This document shows positions 1 to 64,000 of a stretch of 64,000 bases of DNA, piece after piece. Numbering within the stretch: the stretch's first letter is position 1; each line of letters starts with the position of its first letter. A program made the position numbers and the translations under genes. This stretch comes from Eledone cirrhosa (taxonomy: Eukaryota), in NCBI GenBank assembly GCA_964016885.1, contig OZ024764.1, forward strand, positions 22,692,001 to 22,756,000. The letters run 5' to 3'. The notes beneath the pieces are model-generated. The model did not search any database. It was not told where the DNA came from and saw only the letters and a program-made list of their open reading frames with translations.

Positions 1-455
1 GTGACACAGTGGAGGTTATCTCAACAAGTGAGATGAAACAAACCTTATTAGACAGGTTCTTATCGAAAATCCCTGCATATAAAAGTGAGGAAAGTGTGGC
101 GAAAAGGGGCAAAAATCAGCGAATAAGATTCAGTTATTCAGTTCATCCTTTCTCCTCCGTCAACATCCTCAAGTCGTCTGATCTCCAAGATAGATGCTGT
201 ACATTATACTTAATAAAACTAGTTTGTTGTAGTACATTCTATTGTATTGTTTTTTATATACAATATTTGTTATTTATAAGTACATTTTTCTTATTTAAAA
301 ACACGTAACAAAAGAAACTGTGGTTTTGGGGGGTCTGGAACAGATTAATGGCATTTTATTTTATTTCAGTGGGGAAAATTGATTTGACATACGAGTAATT
401 TAAGTTACGAGGTCCTCCACGGAACAAATTAAACTCTTAAGTCAAGGTACCACAG
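1..455 (+). mobile_element. 3' end of Tigger/pogo-like (Tc1/mariner superfamily) DNA transposon fossil
   Basis: Near-identical to 15418-15871; ends in TAAGTCAAGGTACCACAG, which matches the reverse complement of the left TIR CAGTGGTACCTTGACTTA at 13823 apart from one base. Confidence 0.85.
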
Positions 456-489
456 TGTGTATGTATATATATATATATATGAAGGAACG

Positions 490-655
490 ATCGACTTTCG
501 TCAAATCGGACCGAGGAAGCAATGTTTCCATTGGTCTTTCCAATTGCTAGTACTAACGGTCGCAATTCCAGGTAGAAGGAACGACGTGAAATAAAGTGTC
601 TTGCTCAAGGTCATAACGCATCGCCTGGTCCAGGAATCGAACTTACAACCTCAAG
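490..655 (-). mobile_element. tRNA-derived SINE fragment
   Basis: Minus-strand B-box-like AGTTCGATTCC (633-643) followed by CTTGAGCAAGACACTTTA; also at ~51225-51390 and partly inverted at ~33100-33190. Confidence 0.55.
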
Positions 656-1011
656 ATATATATATATATATATAGTTAAATATTAGACAGGAACAAAAAA
701 CAGAGGCAGTGCAAATGGTAGTTTATACCGAGAGAGAGAGAGACAAACACATATATACCCCTACTACAGTAAAACATAAAACATATGTAAGGGGAGACAA
801 CTTTCGTTACATCCCCTCTTGTTTCTGATATACGATCTTTAGATACTTTGTCCAATGGAATCTACTTTATTTTGTGTCCTAAGTAGATTTCTGTTTAAGT
901 ATTTACGAGATTCACAATGATTCACGTAACCAAGTTACTTACATAGAGATATATTTCACATAGAATCACAACAAATGAAAATATTAAGTCAACACTCTGT
1001 CAATCAGTCTC

Positions 1012-1700
1012 ACATCACATGGGGTGCCGGAGTCTCCCTCTAATACTTTCTGAGACAGTCTTACCTCGAGTGATAGCAAGGCTAAGATGTTGGAACTACC
1101 AAACACCCTCATATGTATCACCTGACACCTCGGTAAGGAAAGCTGCCAACGATAACAGGGACCTCGTTGTCAGGGACCTATCTCCTCCAAACTTCTCCAA
1201 CACCACAGACTAGAATATTCTACTCTTTATTCCCTATTAAATATATTTCAGTCTAGTCATTTATCTTGTATCTTGTATATGTATTTTCAAAACTAACTGT
1301 CACATTTGTGAGACCCCAGTTAGTGATGTTTTTGTCTCCCTCCCACATCCTACATGCTGTAGTAAAAGTGAGGGTCACTGCTTCCGTAGACGAACGAAAT
1401 AAAAGCTAAACTACCAGTAATTATCGGCAAAGTATTTATTCCAGTCTGTGATGTTTGAGAAGCTGGGCTGCTGACAACGAAGTTGTTGTCACTGTTGGCG
1501 GCTGGCTTTACCGAAGTACCCGATGACTCTTGTGAGGGTACTTAGCTATTCTGGCGGTTTAGCCTCTATATGACCTGATCTTACCGAGATACCCGGCGAT
1601 CTCTGTCAGGGTACTTAGCTGTTCTGGTAGCTTAGCCTCCATATGACCCGATCTTACCGAGATACCCGGTGATCTCTGTAAGAGTACTTAGCTGTTCTAT
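1012..1700. repeat. Degenerate foldback element with inverted arms; right arm carries a 73-bp tandem repeat
   Basis: 1128-1217 is the diverged reverse complement of 1437-1516 (e.g. CGTTGTCAG / CTGACAACG; CAGACTAGAATA / TATTCCAGTCTG); 73-bp period at 1535, 1608, 1681. Confidence 0.65.
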
Positions 1701-1794
1701 TTTAATTTCATTTACTGTTTTTTACTTCATTTTTTTATTACAAACTTTACATAATTTAATTCGGTAAATATATTTTAACGTCACAAAAAAACTC

Positions 1795-1920
1795 GACCTT
1801 TGACATTGAAGCATGCGCAGTGGTGCTGTTGTCGACTTCCTGTCCACGTGTTAGTCTTCCTACAACATCATTTAGAAAACATTTCTGTAAATACTAAACA
1901 CCTCAGACTATAATGTAAGT
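1795..1920 (+). promoter_or_regulatory. Putative promoter and non-coding first exon of ZNF gene 1
   Basis: GACCTTTGAC, GCATGCGCA (NRF1/Ewg-like, 1811), ACTTCCTG (ETS core), CACGTG (E-box), then donor AAT|GTAAGT at 1915; conserved in all four units. Confidence 0.6.
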
Positions 1921-1982
1921 ATTATGTCTATTAATATTGTAGATTTAAGCTCACTTTTCACATCACAAATATATATTTTCTT

Positions 1983-2682
1983 CGCTCAACCTTAAGTCTC
2001 ACGTCAGAAATGAAATTTATTTTCATTTTCGATTCATTAAAAACTATTGTTTATCTGAATACAAAAACTGGTTGGACGACTACGGGCTGGCACTACGTAA
2101 GTTGATGTTTTGGATGTAAATGACATCGTTAATGAGAATATTACACTTGTTACTCTTATACCTGTCATACACGGTGACAATCTATGTTACAGTGGCTGGT
2201 AAGACGGCAGTGACAGTGTCAATTGTCCTGTTTGTAATGAAACCTGCACATTAAACCATTATTCTGAGACTCACAAGAAATGGAGATGGCGATGTAACCC
2301 CGACAATGTCTCCCAAGCAGTGCGACATAATTGTTTTTTTCAAGGAAGCCATGTGCCACTCGATCACCTTATTTTTATTTTATACATGTGGTGCTACAAT
2401 TATACACAAGCTGAGATGATTCGAGAAACGGGAGTCTCCCAACCGACAATTATTGACTGGTGCAATTTTATTTGAGAAATTTGCCAGCAATATTTGGAGG
2501 AAAATCGCCAACAACTTGGAGGCTTCGATGACAATGGTGAGTCCATCATTGTCGAGATCGACGAGAGCCAACATGGTACCAGAGCTGCTTTATTTCAATC
2601 TTATATTGCAGTCTTTGGCGACAGAGAGTTGGTGCCAACAAGTTTGGCGAGATGATAAACTGCACTGGAGCAATTGATATGG
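1983..2682 (+). mobile_element. Merlin/IS1016-like (ISXO2 DDE) transposase fragment, unit-1-specific insertion
   Basis: 2221-2568 translates NCPVCNETC..KWRWRC..FFQGSHVPL..ILYMWC..TGVSQPTIIDWCNFI*EIC..LGG..IIVEIDES (Zn ribbon, HTH, first catalytic D motif); absent at the homologous sites 17596, 35192, 53152. Confidence 0.8.
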
Positions 2683-2789
2683 TGTTTCATTACTGGAAAT
2701 ATAAGATGTTATGGTAATTATCTATATTTTACCTCACACCTTAGGGGTTAACTACACACTTTGAGGCAAGCCAACACACTGGCAGCAAT

Positions 2790-3025
2790 ACCACGGGTGA
2801 TGGTGAGGCTAAGGTGCTTAAATAACCAGGTACCCACACGGGTATCACCTGACACCTCAGTAAGGTGAGGCTAAGGTGCTGAGATAACCAGGTACCCTCA
2901 CGGGTATCACCTAACACCTCATTAAGGTGAGGCTAAGGTGCTTAAATAACCAGGTACCCTCACGGGTATCACCTGACACCTCAGTAAGGTGAGGCTAAGG
3001 TACTGAAATAACTAGGTACCCTCAC
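2790..3025 (+). repeat. 62-bp tandem repeat (~3.5-4 copies)
   Basis: ATAACCAGGTACCC recurs at 2822, 2884, 2946, 3008. Confidence 0.9.
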
Positions 3026-3369
3026 GGAAACGACTAGATTTGTAGAAAAAGTAGGGTGAAAGTATACGAAGAGATATAGTTTCACAGATCTACTCACACC
3101 TCACGTTGAGTGGGAATTAATTATTTTTCTAGACCCCTTTTCAATATTTCCTCTGGACCCCTTAGATACTTGCAATAGACATTTTCTTCCCCAGTATTAG
3201 GGTTAGGGTTTCCATTTTCAGGAAGAAAAGTCGATTGCAAACATCTAATAGGTCGAGAAAAATAATAAGGAAAGATAATTATTTCCCAGCCAACTGGAGA
3301 AGTGTGTAGCTCTTCTAAACTCTGATAATCCTGTCTCCCACTTCTTTATCTACAAATCTAGTCGTTTCC
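3026..3369. mobile_element. Palindromic MITE with GG...CC termini and central TTAGGGTTAGGG
   Basis: GGAAACGACTAGATTTGTAGA at 3026 and its exact reverse complement ending 3369; inner arms also complementary; no TSD visible. Confidence 0.75.
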
Positions 3370-3494
3370 TGCTACTTTGAAGGCCCTATTTATTGATAAC
3401 ACCACTTGTATATCTTTGTCAACTTTTCATACGTAAATTGTGAATCAGTTATTTTTAAACAAACTATCAAAGAAGTAATCTCACAGTAACTGTG

Positions 3495-3715
3495 TTTGAT
3501 TTAATCAACTTATTCCCCCCAAACATTGTCGACCTTGTGTCTAAATCAGAAACTATTATTAGATCTTAAATCAACCCCGTAAAGATGAAGGGCAAAGCTA
3601 ACCTCGGCGGGATTTCAACCCTTTATGTTATGAGTTCAAATCCCACCAAAGTTAACTTTGTCTTTCATTCTAACGGGGTGGATAAATTAAAGTTCCAGTA
3701 ATCTACTGGGGTCTG
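3495..3715. mobile_element. Octopus-type tRNA-SINE remnants, including a head-to-head inverted pair
   Basis: GAGTTCAAATCCCACCAAAGTTAACTTTGTCTTTCATTC (+, 3632) and an inverted counterpart GATGAAGGGCAAAGCTAACCTCGGCGGGATTTCAAC (3584). Confidence 0.55.
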
Positions 3716-3765
3716 AGATATTAAATGTTTGAGTAGATTCTATCTTTTTGTGTGTTTGTATTTAT

Positions 3766-4144
3766 TCTCTCAAAGACAATGACACACAACCGTGACTTCT
3801 GGCGTCACGCAGTAATACAGAGTACCCGACCTCCCATGTTTACATGCTGAAGCATATAAACAATATGCCCCCACACCCCCCACCGCAAGGTGGTCGTGGA
3901 GGTGCCACGGCAAAAAAGCACCCAGCCCGCACTGTAAAGTGGACGTGTAGGTGCCACGAAAAAGCACCCAGCACTCACTGTAAATGAGGTTGGTGTTAGG
4001 AAGGGCATCCAGCTGTAGAAATCAAGCCAGATCAGTTCCTGTATGAGCAAGGCATGGTCAGCCGACTAGACACTGCACACAACAGGACAACCCGTCTAAC
4101 CCATGCTAGCGTGGAAGAACGGACGTAAAACGGTGATGATGATG
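3766..4144 (+). mobile_element. 5'-truncated RTE LINE 3' end, unit-1-specific
   Basis: Homologous to the ORF end and 3'UTR of the RTE at 29310-29776; (GAT)n tail; empty site TTTATAATCTT at 18961 and 54648. Confidence 0.8.
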
Positions 4145-4151
4145 AATCTTA

Positions 4152-4583
4152 TTAGAACACCTGTGACCTGTTGGGTCACGTTCCCTTTAAAAATAATTTT
4201 TAAATAATTAAAATATACAGACATGTCTATAATCTAAAATGAAATTAGTAGTTAGGCCCATGTATATATATATATATATATGCGTGTGTGTATATATATA
4301 TATATGTGTGTGTATATATATGTCACAGACACACACACAAATCACTTGTTATAATTTTAAAATTTCGTTCAACAACACCACCAGCTCTCTCTCTCTATTT
4401 ATGAAGGTACCAGAAAAAACTCATATCTCGGGAACCTGTGCTCTGATTTACATGAAACTTGTTTTATCCCATCTGTATTCCCATTTCAGGGTCAACTTCC
4501 TTTCAAACTATTTTCCCGTTATGCCCCGTTTTGGCTGTATTACATTACAGACAAGACACAATCACAGAGTTTTAGGTTTATAA
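4152..4583 (-). mobile_element. Non-autonomous Helitron-like element (intron 1, minus strand)
   Basis: Reverse complement of 11914-12283; paralogs at 18973 and 54660 begin A|CTAG. Confidence 0.65.
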
Positions 4584-4635
4584 TGTTATAGTATCATGAT
4601 AGGGTAATACAGTTATTTATAGACCTGTGGTAAAT

Positions 4636-5043
4636 GTTGGTTCAGTCCACCCTGGGGGGTGTTAGTGTTGGTTCAGTACACCCTGGGGAGTGTTAGTGTT
4701 GGTTCAGTCCACCCTGGGGGGTGTAAGTGTTGGTTCAGTACACCCTGGGGAGTGTTAGTGTTGGTTCAGTCCACCTGGGGAGTGTTAGTGTTGGTTCAGT
4801 CCACCCTGGGGGATGTTAGTGTTGGTTCAGTACACCCTGGGGAGTGTTAGTGTTGGTTCAGTCCACCCTGGGGGCTGTTAGCGTTGGTTCAGTCCACCTT
4901 GGGAGGTGTTAGTGTTGGTTCAGTCCACCCTGGGGGATGTTAGTGTTGGTTCAGTCCACCCTGGGGAGTGTTAGTGTTGGTTCAGTCCACCCTGGGGGGT
5001 GTAAGTGTTGGTTCAGTCTACCCTGAGGGGTGTCAGTGTTGGT
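4636..5043 (+). repeat. 31-bp minisatellite (~13 copies)
   Basis: Unit GTTAGTGTTGGTTCAGTCCACCCTGGGGGGT. Confidence 0.95.
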
Positions 5044-5067
5044 CAATGATAACCTTTATAACTAGAG

Positions 5068-5478
5068 GCCTGTTGGTGAGGACAAGCTGGAAGTGGTGAC
5101 ATATTTCTGCTACCTGTGTGTCATGTCAGCTGGAAGTGGAGCCAAGTTCACTGCCATCGTGCTGTGCCACTCCACAGGTAACAAGTTTAGGCAGCTTCTC
5201 CTAATCCTCAAGACATGCTGGCTACCATTAGACACCATGGGGCAGGTTTATAACACCTGTGGGAGAAGTGTGTTGTTTCATGCCAGCGGGACCTGGGCCA
5301 TGTTATCTGACTGTCTGAATTGACTCTGAAGAAATGACAGAGCTATGATCCACTGGATGTGTAGTGTGACCATTGAGGATGATGTCAGCTCAACTGAGCT
5401 CTTAAAAAAACTGCTGATCGACAACCTTAAGGATGTGTTTCACAGGAGACACATGCACTGGTATGGCCATGTTGTGCA
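5068..5478 (+). mobile_element. Old RTE LINE remnant (RT C-terminal part)
   Basis: Fragmentary DKLEVVTYFCYL, GQVYNTC..SVLFHASGTW, MIHWMC, WYGHV motifs align with the RTE ORF at 28017. Confidence 0.7.
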
Positions 5479-8035
5479 TTCTCTCTCAACTCATCTATGC
5501 TTGGTCATTGATGCACATTGACATTATACATCCAACGGAGCATACTTGCTTCATTTCTCTCCAGTCGTTGCATATCCTCCACAGTTGCTGTCTATGTCTC
5601 ACTACCGTGCAGCATCACACATCTCACGCAGGCATCACAAGCCATTTGTTCTTAGAGAGAAACCCTTCTTTGTCAACATAGGAAGCAGCTCCCTAAACTT
5701 CTTCCAACCCGTCCTTATTCTAGATACTATGGCCTCTGGGCACCCTCCTCCCATGCTAATCTGATCACCTAGATACCGGAAGCTATCAACCACTTCTATA
5801 GAACCTATTTGCATTTGAAAAATGTGTCTATCACTGCGACTTCTACTGTCAAATTTCCCTGTACATCTACTACATATGTATTTTTCCCTACCTGTTAGTT
5901 TGCCTGCTATCCCACTACATTTCTTGTGTACCCAAAATCTGCATTGTGTACATTATAGAATTTATGCCAGTTCCTTTTCTACATATTGAACAAGGCCATT
6001 TCCCTGATGGAATGACAGTTTTGTCCTCTTTTCTACTCATCAACACTTTAGTCTTAGCTAGGTTCACTCTCAGTCCTCTTGATTCCAACTGCTGTTGCAA
6101 TAGCCAGAATTTATTCTCTAGCTCCTCTACTGATTCTGCTATAAGAACCATATCGTCAGCATAGAGAACATGCCATGGGCACCTAGTCTTAAACTCCTCT
6201 GTTATGACTTGGAGGACTATAATGAACAAGAGCGGGCTGAGGACCGAACCCTGATGTACTCCTGCATCTGTAATTCCTCACTAAACTCCATGCCTACCCT
6301 CACTTTACTGACAGCACCTCTGTACATAGCTTGCACTGTCCTCACAAACTATTCATCTACACCTAGTTTCCTTAGGGACCACCAGATGACAGATTGGGGT
6401 ACTCTATCAAAGGCCTTCTCTAGGTCAACAAAAACTAAGTATAGTGGTTTTCTTCTCTAAGAACCTCTCTTGTAGTTGTCTCACTAAGAAGAGGGCATCT
6501 GTTTCACTCTTTTTCTAAGTTGCGCTAGTATTCTTTCTGTCACTTTCATAACCTGATCCATCAGTTTTATACCCCTATAATTACTCCCCTCCAGAACATC
6601 CCCTTTACCTTTACCTCAATTTATGAGAATACTGCTGCACCAGTATTTGGGGGTGACACCACCATATATAGCTTGATTAATGATACGTGCAACCAGTTTA
6701 ATTCCTAATTCTCTTGATGCCTTCAGCATCTCAGCAACTATCCCCAACAGTCCAGCGGACTTACCATTTTTCATTTCCTTAATTGCCTCTTGGACCCTAT
6801 AGTCGTCAATCTCAATAGCTGGTCCTTCTGTCGGGTCTACTGAAGGTAGCTCCTCTCCTATTCATTCTCCACATTCATCAGTCTCTCATAATGACATTTC
6901 CAGGCCTCCTTTTTTTTGAGAATCAGTGACACTAAGTGCACCAACATCCTGATTTACACTGACACACTGCCTTGCAATGTGGATCACCGCACATCTCTGA
7001 TCTCCCCATCGCAGGACATTGGCAAACCTTCTACTCTCAGCCTCCCTGCATGTTAAGTAAACCTGACATCTAGCTTCTCTCTTAGCGGCTGTGAATCGGT
7101 CTCTACCCCTACCATTTTTCCAAGCCTTTTGTCTCTAATGGCTCTATCTACCGTGCTGTTCCACCACCAGGTCACCCTCTGTCTGGTTGGAGCTCTGCTC
7201 CAGCCACAAGTTTCTTCAGTAACCTGCAGTAAGTTGTCACGTAAGAAATTCCAGTTATCGTCCATGTCATAGGACTCTAAATCGTCTTCTTTTTCGTCAT
7301 ACACATCTTGAAGGGCTTTCCTAAATTTATATTTTAGTGAAAGGTCTTTTAGTTTCCAGACCTTCCTTTGTCACACTTTCTTGTATGTCTCTCTTTGTCT
7401 CTCGCTTACTGAGATGTCACTAACGACTAACCTATGTTGGTGGGGTACATTGTTCCCTGGGGTATGCAAGAAGTCAATCTGTCTCATGTGCTCACCTGAT
7501 TGGTAGGTTATTAGGTGGTTGGTAGGTTTCTTGAAGTGTTGCAAATGGTTAGTTCACTTGCATCACAAAATACAAGAAGCCTCACTCCTTCTTCGTTTCT
7601 TGAGTCATAACCATGACCACCATGTACCCCAGTATATCCATCCTCGAACTGTCCAACATGACCATTGAAGTCCCCTGCTATTATAACTAGGTCTCTGTCA
7701 TTGTGGTTATCTCTACTTATTCCTTTTCTATATATGGAGCAGGGCCACTTTCCTGAAGGGGTCAGGGTCTTCTCTCCTATCCATTAGCACTTTAGTTTTG
7801 GCTAAGTATATTCTCAGAACTTACCATTTCAAATTCTATATCTATAGCTGGTCATCTACATAGAGAAGTTTCCATAGACAGCCAGTCTTAAACCTCTCTG
7901 TTATGGCTTGGAGAACTATGATGAACAACAGTGGGCTAAGAACTAAACCATGATGAACTCCTACCTGTACCTTCAATTTCACACTAAACACACTTTACTG
8001 ACAGCTTCTCACAAGCCATTCTTCTACACCTAATT
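5479..8035 (-). mobile_element. Degenerate RTE LINE(s): endonuclease-linker-RT, plus a second RT fragment at ~7710-8035
   Basis: ORF pieces FIIVLQVITEEFKTRCPWHVLYADD, GLRVNLAKTK, TWWWNSTVDRAI; many frameshifts. Confidence 0.9.
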
Positions 8036-8042
8036 TCTTTAA

Positions 8043-8250
8043 CCCTTTAGTATATAAACTGGCCATATCTGGCCAGAATTGTCTCATGTCTTTCTGTTCA
8101 AACTGGCCGTAACTGGTCACTTATACTTATGTTAAGGTATTGTTCTCAAAATAAGTAACATCAAAATCTCATAGATTTGATATTATGAGTGATAAAGCAT
8201 TTACTGTGAAAATATAATAGTAAATATAGAGTAATGTGAATACTAAAGGG
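8043..8250. mobile_element. piggyBac-type MITE (208 bp)
   Basis: TTAA|CCCTTTAGTAT ... ATACTAAAGGG|TTAA. Confidence 0.8.
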
Positions 8251-8432
8251 TTAATCTGATGTCACTAATAACTACTTTTATCTGTCAGTTTAATCTAATG
8301 TCACTAATAACTACTTTTATCAGTTAGTATAATCTGATGTCACTAATAACTACTTTTATCAGTCAGTTTAATCTAATGTCACTAATAACTACTTTTATCA
8401 GTCAGTTTAATCTACTACCACTAATAACTAAC
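8251..8432 (+). repeat. 39-bp minisatellite (~4.5 copies)
   Basis: Unit TTAATCTAATGTCACTAATAACTACTTTTATCAGTCAGT. Confidence 0.9.
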
Positions 8433-8792
8433 CTATGTTAGTCAGCACATTCTTCACCAAAGAAGGCCTTAGTATTTATTACAGTCCATTTATCAATATA
8501 GAAATATTATATGAAATTTGTACTGATGTATTACAAGTTTCTGAGTATCTTATAATGTTCTTTTATTATTTCAGAATACCAGAGGACATTGGCATTAAAG
8601 AGCACGTTACATCAGACATATCCTCAACATTAACCATTTCTAATGAAATACACTAACCATCATTTTCAAATAATTTTGAAAACACTCAACACTCAACACT
8701 TTGAAGTGATTTAGTAATATAACTAAATTTCTCAGTATTAAGCTGTGAATTATGTGAGAAACTGAGGTGATTGATATCTTTTAGTAGGAGAT

Positions 8793-9989
8793 ATGTCGAA
8801 AAATATAGTAAAATCACCATTCCACTGTGATATCTGTGGTAAATCATTCTCTCGTAGTAATCAGCTAACTACTCACAAACGCATTCATACAGGAGAGAAG
8901 CCATATCACTGTGATATCAGTGGTAAATCATTCAGTCGCAGTAATACCTTAACTAATCACAAAAATATTCATACAGGAGAGAAACCATATCACTGTGATA
9001 TCTGTGGTAAAACGTTCTCTAAAAATAATAACCTAACTACTCACAAACGTATTCATACAGGAGAGAAGCCATATCACTGTGATATCTGTGGTAAATCATT
9101 CAGTGACAGTAGTAGCTTCAGAGTTCACAAACAAATTCATACAGGAGAGAAACCATATCACTGTGACATCTGTGGTAAAACGTTCTCTAAAAACAATAGC
9201 GTAACTACTCACAAACGTATTCATACAGGAGAGAAGCCATATCAATGTGACATCTGTGATAAATCATTCTCTCAAAGTAGTCACCTAACTACTCACAAAC
9301 GTATTCATACAGGAGAGAAGCCATATCAATGTGATATCGGTGATAAATCATTCAGTGACAGTAGTAGCTTCAGAGTTCACAAACAAATTCATACAGGAGA
9401 GAAGCCACATCACTGTGACATCTGTGGTACATCATTCAGTCACAAAAGTAACTTAACTACCCACAAACGTATTCATACAGGAGAGAAGCCATATCAGTGT
9501 GATATCTGTGGTAAATCATTCTCTCGTAATAACCTAACTACTCACAGACGTATTCATACAGGAGAGAAACCATATCACTGTGATATCTGTGGTAAAACAT
9601 TCACTAAAAATAATAACCTAACTACTCACAAACGTATTCATACAGGAGAGAACCCATATCATTGTGATATCTGTGGTAAATCATTCTCTCAGAGTAATCA
9701 GCTAACTTCTCACAAACGTATTCATACAGGAGAGAAGCCATATCACTGTGACATCTGTGATAAATCATTCTCTCATAGTAAAACCTTAACTACCCACAAA
9801 CGTACTCATACAGGAGAGAAGCCATATCACTGTGATATCTGTGATAAATCATTCTCTCAGCATAAAACCTTAACTATCTACAAACGTACTCATACAGGAG
9901 AGAAGCCATATCACTGTGACATCTGTGGTAAATCATTCTCTCATAGTAATACCTTAGCTATCCTCAAACGTACTCATACAGGAGAGTAG
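8793..9989 (+). CDS. Tandem C2H2 zinc-finger protein 1 (14 finger repeats; 4 with lost ligands, 1 with a 1-aa deletion; premature TAG)
   Basis: 398-aa ORF of CxxC-x12-HxxxH with TGEKPY linkers; upstream acceptor TTTCAG at 8574. Confidence 0.9.
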
Positions 9990-10148
9990 CCATATCATTG
10001 TGACATCTGTGGTAAATCATTCGCTGACAGAACTAGCTTAGCTACCCACAAACGTACTCATACAGGAGAGATTTACCACATCTGTGGTAAATCATTCACT
10101 CTTAGAGGTAACTTAACCAAGCATGTGCGTATTCATAAAGAAGTTTAG
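9990..10148 (+). pseudogene. In-frame continuation of ZNF1 beyond the premature stop (one intact and one broken finger)
   Basis: Reads [52 protein letters not shown], matching the paralog ends [11 protein letters not shown]. Confidence 0.85.
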
Positions 10149-10796
10149 CTGTATCAATATCAAACTCATTACATCATACTACAACAACAACAATTGTGTA
10201 GATCCATCATCCTGGCTAAAACTGGGGTTAACCTTGTAGGTTTTAACTAGGACAGGGATCATAAACACCAGGTTTCCAATTTTGAAGTAGTGTTTGAAGA
10301 TTTTGTGTAAATTAAAGTTTTTCACATTAAACTTTCATTTATTATACTTTAACAGGTAAGATATATATTTGTATTTTTAGTAAAGGTTGGGAACTTCTGT
10401 AATTTAAACCTGCCAATAAAATGAAAACTTTTGTTGTTGCTAGTCTGACATTGATATTAATTCTATTGTCCTGTACATTGTCTCAAATATCACAGATTAA
10501 ACAGATTTTAACAATAACAACAGAAATCAATAACTTGTAAGCCTAATATCTAGCTTCCATTTTAACCATTTGATATTGTTGTTCCCCTCCTGTCTCGTCA
10601 GGTCTTTTAGATTTCAACTTCTATCTACTGTACTATTCCATCACCAAGGCAACATTCATCTGGCTGGCAGCTTACATCAACTACAGATCTCATCAGTGGT
10701 TCACAACAGGCTGTCTGAAAGAAACTTCCAGATATCTTCTATGTCATAGCTATCAATCTCCTCCTCCTTATCATATGTATCATGTAGAACATCTCT

Positions 10797-11375
10797 GAAT
10801 TTATATTTAACAGGGAGATCTTTTACTGTCCCTACCCTTTTCTCTAGGTTGTCTTGTACCTCTCTCACAGTCCCTCTAGATCTTATATTTAACAGGGAGA
10901 TCTTTTACTATCCCTACCCTTTTCTATAGGTTGTCTTGTACCAGTCTCACAGTCCCTCTAGATCTTATATTTAACAGGGAGATCTTTTACTGTCCCTACC
11001 CTTTTCTCTAGGTTGTCTTGTATCTCTCTCACTGTCTCTCTAGATCTTATGTTTAACAGGGAGAATTTTACTATCCCTACCCTTTTCTCTAGGTGGTGTT
11101 GTACCTCTCTCACAGTCCCTCTAGATCTTATAGTTAACAGGGAGATCTTTTACTGTCCCTAGCCTTTTCTCTAAGTTGTCTTGTACCTCTCTCACAGTCC
11201 CTCTAGATCTTATATTTAACAGGGAGATGTTTTACTGTCCCTACCTCTTTCTCTAGGTTGTCTTGTACCTCTCACAGTCCCTGTAGATCTTATATTTAAC
11301 AGGGAGATATTTTAGTCTCCAACCCTTCTATCTCCAGATAGTCTTGTATCTGTCAGTCCCTCTAGATATTACACC
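10797..11375 (+). repeat. 82-bp minisatellite (~7 copies) in the putative 3'-UTR intron
   Basis: TTATATTTAACAGGGAGATC recurs at 10801, 10883, 10965 and onward. Confidence 0.9.
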
Positions 11376-11427
11376 TAGTATCTAGTCTATGTTTTCTAAA
11401 TATCTTAATGTTTCTCTACTATTTCAG

Positions 11428-11860
11428 AATATCACATGACCTTGACAGAAAAGAGTCTTTTAAAGACAGCAGAAAGATGTTACATTCAAGTGATATAAAC
11501 TTATTTAGTCTGTGGTGAAATATTTCTTCTGAATTGAGATAAATAACAACGTTTTCCTTTTTCACTGTCTGGAATATTTACAAGATGATTTTACGTTCTG
11601 ATTAAACTTTGGATATTTACAAAGGAGTTTTCAAAATATTTGGATATTGACAAAGATCACATTTGATAAAATTATGAACAATAAAAATATTTACATCAAC
11701 ATAGGAATATTTTCCAGAAGAGATGGGAAAATCATTATACCACTGTAATATTTGTGGTAAAATATGCTCTCTTCTTCATATGTAGAACATCTAACTAAAC
11801 ACTTTAACTAACAAACTATTGTGCTATAGAATTGACAAACTTGAGGTATGTTTAATAAAT
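11428..11860 (+). pseudogene. Decayed second zinc-finger exon / putative terminal exon
   Basis: Acceptor region homologous to that at 8574; 11723-11785 reads MGKSLYHCNICGKICSLLHM*; AATAAA near 11854. Confidence 0.65.
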
Positions 11861-11913
11861 GTCACATATTTCTCCAAACTTTCGTTTACTAACTTTAATT
11901 TGAAGCTATGTTA

Positions 11914-12136
11914 TCTATATACTACTAAAACTCTGTGATTGTGTCTTGTCCGTAATTTAATACATCTAAAACAGTGCATAATGGGGAAATACTTTGAAAA
12001 GAATAAAACAAGTTTTGTATTAAATGGAGCACAGGTTCCCAAAATACGGGATTTCTGGGTACCTTGATAACTATAGGGAGAGAAAGAGATAGTGGTTGTG
12101 AGAGAGAGGGAGCTGGTGGTGTTGTTTAATAAAATA

Positions 12137-12199
<63 letters not shown>

Positions 12200-12283
12200 G
12201 TATGTGTATATTTTAACTATTTTAATATGACTTTAAAAAATAGTTTTAAGGCAACGTGACCCAACAGGTCGCGAGTGGTCTAG
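11914..12283 (+). mobile_element. Non-autonomous Helitron-like element
   Basis: A|TCTATATACTACTAAAA start; GACC..GGTC hairpin then CTAG|T end; no TSD. Confidence 0.75.
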
Positions 12284-12685
12284 TTTGTTACTAAATACTA
12301 GATATTAGAGGGTCATGTTCTAGATGTGCTGGAAGAGCCATTCCATCTTGTGAGGTTCACCCCAGCAGCTAGCCACCTCAGCACCTATGGTGGTATATTT
12401 ATTATATTATTTATTCTTATCATTAACATTAATATAAAAGATAATTATATATTTTTAGAGAAGAACCTCTAATTTCATATAGCTTAGGGCTTCAGTAGGT
12501 AAAGTCTGGCCCTGCTTGTCTTGTATTTTTTATGGGAGAAGTTAGGGAATACGGTTATTGTGTGAAAGTTTTCTAAATCTTCTTCAGCCACTAACATGGA
12601 GAAGATATTTCAGTAAGAAGGTTCACATCCTGACATCTATAGCTGTTAACAATGAGGTTGGAATTCATTATTAAACAAATGTTAT

Positions 12686-13730
12686 ATCATCATCACTGTT
12701 TTACATCAGTTTTTCCACGCTGGCATGGGTTAGACGAGTTATCCTGTTGTAAGCAATGCCAGGTCAGGTGACCACGTGTTGCTCCTACAGAACCAATTTT
12801 GGATTGGTTTCTACAGCTGGATGCCCTTCCTAGCACCAACCTTATTTACATTGAGTACTGGGTGCTTTTTACTATCTCACCAACTCGACCACTTCACAGT
12901 GTGGGCTGGGTACTTTTTTACTTTTTGTCATGACACCTACATGACCACTTTACAGTGAGTACTGGGTACTTTTTATCGTGACACCTACATGACCACTTTA
13001 CAGTGAGTACTGGGTACTTTTTGTTGTGACACCTACATGACCACTTTACAGTGAGTACTGGGTACTTTTTGTTGTGACACCTACATGAACACTTTACAGT
13101 GTCAATTGGGTACTTTTTGTCGTGACACCGACATGACCACTTCACAGTGTGGATTGGGTACTTTTTGCCATGACACCTACATGACCACTTTACAGTGAGT
13201 ACTGGGTACTTTTTGTTGTGACACCTACATGACCACTTTACCGGGTGGACTGGGTACTTTTTGTTGTCACACTTACATGACCACTTTACAGTGTGGACTG
13301 GGTACTTTTTGTCATGACACCTATGTGACCACTTTACAGTGTGGACTGGGTACTTTTTGTTGTGACACCTACATGAACACTTTACAGTGTCAATTGGGTA
13401 CTTTTTGTCGTGACACCGACATGACCACTTTACAGTGTGGATTGGGTACTTTTTGCCATGACACCTACATGACCACTTTACAGTGAGTACTGGGTACTTT
13501 TTGTTGTGACACCTACATGACCACTTTACCGGGTGGACTGGGTACTTTTTGTTGTCACACTTACATGACCACTTTACAGTGTGGACTGGGTACTTTTTGT
13601 CATGACACCTATGTGACCACTTTACAGTGTGGACTGGGTACTTTTTGTTGTGACACCTACATGACCACTTTACAGTGTGGACTGGCTACTTTTTGTCATG
13701 ACACCTACACAACCTCTTTACAGTGTTGGC
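12686..13730 (-). repeat. RTE 3'UTR remnant (minus) expanded into a 48-bp minisatellite (~17 copies)
   Basis: CATCATCA tail at ~12687; unit ATGACCACTTTACAGTGTGGACTGGGTACTTTTTGTTGTGACACCTAC resembles the reverse complement of RTE UTR 29529-29586. Confidence 0.85.
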
Positions 13731-13822
13731 AGCGAAATCTAATGCACCAGCTTCAGTAATCAGAAGATACATAATATACATATATACACACACACACACA
13801 AACAAAAATATATATATATATT

Positions 13823-15871
13823 CAGTGGTACCTTGACTTACAAGTGTCCCAACTAATAAGTTTTTCGAGATACGAGCCCTCTCTCGGCTGATTTTTTGCG
13901 TTGAGTTCCAGAGTAAAACTCGGGTTACGAGTCAGCTTCAGATGCCCCACCACGAGTTGCCATAGTGACCGCCACAGGCAATACCGTAATACCCGCCCAG
14001 CATCCCATGGCTTCGAAGAAAGTGAGACGAAGGACAGTTCTGAGAAGAAGAAGCAGATGATGTGTATTGAATTAAAGAAAGAAATTATAGAAAAACATGA
14101 CCAAGGTGTGTGTAGTGGACTTGGCGAAGCAGTACGAGCGTAGCACTTCTACGATATGTACCATACTGAAGTAGAAGGACTTGATAAAGGCTATAACCCC
14201 AGCTAAGGGTGGTAAAATAATTTCTAAACAGCGGACATCTATCCATGAAAATGTGGAAAAGCTGCTGATGGTGTGGTTGAAGGAGAAGCAGGTCGCAAGA
14301 GATACTGTGATGAAGATTATAATATGTGAGAAGGCACGAGCTATTTACGCTGATTTGCTGCAGCAGACCCCAGGTACTTCTACGGACGAGCCATCAGCAA
14401 GCCCTTTAATGCCAGTCGGGGTTGGTTTGAGAATTTTAAAAAGAGGACCGGCATTCCCTCCTTTGTCAGGCATGGTGAGGCAGCGAGCGCGGATATGAAG
14501 GCAGCTGAGGATTACCTCAAAACCTTTGCCGGAATTATAGCAGCCAAAGGATACATCCTTCAGCAAGTCTTTAACTATGATGAAACAGGACTTTTTTGGA
14601 AGAAGATACCAAAAAGGACTTATATAATGGAAGAGGATGCCTGGCCACAAACCCATGAAGGATACGTTAACCCTCGCACTGTGCCAATGCGAGCGGTGAC
14701 TGTAAGATTAAGCCGCTGCTCGTTTATCATTTGGAAAACTTTAAGTCGCATAAGATTCTGAAAGAAAAACTGCAGGTTTTGTGGAGGGAAAACCCGAGGG
14801 CATGGGTCACCAGCCAGTTCTTTGTGGAGTGGGTGAATTTGGTCTTTGGTCCTGACGTTAAAAAATATCTCCAGGAAAATAACCTACCCCTGTAAACCCT
14901 TCTTGTCCTAGACAGTGCAACTGCTCATCCATCTAACCTCGAAGAGTTCAAGTTTATAAAGGTCCTCTACCTTCCACCAAACACCACCCCTATCCTACAG
15001 ACCAAGGACCAGCAGGTACTTTCTAATTTCAAGAAGCTCTTCACCAAGCACCTGTTCAGTCGCTGCTTTGAAGTGACGGAGAGCACAAACTTCACCCTTG
15101 AGAGGTTTGGAAGGACCATTATAACATCGTGATATGCCTCAGAATTATCGATATGACCTGGCAGGGTCTTACAAAGAGAACCTTGACCTCTACATGGAAG
15201 AAGCTGTGGCCTGAAGTTGTGTCTAAAACAGACTTTGAAATACTCGAACCCGAAGCGGCAGTGGTGGAGGAGATTGTACCCCTCGGTAAGTCCATGGGCC
15301 TGGACATGGATGAAGGTGACATCAACGAGCTCATCAAGGAGCACTCCGAGGAGATGACAACAGGGGAATTAAAGGAGCTACAGACACAGCAACACACGGA
15401 GTTTTTGCAGGAAATAGGTGACACAGAGGAGGTTATCTCAACAAGTGAGATGAAACAAACCTCATTAGACAGGTTTTTATCGAAAATCCCTGCAGATAAA
15501 AGTGAGGAACGCGTGGCGAAAAGGGGCAAAAATCAGCGAATAAGATTCAGTTATTCAGTTCATCCTTTCTCCTCCGTCAACATCCTCAAGTCGTCTGATC
15601 TCCAAGATAGATGCTGTACATTATACTTAATAAAACTAGTTTGTTGCAGTACATTCTATTCTATTGTTTTTTTATATACAATATTTGTTATTTATAAGTA
15701 CATTTTTCTTATTTAAAAACACGTAACAAAACAAACTGGTTTTGGGGGGTCTGGAACGGATTAATGGCATTTTAATTTATTTCAGTGGGGAAAATTGATT
15801 TGACATACGAGTAATTTAAGTTACGAGGTCCTCCACGGAACAAATTAAACTCATAAGTCAAGGAACAACGG
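13823..15871 (+). mobile_element. Tigger/pogo-like DNA transposon, degenerate (CENP-B HTH plus DDE)
   Basis: TIR CAGTGGTACCTTGACTTA; ORF pieces IELKKEIIEKH, EKLLMVWLKEKQ, QVFNYDETGLFWKK, LPPNTTPILQ. Confidence 0.92.
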
Positions 15872-15909
15872 TGTGTGTGTGTATATATATATATGAAGGA
15901 ACGATCGAC

Positions 15910-16352
15910 CACCAAACAACCTCTTTCAACATGGCTATTACGCACAGAAAAACCGCCTTTGCTTTCTTTGTGAAGAGGGGAGGCGGCTTGATTGTCATCA
16001 TGGACTCGGCGGTCAATCGAATCGGCGCCACCCCCGACAGCAGTCGTTCGGCGTAGCCCCACAGATCAGACACGCCCGGACATTGCACCAATGAGTGCGC
16101 AACGGTTTCTTCGTGACGCACGCATCTAGGGCAAATCTTTTTCGAGGGTTCCCTGCCCGAGCGCCCGTATCTGTAGAGCCTCTCTCGAACGGGTAGAGCC
16201 CCCCGGTAGCACTGCCAGGCTAGTGACTTCTGGAAGTTGTCCATTGGTCCCGGGCCGAAAGTCCTACCGAAAAAGCTGGCCAGTTCGTCCTCTTCCATGT
16301 CCAGCGACTCTCCAAGGGTGTCATCGCCCCTGCTAGCCACCAGCCCTCTATG
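15910..16352 (-). mobile_element. L1/Tx1-like LINE fragment (C-terminal CCHC region), GC-rich, unit-2-specific
   Basis: SLAWQCYRGALPVRERL..CPRCVRHEETVAHSLVQCP..LW (zf-RVT-like). Confidence 0.75.
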
Positions 16353-17407
16353 GATATATATATATATATAGTTAAATATTAGACAGGGACAAAAAACAGA
16401 GGCAGTGCAAATGGTAGTTTATACCGAGAGAGAGACAGACAAACACATCTATACCTCTACTACTGTAAAACGTAAAACATATGTAAGGGGAGACAACTCT
16501 CGTTACATCCACCCTTCTTTTTGACATACATTCTTTAGATACTTTGTACAATGGACTCTGCTTTATTTTGTGTCCTAAGTAGATTTCTGTTTAAGTATTT
16601 ACGAGATTCACAATGATTCACGTAACCAAGTTACTTACATAGAGATATATTTCACATAGAATCACAACAAATGAAAATATTAAGTCAACACTCTGTCAAT
16701 CAGTCTCACATCATATGGGGTGCCGGAGTCTCCCTCTAATACTTTCTGAGACAGTCTTACCTCGAGTGATAGCAAGGCTAAGATGTTGAAACTACCAAAC
16801 ACCCTCATATGTATCACCTGACACCTCGGTAAGGAGAGCTGCCAACGATAACAAGAACCTCGTTGTCAGGGACCTATCTCCTCCAACACCACAGACTAGA
16901 ATATTCTACTCTTTATTCCCTATCAAATATATTTCAGTCTAGTCATTTGTCTTGTATCTTGTATATGTATTTTGAAAACTAACTGTCACATTTGTGAGAC
17001 CCCAGTTAGTGATGTTTTCGTCTCCCTCCCACATCTTACATGCTGTAGTAAAAGTGAGGGTCACTGCTTCTGTAGACGAACGAAATAAAAGTTAAACTAC
17101 CAGTAATTATCGGCAAAGTATTTATTCCAGTCTGTGATGTTTGAGAAGCTGGGCTGCTGACAACGAAGTTGTGGTCACTGTTGGCAGCTGGCTTTACCGA
17201 AGTACCCGATGACTCTTGTGAGGGTACTTAGCTGTTCTGGCAACTTCGCCTCCATATGACCCGATCTTACCGAGATACCCGGTGATCTCTGTAAGAGTAC
17301 TTAGCTGTTCTATTTTAATTACATTTACTGTTTTCAACGTTATTTTTTTTTATTACAAACTTTACATAATTTAATTCGGTAAAAATATTTTACGTCACAA
17401 AAAAACT

Positions 17408-17534
17408 TGACCTTTGACATTGAAGCATGCGCAGTGGTGCAGTTGTCGACTTCCTGTCCACGTGTCAGTCTTCCTACAACATCATTTAGACAACATTTCT
17501 GTAAATACTAAACACCTGAGACTATAATGTAAGT
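17408..17534 (+). promoter_or_regulatory. Putative promoter/exon 1 of ZNF gene 2
   Basis: TGACCTTTGAC-GCATGCGCA-ACTTCCTG-CACGTG; donor GTAAGT at 17529. Confidence 0.6.
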
Positions 17535-18221
17535 ATTATGTCTATTAATATTGTAGATTTAAGCTCACCTTTCACATCACAAATATATATTTTCTTGTTT
17601 GTTTCATTACTGGAAATATAAAATGTTATCGTAATTATCTATATTTTACCTACCTCTAATTAATTAAAGTGAAAACTTTTGTTGTTGCTGAAAAATAAAT
17701 TAACAAAACTAAATATTTAAATATTCTAAAGGTCGTTTTTATATTATGTGATGATATAATTAATATATTTTATTACAATTGTATAAATTTACAGTAGAAT
17801 AACGTTGTAAATATGTTTTAAATATATACGTAAATAACATAAGTGTGTAAATAACATTATAAATTGCTGGCAATTCCTTGAGAAAGACATTACAAATGCA
17901 TTGTCTAAACTGTGTATAATAATATAATTCATTGAACAATAATGATAAAGGAAAGAAAAACACAGTGGGAGATGGCAATTGACCACCAAGTGTGATAATG
18001 GGCCACACCTCACACCTTAGGGGTTAACTACACACTTAGAGGCAAGCCAACACACTGGCAGCATTACTAAGGTGTTGAAATAACCAGGTACCCACACGGG
18101 TATCACCTGACACCTCAGTAAGGTGAGGCTAAGGTACTGAAATAACCAGGTACCCTTACGGGTATCACCTGACACCTCGGTAAGGTGTGGCTAAGGTGCT
18201 GAGATAACCAGGTACCCTCAC

Positions 18222-18572
18222 GGAAACGACTAGATTTGTAGAAAAAGTAGGGTGAAAGTATACGAAGAGATGTAGTTTCACAGATCTACTCACACCTCAC
18301 GTTGTGTGGGAAATAATTATTTTCTTAAATTTTTTCTAGACCCCTTTTCAATATTTTCTCAGGACCCCTTAGATACTTGCAGGAGACGATTTATTCCCCA
18401 GTATTAGGGTTAGGGTTTCCGTTTTCAGGAAGAAAAGTCGATTGCAAACATCTAAGAGGTCGAGAAATAAAAATAAGATAATTATTTCCCAGCCAACTGG
18501 AGAAGTGTGTAGCTCTTCTTAACTCCGATAATCCTGTCTCCCACTTCTTTATCTACAAATCTAGTCGTTTCC
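18222..18572. mobile_element. Palindromic MITE paralog (preceded by ~3 copies of the 62-bp repeat)
   Basis: Same TIR GGAAACGACTAGATTTGTAGA. Confidence 0.75.
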
Positions 18573-18972
18573 TGCTACTTTGAAGGCCCTATTTATTGAT
18601 AACACCACTTGTAAATCTTTGTCAACTTTTCATACGTAAATTGTGAATCAGTTATTTTTAAACAAACTATCAAAGAAGTGATCTCACAGTAACTGTTTGA
18701 TTTAATCAACTTATTCCCCCCAAACATTGTCGACCTTGTGTCTAAATCAGAAACTATTATTAGATCTTAAATCAACCCCGTAAAGATGAAGGGCAAAGCT
18801 AACCTCGGCGGGATTTCAACCCTTTATGTTATGAGTTCAAATCCCACCAAAGTTAGCTCTGTCTTTCATTCTAACGGGGTGGATAAATTAAAGTTCCAGT
18901 ACTCTACTGGGGTCTGAGATATTAACGTTTGAGTAGATTCTATCTTTTTGTGTGTTTGTATTTATAATCTTA

Positions 18973-19415
18973 CTAGAACACCTGTGACCTGTTGGGTCAC
19001 GTTCCCTTTAAAAATAATTTTTAAATAATTAAAATATACAGGCATGTCTATAATTTAAAATGAAATTAGTAGTTAGGCCCATGTATATATATATATATAT
19101 ATATATATGCGTGTATGTATGTATATATGTGTGTATGTGTGTGTGTATATATATGTCACAGACACACACACACAACTCGTTATACTTTTAAAATTTCGTT
19201 CAACAACACCACCAGCTCTCTCTCTCTCTATTTATGAAGGTACCAGAAAAAACTCATATCTCGGGAACCTATGCTCTGATTTACATGAAACTTGTTTTAT
19301 CCCATTTGTTTTCCCATTTCAGGGTCAACTTCCTTTCAACTATTTCCCCATTATGCCCCGTTTTGGCTGTATTACATTACAGACAAGACACAATCACAGA
19401 ATTTTAGGTTTATAA
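18973..19415 (-). mobile_element. Helitron-like element paralog (minus)
   Basis: A|CTAG terminus; homologous to 4152-4583. Confidence 0.65.
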
Positions 19416-19466
19416 TGTTATAGTATCATGATAGGGTAATACAGTTATTTATAGACCTGTGGTAAA

Positions 19467-19660
19467 TGTTGGTTCAGTCTACCCTGGGGGGTGTTAGTGT
19501 TGGTTCAGTCCACCCTGGGGGTGTTAGTGTTGGTTCAGTCCACCATGGGGGGTGTTAGTGTTGGTTCAGTCCACCCTGGCGGGTGTTAGTGTTGGTTCAG
19601 TCCACCCTGGGGTGTGTTAGTGTTGGTTCAGTCCACCCTGGGGGGGTGTTAGTGTTGGTC
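19467..19660 (+). repeat. 31-bp minisatellite (~6 copies)
   Basis: Same unit as 4636-5043. Confidence 0.9.
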
Positions 19661-19679
19661 AATGATAACCTTTATAACT

Positions 19680-22600
19680 AGAGGCCTGTTGGTGAGGACA
19701 AGCTGGAAGTGGTGACATCTTTCTGCTACCTGTGTGACATGTCAGCTGGAAGTGGAGCCAAGTTCACTGCCATCGTGCTGTGCCACTCCACAGGTAACAA
19801 GTTTAGGCAGCTTCTCCTAATCCTCAAGACATGCTGGCTACCATTAGACACCATGGGGCAGATTTATAACACCTGTGGGAGAAGTGTGTTGTTTCATGCC
19901 AGCGAGACCTGGGCCATGTTATCTGACTGTCTGAATTGACTCTGAAGAAATGACAAAGCTATGATCCACTGGATGTGTAGTGTGACCATTGAGGATGATG
20001 TCAGCTCAACTGAGCTCCTAAAAAAACTGCTGATCGACAACCTCAAGGATGTGTTTCACAGGAGACACATGCACTGGTATGGCCATGTTGTGCATTCTCT
20101 CTCAACTCATCTATGCTTGGTCGTTGATGCACATTGACATTGCACATCCAACGGAGCATACTTGCTTCATTTCTCTCCAGCCATCGCATATCCTCCAAAG
20201 TTGCTGTGCATGTCTCACTACCGTGCAGCATCACGCATCACAAGCCATTCATTCTTAGAGAGAAACACTTCTTTGTCAACAGAGGAAGCAGCTCCCTAAA
20301 CTTCTTCCAACCTGTCCTTATTCTAGATACTATGGCCTCTGAGCACCCTCCCCCCATGCTAATCTGATCACCTAGATACCGGAAGCTATCAACCACTTCT
20401 ATAGAACCTATCTGCATTTGTAAAATGTGTCTATCACTGCGACTTCTACTGTCAAATTTCCCTGTACATCTACTGCATATGTATTTTTCCCTACCTGTTA
20501 GTTTGCCTGCTATCCCACTACATTTCTTGTGTACCCAAAATCTGCATCGTGTACATTATAGAATTTATGCCAGTTCCTTTTCTACATATTGAACAAGGCC
20601 ATTTCCCTGATGGAATGACAGTTTTGTCCTCTTTTCTACTTATCAACACTTTAGTCTTAGCTAGGTTCACTCTCAGTCCTCTTGATTCCAACTGCTGTTG
20701 CAATAGCCAGAATTTATTCTCTAGCTCCTCTACTGATTCTGCTATAAGAACCAGATCGTCAGCATAGAGAACTTCCCATGGGCAGCCAGTCTTAAACTCT
20801 TCTGTTATGACTTGGAGGACTATAATGAACAAGAGCGGGCTGAGGACCGAAACCTGATGTACTCCTACTTGTATCTGGAATTCCTCACTAAACTCCATGC
20901 CTACCCTCACTTTACTGACAGCACCTCTGTACATAGCTTGCACTGTCCTCACAAACTATTCCTCTACACCTAGTTTCCTTAGGGACCACCAGGTGACAGA
21001 TTGGGGTACTCTATCAAAGGCCTTCTCTAGGTCAACAAAAACTAAGTATAGTGGTTTTCTTCTCTAAGAACCTCTCTTGTAGTTGTCTCACTAAGAAGAG
21101 GGCATCTGTTTGACTCTTTCTCTAAGTTGCGCTAGTATTCTTTCTGTCACTTTCATAACCTGATCCATCAGTTTTATACCCCTATAATTACTCCCCTCCA
21201 GAACATCCCCTTTACCTTTACCTCAATTTATGAGAATACTGCTGCACCAGTCTTTGGGTATGACACCACCATATATAGCTTGATTAATGATGCATGCAAC
21301 CAGTTTAATTCCTACTTCTCCTGATGCTTTCAGCATCTCAGCAACTATCCCCAACAGTCCAGCGGACTTACCATTTTTCATTTCCTTAATTGGACCCTAT
21401 AGTCATCAATCTCAATAGCTGGTCCTTCTGTCGGGTCTACTGAAGGTAGCTCCCCTCCTATTCATTCTCCACATTCATCAGTCTCTCATAATGACATTTC
21501 CAGGCCTCCTTTTTTTTGAGAATCAGTGACACTAAGTGCACCAACATCCTGATTTACACTGACACACTGCCTTGCAATGTGGATCACCGCACATCTCTGA
21601 TCTCCCCATCGCAGGACATTGGCAAACCTTCTACTCTCAGCCTCCCTGCATGTTAAGTAGGCCTGACATCTAGCTTCTCTCTTAGCGGCTGTGAATCGGT
21701 CTCTACCTCTACCATTTTTCCAAGCCTTTTGTCTCTAATGGCTCTATCTACCGTGCTGTTCCACCACCAGGTCACCCTCTGTCTGGTTGGAACTCTGCTC
21801 CAGTCACAAGTTTCTTCAGTAACCTGCAGTAAGTTGTCACCTACGAAATTCCAGTTATCATCCATGTCATAGGACTCTAAATCGTCTTCTTTTTCGTCAT
21901 ACACATCTTGAAGGGCTTGTCTAAATTTATATTTTAGTGAAAGGTCTTTTAGTTTCCAGTCCTTCCTTTTTCAAACCTTCTTGTATGTCTCATTTTGTCT
22001 CTTGCTTACTGAGATGTCACTAACGACTAACCTATGTTGGTGGGGTACATTGTTCCCTGGGGTATGCCTTAGTATTTGACACCATCTGTCTATCTTGCTG
22101 CCTAACTAGCAAGAAGTCAATCTGTCTCATGCGCTCACCTGCTTGGTAGGTTATTAAGTGGTTGGTAGGTTTCTTGAAGTGTTGCAAATGGTTAGTTCAC
22201 TTGCATCACAAAATACAAGAAGCCTCACTCCTTCTTCATTTCTTGAGCCATAACCATGACCACCATGTACCCCAGTGTATCCATCCTGGAACTGTCCAAC
22301 ATGACCATTGAAGTCCCCTGCTATTATAACTAGGTCTCTGTCATTGTGGTTATCTCTACTTATTCCTTTTCTACATATGGAGCAGGGCCACTTTCCTGAA
22401 GGGGTCAGGGTCTTCTCTCCTATCCATTACCACTTTAGTTTTGGCTAAGTATATTCTCAGAACTTACCATTTCAAATTCTATATCTATAGCTGGTCATCT
22501 ACATAGAGAAGTTTCCATAGACAGCCAGTCTTAAACCTCTCTGTTATGGCTTGGAGAACTATGATGAACAACAGTGGGCTAAGAACTAAACCATGATGAA

Positions 22601-22680
22601 CTCCTACCTGTACCTTCAATTCCTCACTAATCACACTTTACTGACAGCTTCTCACAAGCCATTCTTCTACACCTAATTTC
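19680..22680 (-). mobile_element. Degenerate RTE LINE remnants (paralog of 5068-8035)
   Basis: ORF 20518-20952 with GVHQVSVLSPLLF and YADD. Confidence 0.9.
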
Positions 22681-22685
22681 TTTAA

Positions 22686-22893
22686 CCCTTTAGTATATAA
22701 ACTGGCCATATCTGGCCAGAATTGTCTCGTGTCTTTCTGTTCAAACTGGCCGTAACTGGTCATTTATACTTATGTTAAGGTATTGTTCTCAAAATAAGTA
22801 ACATCAAAATCTCATAGATTTGATATTATGAGAGATAAGGCATTTACTGTGAAAATATAAGAGTAAATATAGAGTAATGTGAATACTAAAGGG
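22686..22893. mobile_element. piggyBac-type MITE paralog
   Basis: TTAA|CCCTTTAGTAT...ATACTAAAGGG|TTAA. Confidence 0.8.
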
Positions 22894-23350
22894 TTAATCT
22901 GATGTCACTAATAACTACTTTTATCTGTCAGTTTAATCTAATGTCACTAATAACTACTTTTATCAGTCAGTCTAATCTAATGTCACTAATAACTAACCTA
23001 TGTTAGTCAGCACATTCTTCACCAAGGAAGGCCTTAGTATTTATTACAGTCCATTTATCAATATAGAAATATTATATGAAATTTGTACTGATGTATTACA
23101 AGTTTCTGAGTATCTTATAATGTTCTTTTATTATTTCAGAATACTAGATGACATTGGCATTAAAGAGCACGTTACATCAGACATATCCTCAATATTAACC
23201 ATTTCTAATGAAAGACACTAACCATCATTTTCAAATAATTTTGAAAACACTCAACACTTTGAAGTGATTTAGTAATATAACTAAATTTCTCAGTATTAAG
23301 CTGTGAATTATGTGAGAAACTGAGGTGATTGATATCTTTTAGTAGGAGAT

Positions 23351-25135
23351 ATGTCGAAAAATATAGTAAAATCACCATTCCACTGTGATATCTGTGGTAA
23401 ATCATTCTCTCGTAGTAATCACCTAACTACTCACAAACGTATTCATACAGAAAAGAAGCTATATCACTGTGATATCTATGGTAAATCATTCAGTCACAGT
23501 AGTAGCGTCAGAGTTCACAAACATATTCATACAGGAGAGAAGCCATATCACTGTGATATCTGTGGTAAATCATTCAGTCGCAGTAATACCTTAACTACTC
23601 ACAAACGTATTCATACAGGAGAGAACCCATATCATTGTGATATCTGTGGTAAATCATTCACTTGTAGTCATCACCTAACTACTCACAAACGTATTCATAC
23701 AGGAGAGAAGCCTTATAAGTGTGATATCTGTGGTAAATCATTCAGTTACAATACTAGCGTCAGAGTTCACAAACAAATTCATACAGGAGAGAAGCCATAT
23801 CGCTGTGACATCTGTAGTAAATCATTCTCTGACAGAAGTAGCTTCCTTAAACACCAACGTATTCATACAGGAGAGAAACCATATCAGTGTGATATCTGTG
23901 ACAAATCATTCAGTCACAGTAGTAGCGTCAGAGTTCACAAACGTATTCATACAGGAGAGAAGACATATCACTGTGACATCTGTGGTAAATCATTCAGTCA
24001 GAGTAATACCTTAACTACTCACAAACGTACTCATACAGGAGAGAAACCATATCACTGTGATATCTGTGATAAATCATTCTCTCGTAGTAATAACCTAACT
24101 ACTCACAAACGTATTCATACAGGAGAGAAACCATATCACTGTGATATCTGTGGTAAAACGTTCTCTAAAAATAATAACCTAACTACTCACAAACGTATTC
24201 ATACAGGAGAGAACCCATATCACTGTGATATCTGTGGTAAATCATTCACTTGTAGTCATCACCTAACTACTCACAAACGTATTCATACAGGAGAGAAACC
24301 ATATCACTGTGATATCTGTGGTAAATCATTCAGTGACAGTAGTAGCTTCAGAGTTCACAAACAAATTCATACAGGAGAGAAACCATATCACTGTGACATC
24401 TGTGGTAAAACGTTCTCTAAAAACAATAGCGTAACTACTCACAAACGTATTCATACAGGAGAGAAGCCATATCAATGTGACATCTGTGATAAATCATTCT
24501 CTCAAAGTAGTCACCTAACTACTCACAAACGTATTCATACAGGAGAGAAGCCATATCAATGTGAAATCGGTGATAAATCATTCAGTGACAGTAGTAGCTT
24601 CAGAGTTCACAAACAAATTCATACAGGAGAGAAGCCACATCACTGTGACATCTGTGGTACATCATTCAGTCACAAAAGTAACTTAACTACCCACAAACGT
24701 ATTCATACAGGAGAGAAGCCATATCAGTGTGATAACTGTGGTAAATCATTCTCTCGTAATAACCTAACTACTCACAGACGTATTCATACAGGAGAGAAAC
24801 CATATCACTGTGATATCTGTGGTAAAACATTCACTAAAAATAATAACCTAACTACTCACACACGTATTCATACAGGAGAGAACCCATATCATTTTGATAT
24901 CTGTGGTAAATCATTCTCTCAGAGTAATCAGCTAACTTCTCACAAACGTATTCATACAGGAGAGAAGCCATATCACTGTGATATCTGTGGTAAATCATTC
25001 TCTCGTAGTAATCACCTAACTACTCACAAACGTATTCATACAGGAGAGAAGCCATATCACTGTGACATCTGTGGTAAATCATTCTCTCATAGTGGTAACT
25101 TAACCAAGCATGTGCGTATTCATACAGAAGTTTAG
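23351..25135 (+). CDS. Tandem C2H2 zinc-finger protein 2 (21 finger repeats; 3 with lost Cys, 1 with a 1-aa deletion)
   Basis: 594-aa ORF ending [11 protein letters not shown]; acceptor at 23139. Confidence 0.93.
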
Positions 25136-25786
25136 CTGTATCAATATCAAACTCATTACATCATACTACAACAACAACTATTGTGTAGATCCATCATCCT
25201 TGCTAAAACTGGGGATAACCTTGTAGGTTTTTACCTATGACAGGGATCATAAACACCAAGTTTCCATTTTTGAAGTAGTGTTTGAAGATTTTGTGTAAAT
25301 TAAAATTTTTCACATCAAACTTTGATTTATTATACTTTAACAGGTAAGATATATATTTGTATTTTTATTAAAGGTTTGGGAACTTCTGTAATTTAAACCT
25401 GCCAATAAAATGAAAACTTTTGTTGTTGTTAGTCAGACATTGATATTAATTCTATTGTCCTGTACTTTGTCTCAAATATCACAGATTAAACAGATTTTAA
25501 CAATAACAACAGAAATCAATAACTTGTAAGCCTAATATCTAGCTTCCATTTTAACTATTTGATATTGTTGTTCCCCTCCTGTCTCTTCAGGTCTTTTAGA
25601 TTTCAACTTCTATCTACTGTACTATTCCATCATCAAGGCAACATTCATCTGGCTGGCAGCTTACATCAACTACAGATCTCATCAGTGGTTCACAACAGGC
25701 TGCCTGAAAGAAACTTCCAGATATCTTCTATGTCATGGCTATCAATCTCCTCCTCCTTATCATATGTATCATGTAGAACATCTCTG

Positions 25787-26525
25787 AATTTATATTTAAC
25801 AGGGAGATCTTTTACTGTCCCTACCCTTTTCTCTAGGTTTTCTTGTATCTCTCTCACAGTCCCTCTAGATCTTATATTTAACAGGGAAATCTTTTACTAT
25901 CCCTACCCTTTTCTCTAGATTGTCTTGTACCAGTCTCACAGTCCCTCTCGATCTTATATTTAATAGGGAGATCTTTTACTGTCTCTACCTCTTTCTCTAG
26001 GTTGTCTTGTACCTCTCTCACAGTCCCTCTAGATCTTATATTTAACAGGGAGATCTTTTACTGTCTCTACCTCTTTCTCTAGGTTGTCTTGTACCTCTCT
26101 CACAGTCCCTCTAGATCTTATATTTAACAGGGAGATCTTTTACTGTCTCTACCTCTTTCTCTAGGTTGTCTTGTACCTCTCTCACAGTCCCTCTAGATCT
26201 TATATTTAACAGGGAGATCTTTTACTGTCTCTACCTCTTTCTCTAGGTTGTCTTGTACCACCCTCACAGTCCCTGTAGATCTTATATTTAACAGGGAGAT
26301 CTTTTACTGTCCCTACCCTTTTCTCTAGGTTGTCTTGTATCTCTCTCACAGTTCCTCTATATCTTATATTTAACAGGGAGATGTTTTACTCTCCCTACTC
26401 TTTTCTCTAGGTGGTGTTGTACCTCTCACACAGTCCCTGTAGATCTTATATTTAACAGGGAGATTTTTACTCTCCAACCCTTCTACAGATAGTCTTGTAT
26501 CTGTCAGTCCCTCTAGATCTTACAC
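25787..26525 (+). repeat. 82-bp minisatellite (~9 copies)
   Basis: Same unit as at 10797. Confidence 0.9.
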
Positions 26526-26812
26526 CTAGTATCTAGTCTATGTTGAGTGGTACGTCCTTCTCCAGTAAAGGAGTTAATATTCCCAACCATCTGTCTATCC
26601 TGTTTTCTGATGAGAATGAAGTCATTCTAGTTTATCTCTTCACCTGATTGAAGTAACTAGATCAAGTAACTAGATGTTTTCCTGTAAGTTAGTGTTGCAG
26701 TGTTTGTGTCACCATGTAAGGTTTATATCTATTAATATAGAGATGTAGTAAAGTTTTCACTGTTGTATCTCTACTTTCTAAATATCTTAATAATGTTTCT
26801 CTACTATTTCAG

Positions 26813-27255
26813 AATATCACATGACCTTGACAGAAAAGAGTCTTTTAAAGACAACAGAAAGATGTTACATACAAGTGATATAAATTTGTTTAGTCTGTGG
26901 TGAATTATGGTGAAATATTTCTTCTGAATTGAGATAAATAACAACATATTCCTTTTTCACTGTCTGGAATATTTACAAGATGATTTTACATTCTGATTAA
27001 ACTTTGGATATTTACAAAGGAGTTTTCAAAATATTTGGATATTGACAAAGATCACATTTGGTAAAATTATGAACAATAGAAATATTTACATCAACATAGG
27101 AATATTTTCCAGTAAAGATGGGAAAATCATTATACCACTGTAATATTTGTGGTAAAGTATTCTCTCTTCTTTATATGTAGAACATCTAACTAAACACTTT
27201 AACTAACAAACTATTGTGCTATAGAATTGACAAACTTGAAGAATGTTTAATAAAT
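26813..27255 (+). pseudogene. Decayed second zinc-finger exon paralog
   Basis: TTTCAG|AATATCAC acceptor; ATGGGAAAATCATTATACCACTGTAATATTTGTGGTAAA at 27118. Confidence 0.65.
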
Positions 27256-27308
27256 GTTACAGATTTCTCCAAACTGTCGTTTACTAACTTTAATTTGAAA
27301 CTATATTA

Positions 27309-27696
27309 TCTATACACTACTAAAACTCTGTGATTGTGTCTTGTCTGTAATTTAATACAGCTAAAACAGTGCATAATGGGGAAATACTTTGAAAAGAATA
27401 AAACAAGTTTTGTATAAAATGGAGCACAGGTTCCCAAGATACGGGGTTTTCTGGGTACCTTGATAAATATAGGGAGAGAAAGAGATAGTGGTTGTGAGAG
27501 TGTGGATTGAAAAGGAGATGGATGGAAAGGGGAAGAGAGAGAGAGAGAGCTGGTGGTGATGTTTAATAAAATGCGTGTGTATATATGTGTCTATATATAT
27601 ATATGTCTATATTTTAACTATTTGAAAATTAAGTGAACATGATTTAAAAAAAATAGTTTTAAGGGAACGTGACCCAACAGGTCCCGGGTGGTCTAG
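27309..27696 (+). mobile_element. Helitron-like element paralog
   Basis: A|TC start, CTAG|T end. Confidence 0.72.
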
Positions 27697-28046
27697 TTTG
27701 TTACTAAATACTAGATATTAGAGGGTCATGTTGTTCTAGATGTGCTGGAAGAGCCATTCCATCTCGTGAGGTTCACACCAGCAGCGAGCCACCTCAGCAC
27801 CTATGGTGGTATATTTATTATATTAATTATTCTTTATCATTAACATTAATATAAAAGATAGTTATATATTTTTAGAGAAGAACCTTTTTGTTGTGACACC
27901 TACAGAACCACTTTACAGTGTAGACTGGGTACTTTTTGTTGTGACACCTACATGACCACTTTACAGTTTGCACTGGGTGCTTTTTGCTGTGACACCTACA
28001 TGACCACTTTAAAGTTTTGGCTGGGTTCTTTTTGTTGTCACCTACA

Positions 28047-29776
28047 ATGCAGTTCGGGTTTGTGTCAGGCAAAAGTACCACAGACGCTCTTTTCATAGTA
28101 CGACAACTACAGGAGAAGTACCTAGCTAAAGGTAAACCCCTCTACTTAGCTTTTGTCGACTTGGAGAAAGCCTTCGACAGAGTCCCCCGCTCCATTATCT
28201 GGTGGGCTCTTAGAAAACTAGGCGTTGACGAATGGCTTGTGAGGGCTATACAAGCCATGTATAAAGAAACAGTCAGCAAGGTTAGAATTAACAACGAATA
28301 TAGTGAAGAGTTTAGCGTAAAAGTTGGCGTCCATCAGGGCTCTGTTCTCATCCCCCTACTATTTATTATTGCCCTTCAGGCTATAACAGAGGAGTTCAAG
28401 ACAGGCTGCCCATGGGAACTCCTATACGCAGACGACCTGACACTCATAGCGGAATCAATGGCCGAGCTAGAGAAGAAATTCCAAACATGGAAGCACGGCC
28501 TAGAGTCAAAAGGACTTAAAATTAACCTGGCTAAGACCAAAGTTCTAGTTTGTAGGAAAGAAAACAAGGCGGCGGTCCCTTCTGGGAAATGGTCGTGCTC
28601 GGTGTGTAGGAAAGGCGTAGGTAGAAACTCCATTTTATGTCTTAAATGCAAAGTATGGGTACATAAAAGATGTAGTGGGATCACAGGTAAGCTAACTAAG
28701 AACATAGATTTTACATGTGGCCGGTGTTCTGGTGCAATAAGTAGCAGCAAGTGCCCAGAAAATACTAGCTCATTCAACTGCGCAGAGGGTTCTATAGAAA
28801 TAGTGGACAGCTTCCGTTACCTGGGCGATAAAATCAGCAGTGGGGGAGGGTGCTCTGAAAGTACTGTAGCTACAGTCAGAACTGGTTGGAAAAAGTTCAG
28901 AGAGCTTATACCACTATTAGCTGCTAAAGGGTTCTCCCTAAAAATGAAAGGCAGGTTGTACGATGCCTGCATACGAACATCAATGCTGCATGGCAGTGAG
29001 ACCTGGGCATTGTGTGCAGAGGATATACGCAGACTAGAGAGGAACGAAGCTTGCATGCTCCGCTGGATGTGTAACAGTAATATACGTGAACGGCAAAGCA
29101 TAAACGAACTAAGGAAAAAATTAGAGATAAGAGGGATCAGATGTTGTTTACTTGAGAGAAGGCTACGTTGGTATGGACACGTGATGCGCATGAAAGTCGA
29201 TAGCTGTATAACAAAGTGCAGGGCAAAAAAGATAGACGGTAGTCACGGAATAGGCAGACCTAGAAAAACCTGGGACGAGCTGATAAACTCCAACATCACA
29301 CACTTACACCTCTCCAAGACAATGTCACTGGACCGAGACCTTTGGCAGTACTCAGTAACAGAGAAGACCCGCCTTACCTAAATATATAGTAAAACCTACT
29401 CCAGCCAGTAGGCATCTCTAACAAAATACACCCCGTCCCACCACCACCACCCCCACCCCATCCACACCACCCCGTTCTATGTAAAGTTATGTTGGTGCCG
29501 CGCCATCCATGCCGAAACAAATGAGATCGTGTAGGTGTCACGACAAAAAAAACACACAGTCCACGCTGTAATGTGGCCATGTAGGCAACATGGTAAAAAC
29601 CTCCCAGACCCACACTGTAAATGTGGTTGGTGTTAGGAAGGGCATCAAACTGTAGAAAACATGCCAGACAGTCCTATGCGAGCAAGACAATCACTCTTGC
29701 CTCAAGTGGGAATACCCCCGTCCAAACCCATGCAAGCGTGGAACACGGACGTTAAATGTTGATGTTGATGATGATG
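28047..29776 (+). mobile_element. Young 5'-truncated RTE LINE with uninterrupted RT C-terminal ORF (to 29381), 3'UTR and (GAT)n tail
   Basis: QFGF..STTDA..FVDLEKAFDRV..GVHQGS..YADD..FRYLG..RLRWYGHV..GRPRKTW; empty site CCTACATGACCAC at 62169. Confidence 0.95.
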
Positions 29777-30350
29777 ACCACCTTACAGTGTGGGCTGGGT
29801 ACTTTTTGTCGTAACATCTACATGACCACCTTATAATGTTGACTGTGTGTTCTTTACAGTGTGGGTTGGGTGCTTTTTGTCATATCTCCTATATGACCAC
29901 CTCAAGATGGTCACATAACATCCATGAGCTTGGCTGGTCTCTCTGGGAGATCCAGCCAGATCAGTTGGAGTGGGTTGCTTCTGACAGGACCTGTTGAAGG
30001 GAGTGTTTGAGGACTCTGCCCCCAAGACCCTTTCTGGAATAAGTGGGTTAATAAGAAGAGGTTGAGGTTACATCATCAACATCAGATTTCCCTGCTAGCA
30101 AGGGTTTAATGAGTCTACTTCAACCAAGTAAGTACTGAAGTGAGGCTACTGATCTCCCAGACAGACCAAGGATCTGAGACTTATTTACATAAGGTCTCAT
30201 TTGCTACTGAGTGCACAGAAAAGGTTGTCATGTCTTTGTCATGATTGAAGGGTTCTCCGACACTATTGTCGGGCAAGCTTTCTATGGCTAGATGTCCTTC
30301 ACATGACCAACCACATTACAGCCTGTGTTGGGTGTGTTTATCATGTAGGT

Positions 30351-32394
30351 GAGACATAACAAACTGAGGGTTCCCCAAGGACCACATAGGTCACATGTGT
30401 TGTCTGAGGGTTGCACACTACAACTAATTATGTACACGACAACTTATTAGTCATTTAATAAAATATATTGCAGAAAGATTTGTTACTTAAATTTAGAAAC
30501 ATACAATGTACATACAAATGTTTTAGCAGCATTCATGAATACAAAGTAATGAAGTAGTTTGACAAAAAAATAAAATTTCACATGTCAACATATACTTGCA
30601 GATTGTAACAGCAACAAATACATTGAACACAAATAACAACAGTTGAAAACTGAACATTTATTTGCTACTATTCAACCATTTTTAGTGTTGTGTCCTGAGG
30701 CTTGACACTTCTTTCTGTTGACAATTTTTGGTATGTCTGGCTGAAATGTCTGTACAGTTTCAACTTTAATCAGAAATGCCAAGTGTTGATCTGTCAGCCT
30801 TGTTCTCTGAGAAGTTTTTGTTAAGCTAAGTACAGACTCAGTATTGGCAGTGATTTTCAGCTCTTTGCACATAAGAAAATCAATTAAATTTTCATCTGAC
30901 AACGGAGATTTCCATAAGCTAAGTTTTCTAATGAAGAACTTGATGTCATCATACAACTGAGTGATGGGTTTGTTTTTACCTTGTAATTTCAAATTAACAT
31001 CAGTTAATTGTGCAGTAATATCCACAAAAGAATCCAGATGTTGGAGCCAACTTTCATCTTTTATTTCACCTGTGTTTTGACCTTTCATCTCCAAAAACAT
31101 AATTATTTCAACAAATAGAATCTTTTCAGCAGTTTGTGACATGTCAACCAGCAGACTTCTGTGTAGAATGGAACATCGGTGAACTGATTATCCATATCTT
31201 CCAACAACTGGCTGAACTGACGGTGGTTGAGAGCATGGCCTCTGATTTAGTTCACTGTCTTTGTGACCAAGCTAAGCACATGATGCAATTTTAAAATCTT
31301 TGAACATAAATTTTGCTGATGAATAATACAGTGAAAATGTGCAAATGATGAATCTAGATATGAGTTTTCTATTTTTGTTTGTAACTTGGTAGCAACACCA
31401 TTATGTCTACCAACCATATTTGCAGCACTGTCAGTAGATAAACATGCAAGTTTACTCAGATCAAAACCATGCAGACACTGTTTGACCTTCTCAAAGATGT
31501 CCTGGCTTGTTATAGTGTCATGCATGGGGACCAGTTCAATCAGTTCTTCATAAATATTAAATTCACTGTCACAGGCCCTGATGAAGAATGTAAGCTGTAC
31601 TATTCCAGTGATGTCAACAGTCTCTTCAATAGCAATAGAAACATGTTCAAACCTTGATGATACAGCCTTTAACTGTTGTTTCAGATCACCTGACATTTCA
31701 TTAATCTGTTCAGCAACAGTGTTACTGGTTAATGAAATGTCTTTGAATAAGTCTGCTTTCTCTGGACAATTTCAGCTGTTTTTACAAGACATTGCTTTAC
31801 AAAATCTCCTTCACTGTAAGATTTCCCACTCATGGCAATCATTTGACTGAGTTCATAGCTTGCAGTTACGGAAGTGACATTCTCTTCCTGAATTAACATA
31901 AAACAGGTCTGTTGCTGTGTCAAGTTAGACTTCAATTCCTTCAGTCTTGAAACACACATTAGGCCTTCATATTTATCGTAAGATCGAGGGTTTGTTTCAT
32001 AATGTCTTTTTAAATTGTACTCTTTTGGCGTGGCGATGTAGTTGTTGCAAATTAAACAGTGTATCTTTCTGTTCACCATTGGGCAAAAATACTGTAATTC
32101 CCACTTTTCTTGAAACACTTGCCCTTCTTCGTTCAATTTCCTTTTTCTCTTAGCTGGAGGAGCACTAACCATTTCAAAAACAAAAACTTTTGAAATTTTG
32201 AAAGAAAGTATTCTGTTAATGAGCTGCACGTGATTAATGGGAGTTAAAAGTCGTTGACAAAAATTGCAAAAAAAAATAATTGTATCGAAAATGTTTTAAA
32301 TTTTATATTACGAAAATGAAACATGCTCGCACTGTAAAAACCTTTGTGTGGGCCGCAGGTTTGCTTGCAAAGGGCCGCATGTTTGACATGTCTG
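30351..32394 (-). mobile_element. hAT DNA transposon, Buster/SPIN/GTF2IRD2-like, degenerate
   Basis: 8-bp TSD ATGTAGGT (30343-30350, 32395-32402); termini GAGACATAACAAAC / GTTTGACATGTCTG; ORFs with BED-like CLIC..KEYNLKRHYET and HCIIHQQNLC. Confidence 0.92.
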
Positions 32395-34247
32395 ATGTAG
32401 GTTACCAACACTAGGGAGGGCAGCATGTCCATCAGTGTCTTCTGCTACATTAACTACCAGGAGGTCACCACATGACACAAAGACTACATTTCAAAGAAGG
32501 GTCATAAAAGAACTAAATACGAAAGTCCTCACAGCAACAAGCAAATAATTGAGCTTTGGGTCTAGGTCAAGGGGCAGAAGTGCTGCGCCCTGTGGATAAG
32601 ACTGCAAAAGTATTCGCCCCGGACGATGGACAGTGACACCCACTGCAACAGCCACCCCAACCTCATGGGGCTCCCTCTTCAGAAGGGCCACCGACGTTCT
32701 GATCTTAGAGAGGAGCTTGGCAGTACGGGGTCTAAATACTTCTGAGGTCTCGATGGTGACCGGTGTGAAGAGACCTACAATTGATGTCATCCCAGTTATG
32801 TTGGACTGTAATATACTGGGGTATAGAGAGGCCTTAACCTGTCACAGCCGAGCCACCCAGGGTTGTGTCATCTAGGTACCAGACAGGGGTGACTAGACCA
32901 TGTTGTCAACTGTCAGCACCAATAGGAGTGAGGCGAGTGGGTCCCCTTGCTAGATACCATATATAAAAACGTATTTGCTAATTACTTTAGTGAATAATTT
33001 GTTTCATACGTAATTATTACTTTTAACACAATAGGATTGTGTACACGTGTTTGTTTGAAAACATCTTTCAAAGAAGTATGAGACAGTCTTTTGCAGTCTT
33101 CTGGAGTTGCGACCGATAGATAGTATTAGCTATTGGAAAGACCAATGGAAACATTGTTTCCTCGGTCCGATTTGACTAAAAGTCGATCATTAAAAAAATA
33201 TATATTTATATTTATAGATATAGAGAGAGAGAGAAACACACAAACGTACACTACTGTAAAACATATGTAAGGGGAGACAACTCTCGTTACACCCCCCCCC
33301 CTTCTTTTTGATATACGTCCTTTAAGTACGTTGTTCAATGGTACCTGCTTTATTTTGTGTCCTAAGTAGATTTCTGTTTAAGTATTTACGAGATTCACAA
33401 TGATTCACGTAACCAAGTTACTTACATAGAGATATATTTCACATCGAATCACAACAAATGAAAATATTAAGTCAACACTCTGTCAATCAGTCTCACATCA
33501 CATGGGGTGCCGGAGTCTCCCTCTAATACTTTCTGAGACAGTCTTACCTCGAGTGATAGCAAGGCTAAGATGTTGGAACTACCAAACACCCTCATATGTA
33601 TCACCTGACACTTCGGTAAGGAGAGCTGCCAACGATAACAAGAACCTCGTTGTCAGGGACCTATCTTCTCCAAACTTCTCCAACACCACAGACTAGAATA
33701 TTCTACTCTTTATTCCCTATCAAATATATTTCAGTCTAGTCATTTGTCTTGTATCTTGTATATGTATTTTCAAAACTAACTGTCACATTTGTGAGACCCC
33801 AGTTAGTGATGTTTTTGTCTCCCTCCCACATCCTACATGTTGTAGTAAAAGTGAGGGCCACTGCTTCTGTAGACGAACGAAATAAAAGTTAAACTACCAG
33901 TAATTATCGGCAAAGTATTTATTCCAGTCTGTGATGTTTGAGAAGCTGGGCTGCTGACAACGAAGTTGTGGTCACTGTTGGCGGCTGGCTTTACCGAAGT
34001 ACCCGATGACTCTTGTGAGGGTACTTAGCTGTTCTGGCGGTTTAGCCTCCATGACATGATTTTACTGAGATACCCGGTGATCTCTGTCAGGGTACTTAGC
34101 TGTTCTGGTAGCTTAGCCTCCATATGACCCGATCTTACCGAGATACCCGGTGATCTCTGTCAGGGTACTTAGCAGTTCTGGCAACTTAGCCCCCATATGA
34201 CCCGATTTACCGAAGTACCCGGTGATCTCTGTAAGAGTACTTAGCTG

Positions 34248-34895
34248 GGCATAGGTTAAGTTTTACGTCCTCGAAAATGAAACTAGGTTTTCTGACATGT
34301 GAATGTGTTTTTTTTTTTTTTACAATGAAATTTACGATACACTATTTGTTTATTTACAACAGGTCTCTATAGTGATATGGTGTTAATTAGTATTGCGTGT
34401 GTGATTATTTTCTCTTATATATATATGTGTGGGTGTGTATATGTGTGTATATATATGTGTGTCTGTATGTATATATATATATGTGTTTGTATATATATAT
34501 GTGTTTGTGTCATCATCATCGTTTACATGTTTTTACCCAAATCCCTTATCATTCTCTGTCCTTCCTATGACCCGGCCTTAATTTGTTTATAGTTGGTGCC
34601 AACTTTGGCAAGATATTACAAAAACATCTAAACGATGATGATGACACAAACACATATATATATACAAACACACATATATATATATATACATACAGACACA
34701 CATATACACACCCACACATATATATATAAGAAATAATAATCACACACGCAATACTAATTAACACCATATCACTATAGAGACCTGTTGTAAATAAACAAAG
34801 AGTGTATCGTAAATTTCATTGTAAAAAAAAAAAAACACATTCACTTGTCAGAAAACCTAGTTTCATTTTCGAGGACATAAAACTTAACCTATGCC
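34248..34895. mobile_element. Foldback MITE with ~280-bp TIRs and 8-bp TSD (Merlin-like signature), unit-3-specific
   Basis: CTTAGCTG|GGCATAGGTTAAG ... CTTAACCTATGCC|CTTAGCTG; the two mirror ORFs 34377+ and 34767- reflect the palindrome. Confidence 0.92.
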
Positions 34896-35003
34896 CTTAG
34901 CTGTTCTATTTTAATTACATTTACTGATTTCAACTTTCATTTTTTTATTACAAACTTTACATAATTTAATTCCGTAAAAATATTTTTACGTCACAAAAAA
35001 ACT

Positions 35004-35130
35004 TGACCTTTGACATTGAAGCATGCGCAGTGGTGCAGTTGTCGACTTCCTGTCCACGTGTCAGTCTTCCTACAACAACATTTAGACAACATTTCTGTAA
35101 TTACTAAACACCTGAGACTATAATGTAAGT
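35004..35130 (+). promoter_or_regulatory. Putative promoter/exon 1 of ZNF gene 3
   Basis: Same motif set; donor GTAAGT at 35125. Confidence 0.6.
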
Positions 35131-35585
35131 ATTATGTCTATTAATATTGTAGATTTAAGCTCACTCTTCACATCACAAATATATATTTTCTTGTTTGTTT
35201 CATTACTGGAAATATAAAATGTTATCGTAATTATCTATATTTTACCTACCTCTAATTAATTAAAGTGAAAACTTTTGTTGTTGCTGAAAAATAAATTAAC
35301 AAAACTAAATATTTAAATATTCTAAAGGTCGTTTTTATATTATGTGATGATATAATTAATATATTTTATTACAATTGTATAAATTTACAGTAGAATAACG
35401 TTGTAAATATGTTTTAAATATATACATAAATAACATAAGTGTGTAAATAACATTATAAATTGCTGGCAATTCCTTGAGAAAGACATTACAAATATATTGT
35501 CTAAACTGTGTATAATAATATAATTTATTGAACAATAATGATAAAGGAAAGAAAAACACAGTGGGAGATGGCAATTGACCACCAA

Positions 35586-38058
35586 ACGAGGTAAACATTT
35601 TTAACTTTCCCCTTTTTTTGCTTTGTCCGAGACAACTCAAAATATTCTTCAAGGAACTGGATTTTCCATTCGGTTGGATCGAACGGATTTTACCATTTAT
35701 AATCTACGGAGAGGAATAACAGATGTTCGGAGGAAAAAAGAATTGTTTGTGGCAACAACGTAGGGAACCAACCTGGAGCAATTGTATCACACAATTATAC
35801 TTTCCTCCTTAACATACACTTACAAGTTTTCAAAATCAAACCCCCCAAATATAAAATATAAATAATTATAAATGGCGAGGAACCATCCCATCTCCCTCTT
35901 GAAATAACCTGAATCTATTTATAGTCAGGTGTGACTGAAAGGTCAATCCATACTTCCATTCTATTTCACAGAATTAGAAGCTTTGACCACTTGATAGAAT
36001 TCAGGTCCAGTAATGTAATCACTCCGTAATTGTAAACATCTTGTATCACTATCATTCAGGTTTTTATTTTACTCAAGTCTTGCCCATGTTTTTTTTTTTT
36101 CTTTTTTTTTACACAAACTCACAATTTCGGTTTTTACTGCGGATTTACCCATGCGAACTATTACACAAACTCACAGCCTTAGATTTTGTATTTCTAGCGT
36201 TTTTATTTTCCTTCTCTTTGCATGTTCAGTGCTCTTTCTCTCCCACTGTATTTATCTGCCTCTCACATGACCACACTCCTCTCCACGCACTCATCATCTT
36301 CTCACTCCTTCTACACATTCCAACGCTGGCCCTCTACTGCCGGCTGTTGCCAGCCCGCCACCTGATTGCGCCCTCTGTGCCCGCACTAACCAGTACTTGA
36401 AGACAATTAAATGTCACCTATGCCACGCAAGCCAAAGCTCAAGCCGAAAGGCTTCAACACTGGACCTGTCATCGGTGCCACTTCAGCTCTGACTATTCCG
36501 TGGGGATGACCAACACTCTACCGACGACTTTGCCACAGCCCCCCTGGGCTTCTCCAAATCAAAGCACCTTAGGAGCCCCGATCACAGACCTGGCCTTCGA
36601 GTCAACCATCCAATCGAAGATGGTTGGCCTTGAGCAGCTGCTGAGGAATATTGAAGATATCGAACCCCATCTAAGTTTCTTCTTACTCAGGAACTACCTG
36701 TCTATTCCTAAGCTTCTGTATCTACTCAGGGTCAGCCCCTCTCACAGATTTCCATCCTGCCTCCAACGCTTCGACGACCTAATCTTCGAGAGACTCGAAT
36801 GTCTGGTCAATGTTAGTAAGTGTTCGTCCCTCTCTCTGCCCTGCTTCCTTTCCTCCACCCAAGCTTGCAGCATCCTCTCCTCTCCAACATGGACTAGTTC
36901 CAACAGGGAGTTGTGTGAAGCTCTCCAGCAATGGAGTGAGTTGGGCTTGTCTCTTCCTGAGAAGGTGGAGGACAGGATACGTTGGAATGCCACCTTCGAC
37001 TCCCTCTTCGTCCTCTCAGATCAGTTTACAAGGTGCCGCTTACCATCTGCCAGCGCCAAATACTCCGGTGACTGGGTCGATGCCTTACCCGTGGCCAACG
37101 TTGGAGGCCTACTCAGCCTGGATGAACTTCGTGTCTCCATCACCCTCACAGTGGGAGCTGACGTCTGCATGGGTTTGAGATGTGGCTAACTCCTCGACTC
37201 CACAGGCCCCCACGGTCTTTCTTGCTGCCTGAATGCCGGCCACTTTGCCCGTCACACGGAGCTAAACTTTATTCTGAAGAGAGCTTTGGCCCGGGCAAAC
37301 ATCCCCTCGGTCTTGGAACCATCTGGGTTGTCCAGAAGTGACGGCAAAAGACCTGACGGCCTTACCCTGTGCCCCTGGTCGAGAGGCAGGTGCTTAATCT
37401 GGGACGTCACTGTTAGTGACTCCTTTGCTCTTTCCCACATCCTTGATGCTGCGGTAAGGACGAGAGCCACAGCTTCGGCAGCCGAGCGGAGTAAGACCCT
37501 CAAATACTCTGATCTGTCGACCAGCTACATTTTTCAGCCTGTGGCTTTCGAGACGTTTGGGGGAGTCGGGCCGCTGACTGCGAGGTTCCTTTCCTCACTG
37601 GCGGCTCGCCTTATAGAGGTAACTGGCGAAATCGCGAGGGCGCTTGGCTGTTCCAGCACCTCAGCCTCGCCATCACCCGATGTAACACTGCCAGTGTGCT
37701 GGCTTGCCTCAAAACTCATTAGAGAGGTTTCCCAGTACCCCTCGTTGCTGTCTTTTGCTCTGGTGTTGGCTCCGTTGTCCACCCCTTCCTTTACATTTTC
37801 TTTAATATTGCAACATTGAAGGAATTTATCTTTCATTGTATCATCCTTTATAGTGTTACCGAGGCATTTGTAATGTTATTTATATATTTAAAACATATTT
37901 CTTATGTTATTCTACTGTAAATTTATTTATATGCTCTGTTTATATATTCATTCTGAAGTAACTTATCCACTTGTGTTGATATAAGTGATTCTATGACTTT
38001 CCTCTAAGCATTGTGTCATTATATATGTTATTATAAACGTGAATAAATTGAATTTATA
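35586..38058 (+). mobile_element. CRE-clade (restriction-like endonuclease) non-LTR retrotransposon, internally deleted, unit-3-specific
   Basis: LLRNYLSIPKLLYLLR, SGDWVDALP, HGLSC..RH, EPSGLSRSDGKRPDG..PW..GRCLIWDVTV..AERSK..KY..FETFG; empty site ACCACCAAGTGTGATAA at 17982. Confidence 0.8.
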
Positions 38059-38246
38059 GTGTGATAATAGGCCACACCTCACACCCTAGGGGTTAACTAC
38101 ACACTTTGAGGCAAGCCAACACACTGGCAGCATTACAACGGGTGATGGTGAGGCTAAGGTGCTTAAATAACCAGGTACTCTTACGGATATCACCTGACAC
38201 CTCAGTAAGGTGAGGCTACGGTGCTGAAATAACCAGGTACCCTCAC

Positions 38247-38606
38247 GGAAACGACTAGATTTGTAGAAAAAGTAGGGTGAAAGTATACAAAGAGATGTAG
38301 TTTCACAGATCTACTCACACCTCACGTTGGGTGAGAATAATTATTTTTCTTAGAATTCTTGCTATACCCCTTTTCCAGTATTTTTTCTCTGAACCCCTTA
38401 GATACTTGCGATAGACGTTTTATTTCCCAGTATTAGGATTAGGGTTTCCGTTTTCAGGAAGAAAAGTCGATTGCAAACATCTAAGAGTTCGAGCAATAAA
38501 ATTAAGGAAAGATAATTATTTCCCAGCCAACTGGAGAAGTGTGTAGCTCTTCTAAACTCTGATAATCCTGTCTCCCACTTCTTTATCTACAAATCTAGTC
38601 GTTTCC
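38247..38606. mobile_element. Palindromic MITE paralog
   Basis: Same TIRs as 3026-3369. Confidence 0.75.
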
Positions 38607-39321
38607 TGCTACTTTGTTCCCTGGGGTATGCCTTAGTATTTGACACCATCTATCTGTCTTACTCCCTAACTAGAAAGAAGTCAATCTGTCTCATGTGCTC
38701 ACCTGATTGGTAGGTTATTAGGTGGTTGGTAGGTTTCTTGAAGTGTTGCAAATGGTTAGTTCACTTGCATCACAAAATACAAGAAGCCTCACTCCTCCTT
38801 CATTTCTTGAGCCATAACCATGACCACCATGTACCCCAGTGTATCTATCCTGGAGCTGTCCAACATGACCATGGTAGTCCCCTGCTATTATAATTAGGTC
38901 TCTGTCATTGTGGTTATCTCTACTTATTCCTTTTCTACATATGGAGCAGGGCCACTTTCCTGAAGGTGTCAGGGTCTTCTCTCCTATCCATTAGCACTTT
39001 AGTTTTGGCTAAGTATATTCTCAGAACTTACCATTTCAAATTCTATATCTATAGCTGGTCATCTACATAGAGAAGTTTCCATAGACAGCCAGTCTTAAAC
39101 CTCTCTGTTATGGCTTGGAGAACTATGATGAACAACAGTGGGCTAAGAACTAAACCATGATGAACTCCTACCTGTACCTTCAATTGCTCACTAGACACAC
39201 TTCACTGACAGCTTCTCACAAGGCATTCTTCTACACCTAATTTCCTTAACCCTTTAGTATATAAACTGGCCATATCTGGCCAGAATTCTCCCACATCTTT
39301 CTGTTCAAACTGGCCATAATT

Positions 39322-41112
39322 AAATAATAATAACAATAATGAAATATTGTGTACAGTGCCCAGGTGCACCACAACTCATCAAAAAAGTGCATGTACAGTA
39401 CATAGGGCAATGCACAAACATCAGTAAAATGAACAGTGCACGAGTCATGATACACAAATGTGTGCATGTGTATGGAAAGGGTACATCAGGTGTAGTTTTG
39501 GCATATTTCGGGAAGCATGAGTGTCTTAAAGGATGCAGTGTCTCGGCAGATAACAACTGACGCAGGCAGTTTGTTCCCTACTTCAGCAACTCTGAACGTG
39601 AAAAAATGTCTACGAAAGTCATGGGAGCTGTGCTGTTTTCTGATCTTGTAGGCATGTCCACGTGTGTTAGACACATGGAGATCAAAGAGGCGCTCAGGGT
39701 TGCAATTGGCGAGATGGTTAAAAACTTTGTGGGCATTCACCAAGTCCATTGCCAGACGTCGGAGCTTCAATGAATTCATGCTCAGGGAAGCAAGGCGTTC
39801 AGAGTATGGTAGGTGTCTGATGGAGGGTATGCGCTTGGTTGCACGTCTCTGAACAGTTTCCAGGAGGTCAATGTTCTGAGCAAGATAGGGGTTCCAGACT
39901 GATGATGTGAATTCCAAGTGTGGTCGTACCATAGCTGTATACAGTTTTAAATAGATGGCTGGAGAGCGGCTAACAAAGGTCTTGCTGAGTGATGCCAAGA
40001 CACCCTCGGCCTTCTTGACAATCTTAGAGACATGCTTTGTCCAACGCAAATCGTTGCTGACAGTAATGCCCAGGTCACGTTCACAAGAGGACTTTTTGAT
40101 ATCAGTGTTGTGGAGGGAGTATGTGGACGCTGGATTTTTCCTTCCAAAATGCATGGTGGTACACTTGTCCACAGCCAGCTTCAGTTGCCAGTCTGTGATC
40201 CATTGCTGCATTGTGTCCAGGTCTGATTGTAGGAAAGAGTTTTAAATTTCAGGATCAGTCCTTTTGATTTCAAGGTACAGCTTGATGTCATCTGCATATT
40301 TCAGTACCGTGGCATTCTGTAAGTTGGCATCTATGTCATTAATATATGCCACAAACAAAAGAGGACCAAGAACAGATCCCTGTGGTACACCAGATGACAT
40401 CTCATATGGTGAAGAATGCTGACCTAGAACCGTGACTACTTCTTTTCGGCTGAGAATGAAGGATTTCAACCAGTCGAAAAGATCATCCCTCACACCCATT
40501 GCAGAGAGTTTTGCCATAAGTCTTTTGTGTGGCACAGAATTAAAAGCCTTAGCAAAGTCAAGGTAAACAACATACACCCATGAGCTGCTGTCAGTGATCC
40601 GGGTGATGTCCTCAAGGAACTCAATAAGCTGATCACAGCAGCTGGAGTTAGGGATAAATCCAAACTGTGAGGGCCGGATGAGGCTGTGAGAGCTCCAGAA
40701 GTTCCAAAGTGTTTCTCTGACACAGGATTCCATCAGTTTGGCCATACAGCTAGTAAGACTGACTGGACGATAGTTGACAGGTGACATGCGGTTGCTCTTT
40801 TTGAACAGGGGAATGACACTGGCAGTTTTCCACTGCTCCGGAGTAGCACCATTGTTGAGACAGTATTGAAAGAAGAAAGAAAGCTGGCGCAAAAGGAAAT
40901 ACCCGCCACGTTTGAGAAGCAGGTATGTCACACCATCAAGACCAGGGGAGGCATAGTTGCGCTTATTCTTAAGGTGACGTCACAACATTGCAGGTGTAAA
41001 TTCCATAGTTGTTATGGAATTTGATGTTAGAGATGGTGGAGATGGTACATTCTGGTTTTCAACAGTAAAAATACTTGCATAGCACTCAGCAACGAGTTCT
41101 GCGCATTCCTTG
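39322..41112 (-). mobile_element. CR1-clade LINE, 5'-truncated, inserted into the piggyBac MITE (39250-41251)
   Basis: NYRPVSLTS, YLDFAKAF, GVPQGSVLGPLLF, YADD, VRPHLE..VWNPY, TRGH; one in-frame stop at 40242; (ATT)-rich tail. Confidence 0.9.
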
Positions 41113-41251
41113 ATTGGTCACTTATACTTATGTTAAGGTATTGTTCTCAATATAAATAACATGAAAATCTCATAGATTTGATATTATGAGAGATAAAGCA
41201 TTTACTGTGAAAATATAATAGTAAATATAAAGTAATGTGAATACGAAAGGG

Positions 41252-42096
41252 TTAATCTAATGTCACTAATAACTACTTTTATCAGTCAGTTTAATCTAAT
41301 GTCACTAATAACTACTTTTATCAGTCAGTATAATCTAATGTCACTAGTAACTACTTTTATCAGTCAGTATAATCTACTGTCACTAATAACTACTTTTATC
41401 AGTCAGTATAATCTAATGTCACTAATAACTACTTTTATCAGTCAGTATAATCTAATGTCACTAATAACTACTTTTATCAGTCAGTATAATCTAATGTCAC
41501 TAATAACTACTTTTATCTGTCAGTATAATCTAATGTCACTAATAACTACTTTTATCAGTCAGTATAATCTAATGTCACTAATAACTACTTTTATCAGTCA
41601 GTTTAATCTAATGTCACTAATAACTACTTTTATCAGTCAGTTTAATCTAATGTCACTAATAACTACTTTTATCAGTCAGTTTAATCTAATGTCACTAATA
41701 ACTACTTTTATCAGTCAGTTTAATCTAATGTCACTAATAACTACTTTTATCAGTCAGTTTAATCTAATGTCACTAATAACTACTTTTATCTGTCAGTATA
41801 ATCTAATGTCACTAATAACTACTTTTATCAGTCAGTTTAATCTAATGTCACTAATAACTACTTTTATCAGTCAGTTTAATCTAATGTCACTAATAACTAC
41901 TTTTATCAGTCAGTTTAATCTAATGTCACTAATAACTACTTTTATCTGTCAGTATAATCTAATGTCACTAATAACTACTTTTATCAGTCAGTTTAATCTA
42001 ATGTCACTAATAACTACTTTTATCAGTCAGTTTAATCTAATGCCACTAATAACTACTTTTATCAGTCAGTATAATCTACTGTCACTAATAACTAAC
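41252..42096 (+). repeat. 39-bp minisatellite expanded to ~21 copies
   Basis: 13-aa periodic spurious ORF MSLITTFISQFNL. Confidence 0.95.
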
Positions 42097-43037
42097 CTAT
42101 GTCAGTCAGCACATTCTTCACCAAAGAAGGCCTTAGTATTTATTACAGTCCATTTATCAATATAGAAATATTATATGAAATTTGTACTGATGTATTACAA
42201 GTTTCTGAGTATCTTATAATGTTCTTTTATTATTTCAGAATACCAGAGGACATTGGCATTAAAGAGCACATTACATCAGACATATCCTCAACATTAACCA
42301 TTTCTAATGAAAGACACTATCCATCATTTTCAAATAATTTTGAAAACACTCAACACTTTGAAGGGATTTAGTAATATAACTAAATTTCTCAGTATTAAGC
42401 TGCTATTTGGAACATAACTTTGCACAATTTCATGAAGTTACAATGGAAAGTTTTTAGATAAATATAAAGACTGGTATGAAAAGGATAAAACACTTTTATA
42501 TCAGTTGTTTCATCAACACCATTATTTAAAGATTAAAGGAAGCTGTTATACAGAACAGATACAACCTTGTTTATATAAATCTATGGGAGAAATACTGTGA
42601 AATATTTCTTGTAAACTCAATAACCCTTCTATTCTTTGCTGTCTGGAATATGTAGAAGATACAAAATAAAGCTGAAGAAATTTACACATGATTTTGTAAG
42701 ATCTTCATATATTGACAAAGATGATAGTAGATGGAACTACAGGAGTAGAAATATTTCCATTATTACAGGAATAACTAATCAAATGAAAACTAGAAAAATT
42801 AGATTCTTCACTGTCTGGAATATGTACAAGATGATTTTATATGTATATTAAACTTGAAGACATCAACAAAACAGTTTGTATCATCTTTAAATATAAAGAA
42901 AGACCAAGTTGATGGAAATATATCTGGAGGAATATGTTTTAGGAATAATATTATAAACATAAAGAAGAAAAATATCCATATATTGCGAGGAGAAAAATAT
43001 TAAAACTGTGAATTATGTGAGAAACTGACGTGATTGA

Positions 43038-44258
<1,221 letters not shown>

Positions 44259-44783
44259 CAGTAGTACCTTAACCAAGCATGTGTGTATTCATACAGAAGT
44301 TTAGCTGTATCAATATCAAACTCATTACATCATACTACAACAACAACAACAATTGTGTAGATCCATCATCCTTGCTAAAACTGGGGTTAACCTTGTAGGT
44401 TTTACCTATGACAGGGATCATAAACACCAGGTTTCCATTTTTGAAGTAGTGTTTAAAGATTTTGTGTAAATTAATGTTTTTCACATTAAACTTTGATTTA
44501 TTATACTTTAACAGGTAAGATATATATTTGTATTTTTAGTAAAGGTTGGCAACTTCTGTAATTTAAACCTGCCAATAAAATGAAACTTTTGTTGTTGCTA
44601 GTCTGACATTGATATTAATTCTATTGTCCTGTACATTGTCTCAAATATCACAGATTAAACAGATTTTAACAATAACAACAGAAATCAATAATTTGTAAGC
44701 CCAATATCTAGCTTCCATTTTAACTATTTGATATTGTTGTTCTCCTCCTGTCTCTTCAGGTGTTTTAGATTTCAACTTCTATC

Positions 44784-44885
44784 ATCATCATCATCATCAT
44801 CATCACCGTTTTACGTCCGTTCTTCCACGCTAGCATTGGCCAGAGGTCACGGTTGTAATACAGAGGTGTAATTGGGTACGGTCGG
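44784..44885 (-). mobile_element. 102-bp RTE tail insertion with 8-bp TSD
   Basis: TSD CTTCTATC (44776-44783, 44886-44893); (CAT)n then the reverse complement of the 4102-4144 tail. Confidence 0.85.
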
Positions 44886-45285
44886 CTTCTATCTACTGTT
44901 CTATTCCATCACCAAGGCAACATTCATCTGGCTGACAGCTTACATCAGCTACAGATCTCATCAGTGGTTCACAACAGGCTGTCTGAAAGAAACTTTCAGA
45001 TATCTTCTATGTCATAGCTATCAATCTCCTCCTCCTTATCATATGTATCATGTAGAACATCTCTGAATTTATATTTAAGAGGGAGATCTTTTACTGTCCC
45101 TACCCTTTTGTTAGATTGTCTTGTACCTCTCTCACAGTCCCTCTAGATCTTATATTTAACAGGGAGATCTTTTACTGTCCTTACCCCTTTTGTTAGATTG
45201 TCTTGTACCTCTCTCACAGTCCCTCTAGATCTTATATTTAACAGGGAGATCTTTTACTATCCCTACCCTTTATTTAGGTTGTCTT

Positions 45286-46440
45286 ACATGTGGCCGGTGC
45301 TCTGGTGCAATAAGTAGCAGCAAGTGCCCACAAAATACTAGCTCTTTCAACTGCGCAGAGGGTTCTATAGAAATAGTGGACAGCTTCCGTTACCTGGGTG
45401 ACAAAATCAGCAGTGGGGGAGGGTGCTCCGAAAGTACAGTAGCTAGAGTCAGAACTGGATGGAAAAAGTTCAGAGAGCTTATACCACTATTAGCCGCTAA
45501 AGGGTTCTCCCTAAAAATGAAAGGCAGGTTGTATGATGCCTGCATACGAACAGCAATGTTGCATGGCAGTGAGACCTGGGCATTGTGTGCAGAGGATATA
45601 CGCAGACTAGAGAGGAACGAAGCTTGCATGCTCCGCTGGATGTGTAATAGTAATATACGCGAACGGCAAAGCATAAACGAACTAAGGAAAAAATTAGAAA
45701 TAAGAGGGATCAGATGTTGTTTACTCGAGAGAAGGCTACGTTGGTATGGTCACGTGATGCGCATGAAAGACGACAGCTGTATAGCAAACTGCAGGGCAAT
45801 AAAGATAGACGGTAGCCACGGAGTAGGCAGACCCAGAAAAACCTGGGACGAGCTGATAAATTCCGACCTCACACACTTACACCTCTCCAAGACAATGAGA
45901 CAATGTCACTGGACTGAGAGCTTTGGCGGTACTCAGTAATAGAGAAGACCCGCCTTACCTAAATACAAAGTAAAACCTACTACAGTCAGTAGGCATCTCT
46001 AACAAAATACACCCCCACACCGCCCCTTTCAATGTAAAGTTATGTTGGTGCCACAAAATCCAGGCCGAAACGAATGAGATCGTGTAGGTCTCACGACAAA
46101 AAAAAACACAGTCCACGCTGTAATATGACCGTGTAGGCAACACGGTAAAAACCTCCCAGTCCCACACTGTAAATGTGGTTGGTGTTAGGAAGAGCATCCA
46201 GCTGTAGAAAACCAGCCAGACAGTCCACGCTGTAATGTGGCCATGTAGGCAACACAGTAAAAATCTCCCAGCCCCACACTGTAAATGTGGTTGGTGTTAG
46301 GAAGGGCATCCAACTGTAGAAAACCCGCCAGACAGTCCTATGCGAGCAAGACAACCACTCTTGCCTCAAGTGGGAAAACTCCCGTCCAAACCCATGCGAG
46401 CATGGAACATGGACGTTAAACGATGATGATGATGATGATG
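45286..46440 (+). mobile_element. 5'-truncated RTE LINE inserted in the 82-bp minisatellite
   Basis: Highly similar to 28713-29776; TSD TGTCTT; 112-bp tandem duplication in the 3'UTR (46109/46221). Confidence 0.93.
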
Positions 46441-47003
46441 TCTTGTACCTCTCTCACAGTCCCTCTAGATCTTATATTTAACAGGGTGATATTTTACTGT
46501 CTCTACCCATTTCTCAAGGTTGTCTTGAGCCTCTCTCACAGTACCTGTAGATTTTATATTAAACGGAGATGTTTTACTGTCCCTACCCTTTTCTCTAGGT
46601 TGTCTTGTACCTCTCACAGTCCCTGTAGATCTTATATTTAACAGGGAGATCTTTTACTCTCCAACCCTTCTATCTCCAGATAGTCTTGTATCTGTCAGTC
46701 CCTCTAGATCTTACACCTAGTATCTAGTCTATATTGAGTGGTATGTCCTTCTCCAGTAAAGGAGTTAATATTCCCAACCATCTGTCTATCCTGTTTTCTG
46801 ATGAGAATGAAGTCAATCTAGTTTATCTCTTCACCTGATTGAAGTAACTAGATCAAGTAACTAGATGTTTTCCTGTAAGTTAGTGTTGCAGTGTTTGTGT
46901 CACCATGTAAGGTTTATATCTATTAATATAGAGATGTAGTAAAGTTTTCACTGTTGTATCTCTACTTTCTAAATATCTTAATAATGTTTCTCTACTATTT
47001 CAG

Positions 47004-47445
47004 AATATCAAAAGACCTTGACAGAAAAGAGTCTTTTAAAGACAACAGAAAGATGTTACATTCAAGTGATATAAACTTGTTTAGTCTGTGGTGAATTATG
47101 GTGAAATATTTCTTCTGAATTGAGATAAATAACAACATTTTCCTTTTTCACTGTCTGGAATATTTACAAGATGATTTTACATTCTGATTAAACTTTGGAT
47201 ATTTACAAAGGAGTTTTCAAAATATTGGATATTGACAAAGATCACATTTGGTAAAATTATGAACAATAGAAATATTTACATCAACATAGGAATAATTTCC
47301 AGAAGAGATGGGAAAATCATTATACCACTGTAATATTTGTGGTAAAGTATTCTCTCTTCTTTATATGTAGAACATCTAACTAAACACTTTAATTAACAAA
47401 CTATTGTGCTATAGAATTGACAAACTTGAGGAATGTTTAATAAAT
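47004..47445 (+). pseudogene. Decayed second zinc-finger exon paralog
   Basis: Homologous to 11428-11860. Confidence 0.62.
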
Positions 47446-47498
47446 GTTACAGATTTCTCCAAACTGTCGTTTACTAACTTTAATTTGAAGCTATATTA

Positions 47499-47859
47499 TA
47501 TATATACTACTAAAACTCTGTGATTGTGTCTTGTCTGTAATTTAATACAGCTAAAACAGTGCATAATGGGGAAATACTTTGAAAAGAATAAAACAAGTTT
47601 TGTATAAATTGGGGCACAGGTTCCCAAGATACGGGGTTTTCTGGGTACCTTGATAAATATAGGGAGAGAAAGAGATAGTGGTTGTGAGAGAGAGGGAGCT
47701 GGTGGTGTTGTTTAATAAAATATGTGTGTGTATATATATATACGTATGTGTATATATATATACGTATGTGTATATTTTAACTAATTAAAAACTATTTTAA
47801 AATGACTTTTAAAAAATAGTTTTAAGGGAACGTGACCCAACAGGTCCCGGGTGGTCTAG
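47499..47859 (+). mobile_element. Helitron-like element paralog
   Basis: CTAG|T end with hairpin. Confidence 0.7.
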
Positions 47860-48266
47860 TTTGTTACTAAATACTAGATATTAGAGGGTCATGCTGTTCT
47901 AGATGTGCTGGAAGAGCCATTCCATCTTGTGAGGTTCACAGATGCAGCTAGCCACCTCAGCACCTATGGTGGTATATTTATTATATTATTTATTCTTTAT
48001 CATTAACATTAATATAATAGATAATTATATATTTTTAGAAAAGAACCTCTAACTTCATATAGCTTAGGGCTTCAGTAGGTAAAAGTCTGGCCTGCTTGTC
48101 TTGTATTTTTTAGGGGAGAAGTTAGGGAATACTGTTATTGTGTGAAAGTTTTCTAAATCTTCTTCAGCCACTAACATGGAGAAGATATTTCAGTAAGAAG
48201 GTTCACATCCTGACATCTATAGCTGTTAACAATGAGATTGGAATTCGTTATTAAACAAATGTTATA

Positions 48267-49157
48267 TCATCATCACTGTTTTACATCAGTTTTTCCACGC
48301 TGGCATGGGTTAGACGAGTTATCCTGTTGTAAGCAATGCCAGGTCAGGTGACCACGTCTTGCTCCTACAGAACAAATTTTGGATTGGTTTCTACAGCTGG
48401 ATGACCTTCCTAGAACCAACCTTATTTACATTAAGTACTCGGTGCTTTTTGTTGTCACACCTACATGACCACTTTACAGTGTGGACTGGGTACTTTTTGT
48501 TGTGACACCTACATGACCACTTTACAGTGTGGACTGGGTGCTTTTTAACATCTCACCAGCACCACCACTTTACAGTGTAGGCTGGGTGCTTTTTACCATC
48601 TCACCATGATGACCACTTTACATTGACTACTGGGTGCTTTTTGTCGCGACACCTACATGACCACTTTACAGTGTGGACTGGGTGCTTTTTGTTGTGACAC
48701 CTACATGACCACTTTACAGTGTGGACTGGGTGCTTTTTGTTGTGACACCTACATGACCACTTTACAGTGTGGTCTGGGTGCTTTTTGTTGTGACACCTAC
48801 ATGACCACTTTACAGTGTGGTCTGGGTGCTTTTTGTCGCGACACCTACATGACCACTTTACAGTGTGGACTGGGCACTTTTTGTCGTGACACATACATAC
48901 ATACATACACACACATATACATACATTTATAATATAACCATACATGACCACTTTACAGTGTGGTCTGGGTACTTTTTGTTGTGACACCTACATGAGCACT
49001 TTACAGTGTGGACTGGGTACTTTATGTTGTGACACCTACATCACCACTTTACAGTGTGGACTTAGTACTTTTTGTTGTGACACCTACATGACCACTTTAC
49101 AGTGTGTACTGGGTACTTTTTGTTGTGACACCTACACAACCTCTTTACAGTGTTGGC
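48267..49157 (-). repeat. RTE 3'UTR remnant with 48-bp minisatellite
   Basis: Same unit as 12885-13730. Confidence 0.85.
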
Positions 49158-49280
49158 CGTGAAATATCTAATGCACCAGCTTCAGTAATCAGAAGATCGC
49201 TGTTTTCTATATTATAATTTTATAATATACATATAAACACACATACAAACACACACATATATATATACAGTATATATATA

Positions 49281-51194
49281 TACGAGTGTCCCAAGTAAAG
49301 AGTTTTCGAGATACGAGCCGTCCCTCGGCTGATTTTTTGCGTTGAGTTCCAGTTTTAGTTGGCATAGCGACCGCCACAGGGAATACCATAACACCCGTCC
49401 AGCATCCCATGGGTTCGAAGAAAGTGAGGGCGAAGGACAGTTCTGAGAAGAAGAAGCAGATGATGTGTATTGAATTAAAGAAAGAAATTATAGAAAAACA
49501 TGTCCAAGGTGTGTGTGTAGTGGACTTGATAAAGGCTATAACCCCAGCTAAGGGTGGTAAAATAATTTCTAAACAGCGGACCTCTATCCATGAAAATATG
49601 GAGAAGCAGCTTGCAAGAGATACCGTGATGAAGATTATAATATGTGAGAAGGCACGAACTATTTACGCTGATTTGCTGCAGCAGACCCCAAGTACTTCTA
49701 CGGACGAGCCATCGGCAAGCCCTTTAATGCCAGTCGGGGTTGGTTTGAGAATTTTAAAAAGAGGACCGGGATTCACTCAGTTGTCAGGCATGGTGAGGCA
49801 GCGAGCGCGGATATGAAGGCAGCTGAGGATTACCTCAAAACCTTTGCCGGAATTATAGCAGCCAAAGGATACATCCCTCAGCAAGTCTTTAACTGTGATG
49901 AAACAGGACTTTTTTGGAAGAAGATGCCAAGGAGGACTTATATAACGGCAGAGGAGAAGAGGATGCCTGGCCACAAACCCATGAAGGATAGGCTAACCCT
50001 CGCACTGTGCCACTGTGAACGTTGACTGTAAGATTAAGTTGCCGCTCGTTTATCATTCGGAAAACTTTAAGTCACATAAGATTCTGAAAGAAAAACTGCA
50101 GGTTATGTGGAGGGCCAACCCGAGGGCATGGGTCACCAGGCAGTTCGTTGTGGATTGGGTGAATTTGGTCCTGACATTAAAAAATATCCCCATGAAAATA
50201 ACCTACCCCTGTAAACCCTTCTTGTTCTGGAAAATACACCTGCTCACCCACCTAACCTCGAAGAGTTCAAGTTTATAAAGGTCCTCTACCTTCCACCAAA
50301 CACCACCCCTATCCTACAGTCCAACGACCAGCGGGTACTTTCTAATTTCAAGAAGCTCTTCACCAAGCACCTGTTCAGTCGCTGCTTTGAAGTGACGGAG
50401 AGCACAAACTTCACCCTTGAGAGGGCTGGAAGGACCATTATAACATCGTGATATGCCTCAGAATTATCGATATGACCTGGCAGGGTCTTACAAAGAGGAC
50501 CTTGACCTCTACATGGAAGAAGCTGTGGCCTGAAGTTGTGTTTAAAACAGACTTTGAAAGACTGGAACCCGAAGCGGCAGTGGTGGCGGAGATTGTACCC
50601 CTCGATAAGTCCATGGGCCTGGACATGGATGAAGGTGACATCAACGAGCTCATCGAGGAGCACTCCGAGGAGATGACAACGAAGGAATTAAAGGAGCTAC
50701 AGACACAGCAACACACGGAGTTTTTGCAGGAAATAGGTGACACAGTGGAGGTTATCTCAACAAGTGAGATGAAACAAACCTTATTAGACAGGTTTTTATC
50801 GAAAATCCCTGCAGATAAAAGTGAGGAACGCGTGGCGAAAAGGGCAAAAATCAGCGAATAAGATTCAGTTATTCAGTTCATCCTTTCTCCTCCGTCAACA
50901 TCCTCAAGTCGTCTGATCTCCAAGATAGATGCTGTACATTATACTTAATAAAACCAGTTTATTGTAGTACATTCTATTGTATTGTTTTTTATATACAATA
51001 TTTGTCATTTATAAGTACATTTTTCTTATTTAAAAACACGTAACAAAACAAACTGTGGTTTTTTGGGGGGGGTCTGGAACGGATTAACGGCATTTTATTT
51101 TATTTCAGTGGGGAAAATTGATTTGACATATGAGTAATTTAAGTTACGAGGTCCTCCACGGAACAAATTAAACTCGTAAGTCAAGGTACAACAG
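49281..51194 (+). mobile_element. Tigger/pogo-like transposon paralog (left TIR lost)
   Basis: QVFNCDETGLFWKKMPRRTYI..HKPMKDRLTL; right TIR at 51178-51194. Confidence 0.9.
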
Positions 51195-52962
51195 TGTGTA
51201 TATATATATATATATGAAGGAATGATCGACTTTGGTCAAATCGGACCGAGGAGGCAATGTTTCCATTGGTCTTTCCAATTGCTAGTACTATCGGTCGCAA
51301 CTCCAGGTAGAAGGAACAACGTGAAATAAAGTGTCTTGCTCAAGGTCATAACGCATCGCCTGGTCCAGGAATCGAACTCACAACCTCAAGATATATATAT
51401 ATATATATAAATGAAGAATATAGAAATTATTGTAGCAAAAAGCCAACAGTATTCCATTATATATATGTATATATAGTATAAAAGAGAAAACACAGGTAAG
51501 CATTAAGAGAAGGATTTTATCCAGGTATTTACGACCGTTTCATTGGTAAGTGCAACCTTATATTTCTATCCTGCAAATAGCAGCCACTCAATTATAATTG
51601 TTGTTCTGTTCACAGTCCAAATTTTCAAAATAGTAAGTTACTCTTGAAATAATTCTTAATATATAGAGAAAAACATTTATTTGGAATTGTATTTACTAGT
51701 ATAGAGAGAGAGGAATCAGAAGGTGAGGGGACAGACGGAATAGTATAGAGAGAGAGGAAGGGGGAAGAGGTAGGAAGTAGAGTGACAAACTGAGATGGAG
51801 GGAGGGGTAGAGGTGGCAGGATTCTTTGGTCAGTTTTGACAGCAGACTTCATGTCGTGGAATGTAGTGAGTTAAAGAGAATTAAATTGATCATTTTTGGA
51901 GGGATGGATATATATATATAGTTAAATATTAGACAGGAACAAAAAACAGGCAGTGCAAATGGTAGTTTATACCGAGAGAGAGACAGACAAACACATCTAT
52001 ACCCCTACTACAGTAAAACAAAACATATGTAAGGGGAGACAACTCTCGTTACATCCCCCCTTCTTTTTGATATACGTCCTTTATATACTTTGTTCAATGG
52101 AATCTGCTTTATTTTGTGTCCTAAGTAGATTTCTGTTTAATTATTTACGAGATTCACAATGATTCACGTAACCAAGTTACTTACATAGAGATATATTTCA
52201 CATAGAATCACAACAAATGAAAATATTAAGTCAACACTCTGTCAATCAGTCTCACATCACATGGGGTGCTGGAGTCTCCCTCTAATACTTTCTGAGACAG
52301 TCTTACCTCGAGTGATAGCAAGGCTAAGATGTTGGAACTACCAAACAGTACCAAACAATATGTATCACCTGACACCTCGGTAAGGAGAGCTGCCAACGAT
52401 AACAAGAACCTCGTTGTCAGGGACCTATCTCCTCCAAACTTCTCCAACACCACAGACTAGAATATTCTACTCTTTATTCCCTATCAAATATATTTCAGTC
52501 TAGTCATTGTATCTTGTATATATATTTTCAAAACTAACTGTCACATTTGTGAGACCCCAGTTAGTGATGTTTTTGTCTCCCTCCCACATCTTACATGCTG
52601 TAGTAAAAGTGAGGGTCACTGCTTCTGTAGACGAACGAAATAAAAGTTAAAATACCAGTAATTATCGGCAAAGTATTTATTCCAGTCTGTGATGTTTGAG
52701 AAGCTGGGCTGCTGACAACGAAGTTGCTGTTACTGTTGGCGGCTGGCTTTACCGAAGTACCCGATGACTCTTGTGAGGGTACTTAGCTGTTCTGGCAACT
52801 TAACCTCCATATGACCCGATCTTACCGAGATACCCGGTGATCTCTGTAAGAGTACTTAGCTGTTGTATTTTAATTTCATTTACTGATTTCAACTTTCATT
52901 TTTTTTATTACAAACTTTACATAATTTAATTCGGTAAAAATATTTTTACGTCACAAAAAAAC

Positions 52963-53090
52963 TTGACCTTTGACATTGAAGCATGCGCAGTGGTGCAGTT
53001 GTCGACTTCCTGTCCACGTGTTAGTCTTCCTACAACAACATTTAGACAACATTTCTGTAAATACTAAACACCTGAGACTATAATGTAAGT
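52963..53090 (+). promoter_or_regulatory. Putative promoter/exon 1 of ZNF gene 4
   Basis: Same motif set; donor GTAAGT at 53085. Confidence 0.6.
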
Positions 53091-53619
53091 ATTATGTCTA
53101 TTAATATTGTAGATTTAAGCTCACTTTTCACATCACAAATATATATTTTCTTGTTTGTTTCATTACTGGAAATATAAAATGTTATCGTAATTATCTATAT
53201 TTTACCTACCTCTAATTAATTAAAGTGAAAACTTTTGTTGTTGTTGAAAAATAAATTAACAAAACTAAATATTTAAATACTCTAAAGGTCGTTTTTATAT
53301 TATGTGATGATATAATTAATATATTTTATTACAATTGTATAAATTTACAGTAGAATAACGTTGTAAATATGTTTTAAATATATACATAAATAACATAAGT
53401 GTGTAAATAACATTATGAATTGCTGGCAATTCCTTGAGAAAGACATTACAAATATATTGTCTAAACTGTGTATAATAATATAATTTATTGAGCAATAATG
53501 ATAAAGGAAAGAAAAACACAGTGGGAAATGGCAATTGACCACCAAGCGTGATAATAGGCCACACCTCACACCTTAGGGGTTAACTACACACTTTGAGGCA
53601 AGCCAACACACTGGCAGCA

Positions 53620-53901
53620 TTACTAAGGTGTTGAAATAACCAGGTACCCTCACGGGTATCACCTGGTACCTCGGTAAGGCGAGGCTAAGGTGTTGAAATA
53701 ACCAGGTACCCTCACGGGTATCACCTAACACCTCGGTAAGGTGAGGCTAAGGATCTGAAATAACCAGGTACCCTCACGGGTATCACCTGACACCTCGGTA
53801 AGGTGAGGCTAAGGGGCTGAAATAACCAGGTACCCTCACGGGTATCACCTGACACCTTGGTAAGGTGAGTCTAAGGGGCTGAAATAACCAGGTACCCTCA
53901 C
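53620..53901 (+). repeat. 62-bp tandem repeat (~5 copies)
   Basis: AATAACCAGGTACCCTCACGG recurring. Confidence 0.9.
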
Positions 53902-54257
53902 GGAAACGACTAGATTTGTAGAAGAAGTAGGGTGAAAGTATACGAAGAGATGTAGTTTCACAGATCTACTCACACCTCAAGTTGGGTGGGAAATAATTAT
54001 TTTTCTTAGATTTTTTTCTAGACCCCTTTTCAATATTTTCTCTGAACCCCTTAGATACTTGCAATAGACGTTTTATTCCCCAGTATTAGGGTTAGGGTTT
54101 CCGTTTTCAGGAAGAAAAGTCGATTGCAAACATCTAAGCGGTCGAGAAAAATTATAAGGAAAGATAATTATTTCCCAGCCAACTGGAGAAGTGTGTAGCT
54201 CTTCTAAACTCTGATAATCCTGTCTCCCACTTTTTATCTACAAATCTAGTCGTTTCC
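53902..54257. mobile_element. Palindromic MITE paralog
   Basis: Same TIRs as 3026-3369. Confidence 0.75.
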
Positions 54258-54659
54258 TGCTACTTTGAAGGCCCTATTTATTGATAACACCACCTGTAAA
54301 TCTTTGTCAACTTTTCACACGTAAATTGTGAATCAGTTATTTTTAAACAAACTATCAAAGAAGTGATCTCACAGTAACTGTGTTTGATTTAATCAACTTA
54401 TTCCCCCCAAACATTGTCGACCTTGTGTCTAAATCAGAAACTGTTATAAGATCTTAAATCAACCCCGTAAAGATGAAGGGCAAAGCTAACCTCGGCGGGA
54501 TTTCAACCCTTTATGTTATGAGTTCAAATCCCACCAAAGTTAACTTTGTCTTTCATTCTAACGGGGTGGATAAATTAAAGTTCCAGTAATCTACTGGGGT
54601 CTGAGATATTAAGGTTTGAGTAGATTCTATCTTTTTGTGTGTTTGTATTTATAATCTTA

Positions 54660-54848
54660 CTAGAACACCTGTGACCTGTTGGGTCACGTTCCCTTTAAAA
54701 ATAATATTTAAATAATTAAAATATACACAGACATGTATATAATGTAAAATGAAATTAGTAGGCCCATGTATATGTATATATATATATATATATATATGCG
54801 TGTGTGTGTATATATATATATATGCGTGTGTGTGTATATATATATATA

Positions 54849-54880
<32 letters not shown>

Positions 54881-55153
54881 CACACGTCACTTGATATAAT
54901 TTTATAACTTTGTTCAACAGCACCACCAGCTATCTCTCTCACACACACCCATTATCTTTCTCTCTCTATTTATAAAGGTGCCAGAAGAACCCCATATCTC
55001 GGGAACCTGTACATTGATTTACGTGAAACTTATTTTATCCCATTTGTATTCCCATTTCAGGGTCAACTTCCTTTCAAACTATTTTCCCGTTATGCCCCGT
55101 TTTGGCTGTATTACATTACAGACAAGACACAATCACAGAGTTTTAGGTTTATA
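54660..55153 (-). mobile_element. Helitron-like element paralog (minus)
   Basis: A|CTAG terminus; homologous to 18973-19415. Confidence 0.65.
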
Positions 55154-55356
55154 ATGTTATAGTATCATGATAGGGTAATACAGTTATTTATAGACCTGTG
55201 GTAAATGTTGGTTCAGTCCACCCTGGGGGGTGTAAGTGTTGGTTGAGTCTACCCTGAGGGGTGTTAGTGTTGGTTCAGTCCACCCTGGGGGGTGTAAGTG
55301 TTGGTTCAGTCTACCCTGAGGGGTGTCAGTGTTGGTCAATGATAACCTTTATAACT

Positions 55357-57992
55357 AGAGGCCTGTTGGTGAGGACAAGCTGGAAGTGGTGACATCTTTC
55401 TGCTACCTGTGTGACATGTCAGCTGGAAGTGGAGCCAAGTTCACTGCCATCGTGCTGTGCCACTCCACAGGTAACAAGTTTAGGCAGCTTCTCTTAATCC
55501 TCAAGACATGCTGGCTACCATTAGACACCATGGGGCAGGTTTATAACACCTGTGGGAGAAGTGTGTTGTTTCATGCCAGCGAGACCTGGGCCATGTTATC
55601 TGACTGTCTGAATTGACTCTGAAGAAATAACAGAGCTATGATCCACTGGATGTGTAATGTGACCATTGAGGATGATGTCAGCTCAACTGAGCTCCTAAAA
55701 AAACTGCTGATCGACAACCTCAAGGATGTGTTTCACAGGAGACACATGCACTGGTATGGCCATGTTGTGCATTCTCTCTCAACTCATCTATGCTTGGTCG
55801 TTGATGCACATTGACATTGCACATCCAACGGAGCATACTTGCTTCATTTTTCTCCAGCCGTTGCATATCCTCTGCAGTTGCTGTCCGTGTCTCACTACCG
55901 TGCAGCATCACACATCTCATGCAGGCATCACCAGCCATTCGTTCTTAGAGAGAAACCCTTCTTTGTCAACAGAGGAAGCAGCTCCCTAAACTTCTTCCAA
56001 CCCGTCCTTATTCTAGATACTATGGCCTCTGGGCACCCTCCTCCCATGCTAATTTGATCACCTAGATACCGGAAGCTATCAACCACTTCTATAGAACCTA
56101 CCTGCATTTGAAAAATGTGTCTATCACTGCGACTTCTACCGTCAAATTTCCCTGTACATCTACTACATATGTATTTTTCCCTACCTGATAGTTTGCCTGC
56201 TATCCCACTACATTTCTTGTGTACCCAAGATCTGCATTGTGTTACATTATAGAATTTATGCCAGTTCCTTTTCTACATATTGAACAAGGCCATTTCCTTG
56301 ATGGAATGACAGTTTTGTCCTCTTTTCTACTCATCAACACTTTAGTCTTAGCTAGGTTCACTCTCAGTCCTCTTGCTTCCAACTGCTGTTGCAATAGCCA
56401 GAATTTATTCTCTAGCTCCTCTACTGATTCTGCTATAAGAACCATATCGTCAGCATAGAGAACTTCCCATGGGCACCTAGTCTTAAACTCCTCTGTTATG
56501 ACTTGGAGGACTATAATGAACAAGAGCGGGCTGAGGACCGAACCCTGATGTACTCCTGCATCTGTAATTCCTCACTAAACTCCATGCCTACCCTCACTTT
56601 ACTGACAGCACCTCTGTACATAGCTTGCACTGTCTTCACAAACTATTCCTCTACACCTAGTTTCCTTAGGGTCCACCAGATGACAGATTGGGGTACTCTA
56701 TCAAAGGCCTTCTCTAGGTCAACAAAAACTAAGTATAGTGGTTTTCTTCTCTAAGAACCTCTCTTGTAGTTGTCTCACTAAGAAGAGGGCATCTGTTTGA
56801 CCCTTTCTCTAAGTTGCGCTAGTATTCTTTCTGTCACTTTCATAACCTGATCCATCAGGTTTATACCCCTATAATTACTCCCCTCCAGAACATCCCCTTT
56901 ACCTTTACCTCAATTTATGAGAATACTGCTGCACCAGTCTTTGGGTATGACACCACCATATATAGCTAGATTAATGATGCATTCAACCAGTTTAATTCCT
57001 ACTTCTCTTGATGCCTTCAGCATCTCAGCAACTATCCCCAACAGTCCAGCGGACTTACCATTTTTCATTTCCTTAATTGGACCCTATAGTCGTCAATCTC
57101 AATAGCTGGTCCTTCTGTTGGGTCTACTGAAGGTAGCTCCCCTCCTATTCATTCTCCACATTCATCAGTCTCTCATAATGACATTTCCAGGCCTCCTTTT
57201 TTTTGAGAATCAGTGACACTAAGTGCACCAACATCCTGATTTACACTGACACACTGCCTTGCAATGTGGATCACCGCACATCTCTGATCTCCCCATCGCA
57301 GGACATTGGCAAACCTTCTACTCTCAGCCTCCCTGCATGTTGAGTAGGCCTGACATCTAGCTTCTCTCTTAGCGGCTGTGAATCGGTCTCTACCCCTACC
57401 ATTTTTCCTAGCCTTTTGTCTCTAATGGCTCTATCTACCGTGCTGTTCCACCACCAGGCCACCCTCTGTCTGGTTGGAGCTCTGCTCCAGCCACAAGTTT
57501 CTTCAGTAACCTGCAGTATGTTGTCACGTAAGAAATTCCAGTTATCATCCATGTCATACGACATTGAAGGGCTTTCCTAAATTTATATTTTAGTGAAAGG
57601 TCTTTTAGTTTCCAGTCCTTCTTTTTCAAACCTTCTTGTATGTCTCTCTTTGTCTCTTGCTTACTGAGATGTCACTAACGGCTAACCTATGTTGGGGGGT
57701 TACATTGTTCCCTGGGGTATGCCTTAGTATTTGACACCATCTGTCTCTCTTGCTACTTAACTAGCAAGAAGTAAATCTGTCTCATGTGCTCACCTGATTG
57801 GTAGGTTATTAGGTGGTTGGTAGGTTTCTTGAAGTGTTGCAAATGGTTAGTTCACTTGCATCACAAAATACAAGAAGCCTCACTCTTTCTTCGTTTCTTG
57901 AGCCATAACCATGACCACCATGTACCCCAGTATATCCATCCTGGAACTGTCCAACATGACCATTGAAGTCCCCTGCTATTATAACTAGGTCT
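55357..57992 (-). mobile_element. Degenerate RTE LINE remnants (paralog of 5068-7700)
   Basis: YADD-containing ORF 56242-56523. Confidence 0.88.
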
Positions 57993-58559
57993 CAAAATCT
58001 CATAGATTTGATATTATGAGAGATAAAGCATTTACTGTGAAAATATAATAGTATATATAGAGTAATGTGAATACTAAAGGGTTAATCTGATGTCACTAAT
58101 AACTACTTTTATCTGTCAGTTTATTCTAATGTCACTAATAACTACTTTTATCAGTCAGTTTAATCTAATGTCACTAATAACTACTTTTATCAGTCAGTAT
58201 AATCTACTACCACTAATAACTAACCTATGTTAGTCAGCACATTCTTCACCAAAGAAGACCTTAGTATTTATTACAGTCCATTTATCAATATAGAAATATT
58301 ATAGGAAATTTGTACTGATGTATTACAAGTTTCTGAGTATCTTATAATGTTCTTTTATTATTTCAGAATACCAGAGGACATTGGCATTAAAGAGCACGTT
58401 ACATCAGACATATCCTCAACATTAACCATTTCTAATGAAAGACACTAACCATCATTTTCAAATAATTTTGAAAACACTCAACACTTTGAAGTGATTTAGT
58501 AATATAACTAAATTTCTCAGTATTAAGCTGTGAATTATGTGAGAAACTGAGGTGATTGA

Positions 58560-59609
<1,050 letters not shown>

Positions 59610-60566
59610 CTGTGTCAATATCAAACTCATTACATCATACTACAACAACAATTGTGTAGATCCATCATTCTTGCTAAAACTGGGGTCAACCTTGTAGGTT
59701 TTACCTAGGACAGGGATCATAAAACCAGTTTTCCATTTTTGAAGCAGTGTTTGAAGATTTTGTGTAAATTAAAGTTTTTCTCTTTAAACTTTCATTTATT
59801 ATACTTTAACAGGTAAGATATATATTTGTATTTTTAGTAAAGGTTGGGAACTTCTGTAATTTAAACCTGCCAATAAAATGAAAACTTTTGTTGTTAGTCA
59901 GACATTGATATTAATTCTATTGTCCTGTACATTGTCTCAAATATCACAGATTAAACAGATTTTAACAATAACAACAGAAATCAATAACTTGTAAGCCTAA
60001 TATCTAGCTTCCATTTTAACTATTTGATATTGTTGTTCCCCTCTTGCCTCTTCAGGTCTTTTAGATTTCAACTTCTATCTACTGTACTATTCCATCACCA
60101 AGGCAACATTCATCTGGCTGGCAGCTTACATCAACTACAGATCTCCAACCCTTCTTTCTCCAGATAGTCTTGTATCTGTCAGTCCCTCTATATCTTATAT
60201 TTAACAGGGAGATCTTTTACTCTCCAACCCTTCTTTCTCCAGATAGTCTTGTATCTGTCAGTCCCTCTAGATATTACACCTAGTATCTAGTCTATGTTGA
60301 GTGGTACGTCCTTCTCCAGTAAAGGAGTTAATATTCCCAACCATCTGTCTATCCTGTTTTCTGATGAGAATGAAGTCAATCTAGTTTATCTCTTCACCTG
60401 ATTGAAGTAACTAGATCAAGTAACTAGATGCTTTCCTGTAAGTTAGTGTTGCAGTGTTTGTGTCACCATGTAAGGTTTATATCTATTAATATAGAGATGT
60501 AGTAAAGTTTTCACTGTTGTATCTCTACTTTCTAAATATCTTAATAATGTTTCTCTACTATTTCAG

Positions 60567-61005
60567 AATATCACATGACCTTGACAGAAAAGAGTCTTTT
60601 AAAGACAACAGAAAGATGTTACATACAAGTGATATAAACTTGTTTAGTCTGTGGTGAATTATGGTGAAATATTTCTTCTGAATTGAGATAAATAACAACA
60701 TTTTCCTTTTTCACTGTCTGGAATATTTACAAGATGTTTTTACATTTTGATTAAACTTTGGATATTTGCAAAGGAGTTTTAAAAATATTTGGATATTGAC
60801 AAAGATCACATTTGGTAAAATTATGAACAATAGAAATATTTACATCAACATAGGAATATTTTCCAGAAGAGATGGGAAAATCATATACCACTAATATTTG
60901 TGGTAAAGTATTCTCTCTTCTTTATATGTAGAACATCTAACTAAACACTTTAACTAACAAACTATTGTGCTATAAAATTGACAAACTTGAGCAATGTTTA
61001 ATAAA
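60567..61005 (+). pseudogene. Decayed second zinc-finger exon paralog
   Basis: Homologous to 11428-11860, with further small deletions in the finger relic. Confidence 0.6.
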
Positions 61006-61059
61006 TGTTACAGATTTCTCCAAACTGTCGTTTACTAACTTTAATTTGAAGCTATGTTA

Positions 61060-61426
61060 TCTATATACTACTAAAACTCTGTAATTGTGTCTTGTCTAAT
61101 TTAATACAGCTAAAACAGTGCATAATGGGGAAATACTTTGAAAGGAATAAAACAATTTTTGTATAAATTGGAGCACATGTTCCCAAGATACGGGGATTTC
61201 TGGGTACCTTGATATATATAGGGAGAGAAAGAGATAGTGGTTGTGAGAGTGAGGAGACAGATGGAAGAGATAGAGAGAGAGCTGGTGGTGTTGTTTAATA
61301 AAATATGTGTGTGTGTATATATATATATACGTATGTGTATATTTTAACTAATTAAAAATCATTTTTAAATGACTTTTAAAAAATAGTTTTAAGGGAACGT
61401 GACCCAACAGGTCCCGGGTGGTCTAG
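61060..61426 (+). mobile_element. Helitron-like element paralog
   Basis: A|TCTATATACTACTAAAA...CTAG|T. Confidence 0.72.
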
Positions 61427-61834
61427 TTTGTTACTAAATACTAGATATTAGAGGGTCATGTTGTTCTAGATGTGCTGGAAGAGCCATTCCATCTTGTGTG
61501 GCTCACACCAGCAGCTAGCCACCTCAGCACCTATGGTGGTATATTTATTATATTATTTATTCTTTATCATTAACATTAATATAAAAGATAATTATATATT
61601 TTTAGAGAAGAACCTCTAATTTCATATAGCTTAGGGCTTCAGTAGGTAAAAGTCTGGCCCTGCTTGTCTTGTATTTTTTAGGGGAGAAGTTAGGGAATAC
61701 GGTTATTGTGTGAAAGTTTTCTAAATCTTCTTCAACCACTAACATGGAGAAGATATTTCAGTAAGAAGGTTCACATCCTGACATCTATGGCTGTTAACAA
61801 AGAGATTGGAATTCATTATTAAACAAATGTTATA

Positions 61835-62390
61835 TCATCATCACTGTTTAACATCAGTTTTTTCACGCTGGCATGGGTTAGACGAGTTATCCTGTTGTAA
61901 GCAAAGCCAGGTCAGGTGATAATGTGTTGCTCCTACAGAACAAATTTTGGTTTGGTTTCTGCAGCTGGATGCCCTTCCTAGCACCAACCTTATTTACATT
62001 GAGTACTGGGTGCATTTTATCATCTCACCATCAGGACCACTTTACAGTGTAGGCTGGGTGCTTTTTGTTGTGACACATACATGACCACTTTATAGTGTGG
62101 ACTGGGTACTTTTTGTTGTGACACCTACACGACCCCTTTAAAGTTTGGGCTGGGTACTTTTTGTTGTCACCTACATGACCACTTTACAGTGTGGACTGGT
62201 TTCTTTTTGTCATATCACCTACATGACCACCTTATAATGTTGACTGTGTGTTCTTTACAGTGTGGGCTGGTTTCTTTTTGTCATATCACCTACATGACCA
62301 CCTTATAATGTTGACTGTGTATTCTCTATAGTGTGGGTTGGGTGCTTCTTGTCATATCTCCTACCCAACCACTTTGCAGTGTGGGCAGTG
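61835..62390 (-). repeat. RTE 3'UTR remnant with 48-bp repeat copies
   Basis: Same as 12686 onward; contains the empty site for the 28047 RTE. Confidence 0.8.
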
Positions 62391-63207
62391 AAATATCAGT
62401 AATACACCAGCTCCAATATTCACTAATCAGAAGAAGGGAGGTAGGCATAAAAGCCAAACACGCTGTCTTCAATTAGGTTTTTGTGCCAACCCTTACCTAT
62501 GGTCACATATCTTGGGTAATGACCAAAAGAATATGATTGGGAATACAAATGGCAGATATGGGATTCCTCTGAAGGGTCTTTGAAGGAACTTTTCTCAATA
62601 AAGTGCATAGCTCTTAGATCAGAGAGTCACTCCAGGTGGAACTGTTACTTCTAATTGAGAGATCACAGCTGCAATACTATGGCCATGTGGTTAGAATGTC
62701 TGAGGAAAGAATCACTGGATAGATTTTACAGGCAAAACTAACCGGCAGGAGACCCAGGGGTAGACCTGAGCAAGATGGTCACATAACATCCATGAGCTTG
62801 GCTGGTCTCTCTGGGAGATCCAGACACATAAGTTGGAGTGGGTTGCTTCTGACAGGACCTGTTGGAGGGAGTGTTTGAGGACTCTGCCCCCAAGACCCTC
62901 TCTGGAATGAGTGGGTTAATAAGCAGAGGTTGAGGTTACATAATCAACATCAGATTTCCCTGCTAGCAAGGGTTTAATGAGTCTACTTCAACCAATTAAG
63001 TACTAAAGTGAGGCTACTGATCTCCCACACAGACCAAGGATCTGAGACTTATTTACATAAGGTCTCATTTGCTACTGAGTGCACAGAAAAGGTTGTCATG
63101 ATTGAAGGGTTCTCCGACACTATTGTTGGGCAAGCTTTCTATAGCTAGATGTCCTTCACATGACCAACCACATTACAGCCTGTGTTGGGTGTGTTTATCA
63201 TGTAGGT

Positions 63208-64000
63208 GAGACATAACAAACTGAGGGTTCCCCAAGGGCCACATAGGTCACATGTGTTGTCTGAGGGTTGCACACGACAACTAAGTAGTCATTTAATAAA
63301 ATATATTGCAGAAAGATTTGTTACTTAAATTTAGAAACATACAATGTACATACAAATGTTTTAGCAGCATTCATGAATACAAAGTAATGAAGTAGTTTGA
63401 CAAAAAACTAAAATTTAACATGTCAACATATACTTGCAGATTGTAACAGCAACAAATACATTGTACACAAATAACAACAGTTGAAAACTGAACATTTATT
63501 TGCTACTATTCAACCATTTTTAGTGTTTTGTCCTGAGGCTTGACACTTCTTTCTGTTGACTATTTTTGGTATATCTGGCTGAAATGTCTGTACAGTTCCA
63601 ACTTTAATCAGATGACAAGTGTTGATCAGTCAGCCTTGTTCTCTGAGAAGTTTTTGTTAAGCTAAGTACAGACTCAGTATGGGCAGTGATTTTCAGCTCT
63701 TTGCACATAAGAAAATGTATTAAATTTTCATCTGACAACGGAGACTTCCATAAGCTAAGTTTTCTAATGAAGAACTTGATGTCATCATACAACTGAGTGA
63801 TGGGTTTGTTTTTACCTTGTAATTTCAAATTAAGATAAGTTAATTGTGCAGTAATATCCATAACAAAAGCCAGATGTTGGAGCCAACTTTCATCTTTTAT
63901 TTCATCTATGTTTTGACCTTTCATCTCCAAAAACATAATTATTTCAACAAATAGAATCTTTTCAGCACTTTGTGACATGTCAACCAGCAGACTTCTGTGT
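63208..64000 (-). mobile_element. hAT (Buster-type) transposon paralog, cut by the window end
   Basis: ATGTAGGT|GAGACATAACAAAC; ORF 63604-63978 nearly identical to 30672-31142. Confidence 0.9.

Follow-up and report, generated by a model that had tools for sequence, protein, structure and literature searches.

A gene chimeric between two zinc-finger subfamilies in the C2H2 cluster of Eledone cirrhosa

The reshaping of zinc-finger arrays is usually ascribed to recombination. In old zinc-finger clusters the parents of recombinant arrays are, to our knowledge, untraceable.

In PRDM9, a switch of template from one parental array to another produces new arrays, as inferred from the longest exact matches in the part of PMC8600002 used here. 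The finger repeats are 84 bp long both there and in the present cluster, but the PRDM9 switches in that part of the paper occur between alleles of one gene, whereas here the partners are non-allelic paralogs from a family of about 200 genes (PMC8600002). The duplicated PRDM9 arrays of ruminants are described, in the sections considered, as undergoing concerted evolution (PMC5351255). Similar excerpts on vertebrate poly-zinc-finger paralogs ascribe the gaining and losing of fingers to recombination, and they report gene conversion among the paralogs, detected by GENECONV (PMC2604467), a specificity 'shift' through insertion of new finger-coding segments (PMC5363842), and block duplication in the young clusters of mouse (PMC12575710). 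Tandem growth by segmental duplication of gene blocks is, according to the same excerpts, a likeness between the poly-ZF and KRAB-ZFP clusters of vertebrates and the cluster studied here (PMC2604467, PMC5363842, PMC12575710). Unlike in the vertebrate clusters, the fingers here are homogenised over the whole cluster; in the mouse Chr4 cluster, as portrayed in the excerpt, the recombination scars lie in chimeric LINEs and ERVs and not in finger arrays (PMC12575710).

The C2H2 expansions of cephalopods are likewise very large clustered families, as far as the portions of PMC12513265 and PMC9068888 concerned with them go. The main text of PMC12513265 makes no mention of recombination, conversion, crossing, shuffling or chimeras; the portion of PMC9068888 used here names gene conversion once, for protocadherins, and that of PMC10547256 discusses TE-mediated recombination, not finger swaps. 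We found no literature report of a mapped finger swap between paralogs in such a cluster, supplements and most subscription papers aside.

The gene described here clearly illustrates a process that acts throughout the cluster and was known before from PRDM9 and from the zinc-finger clusters of vertebrates. One assembly holds both parent subfamilies, a switch interval of 50 bases and a series of descendants, and the rate and fate of finger swapping between genes become measurable in a large invertebrate C2H2 cluster.

The cluster and its subfamilies

The window, that is, the whole stretch of 64,000 nucleotides analysed (C25:22692001-22756000, in a 3.0-Gb genome), contains four units of about 15-18 kb, every one of which carries a single array of C2H2 fingers in 84-bp repeats. 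Positions given without C25 are those of the window, and genes 1, 2 and 3 with their parts all lie on the plus strand. The motif at the gene start recurs across the C25 cluster, hence the four genes compared in an earlier sequence-only reading of the window are four of about 200 near-identical C2H2 paralogs, clustered at C25, 19.1-23.9 Mb. This motif has 192 exact matches in the genome, the two start variants numbering 105 and 84; the 184 matches listed are all on C25, from 19.1 to 23.8 Mb. For comparison, 200 sequence stretches yielded 203 arrays, with 14 listed gene starts outside the sample. An ATG and at least five fingers are present in 196 of the 203 arrays, and 153 of these are open through the last finger. 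Blocks of genes on the minus strand are seen at C25 19.1-19.6, 20.97-21.30 and 21.90-22.05 Mb; two of them look duplicated from one another, suggestive of inversions within the cluster.

The ORF of gene 1 is a tandem C2H2 (poly-ZF) array of C-x2-C-x12-H-x3-H repeats with TGEKP linkers, matching PF13465 (E 2e-116) and PF00096 (E 1.4e-69). Among the best 25 of 38 Pfam families, searched with this ORF only, there is no KRAB, SSXRD or PR/SET domain. The best 120 matches of a protein search are generic ZNFs alone, none of them from a cephalopod.

Two subfamilies are relevant here. The A subfamily comprises ten arrays containing HKSNLTT, including gene 2 (23351..25135), which the array comparison makes a relative of the 5' parent; the B subfamily comprises 17 arrays with the HSKTL/QHKTL/HSNTLAI module. 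Seven arrays have both modules, and 169 have neither, genes 3 (43056..44258) and 4 among them; the two classes were drawn from gene 1's own fingers, which weighs against the explanation preferred below.

Two-part ancestry of gene 1

Gene 1 is a real chimera, with fingers 1-11 from the A subfamily and fingers 12-15 from the B subfamily. The sequence-only reading had proposed a chimera made by recombination inside the finger array, with gene 3 on the 3' side; the two-part ancestry and the switch hold, while gene 3 as the 3' parent does not. The ORF runs from the ATG to a premature TAG (8793..9989), encoding 398 aa and 14 fingers, ten of them canonical C2H2. In 183 arrays, the seven junction genes being excluded, fingers 1-11 (8826..9746) differ from the nearest A finger by 2,2,0,0,0,0,0,0,0,0,0 nt and from the nearest B finger by 2-8 nt. 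For fingers 12-15 (9747..10071; helices HSKTLTT, QHKTLTI, HSNTLAI and DRTSLAT) the differences per 72 nt are 6,10,7,9 from A, 1,1,1,0 from B and 3,9,2,6 from gene 3. The sole difference of finger 14 from the B finger HSNTLAI is a His-to-Leu change of gene 1 itself. Thus the genes nearest to the left part are not those nearest to the right part, and along the array the nearest-finger distances change side a single time.

In the arrays aligned on the junction, the last A-type site is 9709 and the first B-type site is 9760, which leaves an interval of 50 bases (9710..9759) overlapping the region near 9720-9800 suggested earlier. Both parents are identical in this interval save at 9752; the state of gene 1 there is the more frequent one in A and is missing from most B genes, which would narrow the switch to 9753-9759. 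The observations that gene 1 has, as its fingers 4-11, the same fingers as gene 2 at 12-19 (four differences over 8 x 69 nt) and that the KRTH fingers begin at finger 12 were likewise borne out. In each of the 11 A-type contexts the finger after QSNQLTS is of the RSNHL or QSG kind, and outside the junction genes HSKTL is preceded by other fingers. Counted separately genome-wide, the two sides of the junction have 22 and 19 exact matches; variants, such as a fragment at C25:21737231, escape exact patterns. The distances of the single fingers, the site patterns and the trees of the flanks support an exchange by recombination, at about 9710-9759, between the finger repeats of two lineages of paralogs. 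Quite probably, one A-B exchange in this interval made an ancestral gene, which was then likely duplicated into the seven loci that have the junction.

The 5' flank of gene 1 (8114..8792) is of the A type by distances and tree, 0.7-1.1% from the A genes vs 2.6-3.1% from the B genes. Taken together, the junction genes are at 1.1% from A and 2.6% from B in this flank, and they nest with three A genes in a tree of 135 genes (support 0.957) and with A genes in a tree of 34 genes (UFBoot 95). Since the diversity of the 5' flank is lower among the seven junction genes (0.4%) than among the A (1.3%) and B (2.6%) genes, the former are the younger, receiving lineage, the recombinant being younger than both parent groups.

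An alternative is that the A+B array is ancestral, A-only genes having lost B and B-only genes having gained it from an A+B gene; recombination at the junction would be retained, with gene 1 on the donor side. Among the B haplotypes of the module, that of the junction genes is indeed central. However, the 5' flank of the B genes is far more diverse (2.6% vs 0.4%), and in these genes several haplotypes of the module occur behind several different sets of upstream fingers, so we consider this alternative quite improbable.

The flank lacks a 606-bp block, the deletion point being near 8745. The block is absent from genes 1, 2 and 4 and present in gene 3, as noted before, but it is missing in 73 of 196 genes, in both start-variant classes. 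Two short sequences that resemble each other border the loss (42403-43008 vs 8745), suggestive of a microhomology deletion. A full upstream segment had also been ascribed to the gene-4 type; this proved incorrect, as gene 4 is without about 7696-8160.

The case for a chimera with gene 3 as the 3' donor rested in part on markers whose states were read correctly: GTTAC/ATTAC and GAT/GTT upstream, GCTAGTCTG/GTTAGTCAG and GAGAGAGGG downstream. These are common polymorphisms of the family, GCTAGTCTG being found in 54 of 183 scored genes and GTTAC in 164 of 172; the GAGAGAGGG allele, common to genes 1 and 3, is rarer (15 of 114 scored genes). The Tigger-type spacer occurs in 46 of 196 genes, two A genes among them. 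Tigger, hAT and Helitron are labels of the sequence-only reading. Pfam gave a Spin-doc finger for the 'hAT' ORF and no domain in the one 'Tigger' ORF tried. An RT domain was found by Pfam at 27993-29381.

That gene 3 or its direct lineage supplied the 3' half is very improbable, in spite of the shared GCTAGTCTG, GAGAGAGGG and Tigger-type spacer and of its position among the genes nearest to gene 1 at 11900-12140. Fingers 12, 13 and 15 are missing there (3, 9 and 6 differences), and we rejected gene 3 as the 3' parent for the lack of the HSKTL-QHKTL-HSNTLAI-DRTSL module, present in 17 other genes. Its terminal structure is different too, gene 1 having no frameshifted HTGVL* end and a terminal finger of the LRGNLTK type. 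In the 3' flank gene 3 is at 3.3% from gene 1, an ordinary distance (rank 54 of 121) though shorter than those of genes 2 and 4 (ranks 88 and 96), and it has one of the nine distal minority alleles considered below. Sharing between genes 1 and 3 may extend, at most, to a short tract near 12100. The claim that gene 1 matches gene 3 and not genes 2 and 4 downstream is not borne out within the window either, where five sites group gene 1 with gene 3, three with gene 2 and three with gene 4, and where gene 1 is nearer gene 2 (3.6%) than gene 3 (4.8%) at 10080-10800, gene 4 being misaligned in part of the alignment. This four-gene test of informative sites was itself set aside, having too few sites, inconsistent support for gene 3 and a partly misaligned region.

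The HTGVL* end of gene 3 (44249-44300) is a deletion fusing the last two fingers out of frame. An end of this type is common to 26 of 196 genes with varied arrays.

The seven junction loci and the 3' side

The A+B junction is present at seven loci: C25:22700826 (gene 1), 23782202, 23445657, 22793787, 22638579, 22533084 and 20300224. The second belongs to a twin of the whole window at C25:23761836-23838499, 1.08 Mb away, which is 99.8-99.9% identical over every stretch compared; the region carrying the 23782202 copy is 99.8% identical over 39.6 kb. The twin may have come from a segmental duplication of recent date, or it may be a haplotype left uncollapsed, and it provides no independent evidence for the junction.

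The high repetitiveness of the region, together with a 99.8% window twin that could be an uncollapsed haplotype, brings up the possibility of an assembly or haplotype-switch artefact. It is hardly credible, as five more loci have the junction with their own flanks (the 3' side 0.9-2.8% from gene 1) and their own finger counts, and hence the junction is not a misassembly of the gene-1 locus. The junction is older than this locus and is present beyond it. In public read data, Logan contigs match the array in pieces of at most 76 bases, none of those listed spanning 9709-9760, and one RAD-seq run placed 58 reads.

Three of the junction copies have open frames of 479 aa with 15 canonical fingers, one is of 423 aa with a finger lost, another has a frameshift, and the frames of gene 1 and of its twin end after 398 aa. 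The premature stop of gene 1 (9987..9989), in the linker after finger 14 and common only to the twin at C25:23782169, was not mentioned in the sequence-only reading. Gene 1 is probably decaying or making a shortened protein.

Downstream of finger 15, a 6-base filler (10072..10077) marks an in-frame deletion scar, removing the first Cys of the terminal finger, in six of the seven junction genes. It is followed by the damaged terminal finger of the LRGNLTK type with the natural stop (10078..10148). The 3' flank (10149..12900) has five SNPs (11503, 11551, 11863, 11965 and 12071) private to the six junction genes and found in no other gene scored; its distal part is not A-like. As the same scar and all five SNPs are shared by six of seven genes, these have one origin and were duplicated later. 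They form one clade in the 3' tree of 159 genes (0.986), where their sister is one B gene with support of 0.39, followed by unrelated genes. A grouping with six B genes, obtained for 34 chosen genes (UFBoot 95), was dropped after the 159-gene tree. In the remaining junction gene, C25:20300224, two B fingers are followed by another kind of ending.

Nine minority alleles were compared in the distal 3' flank (10567-12051); the A genes share none of them, the B genes five and gene 3 one. The distal 3' flank thus appears to have been replaced too, as by crossover. The 5' flank is of the A type and the distal 3' flank is not, the latter not being assignable to a B donor. Two observations count against the preferred explanation: on average the 3' flank is about as far from A as from B and from other genes (2.8-3.4%), and at three of four proximal sites (10214-10446) gene 1 has the allele common to most A genes.

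In another scenario, the B fingers were patched into an A gene by long gene conversion or a double template switch and the 3' side changed in separate exchanges. Besides the equidistance of the 3' flank from A, B and other genes, it agrees with the nearest 3'-flank neighbours of gene 1 varying by segment, with r2 between flank sites of about 0.04 already at 100-200 bases, and with the C25:20300224 gene ending differently after two B fingers. Such patching, which entails no reciprocal product and no change in copy number, we regard as unlikely, since it meets two difficulties: the lack of all nine distal minority alleles from the A genes, and the B module and the LRGNLTK finger being already joined in the C25:21737231 fragment.

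This fragment is a 5'-truncated array of six fingers having the B module and the LRGNLTK finger together; with C25:21014861, it contains the nearest outside relative of the terminal finger of gene 1. At 10078-10200 it has zero differences from the nearest junction gene, and beyond 10200 it is at the family median distance. The fragment begins right behind the spacer's 73-bp tandem repeat; a deletion of several kb appears to have taken the gene start with it.

No exact or full 3' donor occurs among the genes sampled (14 listed starts lying outside the sample), so that the choice between crossover and long conversion, as well as any change in copy number, is a matter of inference. Moreover, 16 of 17 B genes end in HTGVL*, absent from gene 1, which again counts against the preferred explanation. 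In this one assembly, no sampled array has RSHLTTH followed by an A-type end, the arrangement expected of a reciprocal product. Nevertheless, unequal crossover is more likely than long conversion, and the data are most simply explained by a crossover whose donor has since changed or lies outside the sample.

According to the preferred explanation, one non-allelic homologous exchange in the 50-base stretch of identity would have joined A fingers 1-11 to B fingers 12-15. It would have been a crossover or a break-induced template switch, also replacing the 3' flank, and the donor was presumably a B gene with a terminal LRGNLTK finger, as in the C25:21737231 fragment. An end-joining deletion may then have removed about one finger at 10072, and segmental duplications would have spread the chimeric gene. 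The gene-1 branch appears to have gained the stop and two His losses later. The hybrid array would bind a composite DNA site.

Finger shuffling across the cluster

As gene 1 is a damaged copy, its own biological weight is small; the part worth following is the shuffling across the cluster. In 81 dereplicated genes, the linkage between flank sites falls from r2 of 0.26 at less than 15 bases to 0.03-0.04 at 100-500 bases, and r2 across the array is 0.023 vs 0.013 +/- 0.002 after shuffling; rapid radiation and recurrent mutation, too, would reduce the flank linkage.

A heuristic screen at three settings found two-parent junctions in 24-47 of 198 arrays and in 11-24 of 98 subfamilies, counts that vary with the thresholds, have no null model behind them and do not separate exchange from differential deletion out of a longer ancestor. 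The gene-1 junction is among the best supported. A stricter first screen, which gave 3 of 198 arrays, missed gene 1, the positive control, and its thresholds were loosened. Gene 2 itself (here 23384-25135) passes the two-parent screen at fingers 8/9 at all three settings. Judging by these comparisons, finger swaps like that of gene 1 appear to be common in the cluster, and caution is needed with single trees of cluster genes, which mix ancestries.

Rough pooled counts for 962 distinct fingers give pN of 0.47 at positions -1, +2, +3 and +6 vs 0.09 outside the helix, the corresponding pS being 0.42 and 0.18. Cluster-wide, the amino-acid variation is concentrated at the DNA-contact positions, and the Cys, His and Phe residues are conserved.

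It is possible, if short of probable, that the cluster is a PRDM9-like combinatorial library, in which modules of several fingers move between about 200 paralogs and useful hybrids are kept and amplified. If so, a single exchange inside the 84-bp repeats would be enough to make a new DNA-binding array, the kept hybrids would include the three intact A+B copies of 479 aa, and the repertoires would differ between individuals.

Another kind of change is seen in the KNTKLTR subfamily, where long runs of near-identical fingers, up to 13 consecutive, resemble minisatellite expansion within single genes (C25:20353511, 20560986, 20706552 and 21572148). Unit 3 of the window has two further peculiarities. 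A 39-bp repeat upstream of the gene (41252-42109) is present there in 22 copies vs 2.6-4.6 elsewhere, and an extra insertion of 1.8 kb is situated at the site corresponding to 8113.
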